The position numbers and the translations under genes are program-made. A stretch of 32,000 bases of DNA from an uncultured archaeon. GTDB lineage: Archaea > Asgardarchaeota > Thorarchaeia > Thorarchaeales > CAZPUN01. Position 1 is the first letter of the stretch. The number at the start of each line of letters is the position of its first letter. The stretch lies in assembly GCA_964589775.1 (NCBI GenBank), contig CAZPUN010000017.1, positions 1-32,000 on the forward strand, in the 5' to 3' direction. The notes under the pieces are model-generated. The model was not told where the DNA came from, did not search any database, and worked only from the letters and a program-made list of their open reading frames with translations. Shown piece after piece: positions 1-32,000 of this stretch.

Positions 1-40
1 GAATTATAATTACTTGTTTATACTCAAAGATGTCACCCAA
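1..40 (-). CDS. pth2: Peptidyl-tRNA hydrolase Pth2, 5' fragment running off the window edge
   Basis: Not in the ORF track. Minus strand has a GGTGA Shine-Dalgarno, then TTG-GGT-GAC-ATC-TTT-GAG-TAT-AAA-CAA-GTA-ATT-ATA-ATT = MGDIFEYKQVIII, matching the typical archaeal Pth2 N-terminus (FEYKQVIVVR). Only 13 codons are visible. Confidence 0.6.
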   Translation of the reverse strand, partial: MGDIFEYKQVIII

Positions 41-64
41 GGAGATTCACCAAAAATAAGAAAA

Positions 65-529
65 TTATAGGTCGAATATTTTTTCATCGTATTCTTCAGA
101 TGATTCTACAGGTGCTGATTCCTTGATTACAGGAGGCTCTAGATCTTCATCAATCTTTTCTTCTGATGAGGGAACAATCTTACGAGTCACATTCTTTTGA
201 ACAAGTTCAACTATTTCTTCCATTTGTTCAGTAGTCAGAGACACCGACGGGTCAATTGCAAAAAGAATTCGTAGCTCATCAACAATTCGAGGCGCAATAT
301 TGATAATTTGCACAGCTAGTGTCCTACTGAGACCATACTTTTTCATGAGTTTCTCTAAGACTTTTGCGGCATTTGAGGGGGACATTTTTGAAAATCTATT
401 TGCATATTCTAATGCAACTCTTTGCTGATACATAAGGTCACTCATTTTTGATTCTTTTGCTCTTTTACTAAGAATTTTCTTAACAATTGGAAGAGGGAGC
501 TCTTCCGATTTTAGGACACTCTTTGGCAA
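65..529 (-). CDS. rpo4: DNA-directed RNA polymerase subunit Rpo4 (RpoF) with an acidic C-terminal extension
   Basis: YQQRVALEYANRFSK and AVQIINIAPRIVDELRIL motifs; directly downstream of rpl21e. Start moved to TTG at 529, 7 nt after GGAGG. Confidence 0.9.
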   Translation of the reverse strand: MPKSVLKSEELPLPIVKKILSKRAKESKMSDLMYQQRVALEYANRFSKMSPSNAAKVLEKLMKKYGLSRTLAVQIINIAPRIVDELRILFAIDPSVSLTTEQMEEIVELVQKNVTRKIVPSSEEKIDEDLEPPVIKESAPVESSEEYDEKIFDL

Positions 530-542
530 ACATAGGCCTCCT

Positions 543-836
543 TTAACCACGATTTGGAACCAAATGGTCTGGACGTACAATTATGGTCTTAATCTTATTT
601 CCTACTTTTACATCAACAACATATGCACGACCACGTTGCCCTTTAATTACACCAGTAAGCCCATGAAATCTCTTATGTGGTTGTCCCTTTTGTACACTTG
701 GGTCAATAATAATATTTACACGATCACCAGGATGATAATCAATGAGCATACGACCAAGTGGTGCAATTCCCTTCTTGCGAGGATGCTTTGTCATAATTTT
801 TCTTGAACGACTACGATAACCATGAGACTTCTTCAT
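543..836 (-). CDS. rpl21e: 50S ribosomal protein eL21
   Basis: MKKSHGYRSRSR...IDPSVQKGQPHKRFHGLTG...KTIIVRPDHL. Confidence 0.98.
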   Translation of the reverse strand: MKKSHGYRSRSRKIMTKHPRKKGIAPLGRMLIDYHPGDRVNIIIDPSVQKGQPHKRFHGLTGVIKGQRGRAYVVDVKVGNKIKTIIVRPDHLVPNRG

Positions 837-954
837 TGTTAATACGTCCTCTAATTTTTTTATCTATTAAGCATTAATGATTTTATAAATAATAATCTTT
901 GTCTAAATCATAAATAAATCTTCTTAAACATTTTGGTAGGAATCAAAAAAATCT

Positions 955-2307
955 TTAATGTTTAATTCCACGTTCAACGATTACAACATCCAATTCTTCG
1001 CAGATTGCGGGAGAGTTAAGTAATTCAGAAATAGAAGGCGAGGTACGACCATCATCTCCAGAAATTAATTCTTTTACGTAAAGACCACCCTGACAATTTA
1101 TTCGTAATTTCATATGGTGGCTATCTAATTTAATGCCTTCAATTTCATATACACGCTTCACGCGCATAAGGTCTGCCCTTCGATTCAATACGCGCTTGGG
1201 CGTTTTTTGATGAATATCTATATTTACAAATGTACGCTCAATAAGATCAATATCATCATCGGTAATTTCTCGTTCCACATATACTAAAGCTTCATAGACT
1301 TTACGCGAAATTGGAGATTTTTCTTTAAGCTCCTGAAGTACCTTGCGAGACGAAAACTGTAAATCACTAACTTCAACTTTTCCTTTTGCGTTCTCATTAA
1401 TAATTTGTTCAATCTTTTTAAGATCAATAGACCGCACCATAGGATTAGAAATTTCAACTACAAAAGGACGCCCGGTACCAAGCATACGTGCATCAACATC
1501 TTCACGCCCAGCTGCATGAAACTTATAACGCGTCCCCTTTGCTTCTTTCAAGATAGGAGGACAAATAAATTCTTCAATTGATTCATCATAATATCTACCC
1601 TTATAATTACATTTCTCACATCCTTTTCCACCGCAATATTTACAGATCCATTTTGCCTGTGAAATTCCACGCACTAACTTTTTGTACCGACCATAAACGA
1701 AAATTGGATTTGTATTTATTTCGATTGAAAAATCAGATAGATTTACCAAGATTACCATGTGTGGATTTTTTAGATCTACTGTCTTATGGAAGACATTCTG
1801 AAGCGCCTTACCTAAACTTCTATTGAATTCAGATTTTAGTGGTTCAGCGAACTCTAAATTAAACAGCGCACGTAAATCATCTTCAAACTCTTGAATGTGA
1901 GGCGGTACCACAGACCCGACTAAAAATGTATCAAATTCGATTTGCTCAGACATTTTCACAATTTTGGGTATTAATTCAGGAATTTTATCAAAAATAGAAC
2001 CATGTTCAATACTGCATATAGAACATTTAGACTTTGAGGAAATTTCAATTTGTGCTTTTTCTAATACTTTTCGAGCAGGCTCAAACATACCATTTTCTGC
2101 AAGAGTCTTTAATGAGCTTATTACCTCATTATCCTTATTTATTAATTTTTGATGCAGTTCCATAGTAAGTGCCAACTTAATAGCAAAACCACGACTTTGA
2201 TTTGTCGTTGCTGTTGCAAGCCATGCAAATTGTCGGCCTAAACATCTATCACATAATGGAAACTTTTCTAGTATTTTTAACGCAACATCGAGAACTGCAT
2301 CATCCAT
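955..2307 (-). CDS. pus10: tRNA pseudouridine(54/55) synthase Pus10
   Basis: LCDRCLGRQF N-terminal Zn site, THUMP-like middle region, GRYKKLVRGISQAKW, catalytic FHAAGREDVDARMLGTGRPF, GGLYVKELISGD. ATG at 2307 fits the GGTGA spacing better than TTG at 2313. Confidence 0.97.
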   Translation of the reverse strand: MDDAVLDVALKILEKFPLCDRCLGRQFAWLATATTNQSRGFAIKLALTMELHQKLINKDNEVISSLKTLAENGMFEPARKVLEKAQIEISSKSKCSICSIEHGSIFDKIPELIPKIVKMSEQIEFDTFLVGSVVPPHIQEFEDDLRALFNLEFAEPLKSEFNRSLGKALQNVFHKTVDLKNPHMVILVNLSDFSIEINTNPIFVYGRYKKLVRGISQAKWICKYCGGKGCEKCNYKGRYYDESIEEFICPPILKEAKGTRYKFHAAGREDVDARMLGTGRPFVVEISNPMVRSIDLKKIEQIINENAKGKVEVSDLQFSSRKVLQELKEKSPISRKVYEALVYVEREITDDDIDLIERTFVNIDIHQKTPKRVLNRRADLMRVKRVYEIEGIKLDSHHMKLRINCQGGLYVKELISGDDGRTSPSISELLNSPAICEELDVVIVERGIKH

Positions 2308-2378
2308 AGACAATCACCTTTTAACATAGTTTTCCATATACATATATCTAAAAAGTATTAGCCTATATACAAAAGATT

Positions 2379-3239
2379 ATGGAAGATATACAAGCACTTG
2401 AAAGACTATTATTTGAAAATGAATATAGAATAGGCTCAAAAAATCTCTATTATGCTGAAAAAGATAGATGCAAATGCAATCCATTCATAAAAGCTCTACA
2501 AATTATAGAGAAAATAAAAGAAAATAATAATGGAACAATCCATATAATTACAGGTTTCCCAATTAGCTGCTCATCTTTTGGCGAAACTGATGGACCATTA
2601 GGTGCGATAATACTTGCAGAAATGTTCTATGACTTGAAAATGAAACCAATAATAATTTCAGACAAATATATGATACAACCAATAAAGAAGATTATTGATC
2701 ATATAAAGTTAGAGATAGAATTATACGATCAATATTCTTGGACCTATGACACTGCGGTTCTATTTGTTACTATTGAAACCCCAGGACATGCTATAGACAA
2801 CAAGTATTATTCAATGAAAGGTTTGGAAATAAATTATGCAGCAAAATTTGATTTAATAGTTGAAAAAATGTTACATAAAATCCCAATAATTTCAATAGGC
2901 GATGGTGGAAATGAAATTGGAATGGGAAACATATATGATGCAGTTATTAAACACGTACCTCAAGGTTTGAAAATAGCAAGCGTAGTGAAATCAGATATAT
3001 TAATCGTATCTCAAATATCCAATTGGGGTGCATATTTATTAGATCATATTGTACGATCGCATTTTTCCCTAACAAAAAAACATACGCCAGAACGGGAAGA
3101 GAAATTTCTAAAAATATTAAATAGTGCAGGAGTCGTTGATGGAGTTACATGCCTTAGAGAACCCACAGTTGATGGCATAAATATAGAAATTCATAAGGAA
3201 TTTATCAGGAATCTAAACAAAATGAGGATAATGAAATGA
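2379..3239 (+). CDS. DUF4392 / D-glutamate cyclase-like domain protein
   Basis: ITGF, ETDGPLGA, IGDGGNEIGMG, SNWGAY and DGVT motifs. Confidence 0.85.
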   Translation: MEDIQALERLLFENEYRIGSKNLYYAEKDRCKCNPFIKALQIIEKIKENNNGTIHIITGFPISCSSFGETDGPLGAIILAEMFYDLKMKPIIISDKYMIQPIKKIIDHIKLEIELYDQYSWTYDTAVLFVTIETPGHAIDNKYYSMKGLEINYAAKFDLIVEKMLHKIPIISIGDGGNEIGMGNIYDAVIKHVPQGLKIASVVKSDILIVSQISNWGAYLLDHIVRSHFSLTKKHTPEREEKFLKILNSAGVVDGVTCLREPTVDGINIEIHKEFIRNLNKMRIMK

Positions 3240-4426
3240 CGAACGCAATCGTAATTGGTGGAGGACCTGCAGGACTTATTTATGCAGAAACATTAGTACG
3301 TTATGGACATGATGTAATTGTATTCGAAGAACATTCAGAAATAGGATATCCGGATCATTGTGCAGGATTACTTAGTATTACAGGGTTAAATCGTATAAGA
3401 ATAAAACCCCCAAACAAAACAATACAGAATATAGTATATGGAGCAAAAATTTACTCTGCAAAGGGTTATCCAATAGAAATACGAACAAAAGAACCAAAGG
3501 CGTATGTACTGAATAGAGCAAAATTTGATAAATTTTTAGCTGAACAAGCTGAAAAGAAAGGCGTGCAAATTAACTTGAATACAAAAGTATTAAACATAAA
3601 TCGATTTAAAAGCAAGTTCTCAGGCATTTCGTATCGTAAAAATAATGAAATAAAGGAAATAAATGCGGATTTAATAATTAATACTGAAGGTGCATACGGC
3701 AGAATAGCAAAAAAACTAGGAATAGATACAGTATCAGATCAAAACAAGATTCCAGCAATACAGTATGAAATGGAAAATGTAGATGTAGATAGAAACGTAG
3801 TAGAATTGTATTTTAATAATAAAATTGCAAATGGTCTCTTCGCATGGATAATACCTACAGGGAAAACCACCGCACGTGTAGGATTAGCAAGTAAAATAAG
3901 ACCGGCAAAAAGTCTTGCATGGTTTGTTAATAAGAGTGTATTTAAAGACCGATTTAAAAATGCAAGAAAAATTAGACAATTTGGAGGAATAATACCAATT
4001 ACATTACCCATTAAAGACTTGGTTATTCAAAATCTAATAAATATCGGAGACGTAGCAGGTCAGGTTAAAGCAACCACAGGTGGGGGCGTTATTATGAATG
4101 GGCTCGCCGCACGAATTGCAGCCCAAGTAAGCCATGAATATTTCATTCATGAACAAAAATTGAAAACCTTGAAGATGTATCCAAAGATCTGGCGAAAATA
4201 TGTTGGATTAGATTTATGGTTGATGTATCGCGCACGAAAAGTACTAGATAATATCAACAATCCAACTTTAGACAATTTATTCAAAATCATAAAATATGCA
4301 GGCATTATAAAAGATATTGAAGCAAAGGGTGACATGGATTTCCAACGAGACGCAATACTTTCTGTAATAAAAAGTCCAAAAATTGTATTTTCATTGATTA
4401 CACCAATAATACGAAGTTTTCTTTAG
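3236..4426 (+). CDS. Geranylgeranyl reductase family FAD-dependent oxidoreductase (archaeal lipid side-chain reductase-like)
   Basis: GGGPAG Rossmann motif, HCAG, RAKFDKFLA, FAWIIP, GDVAGQVKATTGGG; ATGA overlap with the upstream gene. Confidence 0.88.
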   Translation: MTNAIVIGGGPAGLIYAETLVRYGHDVIVFEEHSEIGYPDHCAGLLSITGLNRIRIKPPNKTIQNIVYGAKIYSAKGYPIEIRTKEPKAYVLNRAKFDKFLAEQAEKKGVQINLNTKVLNINRFKSKFSGISYRKNNEIKEINADLIINTEGAYGRIAKKLGIDTVSDQNKIPAIQYEMENVDVDRNVVELYFNNKIANGLFAWIIPTGKTTARVGLASKIRPAKSLAWFVNKSVFKDRFKNARKIRQFGGIIPITLPIKDLVIQNLINIGDVAGQVKATTGGGVIMNGLAARIAAQVSHEYFIHEQKLKTLKMYPKIWRKYVGLDLWLMYRARKVLDNINNPTLDNLFKIIKYAGIIKDIEAKGDMDFQRDAILSVIKSPKIVFSLITPIIRSFL

Positions 4427-4495
4427 AAAAAGCATAACTTTTTTTATTAATTTGACTACATATTTCATAGGAAAATAGAGAGAGTTGAGATAAGA

Positions 4496-5047
4496 ATGAG
4501 CAGTGAGAGGCATTCAAAACGAGAAGATTATGCATATGTGCTAGCAGTAGTACCGGATATTAGAAGTAGAGAAGATGTTCTTCAGGTAATTGGAGATCGG
4601 TATTTCTCACTGCTAGAGGTCATTCCAATGAAGGGGAAAAGATTTGAAATTGGAGAACGTATATTTTTAGGCAGAGGGGAACGAAAAAAAATTGAACGCG
4701 TAAAGCGTCGCATAAGATATAGCGATCTTTCACAAGAAGCAGAAGAAAACATACAAGAAGTATTAGAACAAATAATAGAGAGGAATGAACCATATTTTGT
4801 AAATTTCTTCAATAATGCTAGACCAATCACTACACGCCTCCACTCACTTCAATTATTACCAGGAATCGGAAAAACACTAATATGGAAAATAATTGAAGAA
4901 CGTAAAAAAGAGCCATTCAAAAGCTTTGAAGATATATCAAACAGAACAAAAATACAAGACCCTAAAAGAATGATCGCAAAACGCATAATTGAAGAATTAA
5001 AGGGAGACTGCAAAAGATATCTATTCGTAAAGGGACAAACAAACTAA
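4496..5047 (+). CDS. DUF655 family predicted RNA-binding protein
   Basis: EDYAYVL, FSLLE, FVNFFNNARPITTRLHSLQLLPGIGK (HhH), FKSFEDI; usual position before ksgA. Confidence 0.95.
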   Translation: MSSERHSKREDYAYVLAVVPDIRSREDVLQVIGDRYFSLLEVIPMKGKRFEIGERIFLGRGERKKIERVKRRIRYSDLSQEAEENIQEVLEQIIERNEPYFVNFFNNARPITTRLHSLQLLPGIGKTLIWKIIEERKKEPFKSFEDISNRTKIQDPKRMIAKRIIEELKGDCKRYLFVKGQTN

Positions 5048-5061
5048 GCAGGAGATAAAAC

Positions 5062-5904
5062 TTGTTTTTATCAAAATCATCAACAATACAGTATACAAAA
5101 GAAATACTACAAAAATATAATATCCGCCCCAGTAAAAAAATGGGGCAAAATTTTTTGATTGATCCCGAGATTGCCAAACAACAAGTTATGTTTGCAGATT
5201 TAACAAGTGATGATGTTGTTTTAGAGATCGGTGGGGGGATTGGGATTCTATCATATTATATTGCAGAATATGCAAAAAAAGCAATAGTTATTGAAAAGGA
5301 TAAACGCCTTTGTGAGCATTTAAAACAAATGTTCAGTACATCATTGAATGTAGAAATAATTTGTGATGATGCATTAAAGATTGATTTACCAAAAGTAGAT
5401 AAAGTAATTTCTAATTTACCATATTCAATCTCATCAGACATTTTATTTAAAATAATAAATGAAACTCAATTTAAGATTGCAATTTTGATGTTGCAAGAGG
5501 AGTTCATAGAACGTATTTTAGCAAAGCCAGGAGACTCTAATTACGGAAGGTTATCAATCGGGGTAAAAAGATATTGTGATGTTAGAATTTTAAGAAAAGT
5601 ATCTAAATATGCATATTTTCCAGTTCCAAAGGTGGACTCAACAATTATCGAATTGATCCGCAAAAACAAAAAAGTAGATTATACTTTTGAACAAATTTTT
5701 TATTATACTGTAAAAGGTATTTTTAATTTCCCACGAAAGACCGTAAGAGCAGCAATAGTACAGTGGTTGAAAAGAAAACCGGACATGCTATCAAAAGTAT
5801 TACAATGCATAGAAGTTAAAGATCTCATGGAAAAAAGAGTAAGACACATTACCATAGAAGATATTGAGCAAATATCCAAATGTATTCAGAGGATTCAAAA
5901 TTGA
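5062..5904 (+). CDS. rsmA: 16S rRNA adenine dimethyltransferase RsmA/KsgA/Dim1
   Basis: KKMGQNFLID, VLEIGGGIG, SNLPYSIS, YGRLS, FPVPKVDS; TTG start after GGAGA. Confidence 0.96.
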   Translation: MFLSKSSTIQYTKEILQKYNIRPSKKMGQNFLIDPEIAKQQVMFADLTSDDVVLEIGGGIGILSYYIAEYAKKAIVIEKDKRLCEHLKQMFSTSLNVEIICDDALKIDLPKVDKVISNLPYSISSDILFKIINETQFKIAILMLQEEFIERILAKPGDSNYGRLSIGVKRYCDVRILRKVSKYAYFPVPKVDSTIIELIRKNKKVDYTFEQIFYYTVKGIFNFPRKTVRAAIVQWLKRKPDMLSKVLQCIEVKDLMEKRVRHITIEDIEQISKCIQRIQN

Positions 5905-6515
5905 AAAAGATAATAAAAACAATAGAAAGTGATGATTACAAAATCGATGTTTTTCCACATGTATATATACCTGCAGAAGATACATATATGATAATTGATA
6001 ATTTAAATATAAAGCCGGGTAGCAATATATTGGATTTAGGCTCAGGCACTGGAATTTTGAGCGTTTACGCATATAAATTTGCTAAAAGATTAGTTTCTAT
6101 CGATCTGTCGCCATATGCCGTAGAAAATACATATTGGAATTTAAAACAAAACGATATGTTAAGAAAATCTTGCATAATTCAAGCAAATTATACATATAAA
6201 CTACCCATTAAACATAATTTTGAAATTATACTTTTTAATCCACCGTATCTACCAAAATCCCAAGAGGATACTACAGATCTGTGGCTTAGGAGGACATGGA
6301 GCTCAGATGAAGGCATAAATGCAATATATAATACAATTAAGAACAATATTGATCTTTTTACAAATAAGACAGAACTATATTTACTTATTTCAACCCATAC
6401 AGGACCGAAACATATTTTGAACTTTTTGAAGAAATATAAATTATCAGTAGAAATAATAGATGAACAGTCGTTCTTTTTTGAAAAATTAATTTTACTTAAA
6501 GCCAGAAAATTATAA
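5901..6515 (+). CDS. HemK2/PrmC-type protein-glutamine N5-methyltransferase
   Basis: VYIPAEDT, LDLGSGTG, FNPPYLP and FFEKL motifs. Likely TTG start at 5901 overlapping the rsmA stop (track gives 5880). Confidence 0.88.
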   Translation: MKKIIKTIESDDYKIDVFPHVYIPAEDTYMIIDNLNIKPGSNILDLGSGTGILSVYAYKFAKRLVSIDLSPYAVENTYWNLKQNDMLRKSCIIQANYTYKLPIKHNFEIILFNPPYLPKSQEDTTDLWLRRTWSSDEGINAIYNTIKNNIDLFTNKTELYLLISTHTGPKHILNFLKKYKLSVEIIDEQSFFFEKLILLKARKL

Positions 6516-6595
6516 TCTTGTTTTTATCACTTATGAAAACTTTAAAATATGAAACATAGTTTGATGAAATTAAATTAAAAAATGAGGGAAAGTAT

Positions 6596-7324
6596 ATGGC
6601 AGAAAACCAGGAAGCCACCCCAAAGACAGAACAAGAAGAGATGACTGTCAAGAATGGTGACTTGATATATATCGATTATATTGGAAAGTTAAAATCAGAC
6701 GGAAAAATATTCGACACAACATTAGAGGATGTCGCCAAAGAAGCAAACATCTATAATGCAGATGAATATTACACACCATTACTCGTTGCTGTCGGAAATG
6801 GGTGGGTAATTAAAGGATTAGACGAAGCACTCGTGGGTATGAAAAAGGGAGAAACAAAAACAATTGAAGTCCCACCTGAAAAAGCATATGGCGAACGAAA
6901 TCCAAAATTGAGAAAAACCGTCTCGCATAAGGAAATCCGTAAGCAAGGAATCACGCCACAAGTTGGAGTACGTGTTAGAATAGGAGATAAATATGGAACA
7001 ATAGTTCATGTTGGCGCTGGACGTGTCATTGTGGATATGAATCCCCCACTAGCAGGAAAAACCTTGATTTATGAAGTTACTGTAAAAGAAATACTCACAG
7101 ATCCAAAAGAGAAAATTTTAGCATTCATTAAGAGAAACATTCCTGCAATTGAAAAAGATACGGTAAAAATTGAAATAAAGGATAAGATTGTAGAAATTGA
7201 ATTACCAACGGCTGCACTCCTTGCAGAACATATACAGTATGCGAAAGTTGGAATAGCAAGTAGTATATTTAAATACATTGAAAATATAGAAGAAGTGCTA
7301 TTCATCGATCGCATTAAAAAATAG
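6596..7324 (+). CDS. FKBP-type peptidyl-prolyl cis-trans isomerase (long archaeal SlyD-like type)
   Basis: IDYIGK, FDTT, VIKGLDEAL, PPEKAYGER, VDMNPPLAGKTL plus a C-terminal extra domain. Confidence 0.95.
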   Translation: MAENQEATPKTEQEEMTVKNGDLIYIDYIGKLKSDGKIFDTTLEDVAKEANIYNADEYYTPLLVAVGNGWVIKGLDEALVGMKKGETKTIEVPPEKAYGERNPKLRKTVSHKEIRKQGITPQVGVRVRIGDKYGTIVHVGAGRVIVDMNPPLAGKTLIYEVTVKEILTDPKEKILAFIKRNIPAIEKDTVKIEIKDKIVEIELPTAALLAEHIQYAKVGIASSIFKYIENIEEVLFIDRIKK

Positions 7325-7325
7325 C

Positions 7326-7781
7326 CTAACTTACTTTTCTTAATAAAACAAGAGACAAGGAGTGCTTCTCCTTACATTTTTCTTTAAATTTGTTATCCAT
7401 TATTTTAATAATCTTAACTTTATCGCCTTTTTCTAAGCCAATTGGCTCACATAGATCATGATAAGGACATGCATAATTCTCGCAAACTATAGGCTCATAA
7501 GAAATTATTGCATTTACAAACACATTCCGTGAAGGAATCACAACTTCGATCTCGGCAGGTCGAACACGTACAACACTTACACGCCCATGAATCGGACATT
7601 CATGGATAACATCACGTACTTCAATTATTTCGTAAATCGTTCTAGGATTTAAATTATCTATACAAACGGGTTTTAAATTACAATTATTACATTCTGAAGC
7701 AGCTTGTGTAAATAAGAATTTGAAACCAATCTTCGCTTGCTTTTCACCGATTAGAGTAAATACTGACAGATCATCAACCAT
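7326..7781 (-). CDS. UPF0179 family protein
   Basis: TLIGEKQAKIGFKF, CxxCxLxxVC, HECPIH, CxxxxCPYHDLC. Confidence 0.9.
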   Translation of the reverse strand: MVDDLSVFTLIGEKQAKIGFKFLFTQAASECNNCNLKPVCIDNLNPRTIYEIIEVRDVIHECPIHGRVSVVRVRPAEIEVVIPSRNVFVNAIISYEPIVCENYACPYHDLCEPIGLEKGDKVKIIKIMDNKFKEKCKEKHSLSLVLLRKVS

Positions 7782-7908
7782 AATTCATCCCAACAATTCA
7801 ATTAGGTATATATTGAAGATATATAAAGCCAACTAATGCAATAAATCATGTAGCTAATAAGAATATAGTTTTTTATGTATTTTTTAAAATTGTTGAAAAT
7901 TTTCTTTT

Positions 7909-8059
7909 GTGTGGAGATTAAATAGGAAAGTCAGATATTAATGGGTGACCCACAATAAAAGGTGAAATCAAAAATGTACTCTCCACCCAATGACCCGCCC
8001 GACTTCCCATGGTAAAAACCATGGATCAATTTAGGGATGGCACCACCCGCCATCCACAC
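7909..8059. ncRNA. Candidate structured RNA element (GC-rich island with several helices)
   Basis: Perfect stems GGATGGC/GCCATCC (8035-41/8049-55), CCATGGT/ACCATGG (8007-13/8018-24) and GTGTGGA/TCCACAC (7909-15/8053-59). Long helix 7998-8008 with 7925-35 and 7983-89 with 7942-48 that pairs fully only on the minus strand, using G-U. Flanks are very AT-rich. Confidence 0.4.
7974..8015 (+). CDS. Putative 13-aa proline-rich micro-ORF MYSPPNDPPDFPW
   Basis: GGTGA Shine-Dalgarno (7961-65) 8 nt before the ATG; followed by hairpins and a T-tract. Confidence 0.3.
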   Translation: MYSPPNDPPDFPW

Positions 8060-8184
8060 TCATATTCTTTTTTATATAATATATAAATATCCGATAAATA
8101 ATATAAAAATAATCTTAATTTTTTGAAAAATATTAATAAAGATAAGTTTAAATAACAGAAAAATAAACATAAACATGATACAAA

Positions 8185-8601
8185 ATGATATTAGGATACA
8201 TTATTATTTCATCAGAAGGTTTATTGATACATTACAAATTCTTTTCAGAGATTAATAAGAATGAATCAGAATTATCTTTATTTGCGGGAGGAATTACAGC
8301 AATACAGTCATTCGTAAATGAAATTTTAAAGAAAGATATTGATCATATTAAAGCAGGAGACTGGACAGTTACTTTCGTACATAGCAAAAAATTCAAAGTA
8401 TTAATTATTGCGACTTCTACAAATAATATGGCAAAAGGAATTGCAAAAAAGATAAAGGACATCATAGAACCAATTATTGGAGAATATAACGGGATAATCG
8501 ACAACATACTCACTGAAAAAATTAATGATATTTTATCACAAAAAATAGATAGTGACATTGATAATATAAACAAATCATTTTCAAATATACATTATATATA
8601 A
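8185..8601 (+). CDS. Longin/roadblock-like (profilin-like fold) small protein of the type common in Asgard archaea
   Basis: Pattern IIISSEGLLIHYKFF ... LFAGGITAIQSFVNEI ... IDHIKAGDWTVTF ... KVLIIAT, then a helix; fits the beta-beta-alpha-beta-beta-beta-alpha longin topology. Confidence 0.65.
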   Translation: MILGYIIISSEGLLIHYKFFSEINKNESELSLFAGGITAIQSFVNEILKKDIDHIKAGDWTVTFVHSKKFKVLIIATSTNNMAKGIAKKIKDIIEPIIGEYNGIIDNILTEKINDILSQKIDSDIDNINKSFSNIHYI

Positions 8602-8613
8602 GAGGTCTTTAGA

Positions 8614-9348
8614 ATGGTATTTACCGAAAAAATAACAAATGATGTATATATGATTGGAGATTATGTACAGAATATGAATCTTTCAATCAATGTATATTTA
8701 ATTAATGAAAAATACCCAACGTTAATTGATGCTGGGTCTCTTTCAGTCATCCCACAAATAAAAGAAGAAATTGAAAAAATTATACCCCTTAAGGATATAA
8801 AATACATATTTCTCACCCATGAACACCCAGATCATATAGGAGGGCTACCTGAATTAATTTCGGATGCATACGATGCAAAAATCATTGCAAGCAAGCATAT
8901 TGAAGTTCATTTAGGATTTATGGGAATTGCAGGTAGGATAATTTCAGTCTCAGGCGGAGAAACATTTGATATTGGAAATGATACAATAAAAATATATTAC
9001 ACACCAATTGAAACACTTGGCACTATTTCATTTTATTTAGAAAACCGAAAAATATTATTTAGTGGGGATTACTTTGGACAAATTGAAAAAGAATTCACAC
9101 CACGGGTAAATGTTCCAACTAATGAATTAATTAATCAAATAATTGCGTTCCATGATGGGTTAGGATATAAAACATCAGACATAAAGAAATATTTAGGACC
9201 ATTTTTAAAAACACAAGTAAAAATAATTGCCCCGGGACATGGTTCAGTAATAACAAATGATATTGAACAGATAATGAAAACGACTATTAATGCTAAATTA
9301 AAAGGTAGTGAAAAGGGAGGACTTTGGAAAAAACTATTTGGAAGATAA
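8614..9348 (+). CDS. Stand-alone metallo-beta-lactamase-fold protein, FprA/ODP-like, with an amphipathic C-terminal tail
   Basis: DVYMIG...NVYLI...LIDAG, THEHPDH, LFSGD, IAPGHG; no flavodoxin domain; ends KGGLWKKLFGR. Confidence 0.8.
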   Translation: MVFTEKITNDVYMIGDYVQNMNLSINVYLINEKYPTLIDAGSLSVIPQIKEEIEKIIPLKDIKYIFLTHEHPDHIGGLPELISDAYDAKIIASKHIEVHLGFMGIAGRIISVSGGETFDIGNDTIKIYYTPIETLGTISFYLENRKILFSGDYFGQIEKEFTPRVNVPTNELINQIIAFHDGLGYKTSDIKKYLGPFLKTQVKIIAPGHGSVITNDIEQIMKTTINAKLKGSEKGGLWKKLFGR

Positions 9349-9472
9349 AGTTTTTCATTCCATTACAATTTTTTATTTATTTGTTCGAAACCGCTACACT
9401 TATAAACGTCTAAAGATTCAATTGTAAAATGAACTAATTCTTACTTTAATAATCAATTTGGAGAGTAACTAT

Positions 9473-10108
9473 ATGGCTTATCCTAGGTCTATGGAACTAA
9501 AAACAGGAACCACCACTGTTGGAATCACAACAAAAGATAGTGTGGTATTAGCCTCAGATTCAAGAGCTACAATGGGCTATTTTATAGCAAATAAAACAGC
9601 GAAGAAGATCTTTAAAATTGATGATCATATTGGTGCAACCATTGCAGGTTCTGTTGCAGATGCACAGACAATTATGGATATTCTAAAAGCAGAAACTAAA
9701 TTATATAAATTGAAAAACGGAAAAGCAATGAAAATAAAATCCGTTGCAAGATTATTATCAAATATCTTATTTAACGCAAGGGTCTATCCATATATGCTAC
9801 AAACAATTGTTGGCGGAATTGATGATACAGGTCCGCATGTATATTCATTAGACCCACTTGGTAGCGTAATGCCAGAAACATATGTTTCAACTGGCTCTGG
9901 TTCTCCAGTTGCGTATGGTGTCTTAGAATCAGAATATAGAGAAGATCTTACAATAGACGAAGCCGTTGAAATTGCTGTAAAAGCAGTACATTCGGCTTTA
10001 GAAAGAGATGCCGCAACTGGAAATACAATTCATGCAGTTATTATTACGAAAGAAGAGGGCTATCAGGAAGTGCCCCAAGAAAAAATTGAGAAAATTAGAC
10101 AAAAGTAA
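9473..10108 (+). CDS. psmB: Proteasome subunit beta
   Basis: Short propeptide then KTG/TTTVG with catalytic Thr1, DSRAT, AGSVADAQ, TGSGS, ERDAATG. Confidence 0.98.
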   Translation: MAYPRSMELKTGTTTVGITTKDSVVLASDSRATMGYFIANKTAKKIFKIDDHIGATIAGSVADAQTIMDILKAETKLYKLKNGKAMKIKSVARLLSNILFNARVYPYMLQTIVGGIDDTGPHVYSLDPLGSVMPETYVSTGSGSPVAYGVLESEYREDLTIDEAVEIAVKAVHSALERDAATGNTIHAVIITKEEGYQEVPQEKIEKIRQK

Positions 10109-10232
10109 GAATTAGTTCATTTTAAATTCCTCCTTTTTGGAGGTTTATTTGATATCTCTTTTCAATAGATATCTAATCTAACAATAAAAGTCGTATATAA
10201 TAAATCATTATCAAATTCTGTGGTGTCAAACC

Positions 10233-12140
10233 ATGCCAAGCTATGACACATTAAACGAAATTAAGGAACAAATAATTAAAGAACTTCCAGCAAATGCCGA
10301 AATAACCGAAGTTGAATTTGAAGGGCCAGAAATCGCAATATATTCAAAAAACCCAAGAATTCTTATTGATGATGGCGAGCCCGTAAAAGCATTGGCTAGA
10401 AAGATCCGAAAGCGAATTGTAATTAGATCCGCGCCTGAAGTACGAAAGGATAAGGAAGAAGTTAAAAAAATAATTTTGGAATTAGTACCTCCGGAAGCTG
10501 AACCTACAAATATTGTTTTTGACGATAGTCGCGGAGAAGTAATAATAGAAGCCCAAAAACCAGGTCTTGTAATTGGGCGTGGGGGAACAACACTAAAGGA
10601 AATAACAAAACAAACATTGTGGAGACCCACAGTAAATAGGACACCCCCCTTAAAATCAAAGCTAATAGATCAAATCAGAGCAATTATAAATAATGAAAGT
10701 AAAACTCGCCGCCAAATATTAAAACGCGCGGGAGTAAGAATACATAGACAAGTTTTAATTAAAGATAGTTGGGTCAGAGTTACCGCACTTGGAGGATTTA
10801 GAGAGGTAGGACGAACTTCAATTTTAGTCCAAACTCCAGAAAGCAAAGTTCTAATTGATGTTGGTGTTAATGTAGGAAATCCTATGTCCTCATTTCCACA
10901 TTTAGATTTACCTGAAGCTAGCTTGGATACAATAGATGCGGTAATCGTAACCCACGCACATCTTGATCATTCAGGTATGGTGCCATATCTTTTCAAATAC
11001 GGTTATGATGGCCCAGTATATACAACAGCACCAACTCAAAATCTAATGACATTGTTACAATTAGATTATTTAGATATAGCAGAACGTGAAGGAAAACTAA
11101 GGCCGTATCGCGAAAAGGATGTTAAGGAAACAATTCTTCATACGATACCCTTAGAATATGGAGAAGTTACAGATATTGCACCAGATATTAGATTAACATT
11201 ACATAATGCGGGACATATTTTAGGCTCAGCAATAGTACATCTGCATATAGGTGATGGCAAATACAATATGGCATATACAGGAGACTTTAAGTTTGAAAGG
11301 ACACGATTGCTTGAACCCGCTGTAAGTCAATTCCCACGACTTGAAACACTAATTATGGAAAGCACATATGGTGCACCAAATGATAAAATGCCACCACGCG
11401 CAGAAACTGAAAAAAGACTCGCGCGTATAATAAGTGAAACATATGAAAAACGTGGCAAAGTTTTAATTCCAGTTCTTGCAGTAGGACGAGCACAAGAATT
11501 AATGATCGTTCTTGAAGACCTTATGAGTAAAAAGAAGATACCCGAAATTCCAATATACATCGAAGGTATGATTGCACAAGCTACTGCTATCCATACTGCA
11601 CACCCTGAATATTTGTCTAAGAAATTACGAGACCAAATATTCCATCAAGGATATAATCCATTTTTGTCAGAAGTCTTTGTGCAAGTAGAAAGCCCAGATC
11701 AAAGACCAGAAATCGTAGAAGGCGAACCAGCCATAATTATGGCAACATCCGGTATGTTATCAGGCGGTCCGTCAGTTGAATACTTCAAAATGATGGCTCC
11801 AGATCCAAGAAACACACTAATATTTGTATCATATCAAGTTGAAGGATCATTAGGACGACGAATACAGAGAGGCTGGAAAGAAGTACAATTTATCGATAAG
11901 GAAAGTAGAGTACAAGTAATAAATGTAAAAATGCAAACTCACACACTAGAAGGATTTTCAGGACATTCAGATAGAAAACAACTTTTGAATTACATTAAGA
12001 AACTTCAACCAAAACCAGAAAAAATACTCACATGCCATGGAGAAGCATCAAAAGCTATAAACTTAGCAGCAACAATTCATAGAACACATAACATAGATAC
12101 AAGAGCACCATTCAATATAGAAACAATCAGATTAAGATAA
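10233..12140 (+). CDS. fttA: aCPSF1 / FttA beta-CASP ribonuclease with KH domains (transcription termination factor)
   Basis: FEGPEI, KPGLVIGRGG (KH), LGGFREVGR, THAHLDH, NAGHILGS, MESTYG, GFSGHSD, HGE; conserved position after psmB. Confidence 0.97.
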   Translation: MPSYDTLNEIKEQIIKELPANAEITEVEFEGPEIAIYSKNPRILIDDGEPVKALARKIRKRIVIRSAPEVRKDKEEVKKIILELVPPEAEPTNIVFDDSRGEVIIEAQKPGLVIGRGGTTLKEITKQTLWRPTVNRTPPLKSKLIDQIRAIINNESKTRRQILKRAGVRIHRQVLIKDSWVRVTALGGFREVGRTSILVQTPESKVLIDVGVNVGNPMSSFPHLDLPEASLDTIDAVIVTHAHLDHSGMVPYLFKYGYDGPVYTTAPTQNLMTLLQLDYLDIAEREGKLRPYREKDVKETILHTIPLEYGEVTDIAPDIRLTLHNAGHILGSAIVHLHIGDGKYNMAYTGDFKFERTRLLEPAVSQFPRLETLIMESTYGAPNDKMPPRAETEKRLARIISETYEKRGKVLIPVLAVGRAQELMIVLEDLMSKKKIPEIPIYIEGMIAQATAIHTAHPEYLSKKLRDQIFHQGYNPFLSEVFVQVESPDQRPEIVEGEPAIIMATSGMLSGGPSVEYFKMMAPDPRNTLIFVSYQVEGSLGRRIQRGWKEVQFIDKESRVQVINVKMQTHTLEGFSGHSDRKQLLNYIKKLQPKPEKILTCHGEASKAINLAATIHRTHNIDTRAPFNIETIRLR

Positions 12141-12190
12141 ATTATCAAATATTTCTTTTTCTCCTTTTCTAAAATAAAAAGAATGAAAAA

Positions 12191-12610
12191 TTAAGATGAT
12201 GCAATTTTTACATATCTGGGAGTGACTACAATATAGTCTTTCCCAATTAAAGCCATTTCAGATTGAATGCCGCGAGTTTCACCACGGAGGCGCTCTACAA
12301 CACGCCTTAGTTCAAGGCGAGATTGTTCGCGACCATCATTAAATTTAGAGATATCAAGTAAAATTATATTTCCACGATCAAGTTCTTCTACAATAAAGGG
12401 AACATCCGCCAGTCCAGTTAATTTGTGAGGTTTTATGTAGATCGAGTTTGAAGACATATTCATTTCGGAGGGCTTAACAGAGCGTGAAATAGGTTTCTCC
12501 TCGGGTTCATATAGTCCAAGCTGCTCAATGATTTCTTCAGCATCAATTTCAGATAATGGTTCATTATATGGAGAGCGCTTATTTTTTGATCTACCTCTTA
12601 AGAACGGCAT
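12191..12610 (-). CDS. sepF: Cell division protein SepF (archaeal type)
   Basis: Short basic/hydrophobic N-terminus, linker, core ELDRGNIILLDIS...LRRVVERLR...IGKDYIVVTP; downstream of a PUA-domain gene as in many archaea. Confidence 0.88.
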   Translation of the reverse strand: MPFLRGRSKNKRSPYNEPLSEIDAEEIIEQLGLYEPEEKPISRSVKPSEMNMSSNSIYIKPHKLTGLADVPFIVEELDRGNIILLDISKFNDGREQSRLELRRVVERLRGETRGIQSEMALIGKDYIVVTPRYVKIASS

Positions 12611-12672
12611 TCTAACTCATCTCCAAAGATATACAAAAAAATATAATGAAAAATACAATACAAAACCTTGTA

Positions 12673-13179
12673 TTACATAGTAGTATAATTCCAAATTTTA
12701 TCACTCACATAATGGAGACTCTTAATTGCCTTTCCTTTATGAACTTCTAAAATCTCATTAGGCTTCATAATCAAATAACCAATGGCTAATGGTTTTCCAT
12801 GCGTTTCATCCACGATAACTACAAGATCATCAACATCCAAATCAGTATCGACCTTACGTATACCCGGTGCCATAATGTCTGCACCTCTAGCAACGTACCG
12901 AACTGCACCCATATCAACAACAACCTGAGGAAGAGAAAATATATTTTTCAATATGCCGTGGAGAGATGGAACAAGACGTCCCTCAGTTTCGAATAGAATT
13001 ATTTTTCCATCTTTTAAATAAAAGCGCTCGCCAGTATTCGAAATGGCTTCTTCAATTTTGTCTTTTATGTTAAATGAAACAATTGTAAGTCCACGAATAT
13101 TATTTAATTGTTTCAATAAAGATTTCTTAGAGGAATTATTCATAAAGTGCCTTCGTTTAAGTTTGAAACTTGAGGACAT
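12673..13179 (-). CDS. DUF1947/PUA-domain RNA-binding protein (MCT-1/Tma20-like)
   Basis: VVVDMGAVRYVARGADIMAPGI, DETHGKPLAIG, KGKAIKSLHYVSDKIW. Confidence 0.93.
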   Translation of the reverse strand: MSSSFKLKRRHFMNNSSKKSLLKQLNNIRGLTIVSFNIKDKIEEAISNTGERFYLKDGKIILFETEGRLVPSLHGILKNIFSLPQVVVDMGAVRYVARGADIMAPGIRKVDTDLDVDDLVVIVDETHGKPLAIGYLIMKPNEILEVHKGKAIKSLHYVSDKIWNYTTM

Positions 13180-13303
13180 TTTGGTTCAACCAATTCATTT
13201 TTATAATTAATGCAATATAACAATGTTTAAATATGCTGTGTAAGAAGCAGTCTATGATTCCAATACATAAGCGGTGTTGTATGAAACACAGAAAGGGTCT
13301 ACT

Positions 13304-13555
13304 ATGAACGCAGGCAAACCTATGGACCTACTTACTAAAGCTTTAGGCTCCCTTGTACTCGTAGAGTTAAAGGGAAAAAGGAAGATTAGAGGTCGATTAA
13401 TGGGCTTTGACCAGCATCTAAATCTGGTGCTCGTCGAAGCAGAAGAATTTGATGAAGAAAATAATGAATCTGTTCAACTCAATACTGTAATAGTACGTGG
13501 TGATAATGTAATTCTAGTATCACCACCACCAGAAGGAAAAAGTGAGGGAAAATAA
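13304..13555 (+). CDS. Sm-like archaeal protein (SmAP/Lsm)
   Basis: Sm1 motif GRLMGFDQHLNLVL and Sm2 motif IVRGDNV; adjacent to rpl37e. Start could be further upstream (13274). Confidence 0.95.
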   Translation: MNAGKPMDLLTKALGSLVLVELKGKRKIRGRLMGFDQHLNLVLVEAEEFDEENNESVQLNTVIVRGDNVILVSPPPEGKSEGK

Positions 13556-13741
13556 GTGACAAAAGGAACACCATCCATGGGTAAAAAGAATAAGAAGACA
13601 CACATTCGTTGCAGACGTTGTGGTCGTAGAGCATATCATGTTCAAAAAAGAAGATGTGCCGCTTGTGGCTTTGGTAGCAGCAAAAGAATAAGGCAATATA
13701 ATTGGGCAAGTAAAAAAGTATACGGAAAACGTATAAAATAG
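13556..13741 (+). CDS. rpl37e: 50S ribosomal protein eL37
   Basis: [10 protein letters not shown]...[14 protein letters not shown]...CAACGFG. Confidence 0.98.
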
Positions 13742-13863
13742 TAAAATATGAAATTAGGCGCCATAAAGCTGCTAAAAGCAAAAACTGAGCGCCTAAATCA
13801 AAAATTCCCTAAAAAGAAAGAGTTAAATTAGAATCATGCAAATGAATAAAACAGACAAAATGT

Positions 13864-13960
13864 GGGCCGGTAGATCAGTGGTAGATCGCTGCCTTGGCAT
13901 GGCAGAGGCCGGGGGTTCGAAAGTAATAAGAAATTACCGAAAAACCCCCCCGGTCCACCA
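13864..13960 (+). tRNA. tRNA-Ala(GGC) with a 22-nt intron in the T-loop (position 59/60; 13922-13943)
   Basis: Acceptor GGGCCGG/CCGGTCC with G3:U70; anticodon arm CTGCC-TTGGCAT-GGCAG; encoded CCA. Strict BHB: GGGGG-TTCG-AAA-GTAAT...ATTAC-CGAA-AAA-CCCCC. Confidence 0.95.
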
Positions 13961-14123
13961 ATAATACTACTTTTCAAACATTTAAAAATTCATCAAAAAT
14001 AACTATGTATGTAACCTAACAAAAATTAAACATGATAAAACATAAACAACCGCCACTTTTATAACTAATCTGTACCGTTAAAAATTCAGTAATGAATTAA
14101 CGTAATTATTTGGTGAACTAGAG

Positions 14124-14651
14124 ATGTCATTAGCAATCTGGTGGAAACGAGGAAGCAAACCTGGACTCATACTAATATTTATTGGGTTATCAGGATTAGT
14201 ACATATACCAGTCCTATATGTCGCTCAAACATATCTAAAATTACTGAGCATCGAAGTGCAACTATTAGTAACTATTGGATCAATTTTAGTTCTTGCTGCT
14301 GCTTTTGTACTAATGGCAGAAGCAATGTATAGATGGAACGCTAGACAAATGAAAAAGAAAAGAAAGAAGAGACAAGTACATATTCCAATATATTCACAAT
14401 TAAAAGATTTCTCAACAAAAATAATTAGAGCACATCAAGATATGCCAGCATTAGTAGGCGCACTATTAATTACATTAATATTCTGGGGCATTTCAATAGC
14501 ACCACTAGGTTATGGTCTAGCTACATTAACACCACCACAATTAGCACATGTTGCAATATTAGACCCAATTTTCAAATTCCCGTTAATGGTAAATATTGCA
14601 TCAATTACAGCGATAATTATTGCAACATTACTCAATGAGAAGGTCAAATAA
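14124..14651 (+). CDS. Hypothetical integral membrane protein (about 4 TM segments)
   Basis: GGTGA Shine-Dalgarno; four hydrophobic stretches, with a KKKRKKR basic loop after the second. Confidence 0.75.
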   Translation: MSLAIWWKRGSKPGLILIFIGLSGLVHIPVLYVAQTYLKLLSIEVQLLVTIGSILVLAAAFVLMAEAMYRWNARQMKKKRKKRQVHIPIYSQLKDFSTKIIRAHQDMPALVGALLITLIFWGISIAPLGYGLATLTPPQLAHVAILDPIFKFPLMVNIASITAIIIATLLNEKVK

Positions 14652-14744
14652 TTGACCTGTCTATATTTTTATTTTAAAACAAAATACATAATCACAATTT
14701 AGTCTTATTTTGTAAAAATTATATTAGAAAACAAGTATATAGAA

Positions 14745-14839
14745 TGGTGCCGTCGGCCGGATTTGAACCAGCGGCAACGGGATCTTCAGTCCCGCGTTTT
14801 CGGGAATAGCAAATTACTCCCGGGCTGAACTACGACGGC
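14745..14839 (-). tRNA. tRNA-Phe(GAA) with an 18-nt intron in the D-stem (position 22/23; 14799-14816)
   Basis: Acceptor GCCGTCG/CGACGGC; anticodon arm CGGGA-CTGAAGA-TCCCG; CCA. BHB-type CGGG-AGT-AAT...ATT-CCCG-AAA; splicing restores GTTC-AGCCCGGGA-GAAC. Confidence 0.93.
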
Positions 14840-14844
14840 AGTTG

Positions 14845-14922
14845 TGGTGGGTTGGGCCGGACTTGAACCAGCGATCTCCGCGTTGTCAACGCGGAATCAT
14901 AGCCGAGCTAGACCACCAACCC
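14845..14922 (-). tRNA. tRNA-Val(GAC), intronless
   Basis: GGGTTGG/CCAACCC acceptor; CCGCG-TTGACAA-CGCGG anticodon arm; GGTTCAAGTCC; CCA. Only 5 nt from tRNA-Phe, so probably dicistronic. Confidence 0.97.
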
Positions 14923-14944
14923 ATTACATTTTCATACGCTATTG

Positions 14945-14964
14945 CGAAACTTATTAAGATTTCG
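14945..14964 (-). promoter_or_regulatory. BRE/TATA promoter of the tRNA-Val/Phe transcript
   Basis: Minus strand CGAAAT-CTTAATAAG about 30 nt upstream of mature tRNA-Val; the element is nearly palindromic. Confidence 0.5.
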
Positions 14965-15046
14965 ATTTGGAAATTCAATATAATGTGATAGATAGGTGAT
15001 TCTTTTTGTTATAAATATAGCGGGCGCCTTAATAAGGAAGAAGGAA

Positions 15047-15415
15047 TTATGCATATACTTGCGGTAAAGTATTTTGCAATTCCAATCTTCCAGGTACCAT
15101 TGGCGCAAATGCTGAAATTTCCTGTAGTATCTCTGCAAATGTGGATTCTATAAATCCAGATTGTTCATGCCAAGGTATGTTCGGATTCGCAATGTCATTC
15201 CATGAGACTTCAATTTCAAACGTTAATGGCATTCCCCGAACAGGAACACCAACGGCATAAAGATGAATTCTGCGTATGAGATCATTACTATCCTTAAATG
15301 GACCTGAGAATCGCTCAATATTATATACAACTATTTTTGCATTACGTGCAAATTCCTTGAAATCTTCAATATTTTCCAACATAATTGGAGGTATATAGAC
15401 TGGCTCTTTTTCCAT
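15047..15415 (-). CDS. Hypothetical protein
   Basis: Open frame with GGAGTGAT Shine-Dalgarno before ATG 15415 (alternative GTG at 15424); no family recognised. Confidence 0.75.
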   Translation of the reverse strand: MEKEPVYIPPIMLENIEDFKEFARNAKIVVYNIERFSGPFKDSNDLIRRIHLYAVGVPVRGMPLTFEIEVSWNDIANPNIPWHEQSGFIESTFAEILQEISAFAPMVPGRLELQNTLPQVYA

Positions 15416-15482
15416 TTTTATCACTCCATCACCCCTTTACTTCCAATGGAAGATCATTCCATTATTGCAAAGGGTTTTTGAA

Positions 15483-15538
15483 CAATATTGTAATCAATAT
15501 TGCATGTAATATTATAACAAATAAGTATATAAATATTT
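15483..15538. promoter_or_regulatory. Phased palindromic AATATT boxes (candidate operator array) in a divergent promoter region
   Basis: AATATT at 15484, 15496, 15508 and 15532 (12-bp phase); the first three extend to the 8-bp palindromes CAATATTG, CAATATTG and TAATATTA. Confidence 0.35.
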
Positions 15539-15568
15539 CTAGATATGAATAATTCAGGTGATTAAAGA

Positions 15569-15787
15569 ATGAGTTATGAATTGACAGAAACCCAAAAACA
15601 GATCATTGAAGCGCTAAAAAATGCCAAAAAGGAAGGCAAGATCGGAATGACAACTCGTGAAATTTCAGTCAAATTAGGAATAAATCGAGCGAAAATAAAC
15701 TTAAACTGCCATATATTAAAAGAGCGGAAAATTCTTTCATCACAAAAAGTAGGACATTCAACTCTTTGGTTTATTGTCCCAAGTTAA
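15569..15787 (+). CDS. Small stand-alone winged helix-turn-helix protein
   Basis: LTETQKQIIEAL...MTTREISVKLGINRAKINLNCHILKERKIL...KVGHSTLW; AGGTGA Shine-Dalgarno. Confidence 0.85.
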   Translation: MSYELTETQKQIIEALKNAKKEGKIGMTTREISVKLGINRAKINLNCHILKERKILSSQKVGHSTLWFIVPS

Positions 15788-15840
15788 AATTGCTAAAGAG
15801 TAATATTTTTAAGAAAAAACACCACTATTGGTGTAGAATT

Positions 15841-15917
15841 GCGCCCGTAGTATAGTCTGGCTAGTACCCCAGCCTGCCACGTTGGGAGCCCGGGTTCAAA
15901 TCCCGGCGGGCGCACCA
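15841..15917 (+). tRNA. tRNA-Gly(GCC), intronless
   Basis: GCGCCCG/CGGGCGC acceptor; CCAGC-CTGCCAC-GTTGG anticodon arm; GGTTCAAATCC; CCA. Confidence 0.97.
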
Positions 15918-15924
15918 TTTTAAT

Positions 15925-16028
15925 GCGGCTGTAGTCTAGTCAGTGGATTAGTTTTTAACCACCTAGATTGGCTAGGACGGAGGCCTTCCAAGCCTCTAAG
16001 CCGGGTTCAAATCCCGGCAGCCGCACCA
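15925..16028 (+). tRNA. tRNA-Gly(TCC) with a 27-nt intron in the D-loop (position 17/17a; 15942-15968)
   Basis: GCGGCTG/CAGCCGC acceptor; GAGGC-CTTCCAA-GCCTC anticodon arm; CCA. CTAG-TCA-GTGG...CCAC-CTAG-ATT motif; splicing gives D-loop AGTCTGGCTA, identical to the neighbouring tRNA-Gly(GCC). Confidence 0.94.
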
Positions 16029-16727
16029 TTAAAAACACATTTTCTCAAGATCTTTTGCAAATAGAGGCGTATTATGCAAAACATAATTACATACGGATTG
16101 TGTTGTTATTGGCTCCTTAAAGATAGACAATTTACTAATTTTGAATTTTGAAAGATCCGATGAAATATGGCCATGTGAAAAGCCACCAATAATGAAAAAA
16201 AGATTTGTATATTTTGAAGATAATTCATAGAATTTTGAAGGCGATACAAGTGTTCCTTTTGAAGTCATTTCAATCGGATAAAAATTATGAAGGATATAAT
16301 GGTTAACTAATTCGGATAGTGTTTGTCGCTTTACGTAAATTAATGGCTCACCAGAAACAGGCGCCTTTTTGTAATAAAGGACTTGCTCCATAAGTCCAAT
16401 AAAGCGAGCATAATGGCGAGGCAATCTAGTATTCTTTTTAAAATATAATACATCATCGTTAATTGTATGAACAATTACATCAACAAGACCACATTTATAC
16501 AGCAACGAGTCAAATATCGTAAGCAAAGAACGATACACAATATCAGGACGACCTCTACGTTCGGCATCGGGTAATTTCTTGATCGCTTTCCAATGATAAT
16601 TACTATCAAGAATAATTTCTTCAGGTTTCTTTTTTCGTTTTTTTGCATATTTTACAATATCATGTTCGGAAGCTATTGATTTCGGTATTAATTCAAGAGA
16701 CGATTCTGCCAAAATAATTAAGTGCAA
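16029..16727 (-). CDS. nep1: Nep1/Emg1 rRNA pseudouridine N1-methyltransferase (SPOUT)
   Basis: LAESSLELIP, ILDSNYH, RRGRPDIV, RLPRHYARFIGLMEQ, IGGFSHG. Confidence 0.95.
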   Translation of the reverse strand: MHLIILAESSLELIPKSIASEHDIVKYAKKRKKKPEEIILDSNYHWKAIKKLPDAERRGRPDIVYRSLLTIFDSLLYKCGLVDVIVHTINDDVLYFKKNTRLPRHYARFIGLMEQVLYYKKAPVSGEPLIYVKRQTLSELVNHYILHNFYPIEMTSKGTLVSPSKFYELSSKYTNLFFIIGGFSHGHISSDLSKFKISKLSIFKEPITTQSVCNYVLHNTPLFAKDLEKMCF

Positions 16728-16798
16728 TAAATCACCTCAATAACATAATCTAATAAGTGCATTATTTAAGATGAGAATAAAAGTCTAAGGGATTCAAA

Positions 16799-17110
16799 GT
16801 GAAACTGTCAAGACGAGATAGAGAAAAAATAGCTTTCGAACGCATCGAAATACTTATGCAATTGGTACTTAAACATTGGGACAAAAATGAGGATCTATCT
16901 CGTAGATGGATAACACTTGCAAGAAATATTGCGAAGAAAGTTAGAAAACCGTTTCCAAAAAAATACAATCAAATAATTTGTAGAAAATGCAACACTCTGC
17001 TGATTCCAGGAAAAACATGTAGAATCAGAATAAGGAATAATAAGCAAACACATATTACGATAACGTGCTTGAATTGTGGACATATAAAAAGAAAATACAT
17101 AAAGAAATAG
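16799..17110 (+). CDS. rnp4: Ribonuclease P protein component 4 (Rpp21)
   Basis: IAFERIEIL, ICRKCNTLLIPG, ITCLNCGHIKR. Confidence 0.96.
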   Translation: MKLSRRDREKIAFERIEILMQLVLKHWDKNEDLSRRWITLARNIAKKVRKPFPKKYNQIICRKCNTLLIPGKTCRIRIRNNKQTHITITCLNCGHIKRKYIKK

Positions 17111-17185
17111 CAGTCATAGGAAACGTTTTAAACTTCATATTAAATTTTTACAAAAATTTACTTTATGATTTCAAAGGTGCAAAAT

Positions 17186-17446
17186 ATGACAGAGAGAAAG
17201 ACAGAAAAACAAAAAAACATATGGAATTCAAAACCATTGATAAATATTGGAAAATCTGGAATAACAGAGAATTTAATCAAGGAAGCAAAGACTATTCTTA
17301 AAAAGAAAAAGCTGATAAAAGTTCGTATACTCAGATCTGCCTTAGTAAATTCAGATGTACAGACACTTGCTCAAGAATTTGCATCGCAAACAAATAGCAC
17401 ATTAATAGAGACAAGAGGAAATACGTTTATCGTATCAAAAAGATAA
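17186..17446 (+). CDS. YhbY/CRM-domain RNA-binding protein
   Basis: INIGKSGIT, LIKVRIL, RGNT; usual position between rnp4 and rps19e. Confidence 0.9.
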   Translation: MTERKTEKQKNIWNSKPLINIGKSGITENLIKEAKTILKKKKLIKVRILRSALVNSDVQTLAQEFASQTNSTLIETRGNTFIVSKR

Positions 17447-17602
17447 GATGCAAGAATTAATAAGAGTAAACATATTTCGCGTCTCTACCGATAGCATTAA
17501 AAATAGATTTATGCCAACTGTTTAAATGATTGGCAGACTTTATTGAGTTTGAACCATCTAAGTAAAGTAAAAAAAGTAAAATTAATGATGGTGACAATAA
17601 AC

Positions 17603-18028
17603 ATGGTTTCGGTATATGATGTACCAGCAGATGTCCTCATAAAGAGAGTCGCAGAGGAACTAAAACAGAATGACAAGGTCGTGCCACCAGAGTGGGCACC
17701 ATACGTAAAAACAGGTGTTCATAAGGAACGTGCTCCAGACGATCCTGATTGGTGGTATATACGATGTGCATCCATATTAAGAAAATTATATATTGATGCA
17801 CCATTAGGAGTTTCCAGACTTAGAAAGGTATATGGTGGGCGAAAGAGACGTGGCGTAAAGCCAAATGTAAAAGCCAAAGGTAGCGGTTCTATAATAAGAA
17901 AGGCGCTACAGCAACTAGAAAAGGCAGGACTTGTTACTAAACAAAAGAGAGAAGGACGCATACTTACTCCTGAAGGCAGATCATTCTTAGATAGAATATC
18001 TGGAGATATTGCATCCAAATTACAATAA
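17603..18028 (+). CDS. rps19e: 30S ribosomal protein eS19
   Basis: VYDVPAD, PPEWAPYVKTG, WWYIRCASILRK, GSGSIIRKALQQLE; ATG 17603 follows GGTGA. Confidence 0.98.
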   Translation: MVSVYDVPADVLIKRVAEELKQNDKVVPPEWAPYVKTGVHKERAPDDPDWWYIRCASILRKLYIDAPLGVSRLRKVYGGRKRRGVKPNVKAKGSGSIIRKALQQLEKAGLVTKQKREGRILTPEGRSFLDRISGDIASKLQ

Positions 18029-18061
18029 TAAAGCAAGTCTGCCAACAAGAAGGTGATATCC

Positions 18062-18403
18062 GTGAGCGATGAAGAACTTGAAGCAATAAGGCAACGAAAA
18101 TTACAACAGCGCTTACAACAAATGCAACAAAGCGCTGCAGAAGAGCAACAGAAACAAGAAATGGAACGCGCACGGAGAGCACAAATTGACGCTATATTAA
18201 GGCAAATATTAACTCCCGAAGCCCGGAGTCGTCTGGAAGCTTTAAGACTTGTTAAACCACAATTTGCAGAGCAAGTAGAAATCCAGTTGATTCAACTTGC
18301 ACAATCGGGTAGATTAGGTGGAATAATTACCGATAATCAACTAAAAGCTCTGCTGTTACAAGTTCAAAAGAATATTCGTGAGCCAAAAATCAAATTTAGA
18401 TAA
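18062..18403 (+). CDS. PDCD5-like DNA-binding protein
   Basis: DEELEAIRQRKL, LRQILTPEARSRL, VEIQLIQLAQSGR; GTG 18062 follows AGGTGA. Confidence 0.95.
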   Translation: MSDEELEAIRQRKLQQRLQQMQQSAAEEQQKQEMERARRAQIDAILRQILTPEARSRLEALRLVKPQFAEQVEIQLIQLAQSGRLGGIITDNQLKALLLQVQKNIREPKIKFR

Positions 18404-18413
18404 GGTGTCATAG

Positions 18414-18569
18414 ATGGCTAGAAACAAACCTTTAGGTAAAAAACTCCGTCTAGCAAAGGCAGGAAAGGAAAATAAGAGCGTCCCAACTTGGGTTATTATG
18501 AAAACTAATCGAAAGTTCAGACGCCATCCTAAACAAAGGAACTGGCGAAAGACCTCGATAAAGCCATAA
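18414..18569 (+). CDS. rpl39e: 50S ribosomal protein eL39
   Basis: Below the ORF-track size cut-off; translates [51 protein letters not shown]. Confidence 0.97.
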
Positions 18570-18586
18570 TGTGAGGCGATTGAAAA

Positions 18587-18973
18587 ATGATATACGAAGA
18601 AGAAGTAACAGACAACTCTATTGAAACTACAGAAGAGGAACTAGAAGAAGAAACAAAAGAAGTACCTGAACCAGAAGTTACAGAAGAAGCTGAAGAAGAA
18701 GAGGAAGAAGAAGATATTATCTTAGAACGCATATACACAATTCCGCTTAGAAAGGCATATTGGCTAGGTCCAAGATGGAAGAGAGCAAACAAAGCCATAA
18801 AAATCATCAGAGAATTCATTCAGAGACATATGAAACCAGAAACAATCTTGATCAAACCGGAAGTAAATGAAAAAATATGGTCAAGAGGTATAGAAAAGCC
18901 ACCCCGAAGAATACGTATCAAAGCAACCAAACTTGCAGATGGAACAGTAAAGGTCTCATTAGCGGAGGCATAG
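18587..18973 (+). CDS. rpl31e: 50S ribosomal protein eL31 with an acidic N-terminal extension
   Basis: [40 protein letters not shown]. Confidence 0.97.
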
Positions 18974-18980
18974 AAGCACA

Positions 18981-19649
18981 TTGCCACTATCTCACTATAA
19001 TTTTGGAGGTGACCCAAACGTTGGTGCATTCGCAAGAGGCACTAACGATTTCCTCATAGTACCTCCAACCCTTCCTGAACAAGATGTTGATAAACTTAAA
19101 GAATTCTTTAAAATTAAGATAATAGAAACGACCATCGCCAAAATTGAGATAGTTGGCATTATGACTGCTGCAAATAAAAATGGAATTCTAGTTCCATATA
19201 CAACAACAGACGATGAAATTAAAATCCTTAAGGAATCAGTCGATGTCCCTGTAGAACGATTGGAAAGTAAAATGACAGCACTAGGTAATTTAATCGCAGT
19301 AAATGACCATGGAGCTTATGTTTCCCCTCGTTTTTCAAAAGAGTGTGTAAAAGTAATTTCAGATGTATTTGATGTAGAGGTTGTCCAAGGAACAATTGCA
19401 TCATTACATATAGTTGGTTCAACAACACTTGTCAATAATTTTGGTGCATTAGTACATCCATTAATCAAAGAACATGAAATGGATGCAATCAATAATGTCC
19501 TAAAGGTTGAATCTGAAAAAGGCACATTGAATAGAGGCATTCCATATGTGGGAATAGGCGCAATTGTAAACGATGAAAATGCAATGATAGGCGAGGACAC
19601 TACAGGTTTAGAAGCAACAACATTAGTTCAAACTTTAGGAATCGAATAA
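18981..19649 (+). CDS. eif6: Translation initiation factor aIF6 (ribosome anti-association factor)
   Basis: PNVGAF, ANKNGILVP, ALGNLIAVND, GALVHP, GTLNRG, TTGLE. Confidence 0.96.
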   Translation: MPLSHYNFGGDPNVGAFARGTNDFLIVPPTLPEQDVDKLKEFFKIKIIETTIAKIEIVGIMTAANKNGILVPYTTTDDEIKILKESVDVPVERLESKMTALGNLIAVNDHGAYVSPRFSKECVKVISDVFDVEVVQGTIASLHIVGSTTLVNNFGALVHPLIKEHEMDAINNVLKVESEKGTLNRGIPYVGIGAIVNDENAMIGEDTTGLEATTLVQTLGIE

Positions 19650-19748
19650 AATTATCATTAAAATGACAAGCCGTTAAAATTAAAAACTTAATTCTTTTTC
19701 ATGTGTATAGATAACTAATATTCTCCCATAATTTAGGAGGCATCTTTT

Positions 19749-20153
19749 ATGAGTAATACGCAAGATACAAAACAGGATATTTTACGTGAATTAGAAATTG
19801 CAGAAGTATCAGCAAATTATCTAAAACAATCATTAGATTTACTTAACACAATGATTGGAGATTTACTTCTAAGTAAGGATACATTAAATGAACTTAAGAC
19901 TAAAAAACCAGGCGATGAAATGTTGGTACCGATTGGTGGCAGCGCATTTATTCGTGCGAAAGTAGAGGATGTTGATTCTACAATAGTAGGAATTGGTTCA
20001 GGAATTTTTCTAGCTCGTAAGATTGATGATGCAATCAATGTAATTGATAGATTGTTGAAAAAATATAATGAGCAAAAAACAAATGTGTCAAATCAATTAG
20101 CACAAATATATACAAGAATTCAGTTACTACAAGCTAAAGTTGCAACAAAATAG
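19749..20153 (+). CDS. pfdA: Prefoldin subunit alpha
   Basis: Coiled coils flanking EMLVPIGGSAFIRA...IVGIGSG hairpins; position before ftsY. Confidence 0.93.
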   Translation: MSNTQDTKQDILRELEIAEVSANYLKQSLDLLNTMIGDLLLSKDTLNELKTKKPGDEMLVPIGGSAFIRAKVEDVDSTIVGIGSGIFLARKIDDAINVIDRLLKKYNEQKTNVSNQLAQIYTRIQLLQAKVATK

Positions 20154-20165
20154 GAGCGCCCCACA

Positions 20166-21077
20166 ATGTTCGATAAATTAAAAGATGGAATATCTAGCGC
20201 TGTTGAGAAAATCACGACCAAAACTCTAACTGATAAAAATATGGATGATGTTTTGTGGGATTTACAAATAGTTTTAATACAAAATGATGTGGCTGTAGAA
20301 GTTGCAGAAGCTATCACGAAAAAAGTGAAAGAAAAATTATTGGGCTACAAAGTAGGTCGTTTTGAAAAGGTTGCCAAAATTGTTAGACAAGCATTATATG
20401 AATCAATTTTGGAAATACTTACTCCTGAAGAACCTATAGATCTTTTAGAAATTATAAAGAAAAATAAAGCTAATGGGAAACCAACTGTAATTTTATTAGT
20501 AGGAATAAATGGAACGGGTAAAACAACTACATTAGCAAAACTTGCTTACAAATTTAAAAAAGAAAAATATAGTGTAGTTATTGCAGCAGGAGATACATTT
20601 AGAGCAGGCAGTATAGAACAATTAGAAAAACACGCTAAAAAATTAGGCGTAAAAATAATCAAACATGAATATGGTTCAGATTCTGCTGCAGTAGCTTATG
20701 ATGCCATAAATCATGCAAATGCAAGGCACATTGATGTTGTTTTAATTGATTCAGCAGGACGTATGCAAGTAAATAAAAACTTAATGGATGAAATGAAAAA
20801 GATTGTAAGAGTTGCTTCGCCAGATATCAAAATTTTTGTTGGAGATGCTTTAGCAGGTAATGATGCACTTTCACAGGCTACAGAATTTAATAATGCAATA
20901 GGAATTGATGGTACTATTTTAACAAAAGTTGATGCAGATCCAAATGGGGGGGCAGCTTTATCTATTACATTTGTTACAAAAAAGCCAATTTTGTATGTAG
21001 GAATTGGTCAAGAATATAAAGATTTAGAAAAATTTGACCCGAAATGGTTTGCAGAAAGAATTACTGGAGTTTCATGA
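20166..21077 (+). CDS. ftsY: Signal recognition particle receptor FtsY
   Basis: GINGTGKTTT, DTFRAG, DSAGR, TKVD, GIGQ. Confidence 0.98.
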   Translation: MFDKLKDGISSAVEKITTKTLTDKNMDDVLWDLQIVLIQNDVAVEVAEAITKKVKEKLLGYKVGRFEKVAKIVRQALYESILEILTPEEPIDLLEIIKKNKANGKPTVILLVGINGTGKTTTLAKLAYKFKKEKYSVVIAAGDTFRAGSIEQLEKHAKKLGVKIIKHEYGSDSAAVAYDAINHANARHIDVVLIDSAGRMQVNKNLMDEMKKIVRVASPDIKIFVGDALAGNDALSQATEFNNAIGIDGTILTKVDADPNGGAALSITFVTKKPILYVGIGQEYKDLEKFDPKWFAERITGVS

Positions 21078-21137
21078 ATGACATGACCAACAATAATAAA
21101 AGGAAAAACCATTAGAGGATTCGTGAAGGTGATAAAA

Positions 21138-22064
21138 ATGAAATTCAAAGGACGAGATTTTCTAACCCTTCAAGACTTTTCTTTTGAAGAACTTAGGTTC
21201 ATGCTAGATACTGCGCATGACTTAAAGAGAAAGAAGAAGTCTGGCGAACCTCATCGCTATTTGGAAGGAAAGAACTTAGCTATGATCTTTCAAAAACCAT
21301 CAACACGTACAAGAGTGTCATTCGAGGTTGCAATGAATGATTTAGGGGGTCATGCACTCTTTCTAAGTTCAAAAGACTTACAATTAGGAAGAGGCGAAAC
21401 AATTTCAGACACCGCAAAAGTTCTTGCACGATATTGTGATGGAATTATGGCACGTGTATTTGACCACAATGATCTTATTCAATTAGCAGAAGGCGCAGAT
21501 ATTCCAGTAATCAATGGTCTATCAGATTTGCTACATCCTGCACAGATATTGGCAGACTTAATGACGATTGAAGAACACAAAGGAAAACTACAAGGACTAA
21601 AATTAACATATGTCGGAGATGGCAATAATGTAGCACATTCCTTATTGATTGGATGCTCAAAAATGGGAATGCACGTCACTATTGGGTGTCCTGAAGGATA
21701 TGAACCAGACCCAAAAATTGTAGAGATGGCAAAGGAAAATGCAAAGAAATGGGGCACAACAATTGAAATTATACATGATCCAGCAAAAGCAGTAGAAAAT
21801 GCAGATGTAATATACACAGATACATGGGTTTCAATGGGTCAAGAAGAAGAACAGGCTCGCAGAGAAAAAGTATTCCCACCATTCCAAGTCAATAATGATT
21901 TATTGAAGCATGCAAAATCAGATGTAATTGTCATGCATTGTCTACCCGCACACAGAGGCCATGAGATTACAGATGAGGTAATGGATGGACCTCACTCAGT
22001 AGTATTTGATGAGGCCGAAAATAGATTACATGCTCAAAAAGCAATCTTATCATTACTATTATAG
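21138..22064 (+). CDS. argF: Ornithine carbamoyltransferase
   Basis: STRT, HPAQ, GDGNN, DTWVSMG, HCLP, EAENR. Confidence 0.96.
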   Translation: MKFKGRDFLTLQDFSFEELRFMLDTAHDLKRKKKSGEPHRYLEGKNLAMIFQKPSTRTRVSFEVAMNDLGGHALFLSSKDLQLGRGETISDTAKVLARYCDGIMARVFDHNDLIQLAEGADIPVINGLSDLLHPAQILADLMTIEEHKGKLQGLKLTYVGDGNNVAHSLLIGCSKMGMHVTIGCPEGYEPDPKIVEMAKENAKKWGTTIEIIHDPAKAVENADVIYTDTWVSMGQEEEQARREKVFPPFQVNNDLLKHAKSDVIVMHCLPAHRGHEITDEVMDGPHSVVFDEAENRLHAQKAILSLLL

Positions 22065-22077
22065 AGGGATTTGTGAA

Positions 22078-22983
22078 ATGCCGCATGAAGTCACCGCAAT
22101 TGGAAATGTAAATATAGATATCATATTAAAAATTGATGAATATCCAGAAATTGATGAAAAGGCTATCGCCAAGATTGGACATGTTTCCTGCGGTGGCTCA
22201 GCGGCAAATTTTTCTATTGCATTATCAAAACAGCAAGTGAAAACTAAGCTAATCGCATGTATTGGCGATGATCCTTTTTCTAAAATTGCTTTGGCAGATC
22301 TCAAGAAATCAGGTGTTAATGTAAAAGATATTATTGTTAAAAAAGGAGAATTAACAGGACAAGTAATTATCGTCACAGATCAGGAACTAAGACAAAGAAT
22401 GTTCGCAAACAAAGGAGCAAATAAGTACTTAAGCCAAATAAGACCCGAACGAGAAGTTCTTTCAAAATCGAAATTGATACATATGACAGGAATTCCCCAA
22501 CAATTAATACAATACATTTCAAGAATATCAAAATCAGATGCGGTGTTATTATCATACGATCCAGGAAGAAGTTCCTCTAGCAAGGATGTCCAAGAAGTGA
22601 TAAAGTATCTTGATTTCTTATTTGTAAATGAACGCGAATTTAGAACATATTTAGGAAAAGAACCAAATGCAGATAACCTTAAAGAAATAGCTAGTAAAAT
22701 ACCGGGAATTATCATATTAAAACAAGGAAGCAAAGGAGCAATAGCTTCAGATGGTATAAAGGTTTACACAGCAAATGCATTCAATGTAAAGGTCGCGGAT
22801 CCTACAGGAGCAGGGGATTCATTTGCAGCCGGATTTATCGCAACATGGTTAAAAACAGATGACTTAGATTTTGCTCTTGTAAATGGAGCTGCAACAGCTG
22901 CTCTAACAATTCAAAAAATAGGCGCACATGAAGGCGCACCTACACCCGAAGAAATTGCGAAATTCATTCAAGAATATATATAA
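22078..22983 (+). CDS. PfkB/ribokinase family carbohydrate or nucleoside kinase
   Basis: GGSAAN, YDPG, VNERE, DPTGAGDSFAAG; ATG at 22078 avoids overlap with argF. Confidence 0.92.
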   Translation: MPHEVTAIGNVNIDIILKIDEYPEIDEKAIAKIGHVSCGGSAANFSIALSKQQVKTKLIACIGDDPFSKIALADLKKSGVNVKDIIVKKGELTGQVIIVTDQELRQRMFANKGANKYLSQIRPEREVLSKSKLIHMTGIPQQLIQYISRISKSDAVLLSYDPGRSSSSKDVQEVIKYLDFLFVNEREFRTYLGKEPNADNLKEIASKIPGIIILKQGSKGAIASDGIKVYTANAFNVKVADPTGAGDSFAAGFIATWLKTDDLDFALVNGAATAALTIQKIGAHEGAPTPEEIAKFIQEYI

Positions 22984-23071
22984 TGTATGTAATACTCAGA
23001 CATTACAATACTTTTTCTTTCATTTAGACTTTGAATATATTAGTTAAAAGAATGTTATAGAGGTTTTGAGA

Positions 23072-24196
23072 ATGGATTCAATTATTGGAGATGTTTTGAA
23101 AAAAGAACAAACAAATGACAGAGTTCCACCATATAGAAGAGTTCCCGGACTAAAGAGTCGTGACGATGAGATCGAAGAAATATTAAAAGCTATTACTGCA
23201 AAAATATTAGTAGTTGGTGTAGGTGGTGCGGGAAACAACGCAATCACAAGATTAATGCAAGTAGGTATTGAAGGCGCAGATACTTTGGCAGTAAATACAG
23301 ATGCTCAAGACTTATACTACACAAATGCAGATTACAAGTTATTAATTGGCAAGAAACTCACAGGAGGATATGGCGCAGGAAATAGACCTGAGGTAGGAGA
23401 AGCTGCTGCCGAAGAAAGCATAGATTTAATTAGAGAAGCCGTACAGGCGGATTTGGTATTTATTACATGCGGATTAGGTGGAGGTACAGGTACAGGCGCA
23501 GCTCCTGTTATCGCAAAAGCAGCAAAGGAAAGTGGAGCTTTAACTATTGCAATTTGTGGATTACCTTTTGAAGTTGAAGGTCAAGTTAAACAAAGAAATG
23601 CTGCTCGAGGATTAGAAAAATTGTTAGAAAATACAGACACATTAATCACAGTACCAAATGAGCGTCTCCTTGAAATAGCGCCTAATTTATCATTGTCAGA
23701 AGCATTTCGAGTTGCAGATGAGGTACTAGTACGTGCAGTAAAAGGAATTGCAGAACTAGTATCTAAGCCAGGTTTGGTTAATCTCGATTTTGCAGATGTA
23801 CGAACTACAATGCGCAATGGCGGAATGTCAATTATCTCAATGGGTGAAGGCGCAGGAGAAAATAGAGTAGAAGAAGCCGTCGCATCAGCGTTACAGAATC
23901 CACTCCTTGACGTAGATATCAGAGGCGCAAGAAATGTATTGATCAATGTTTCAGGAAGCTCGGACTTACAATTACAAGAAGCAAAACGTGTTGTAGAATT
24001 AATTGTAGATGAAGTAAATTCGGATGCAGAAATAATTTGGGGTGCTATAATAGATCCTACACTTGAAGACAAAATACGAGTCACATTGGTTTGTTCAGGA
24101 GTAACATCCCCACACGTATTTGGTGAAACTACAATTAAATCAGAAAATTTTGATTTGGAAGATGATTTAGGCCTTGAAAAAATTAACTTTAGATAA
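23072..24196 (+). CDS. ftsZ: Cell division protein FtsZ (FtsZ1 type)
   Basis: GVGGAGNN, NTD, GLGGGTGTG, NLDFADV T7 loop; N-terminal DDEIEEIL helix; position upstream of secE. Confidence 0.98.
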   Translation: MDSIIGDVLKKEQTNDRVPPYRRVPGLKSRDDEIEEILKAITAKILVVGVGGAGNNAITRLMQVGIEGADTLAVNTDAQDLYYTNADYKLLIGKKLTGGYGAGNRPEVGEAAAEESIDLIREAVQADLVFITCGLGGGTGTGAAPVIAKAAKESGALTIAICGLPFEVEGQVKQRNAARGLEKLLENTDTLITVPNERLLEIAPNLSLSEAFRVADEVLVRAVKGIAELVSKPGLVNLDFADVRTTMRNGGMSIISMGEGAGENRVEEAVASALQNPLLDVDIRGARNVLINVSGSSDLQLQEAKRVVELIVDEVNSDAEIIWGAIIDPTLEDKIRVTLVCSGVTSPHVFGETTIKSENFDLEDDLGLEKINFR

Positions 24197-24200
24197 ATAA

Positions 24201-24219
24201 CTCTCTTTTTTATTTTTTT
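24201..24219 (+). terminator. Oligo-T terminator after ftsZ
   Basis: CTCTCTTTTTTATTTTTTT directly after the stop codon. Confidence 0.5.
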
Positions 24220-24236
24220 AAAACCAGTGCACTACG

Positions 24237-24312
24237 CGAAGGATTTTTATACATTAAAGAATTGACAACCTTAGAAACATTTAGTCATATGCGACTGATC
24301 ATATGGCTAAAT
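24237..24312 (+). promoter_or_regulatory. BRE/TATA promoter and 5'-UTR hairpin of secE-spt5
   Basis: CGAAGGA-TTTTTATA at 24237-51; 13-bp stem ATTTAGTCATATG/CATATGGCTAAAT (24279-91/24300-12) with one U-G pair. Confidence 0.5.
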
Positions 24313-24335
24313 AAGAAATACAGCGGTGAAATGTT

Positions 24336-24512
24336 TTGGGAATGTCAGAATTTCTAAACAATGCACGAAGAATATTAAAATTAGCAAGAAAACCCGCACG
24401 CTCAGAATTTTGGGCTGCAATAAAAATTGGGTTTATCGGACTCGTAATAATGGGTACCTTAGCATACATGATACAATTAATTATGGCAGTAATTACAACA
24501 ACATGGCGATAA
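24336..24512 (+). CDS. secE: Protein translocase subunit SecE / Sec61-gamma
   Basis: Missed by the track, which shows another frame. (MG)MSEFLNNARRILKLARKPARSEFWAAIKIGFIGLVIMGTLAYMIQLIMAVITTTWR; start TTG 24336 or ATG 24342 after GGTGA. Confidence 0.95.
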   Translation: MGMSEFLNNARRILKLARKPARSEFWAAIKIGFIGLVIMGTLAYMIQLIMAVITTTWR

Positions 24513-24535
24513 AAAAATAAGGAAGGCGTAAAACA

Positions 24536-25015
24536 ATGCCCCCTCCAAGAACAAATATTAGCGTTATAAGAACAACAATCGGACAGGAGAAAAACGTAGC
24601 AAATATCATTGCTACCACAGTGAATACGGATAAAATAGCAGGTGTAAAAGCAATACTTGTACCAGAGACATTAAGAGGTTATGTCTTTATCGAGTGCAAC
24701 CAGTATAGAGACGCTGAATTGGCAATTGCAGGAGTCCCACATGTTCGAGGCAGAGTGTCTGGAAAAGCAACATATGAAGAGATCGATAAGTTCCTAGTAC
24801 CTAAACCATCAGTCGAAGGTCTTGCAGAAGGTGATGTAGTAGAAATCATCATGGGAACATTTAAGGGCGAACGCGCAAAGGTTGTCCGAATTGATGTTTC
24901 TAGAGAAGAAATCACATTAGAATTACTAGATTCTCCTCACAAAATACCAATTAAAGTTCATGCAGACCTTGTAAAATTAGTTGAAAAGAGCGAACAAGAA
25001 AAAGTGTTTGATTAA
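24536..25015 (+). CDS. spt5: Transcription elongation factor Spt5 (NusG)
   Basis: RTTIGQEKNV, LRGYVFIE, KOW motif GDVVEIIMGTFKGERAKV. Confidence 0.97.
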   Translation: MPPPRTNISVIRTTIGQEKNVANIIATTVNTDKIAGVKAILVPETLRGYVFIECNQYRDAELAIAGVPHVRGRVSGKATYEEIDKFLVPKPSVEGLAEGDVVEIIMGTFKGERAKVVRIDVSREEITLELLDSPHKIPIKVHADLVKLVEKSEQEKVFD

Positions 25016-25137
25016 TCCGCTGTACAAAAAGTGACCGTTGCAACATAAGGTTTTTAAAGGCACTTTCAATCAGTGTCCTTACTCCTTAATGCAATGGTCA
25101 TCTGTACAAGATACAATGACCGGAGGTAAGAATGTAA

Positions 25138-25632
25138 ATGTCATCAAAGAAAGTATCAGTAGATGTTCTTGTCGAAGGTGGCAAGGCATCGGGTGGTCCA
25201 CCAATAGGACCAGCCTTAGGACCAACAGGTGTAAATGTTTTTCAAGTAGTCACGAAAATCAACGAATTGACTAAAGATTTTGCTGGACTTAAAGTACCCG
25301 TAAAGATTACTGTAGATCCAGCAACTAAGCAATTTGAAGTTGAAGTAGGTACTCCACCCACTTCCGCGCTTATTCTAAAGGAGTTAGGTATTTCTAAGGG
25401 AAGTGGCGAAGCAGGCTCAAATATTGTAGGAAATATTACAATCGATCAAGTGATAACGATCGCAAAAGCAAAGAAGAATGATATGACTGCTCTAACATTA
25501 AAAGCAGCAGTTTTAACTGTTGTTGGAACATGCCGTAGTCTCGGTGTCACTGTTGATGGAATGGATCCCAAAGAAGTCACTGAGAAAATTAGAGCAGGCG
25601 AATATGACGATAAGCTCTCAGGCGAATTCTAG
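25138..25632 (+). CDS. rpl11: 50S ribosomal protein uL11
   Basis: [34 protein letters not shown]. Confidence 0.98.
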
Positions 25633-25647
25633 TGGAGTTGATAAACA

Positions 25648-26295
25648 ATGGAAATTACAAGAGATAAAGTTCTGGAAGCCGTAAAAAAGGCTCGCGAGAA
25701 TGCAACCAAGAGAAAGTTCAATCAATCTTTTGATTTATCAATAGCATTAAAAAATATAGATTTATCAAAGCCAGCAAATCGTATAAATACAGAAGTAGTA
25801 TTACCAAATCAGTTTAAGCCTGAGAACAAGATTTGTGTATTCGCATATGATGATATGGCAATCAAAGCAAAAGAAGCAAATGCCGACAGAATAATTGGTA
25901 AAGAAGAATTAGCACAATTTGCTGGGAATAAGAAAGAAGCTAAGAAATTAGCAAGAGCTTTTGACTTCTTCTTAGCACGTACGGATATGATGCCCCAAAT
26001 TGGTAAAATTTTAGGTCAAGCATTAGGTCCATTAGGAAAAATGCCAAAACCTGTACCTCCAGCAGTTGATATTAGACCAATTATTGAAAAATTTAGGAAA
26101 ACAGTACCAATCCGTATGAAGACAAATCCAGTTATAAATGTCAAAGTCGGCGATGAATCAATGACAGATGAACAAATCGCAGAAAACATTATGGCAGTAA
26201 TCAACTTTCTTGAAAACAAACTAGAAGGACTACAAAACATTAAGGGCATCACTCTAAAAACTACAATGGGCAAGCCTGTAAAAATAAAGGAGTGA
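25648..26295 (+). CDS. rpl1: 50S ribosomal protein uL1
   Basis: KRKFNQSFDL, LGQALGPLGKMP, KTTMG. Confidence 0.98.
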   Translation: MEITRDKVLEAVKKARENATKRKFNQSFDLSIALKNIDLSKPANRINTEVVLPNQFKPENKICVFAYDDMAIKAKEANADRIIGKEELAQFAGNKKEAKKLARAFDFFLARTDMMPQIGKILGQALGPLGKMPKPVPPAVDIRPIIEKFRKTVPIRMKTNPVINVKVGDESMTDEQIAENIMAVINFLENKLEGLQNIKGITLKTTMGKPVKIKE

Positions 26296-26302
26296 AAGAG
26301 TA

Positions 26303-27307
26303 ATGAGCACAGCACACACACATAAGATACCGGAATGGAAAATACAAGAAGTCGAGAATTTAGCCCAACTATTAAGCGACTACAATATTATCGGTCTGAT
26401 CAAAATAGAATCAATAGGTGCACGACAGCTCCAGTCAATACGCGATAAACTAAGAGGTAAAGCCGTTATTAAAATGGCTAGAAATAATCTGATGAAACTG
26501 GCTTTGAAAAAAGTCTCGAAGAAAAACATCGAAAAGCTTTCAGACTATATCAAAGGCCCAGTAGCATTTATTGTCACAAATGATAGCATTTTCAAATTAG
26601 TAAAATTCCTTAGAGAAAACAAGACATATGGACCCATAAAAGCTGGTCAAGTTGCAAATGCAGATATTTGGGTTCCGGAAGGAAATACAGGATTCCCTCC
26701 TGGTCCAATTATCACTGAACTTGCAGCATTAAAGATTCCAGCTAGAACAAAATCCGGTACTATTCATATTACTGAAGATACTTTGGTCGCGAAAAAAGGT
26801 GAAGTTGTATCGGGCGCACTTGCACAAATGCTGACAAGATTAGGTATTGAACCTCGTGAAATCGAACTTAAGATCATTGCAGCTTATGAAAATGGAGACA
26901 TTATCACAGAAGAAGCACTTAGTATAGATCTTGATGAGTTCATAGACTTATTGGGTCTTGCACACCAAGAAGCATTCAATTTGTCAGTATACATAGCATA
27001 TCCAACTAAAGAGAATATTCAAACACTATTATCCAAGGCGCACAGCGAAGCACGCAACTTAGCACTAAATGCAGGTATATTAACTCCAGAATTAATTGGA
27101 GACTTCTTAGCAAAAGCAAATTCAGAAGCTTATGCACTTGCAATAGTAATTGCACAAAAAGATCCTAACGCAATCCCCGAAGATGTTTTGGGAGCAATAA
27201 GCACTCAACCTGCTCAAACAACAACCGAAACAAAAGAAGAAAAAGAAGAAGAGCAGGAAGAGGAAGAAGATGAAGGCCCTGCAGGTCTTGCAGGATTATT
27301 CGGTTAA
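26303..27307 (+). CDS. rpl10: 50S ribosomal protein uL10 (P0)
   Basis: IPEWK, TGFPPGP, three stalk-binding helical repeats, acidic tail ending GLAGLFG. Confidence 0.98.
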   Translation: MSTAHTHKIPEWKIQEVENLAQLLSDYNIIGLIKIESIGARQLQSIRDKLRGKAVIKMARNNLMKLALKKVSKKNIEKLSDYIKGPVAFIVTNDSIFKLVKFLRENKTYGPIKAGQVANADIWVPEGNTGFPPGPIITELAALKIPARTKSGTIHITEDTLVAKKGEVVSGALAQMLTRLGIEPREIELKIIAAYENGDIITEEALSIDLDEFIDLLGLAHQEAFNLSVYIAYPTKENIQTLLSKAHSEARNLALNAGILTPELIGDFLAKANSEAYALAIVIAQKDPNAIPEDVLGAISTQPAQTTTETKEEKEEEQEEEEDEGPAGLAGLFG

Positions 27308-27330
27308 AAATAAAACTGGAGGAATAACAT

Positions 27331-27633
27331 ATGGAATATGTATATGCAGCACTCCTATTACATAAAGCAGGAAAAGAAATCAATGAAGCAAATGTTGAAG
27401 CTGTATTAAAAGCAGCTGGAATCGATGTAGACAGCGGTAGAGTAAAAGCACTTGTAGCAGCTTTAGAAGGCACTGATATTGAAGAAGCCATCAAAACTGC
27501 AGCCGTTTCAGTAGCTCCCGCAGCAGCTGCTGCAGCACCAGCTGAATCTGCAGCCTCAACAGAACCCGAAAAGAAAGAAGAAGAGGAAGAAGAAGATACC
27601 GAACCCGCGGGTCTTGGCGCTCTATTTGGTTAA
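27331..27633 (+). CDS. rpl12: 50S ribosomal stalk protein P1 (aL12)
   Basis: [11 protein letters not shown], Ala-rich hinge, acidic tail ending GLGALFG. Confidence 0.98.
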
Positions 27634-27733
27634 ATATAGGGTGCCATCCCATCCTCTTCTTCCTAATATTGTAATTTTTTTTATTGGAAATATCGCAACC
27701 TTTAAGAGGATTTAGAACAGAAAACAAAACAAA

Positions 27734-27859
27734 GGGGCCGTCGCCTAGCTTGCTGAGGATTTGTTGGTCCCAGCCTAGAAAGGATAGGGCGCTGGCCTTC
27801 TAACCGATTATAGCGAAGAAAGTCAGTTGTCGGGAGTTCAAATCTCCCCGGCCCCGCCA
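27734..27859 (+). tRNA. tRNA-Arg(TCT) with two introns: 30 nt at 17/17a (27751-27780) and 18 nt at canonical 37/38 (27803-27820)
   Basis: GGGGCCG/CGGCCCC acceptor; GGGAG-TTCAAAT-CTCCC T-arm; CCA. Intron 1: CTAG-CTT-GCTG...CAGC-CTAG-AAA. Intron 2: CTTC-TAA...GAAG-AAA. Spliced anticodon arm CTGGC-CTTCTAA-GTCAG. Confidence 0.93.
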
Positions 27860-27967
27860 CAATAGCTTTGTTTTATAAATTTTAGCCAAATCTTAGCAAT
27901 TATAGGAATGCCTATAAGTATTTTAGACACCTACATAATTGATTAACCACATTCAGGTGGCATAACT

Positions 27968-30082
27968 GTGAAAGGCATAGATGTGCTCTTCTCGCCGAAA
28001 TCAATCGCCGTAATTGGTGCCAGTACAAATCCAAGCAAATTGGGACATGTCGTTTTAAAAAATATAATAACAAGTGGATATCCAGGTAAAATATACCCTG
28101 TGAATCCAAAAGCAGATGAAATATTAGGATATAAGGTATACAAGAGTATATCTGAAATTCCGGATCCTGTAGATTTAGCAGTAATTGTGATACCTGCAAA
28201 ATATGTAAATAGTGTTGTAGAGGAATGCGGAAAGAAAAAAGTACCAGCAATTATTGTTATAACAGCAGGATTTAAAGAAGTCGGACATGAAGGCTTAGAA
28301 CGAGAACTCAAATTAAAAGAATTATGTAAGAAGTATAATATTGCAGCTTTAGGCCCCAATTGCTTGGGCATGATAGATACAGCTACACCATATAATGCCA
28401 GTTTTGCAGACGGACATCCAAAGAAAGGAAATATTGCTTTCGCAAGCCAAAGTGGAGCAATGATGACAGGAATTTTAGATTGGTCATTAACTGAAGGCAT
28501 AGGTTTTTCAAAGTTTATCAGTTTAGGTAATAAAGCAGTATTAAATGAGACAGATTTTATTGAAGCTTTAGGAAATGATGAACATACACGTGTTATATTA
28601 ATGTATATTGAAGACATAGTAGAAGGTCGAAGATTTCTAAAAGTAGCAAAAGAAGTTACATTAAAGAAACCAGTAATTGTCATTAAATCAGGTGTTACAG
28701 CAGCGGGAGCTAAAGCTGCAACTTCACATACGGGTTCTCTCGCAGGTAGTGATGTCGCATACGAAACTGCATTTAAACAAACCGGTGTATTGAGAGCTGA
28801 AACAATTAACGAATTATTTGATCTTGCTATTGCATTTTCAACCCAACCAATACCAAAAGGAAATAAAGTAGCTATAATAACAAATGCAGGCGGTCCAGGA
28901 ATTGTTGCTACAGACGCTTGTGAAAAATCTGGATTACATATAGCAAAACTATCAGATGTAACTAAACAAACATTACGTGAACATCTACCACCTGCAGCTT
29001 CAGTGAATAATCCAGTTGATGTCTTGGGTACTGCGACAGCTAAAGATTATGCTATGGCGGCAGAAACTGTACTCAAGGATGAATCTGTTGATATGGTACT
29101 AGTAATATTAACACCACAAGCAGTTACTGAGCCAGTTGAAACTGCAAAATTATTATCTGAAATACACAAAAAATATCCCGAAAAACCAATATTTACTGCC
29201 TTTATGGGAGGAATTGGTGTTAAAGAATCTGACGAGATACTTACAGAAAATAAAATACCATGCTTTGATTTTCCAGAAAGAGCAATAAGTGGAATGGCTG
29301 CACTCTATGAATATAAGACAATAATTGAACGCACTAAAAAAGAAACATATCCCCAATTCATTGTTGATAAAGCTAAAGTTGAGAAGATAATACAAAAAGT
29401 AAGAGAAGACAACCGCGTAATTCTTTTGGGACACGAAGCCCATGAAATAACAAGAGCATACGGTATTGATACTGCAATAATAAAACTAGCTAGAACACCA
29501 GAAGAAGCTGTAAAAATCGCAAATGAACTAGGATACCCCGTTGTTATGAAAATTTCAAGCCCTCAAATCGTACATAAAAGTGATATTGGGGGTGTTGTAG
29601 TCGGCGTAAATTCAGATAAAGAAGTAGTAATGCACTTCGAAGAAATTATGAACAATGTTAAAACTAAAGTGCCCAATGCAAAAATCTACGGAATCGATAT
29701 TCAAAAAATGCTACCAAAAGGTCGTGAATTAATTGTTGGAATGAGTAAAGATCCTCAATTTGGTCCATTAATTATGTTTGGCTTAGGAGGAATTTATGTT
29801 AACTTTCTAAAGGATGTTTCATTTAGATTAGCGCCACTATCAAAGGAAGACGCTTACGAGATGATCAATGAAACAAAAGCAGGACTTCTACTAAAAGGCG
29901 TTAGAGGCGAAAAACCAGGGGATATTGATGCAACCGCAGAAACAATATTACGAATAAGTCAACTTGTATTAGACTTCCCAGAAATCGCAGAATTAGACAT
30001 CAATCCATTATTTGGCTATGATAAAGGAAGCGGTACAACTGCAGTAGATGTAAAGATTACATTAACAAAGCTAAAAGATTAA
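27968..30082 (+). CDS. Acetate/acyl-CoA ligase (ADP-forming), fused alpha+beta subunits
   Basis: IAVIGAS CoA-binding domain, GPNCLG, SQSGA, phospho-His SHTGSLAG, TNAGGPG, NNPVD, C-terminal ATP-grasp HKSDIGGV...ELDINP. Confidence 0.95.
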   Translation: MKGIDVLFSPKSIAVIGASTNPSKLGHVVLKNIITSGYPGKIYPVNPKADEILGYKVYKSISEIPDPVDLAVIVIPAKYVNSVVEECGKKKVPAIIVITAGFKEVGHEGLERELKLKELCKKYNIAALGPNCLGMIDTATPYNASFADGHPKKGNIAFASQSGAMMTGILDWSLTEGIGFSKFISLGNKAVLNETDFIEALGNDEHTRVILMYIEDIVEGRRFLKVAKEVTLKKPVIVIKSGVTAAGAKAATSHTGSLAGSDVAYETAFKQTGVLRAETINELFDLAIAFSTQPIPKGNKVAIITNAGGPGIVATDACEKSGLHIAKLSDVTKQTLREHLPPAASVNNPVDVLGTATAKDYAMAAETVLKDESVDMVLVILTPQAVTEPVETAKLLSEIHKKYPEKPIFTAFMGGIGVKESDEILTENKIPCFDFPERAISGMAALYEYKTIIERTKKETYPQFIVDKAKVEKIIQKVREDNRVILLGHEAHEITRAYGIDTAIIKLARTPEEAVKIANELGYPVVMKISSPQIVHKSDIGGVVVGVNSDKEVVMHFEEIMNNVKTKVPNAKIYGIDIQKMLPKGRELIVGMSKDPQFGPLIMFGLGGIYVNFLKDVSFRLAPLSKEDAYEMINETKAGLLLKGVRGEKPGDIDATAETILRISQLVLDFPEIAELDINPLFGYDKGSGTTAVDVKITLTKLKD

Positions 30083-30121
30083 AAAGCATCAAACTTATAT
30101 ATGTGTAATACATAATATGAT

Positions 30122-30231
30122 ATGAGTCTTTTACACCCGCATAAGACTCAAAGCGTGAGTAAAACCGTGTGCTAGGGGAGGATGGCCAGCCTTTTTTAAG
30201 GCCTGGCCGCCTCCATCTTAGTTTTCCTTTC
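30122..30231 (+). ncRNA. Candidate structured RNA or attenuator-like leader
   Basis: TATA-like CTTATATA at 30094-101; stem TGAGTCTT/AAGACTCA; strong hairpin 30177-30214 followed by a pyrimidine tract. Confidence 0.4.
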
Positions 30232-30278
30232 TCGTTTATGAAATATTTATGTATATTAAATTGAAAAGGGAATAAATT

Positions 30279-31232
30279 ATGCAGGCAGGGGATACGACAA
30301 TCAGCAAAATAAAAATAATAAAAGGGTGTCCTTGTTTTAAAAAAATAAATGATTTGAATGTCTGTATCTTGAATGATGTTGCACGCAAGATTTCAGTAAT
30401 GGAATTAGATCCTGCAATTATTGGAGATAACCCCGATATTGAAACATTAAAACAATTCAAAGCAAAAGATAATGATGAATGCTATCTTCTAACCTACCTA
30501 AATTATGAAGATAATCATGTATATTGTATATCAAAAGATACAAAACTCATTTTAAACAATCAAGAAATTCGAAGTAACGATGTTGAAGAAGCGCTATTTT
30601 TTGTTTCGCGAAGTGAATTAGAAAGTAATGAGATCTGTTCAACATGCTTATACAAATATATAATTACAATAAATCCACTATTTGAAAATAAATATAGCCG
30701 TGAAGAAAAAGCTGAGAAGATCAAGGAATACATAAAAAATATAACCGAAAGAATTATTGAAGCGCTAAGCAGCACTGAAGAAAAAATGTTCGCAGATTAT
30801 TCCTTAGGCAAACCAGTAATAGATGATGCAAACTATTTTACAGCACTAAATTTATACATAGAATCATTAATGAAGCATGAAAAGTACCTAGAGCACTTGT
30901 TAAAAACAACCCGATTTAGATATCGTAAAGAACGCCATCTTTTACAAAAAAGAATTGAATTGGTTAAATTAGAATACAAATTTTATTTTCAAACAAAAGT
31001 ATTAGAGAAATCAACAGATATTCAGACTACAGAAAAGATTCTTCAGATATTATTAGACACTGCAGATAAAATAATTGATGTAAATAAATCACTAATGGAA
31101 ATTATAAGTTATCTAAACACAAAGAAACGATTTGCAAAAAAGGAAATAAAAGAAATTGTTAAGAATTATCCAATAAAATCACTGGCAATTGAGCATAATT
31201 TTGGAAATCTACTAAAGATTCTAACATTTTAA
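30279..31232 (+). CDS. Hypothetical protein (Cys-containing N-terminal half, helical C-terminal half)
   Basis: 317-codon open frame; CPC and CxxC motifs; no family recognised. Confidence 0.7.
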   Translation: MQAGDTTISKIKIIKGCPCFKKINDLNVCILNDVARKISVMELDPAIIGDNPDIETLKQFKAKDNDECYLLTYLNYEDNHVYCISKDTKLILNNQEIRSNDVEEALFFVSRSELESNEICSTCLYKYIITINPLFENKYSREEKAEKIKEYIKNITERIIEALSSTEEKMFADYSLGKPVIDDANYFTALNLYIESLMKHEKYLEHLLKTTRFRYRKERHLLQKRIELVKLEYKFYFQTKVLEKSTDIQTTEKILQILLDTADKIIDVNKSLMEIISYLNTKKRFAKKEIKEIVKNYPIKSLAIEHNFGNLLKILTF

Positions 31233-32000
31233 CCATAGAACTCTTTTAGCCAACGTACATATTTTCGGATGCCATCTTCTGTAGAAACTTTAGATTCCCA
31301 ACCAAGATTCTTAAGCTTTGATAGGTCTGGTAATGTTATGGGTACATCACCCACCCAGCCACGGTCACCACCAGTATATCTGAATTTCACGTCTCCCAAA
31401 CTTAATTCATCAATTATGATTTTTGCAATTTCATTGACAGTTATTTGAGATTCACTACCAATATTAAACGGAATATAGCCTCCAGACACATGAGACGCCA
31501 CAAATAAACTCGCATCAATACAATCAGAAATGTACATGTAGGATTTATTCTGTAATCCATTACCTAGAATTTCTAATTCATGAGGATTCTTTTTTAACTT
31601 GAAGTAAAAATCGTATATGACACCATGATTGGAACGTGGACCAAAAATATTAGCATATCTTAGAGATACTGCAGTAAATCCATATGAGTTTGAAAAACTT
31701 GATAGGTACATTTCGATAGCTGCTTTTGCAGCACCATAATTACTAATAGGGCGTAATGGTTGATTTTCCGGAGTAGGTAACGGAGGCTTGTCACCATAAA
31801 TAGTTCCTCCTGAAGATGCAAAAACAATTTCACTAATATCATTCTTTCGCATTAGTTCTAAAATATTAATACTACCACGAACATTAATCTCAAAATCGTA
31901 AATTGGTTCCGCAATACTTTTCTTCACATCAGGTTGTGCGGCATAGTGAAAAACTAAATCAATATCACGCAGAGAACGCTTTACATCATCAATATTTCTA
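31229..32000 (-). CDS. NAD-dependent epimerase/dehydratase (UDP-glucose 4-epimerase-like), 5' end outside the window
   Basis: Frame stays open to the window edge (RNIDDVKRSLRDIDLVFHYAAQPDV...); ASSGG, YGAAK catalytic motif, LRYANIFGP, GWVGDV. Confidence 0.93.
   Translation of the reverse strand, partial: RNIDDVKRSLRDIDLVFHYAAQPDVKKSIAEPIYDFEINVRGSINILELMRKNDISEIVFASSGGTIYGDKPPLPTPENQPLRPISNYGAAKAAIEMYLSSFSNSYGFTAVSLRYANIFGPRSNHGVIYDFYFKLKKNPHELEILGNGLQNKSYMYISDCIDASLFVASHVSGGYIPFNIGSESQITVNEIAKIIIDELSLGDVKFRYTGGDRGWVGDVPITLPDLSKLKNLGWESKVSTEDGIRKYVRWLKEFYG

Follow-up and report, generated by a model that had tools for sequence, protein, structure and literature searches.

ODP, described from Treponema denticola and Thermotoga maritima (PF19583; structures 6qrq, 6qwo, 6qnm and 6r9n), is an oxygen sensor that consists of a stand-alone FDP core and is genetically coupled to a separate transducer, a sensor-less MCP (PMC7666581). 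The Asgard locus analysed here is built along similar lines. That is, one of its two genes, ORF2, likewise encodes a stand-alone MBL core of the FDP type, of approximately 250 aa and devoid of flavodoxin, and lies beside the gene of a separate non-enzymatic partner protein. The partner is, however, a longin domain and not a chemoreceptor, chemotaxis genes are not found near ORF2, and the metal ligands differ, since motif 2 reads H-Q-D-P-D-V in 6qrq, where the motif-3 His is kept, whereas ORF2 has H-E-H-P-D-H together with a Glu in motif 3. A MinD-like tail and the archaeal (Asgard) host are further features that set ORF2 apart from ODP. The closest structures to the whole MBL core of ORF2 are the FDPs (FprA, ROO, flavorubredoxin; 1e5d, 1ycf, 4d02, 1vme), but these carry a flavodoxin/FMN domain and an HxExDH motif, whereas ORF2 lacks that domain, reads HxHxDH and would draw its Glu from motif 3. 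Given the missing flavodoxin/FMN domain and the altered ligand motifs, ORF2 is not an FDP. We regard the pair as a putative variant of the ODP-type stand-alone sensor.

The product of the other gene, ORF1, shares its topology with the TRAPP longins (TRAPPC4/Trs23 and TRAPPC1/Bet5) and with the first domains of the tri-longin RabGEFs (Mon1, Ccz1, Fuzzy and HPS1). Unlike these, ORF1 is a single-domain archaeal protein, only 9-19% identical to them and ending in a Tyr-aliphatic C-terminus, and its pairing is with a metalloprotein, not with a GTPase or a second longin. Fusions of longin and signalling domains are common in Asgard archaea (bioRxiv 10.1101/2020.10.19.343400). Longin and roadblock proteins are numerous in Asgard genomes, but gene order hardly ever reveals their partners, as stated explicitly for GTPases in PMC10933270. 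The genome under study itself encodes a fusion of an ORF1-type longin to an Fe-S/FrhB redox protein. As for the tail of ORF2, it resembles the MTS of E. coli MinD in being located at the extreme C-terminus, in being basic and in following a flexible linker; the carrier is, however, a ParA/MinD ATPase in the one case and an MBL-fold protein in the other, and some ORF2 orthologues do without the tail. A literature search of limited scope retrieved no published description of a longin-MBL or longin-FDP module.

The two-gene locus and its conservation

The window, i.e. the whole 32,000-nt stretch of DNA that was analysed, contains the pair in the following arrangement:

7326-7781, minus strand: UPF0179 gene (PF03684, 3.3e-39)
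8185..8601, plus strand: ORF1, a 138-aa stand-alone longin-domain protein
8602..8613, plus strand: 12-nt spacer between ORF1 and ORF2, with GAGGT at 8602-8606, 7 nt before the ORF2 ATG
8614..9348, plus strand: ORF2, 244 aa, an MBL-fold member of the FDP/ODP class with no flavodoxin domain
9310..9345, plus strand: ORF2 tail EKGGLWKKLFGR, a basic, MinD-MTS-like amphipathic segment after a low-confidence linker
9351..9383, plus strand: T-rich stretch just past the ORF2 stop, T5 followed by a T6-containing run
9458-10108: proteasome beta subunit gene (psmB; PF00227, 1.2e-64), directly downstream of ORF2

The earlier note had described two co-oriented genes 12 nt apart, and coordinates and strand agree with both the ORF list and the sequence. 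This layout suggests that ORF1 and ORF2 are carried on one transcript, and the T-rich stretch may serve as an oligo-T terminator of the archaeal type at the end of this unit. The neighbours of the pair in the window are UPF0179, psmB and FttA, with no chemotaxis genes (MCP, CheA or CheW). The GC content of ORF1 and ORF2 is low (26-31%), yet similar to that of the neighbouring genes, so that there is no clear sign of transfer. The earlier note took the pair for an insert between UPF0179 and psmB, which is a tentative reading: when the UPF0179 of the window was used as query, no match was obtained in 25 relatives of the same order.

The module is rare, as an ORF2 orthologue was found in 13 of the 399 other sampled genomes of the phylum. 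In 12 of these 13 an ORF1 orthologue directly adjoins ORF2, and the thirteenth carries a frameshifted ORF2; the pairing is thus conserved in relatives, the lack of which the earlier note had named as grounds for giving up its proposal. Conversely, a profile search of these 400 genomes for ORF1 yielded no full-length orthologue that does not adjoin ORF2. ORF1 was present within 6 kb at all 10 orthologous ORF2 loci but at none of 70 loci of distant MBL homologues, and a metagenome scan yielded one further orthologous locus (L130), which is paired too. Among relatives the two genes occur in both orders, often with overlapping stop and start codons (by 1-4 nt in L054, L058, L056 and L130), and their strict co-occurrence holds in no fewer than five Asgard lineages, named or otherwise distinct, in which the flanking genes differ. 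Freyarchaeia and Hermodarchaeota are among the groups with an orthologous pair. The pairwise identities of ORF1 and ORF2 co-vary (r = 0.96), a value that is descriptive only as the relatives are not independent. The closest relative (P0002/P0005; 76% and 82% identity) lies outside the synteny comparison. At 10 related loci no third conserved gene accompanied the pair, the longin gene being the sole conserved neighbour; likewise, neither a conserved GTPase neighbour nor a conserved redox-partner gene was seen near the pair in related loci.

The fold of ORF1

The AF2 model of ORF1, computed on the family alignment (pLDDT 91.1, pTM 0.85), shows a five-stranded antiparallel sheet with the topology beta-beta-alpha-beta-beta-beta-alpha-alpha, comprising strands 2-9, 14-19, 54-57, 60-66 and 70-77 and helices 27-48, 83-99, 107-120 and 122-135. 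The N-terminal helix that is a feature of roadblock domains is absent. With this model as query, the top 12 Foldseek matches were all longins, and in VIA-align comparisons the best superposition was with TRAPPC4 (2j3t_D; Z 15.7, 128 residues aligned, rmsd 2.5), followed by TRAPP and the first longin domains of Mon1 and Fuzzy (Z 12-13) and by Sec22b and VAMP7 (Z 11.4), with longin superpositions spanning 116-131 residues. Roadblocks scored below the longins (Z around 10 over 94-99 residues). On the evidence of the model, ORF1 is a longin domain by fold, which bears out the longin/roadblock assignment on which the earlier note had staked its proposal.

Sequence profiles point in the same direction from below the thresholds. 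ORF1 scored 13.5 bits against Sybindin (PF04099), where the Pfam gathering cut-off is 25; the best family member matched Fuz_longin_1 (PF19036) with an E-value of 3.1e-5, and the paralogue L041 reached 25.0 bits against a cut-off of 26.1 for a Pfam longin family. Overall, the sub-threshold matches of the family and its paralogues were to Sybindin, Fuz_longin_1, MON1 and roadblock. Since ORF1 attained the threshold of no Pfam longin family (Sybindin PF04099, Fuz_longin_1 PF19036 or Longin PF13774), it is filed here under the longin fold and not under a Pfam family. In the family alignment M1, I2, G12, F43, K89, I125 and N129 are invariant and Y137 is nearly so, the latter belonging to a flexible C-terminal tail with a conserved Tyr-aliphatic end (HYI). 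The ORF1 of the window contains no Cys.

Fold, metal site and tail of ORF2

The AF2 model of ORF2 (pLDDT 93.2) was superposed by VIA-align on FDP cores with Z-scores of 28-31 (rmsd 2.0-2.5, 226-233 residues aligned) and on ODP with Z-scores of 26-29 over about 230 residues at 20-25% identity, whereas other MBL enzymes gave at most 22.5, the value of the next-best class, PqsE. In Pfam, ORF2 matched ODP (PF19583) with 87.9 bits against a cut-off of 27.2, covering profile positions 2-194 of 194, and Lactamase_B with 88 bits; no match to the flavodoxin family PF00258 was obtained. The closest PDB sequences were ODP 6qrq (2.7e-12) and FDPs. By its modelled structure, ORF2 is a member of the FDP/ODP structural class and not of the ordinary Zn-hydrolase class. 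NCBIfam gave weak matches to glyoxalase II and B3 lactamases, with all hydrolase family scores far under their cut-offs, and PADLOC returned generic motif-2 matches only, with nothing pointing to a defence system. All ORF2 orthologues are 232-250 aa long, and a word-based search, which is a weak test, found neither an ORF1-ORF2 fusion nor any other long fusion of ORF2. Full-length FDP-like genes of the ordinary kind, about 396 aa in length, are also present in the same genome (G000:C7).

Several features that the earlier note had read from the letters are borne out by these comparisons. The FprA/ODP-type N-terminus agrees with structural alignments to FDP cores that start at residues 1-4 of the model, the claimed lack of a flavodoxin domain agrees with Pfam yielding MBL families only, and THEHPDH (68-74), SGD (150-152), PGHG (207-210) and the terminal GGLWKKLFGR are all present. 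The possibility of a Zn hydrolase, which the same note had raised against itself, is answered in part: the fold class is FDP/ODP by structural Z-score, but motif 2 is the hydrolase-type HxHxDH. The residues of the metal site and lid are as follows:

8818..8835, plus strand: motif 2, H69-E70-H71-P72-D73-H74, invariant in 25/25 orthologues
9010..9012, plus strand: Glu133, which takes the place of the motif-3 His, Glu in 25/25 orthologues
9067..9069, plus strand: Asp152 (SGD) of motif 4, predicted bridging ligand, invariant
9151..9153, plus strand: His180 (FH-x-GLGY) in the helical lid, a clade-specific invariant
9238..9240, plus strand: His209 (PGHG) of motif 5, predicted site-2 ligand, invariant

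In MBL, FDP and ODP proteins the motif-3 His is a ligand of the site-1 metal. Glu133 is aligned to this His of ODP 6qrq, T. maritima FDP 1vme and E. coli flavorubredoxin 6etb, the ODP ligand positions being taken from the HMMER alignment of ORF2 with 6qrq. Whereas all 25 ORF2 orthologues have Glu here, all 30 distant homologues, 22 of which are hydrolase-type, have His. His180 shows a similar distribution (25/25 orthologues, 1/30 distant homologues) and aligns with a His of 6qrq, and the invariance of E70 is also confined to the ORF2 clade. The site is complete but rearranged, motif 2 being HxHxDH and not the HxExDH of FDPs, and the surroundings of motif 2 (THxHPDHIGGLPEL) resemble ordinary MBL hydrolases. 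The predicted site 1 consists of His69, His71 and Glu133 and the predicted site 2 of Asp73, His74 and His209, with Asp152 as the bridge. This predicted ligand set would comprise 4 His, 1 Glu and 2 Asp, as does the di-iron site of FDPs, with the carboxylate shifted from motif 2 to motif 3. Thus the di-metal ligands claimed in the earlier note are there as motifs, but the HxHxDH form of motif 2 and the invariant Glu133 had escaped it. Zinc-binding His/His/Glu sites exist, e.g. in alkylsulfatases, and for this reason iron is a candidate metal only. The combination of a hydrolase-type HxHxDH with a clade-specific Glu leaves the identity of the metal ambiguous, and the odds of iron rather than zinc appear to be about even.

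The tail SEKGGLWKKLFGR is identical to the end of E. coli MinD, EEKKGFLKRLFGG, at 7 of 13 positions. In the AF2 model residues 226-235 form a linker and residues 236-242 a short helix, with block-mean pLDDT values of 66 (231-240) and 55 (241-244). The last 14 residues have a net charge of +3, and hydrophobic residues occupy positions i, i+1, i+4 and i+5. A loose version of the motif is found in 21 of 25 ORF2 orthologues vs 16 of 2093 ORFs of the genome (0.8%), and a strict version in no protein of the genome except ORF2. The Eisenberg 11-mer moment (0.34 for the ORF2 tail, 0.45 for E. coli MinD, background mean 0.45) does not separate the tail from background, but it does not separate the MTS of MinD either. 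The MinD-like character noted earlier therefore stands at the level of sequence but is not universal, as four orthologues (P0017, P0018/L031, P0021 and L057) lack the tail and several have a diverged one, as is the case in Atabeyarchaeia; the pair must therefore be able to do without membrane attachment. Where it is present, the tail is somewhat more likely than not to bind membrane. No true MinD was found in the genome, the best match scoring 78 bits against a cut-off of 213.

Possible function of the pair

The best explanation as a whole, to which we assign a probability of roughly 45%, is that ORF1-ORF2 would be a self-contained operon of two genes, passed on together in Asgard lineages of patchy distribution, with ORF2 as a stand-alone binuclear-metal sensor of the FDP/ODP class and ORF1 as its longin relay. 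ORF2 would act like ODP and sense a small molecule or redox state (O2, NO, peroxide or Fe(II)), as opposed to being a turnover reductase; without a flavodoxin domain it has no built-in electron supply, and hence an ODP-like sensor appears to be the most likely role. In most lineages the flexible linker and the MinD-like basic amphipathic helix would hold ORF2 at the cytoplasmic face of the membrane, and ORF1, a single longin with a free Tyr-aliphatic C-terminus, would be the obligate partner that relays the state of ORF2 to other proteins. These components differ in strength. ORF1 and ORF2 probably form a physical complex. That ORF2 is a sensor rather than an enzyme is a tentative view, held at slightly less than even odds. 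It is unlikely that the output goes to a small GTPase, and more doubtful still is the fullest version, i.e. a di-iron protein that is recruited to the membrane, senses O2, NO or Fe(II) and is read by a eukaryote-type longin, which in turn acts on a trafficking-type switch such as a small GTPase.

ORF2 could instead be a metallo-hydrolase (a thioesterase, lactonase or phosphodiesterase, with Zn2 or Fe/Zn) at the membrane surface, with ORF1 as a regulatory or scaffolding subunit. The hydrolase-like HxHxDH and its flanking residues, the weak glyoxalase II and B3 lactamase matches in NCBIfam and the rank of PqsE as next structural class after FDP/ODP are all in keeping with this, and PqsE offers a parallel in that it is an MBL-fold enzyme that also acts via a protein partner. 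We nevertheless consider a hydrolase rather unlikely, since the fold in its entirety, N-terminal strands and helical lid included, is clearly nearer to FDP/ODP (Z 28-31 vs 22.5), Glu replaces the His that the distant, mostly hydrolase-type homologues have in motif 3, and no hydrolase family score comes close to its cut-off. Less probable again is a di-iron reductase that detoxifies O2, NO or H2O2 with a separate electron donor, in which case ORF1 would dock the donor or stabilize the dimer in place of the flavodoxin. Catalytic FDPs are indeed the top structural matches, the ligand composition is that of their di-iron site, and ORF1, always encoded with ORF2, is similar in size to a flavodoxin domain; yet the fold of ORF1 is longin and not flavodoxin, the Cys-free ORF1 of the window has no obvious cofactor site, no conserved redox-partner gene was seen nearby, and the genome already has its ordinary FDP-like genes.

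The near-invariant penultimate Tyr of ORF1 and the position of psmB directly downstream of the pair in the window could also suggest a proteasome-associated factor docking by an HbYX-like C-terminal Tyr-X, with the MBL gene being incidental. This role is disfavoured by the residue before the Tyr, which is H, S, R, K or D and not hydrophobic as HbYX demands, by the one or two extra residues past Tyr-X in four aligned family members and in the L130 orthologue, and by synteny, as adjacency to psmB recurs in no related locus while adjacency to ORF2 is universal; what probability it keeps is minimal. The same applies to the proposal that ORF1 and ORF2 are adjacent by chance or mere synteny and functionally unlinked, which is effectively refuted by the comparative data, i.e. 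by strict co-occurrence in at least five Asgard lineages despite varied flanks, by the finding of either gene order and by stop codons that overlap the next start.

Returning to the pair as an ODP-like sensor with a longin relay, ORF1 is an Asgard longin with an unambiguous conserved genomic partner, and that partner is a small, soluble and well-modelled metalloprotein. The pair is thereby among the few Asgard longin systems open to direct reconstitution and testing; its function is inferred. Should ORF2 prove to bind iron together with O2 or NO, stand-alone sensors of the ODP type would no longer be confined to bacterial chemotaxis but would occur in archaea too, and the site-1 ligands of the FDP fold would have a third natural arrangement, H,H,E in ORF2 next to H,E,H in FDPs and H,D,H in ODP. 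Should a link to a GTPase or a similar switch hold as well, redox state or oxygen would, through the pair, feed directly into the 'eukaryotic signature' signalling machinery of Asgard archaea, by way of a di-iron site with a relocated carboxylate ligand.

The nearest ORF1 paralogues in the genome are fusions to TPR, helical, Fe-S/FrhB, wHTH and transmembrane domains, and none is fused to a GTPase. A GTPase is hinted at solely by structural neighbours of ORF1 in the ESM Atlas that carry fused Arf/Ras domains.

A conserved gene pair

The two co-oriented reading frames lie at the coordinates proposed in the earlier note, as confirmed from the ORF list:

8185-8601, + strand: ORF1, longin-type protein of 138 aa
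8614-9348, + strand: ORF2, flavodoxin-less metallo-beta-lactamase (MBL) protein of 244 aa

The spacer between them is 12 nt long, with GAGGT placed 7 bases ahead of the ORF2 ATG, and T-rich runs trail the ORF2 stop codon. In the window the pair is preceded by the UPF0179 gene (minus strand) and followed by the genes for the proteasome beta subunit (psmB) and then the FttA/aCPSF1 nuclease. An ORF2 orthologue (E <=1e-56) was identified in 13 of 399 other genomes of the phylum, across six families, and was absent from every one of the 86 sampled genomes of f2, the sole other family of the window's order. ORF1 is directly adjacent in 12 of the 13, and a reciprocal profile search of the same genomes placed every full-length ORF1 orthologue beside ORF2. 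Furthermore, an ORF1-like gene was located within 6 kb at all 10 orthologous loci examined, whereas none was found at 70 loci of more distant MBL homologues. The pairing is conserved in relatives, and the proposal in the earlier note stands up to that check. The exception among the 13 is genome G046 (L032 1331-2067), in which a frameshift near residue 60 breaks ORF2 in two and no ORF1 is nearby, reflecting either module decay or an assembly error.

Named records carrying the pair belong to Jordarchaeia/Freyarchaeia, Hermodarchaeota, Atabeyarchaeia and unclassified Promethearchaeati. The order is ORF1-ORF2 in the window, in Jord-/Freyarchaeia, Atabeyarchaeia and one other lineage, and ORF2-ORF1 in Hermodarchaeota, locus L058 and metagenomic contig L130; stop and start codons of the two genes overlap in L054, L056, L058 and L130. 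Flanking genes vary by lineage, no conserved third gene was found near the pair across the lineages compared, and a word-based search for a fused ORF1-ORF2 form returned none. Pairwise identity values for ORF1 and ORF2 are correlated across relatives (r = 0.96), which is descriptive only because the relatives are not independent. Altogether, there is strong comparative evidence that ORF1 and ORF2 constitute a functional unit, probably a physical complex. In Atabeyarchaeum deiterrae (CP147780), and in that lineage only, a second, more distant longin-like gene of 137 aa (L056 5004-5414) is located directly upstream of the pair.

Several other features of the window were recorded. Within the AT-rich stretch that separates UPF0179 from ORF1 lies a GC-rich element of ~150 nt (7909-8059); it has a closing helix and two hairpins, each of 7 perfectly matched bp. 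It gave no match to an Rfam family (best E 2.7), and the z-scores for folding reached only -1.9 on the + strand and -1.6 on the - strand. ARAGORN and Rfam conflict over tRNAs at 14745-14839 and 15925-16025, the former calling an odd 95-nt 'tRNA-Asn (att)' and the latter a 101-nt tRNA absent from the ARAGORN output, which fits intron-bearing tRNAs. A 139-aa ORF at 12191-12610 (-), ordinary in appearance, resembles by eye a SepF (DUF552)-type cell-division protein.

Folds and predicted metal site

Little about the identity of ORF1 was gained from sequence searches alone. Pfam gave a sub-threshold match to Sybindin only (E 0.08), and phmmer, run exhaustively against 1.84 billion representatives, found 15 proteins, mostly of 136-148 aa, sharing an N-terminal M-I-x-G-Y and a C-terminal Tyr plus aliphatic residue. 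Among PDB entries, the family profile reached both MON1 longin domains and dynein roadblock (E 0.04-0.17), and 3 of 18 family members touched Fuz_longin_1 (best E 3.1e-5). The AlphaFold2 model (18-sequence alignment; pLDDT 91.1, pTM 0.85) has the order beta-beta-alpha-beta-beta-beta-alpha-alpha(-alpha) without an N-terminal helix, i.e. longin topology; its terminal residues, ending in the near-invariant Tyr-aliphatic pair, are of low confidence. Foldseek best matches were COPI zeta, TRAPP Bet5/Trs23, Mon1-Ccz1 and AP sigma subunits. With VIA-align, Z was 15.7 for TRAPPC4 (2j3t_D; 128 residues, rmsd 2.5), 12-13 for Mon1, Fuzzy and other TRAPP longins, 11.4 for Sec22b and VAMP7, and ~10 for roadblock proteins, over merely 94-99 residues. 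The modelled topology and the concordant structure searches indicate that ORF1 is a stand-alone longin domain, bearing out the longin-like character first suggested for it.

ORF2 is scored equally by Pfam as Lactamase_B and as the oxygen-binding di-iron protein (ODP) family, the latter at 87.9 bits (cut-off 27.2) over the full profile, and its best PDB matches by sequence are ODP (6qrq, 2.7e-12) and flavodiiron proteins (FDPs). In the AlphaFold2 model (pLDDT 93.2) the MBL core ends near residue 228 and is followed by a linker of low confidence and then a short helix (236-242). VIA-align gave Z 28-31 against FDP cores (1e5d, 1ycf, 2q9u, 4d02, 1vme) and 26-29 against ODPs, with a clear drop to PqsE (22.5), LACTB2 (21.8) and true beta-lactamases (~21). 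The proposed FprA/ODP-class placement is therefore correct, and the absence of a flavodoxin domain was confirmed.

The metal site, however, differs from what the earlier note implied. Motif 2 (H69-E70-H71-P72-D73-H74) has the HxHxDH pattern of hydrolytic MBLs instead of the HxExDH of FDPs, and each of the three HMMER alignments with ODP and FDPs sets Glu133 against their motif-3 His. When 55 sequences were aligned, all 25 orthologues carried Glu at this position and all 30 distant homologues carried His; the latter comprise 8 FDPs (HxExDH) and 22 hydrolase-like proteins (HxHxDH). No sequence in either set departs from Asp152 or His209; Glu70 and His180 are fixed in the ORF2 clade alone. Since site 1 of the MBL fold is built from motif 2 positions 1 and 3 plus the motif-3 residue, that of ORF2 would be His, His, Glu, compared with His, Glu, His in FDPs and His, Asp, His in the ODP chain aligned by HMMER. 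Judged from these compositions, one carboxylate would be retained at site 1, supplied from a different strand; we take this as mild support, short of proof, for a carboxylate-rich site of the iron type.

The ORF2 tail and a possible sensing role

The MinD-like tail claimed for ORF2 holds at the sequence level: its C-terminus, SEKGGLWKKLFGR, is identical to that of E. coli MinD (fetched and translated; EEKKGFLKRLFGG) at 7 of 13 positions, with hydrophobic spacing preserved. A loose form of the tail motif falls within the final 14 residues in 21/25 orthologues; in the window's genome, 16 of the 2093 ORFs that reach 100 aa have it. The strict form, G-x-[LIF]-W-x-[KR]-[IVL]-F, is carried by 12/25 orthologues and, within that genome, by ORF2 only. 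A hydrophobic-moment calculation did not discriminate the ORF2 tail, nor did it flag the known MinD tail. The tail has diverged in Atabeyarchaeia and is missing from four orthologues (P0017, P0018/L031, P0021 and, on a complete Freyarchaeia chromosome, L057). At the tail-less loci examined (L031/L059, L057) the ORF1 gene still adjoins ORF2 (complete in L057, truncated at the contig edge in L031/L059), so the tail seems to be an accessory whose function can be separated from the ORF1 partnership, as expected of a membrane anchor.

The closest working analogy for ORF2 is ODP, a sensor of O2 and iron that consists of an FDP core lacking flavodoxin and whose gene neighbours that of a sensor-less chemoreceptor (PMC7666581); in both cases a stand-alone FDP-type core is encoded next to a separate partner protein. 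Asgard longin domains are widely used as signalling or adaptor modules (bioRxiv 10.1101/2020.10.19.343400). Our tentative reading, with a probability of about 0.45 for the whole chain, is that ORF2 would be a di-metal sensor attached peripherally to the membrane, and that its longin partner ORF1 would bind it and relay its state. The main alternative, a rather unlikely one, makes ORF2 a membrane-proximal hydrolase with ORF1 as regulatory subunit; motif 2 is of the hydrolytic kind. An FDP-like reductase fed by an external donor would suit the FDP-type core and is more doubtful still. Because ORF2 has no internal electron source, sensing is a more natural role for it than the catalysis of O2 or NO reduction. 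That ORF1 is linked to the proteasome by an HbYX-like end is unlikely, since the residue ahead of the Tyr is not hydrophobic, some family members have extra terminal residues, and psmB adjacency is unique to the window's genome. Both proteins of the putative sensor pair belong to known fold classes; in the literature searched, we found no description of a conserved longin-FDP/ODP-core operon, of the relocated site-1 carboxylate or of a MinD-like tail on an MBL protein.

ORF1-type longins elsewhere in the genome

The window's genome encodes ~13 paralogous copies of the ORF1-type domain, whose fusion partners are TPR arrays, large helical domains, 2x[4Fe-4S]-FrhB/FdhB, winged helix, a C1/PHD-like finger or a multi-pass membrane domain; the ORF1-type longin thus looks like a general adaptor module. 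The GTPase output proposed in the earlier note has no support yet. No GTPase fusion occurs among the nearest paralogues in this genome; structural neighbours in the ESM Atlas do include Arf/Ras fusions.

Some of these paralogues deserve mention in their own right. A 519-aa protein (G000:C55:24103-24450; L038 304-1860) combines two [4Fe-4S] motifs and FrhB/FdhB N- and C-terminal domains (F420-type) with a C-terminal ORF1-type longin (E 2e-9 to the ORF1 profile), giving this genome a second case in which a redox protein is associated with a longin. The closest paralogues of ORF1 there (E ~1e-12) are two ~630-aa paralogous TPR proteins ending in the longin (G000:C32:3999-4391 and C34:3373-3681; L035, L036), the C32 copy having a TAA in frame. 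Finally, in G000:C10:3349-3702 (L037) and in P0065 an N-terminal ORF1-type longin precedes a ~480-aa helical region that has no Pfam match, a layout that recalls longin-plus-solenoid GEF or GAP subunits.
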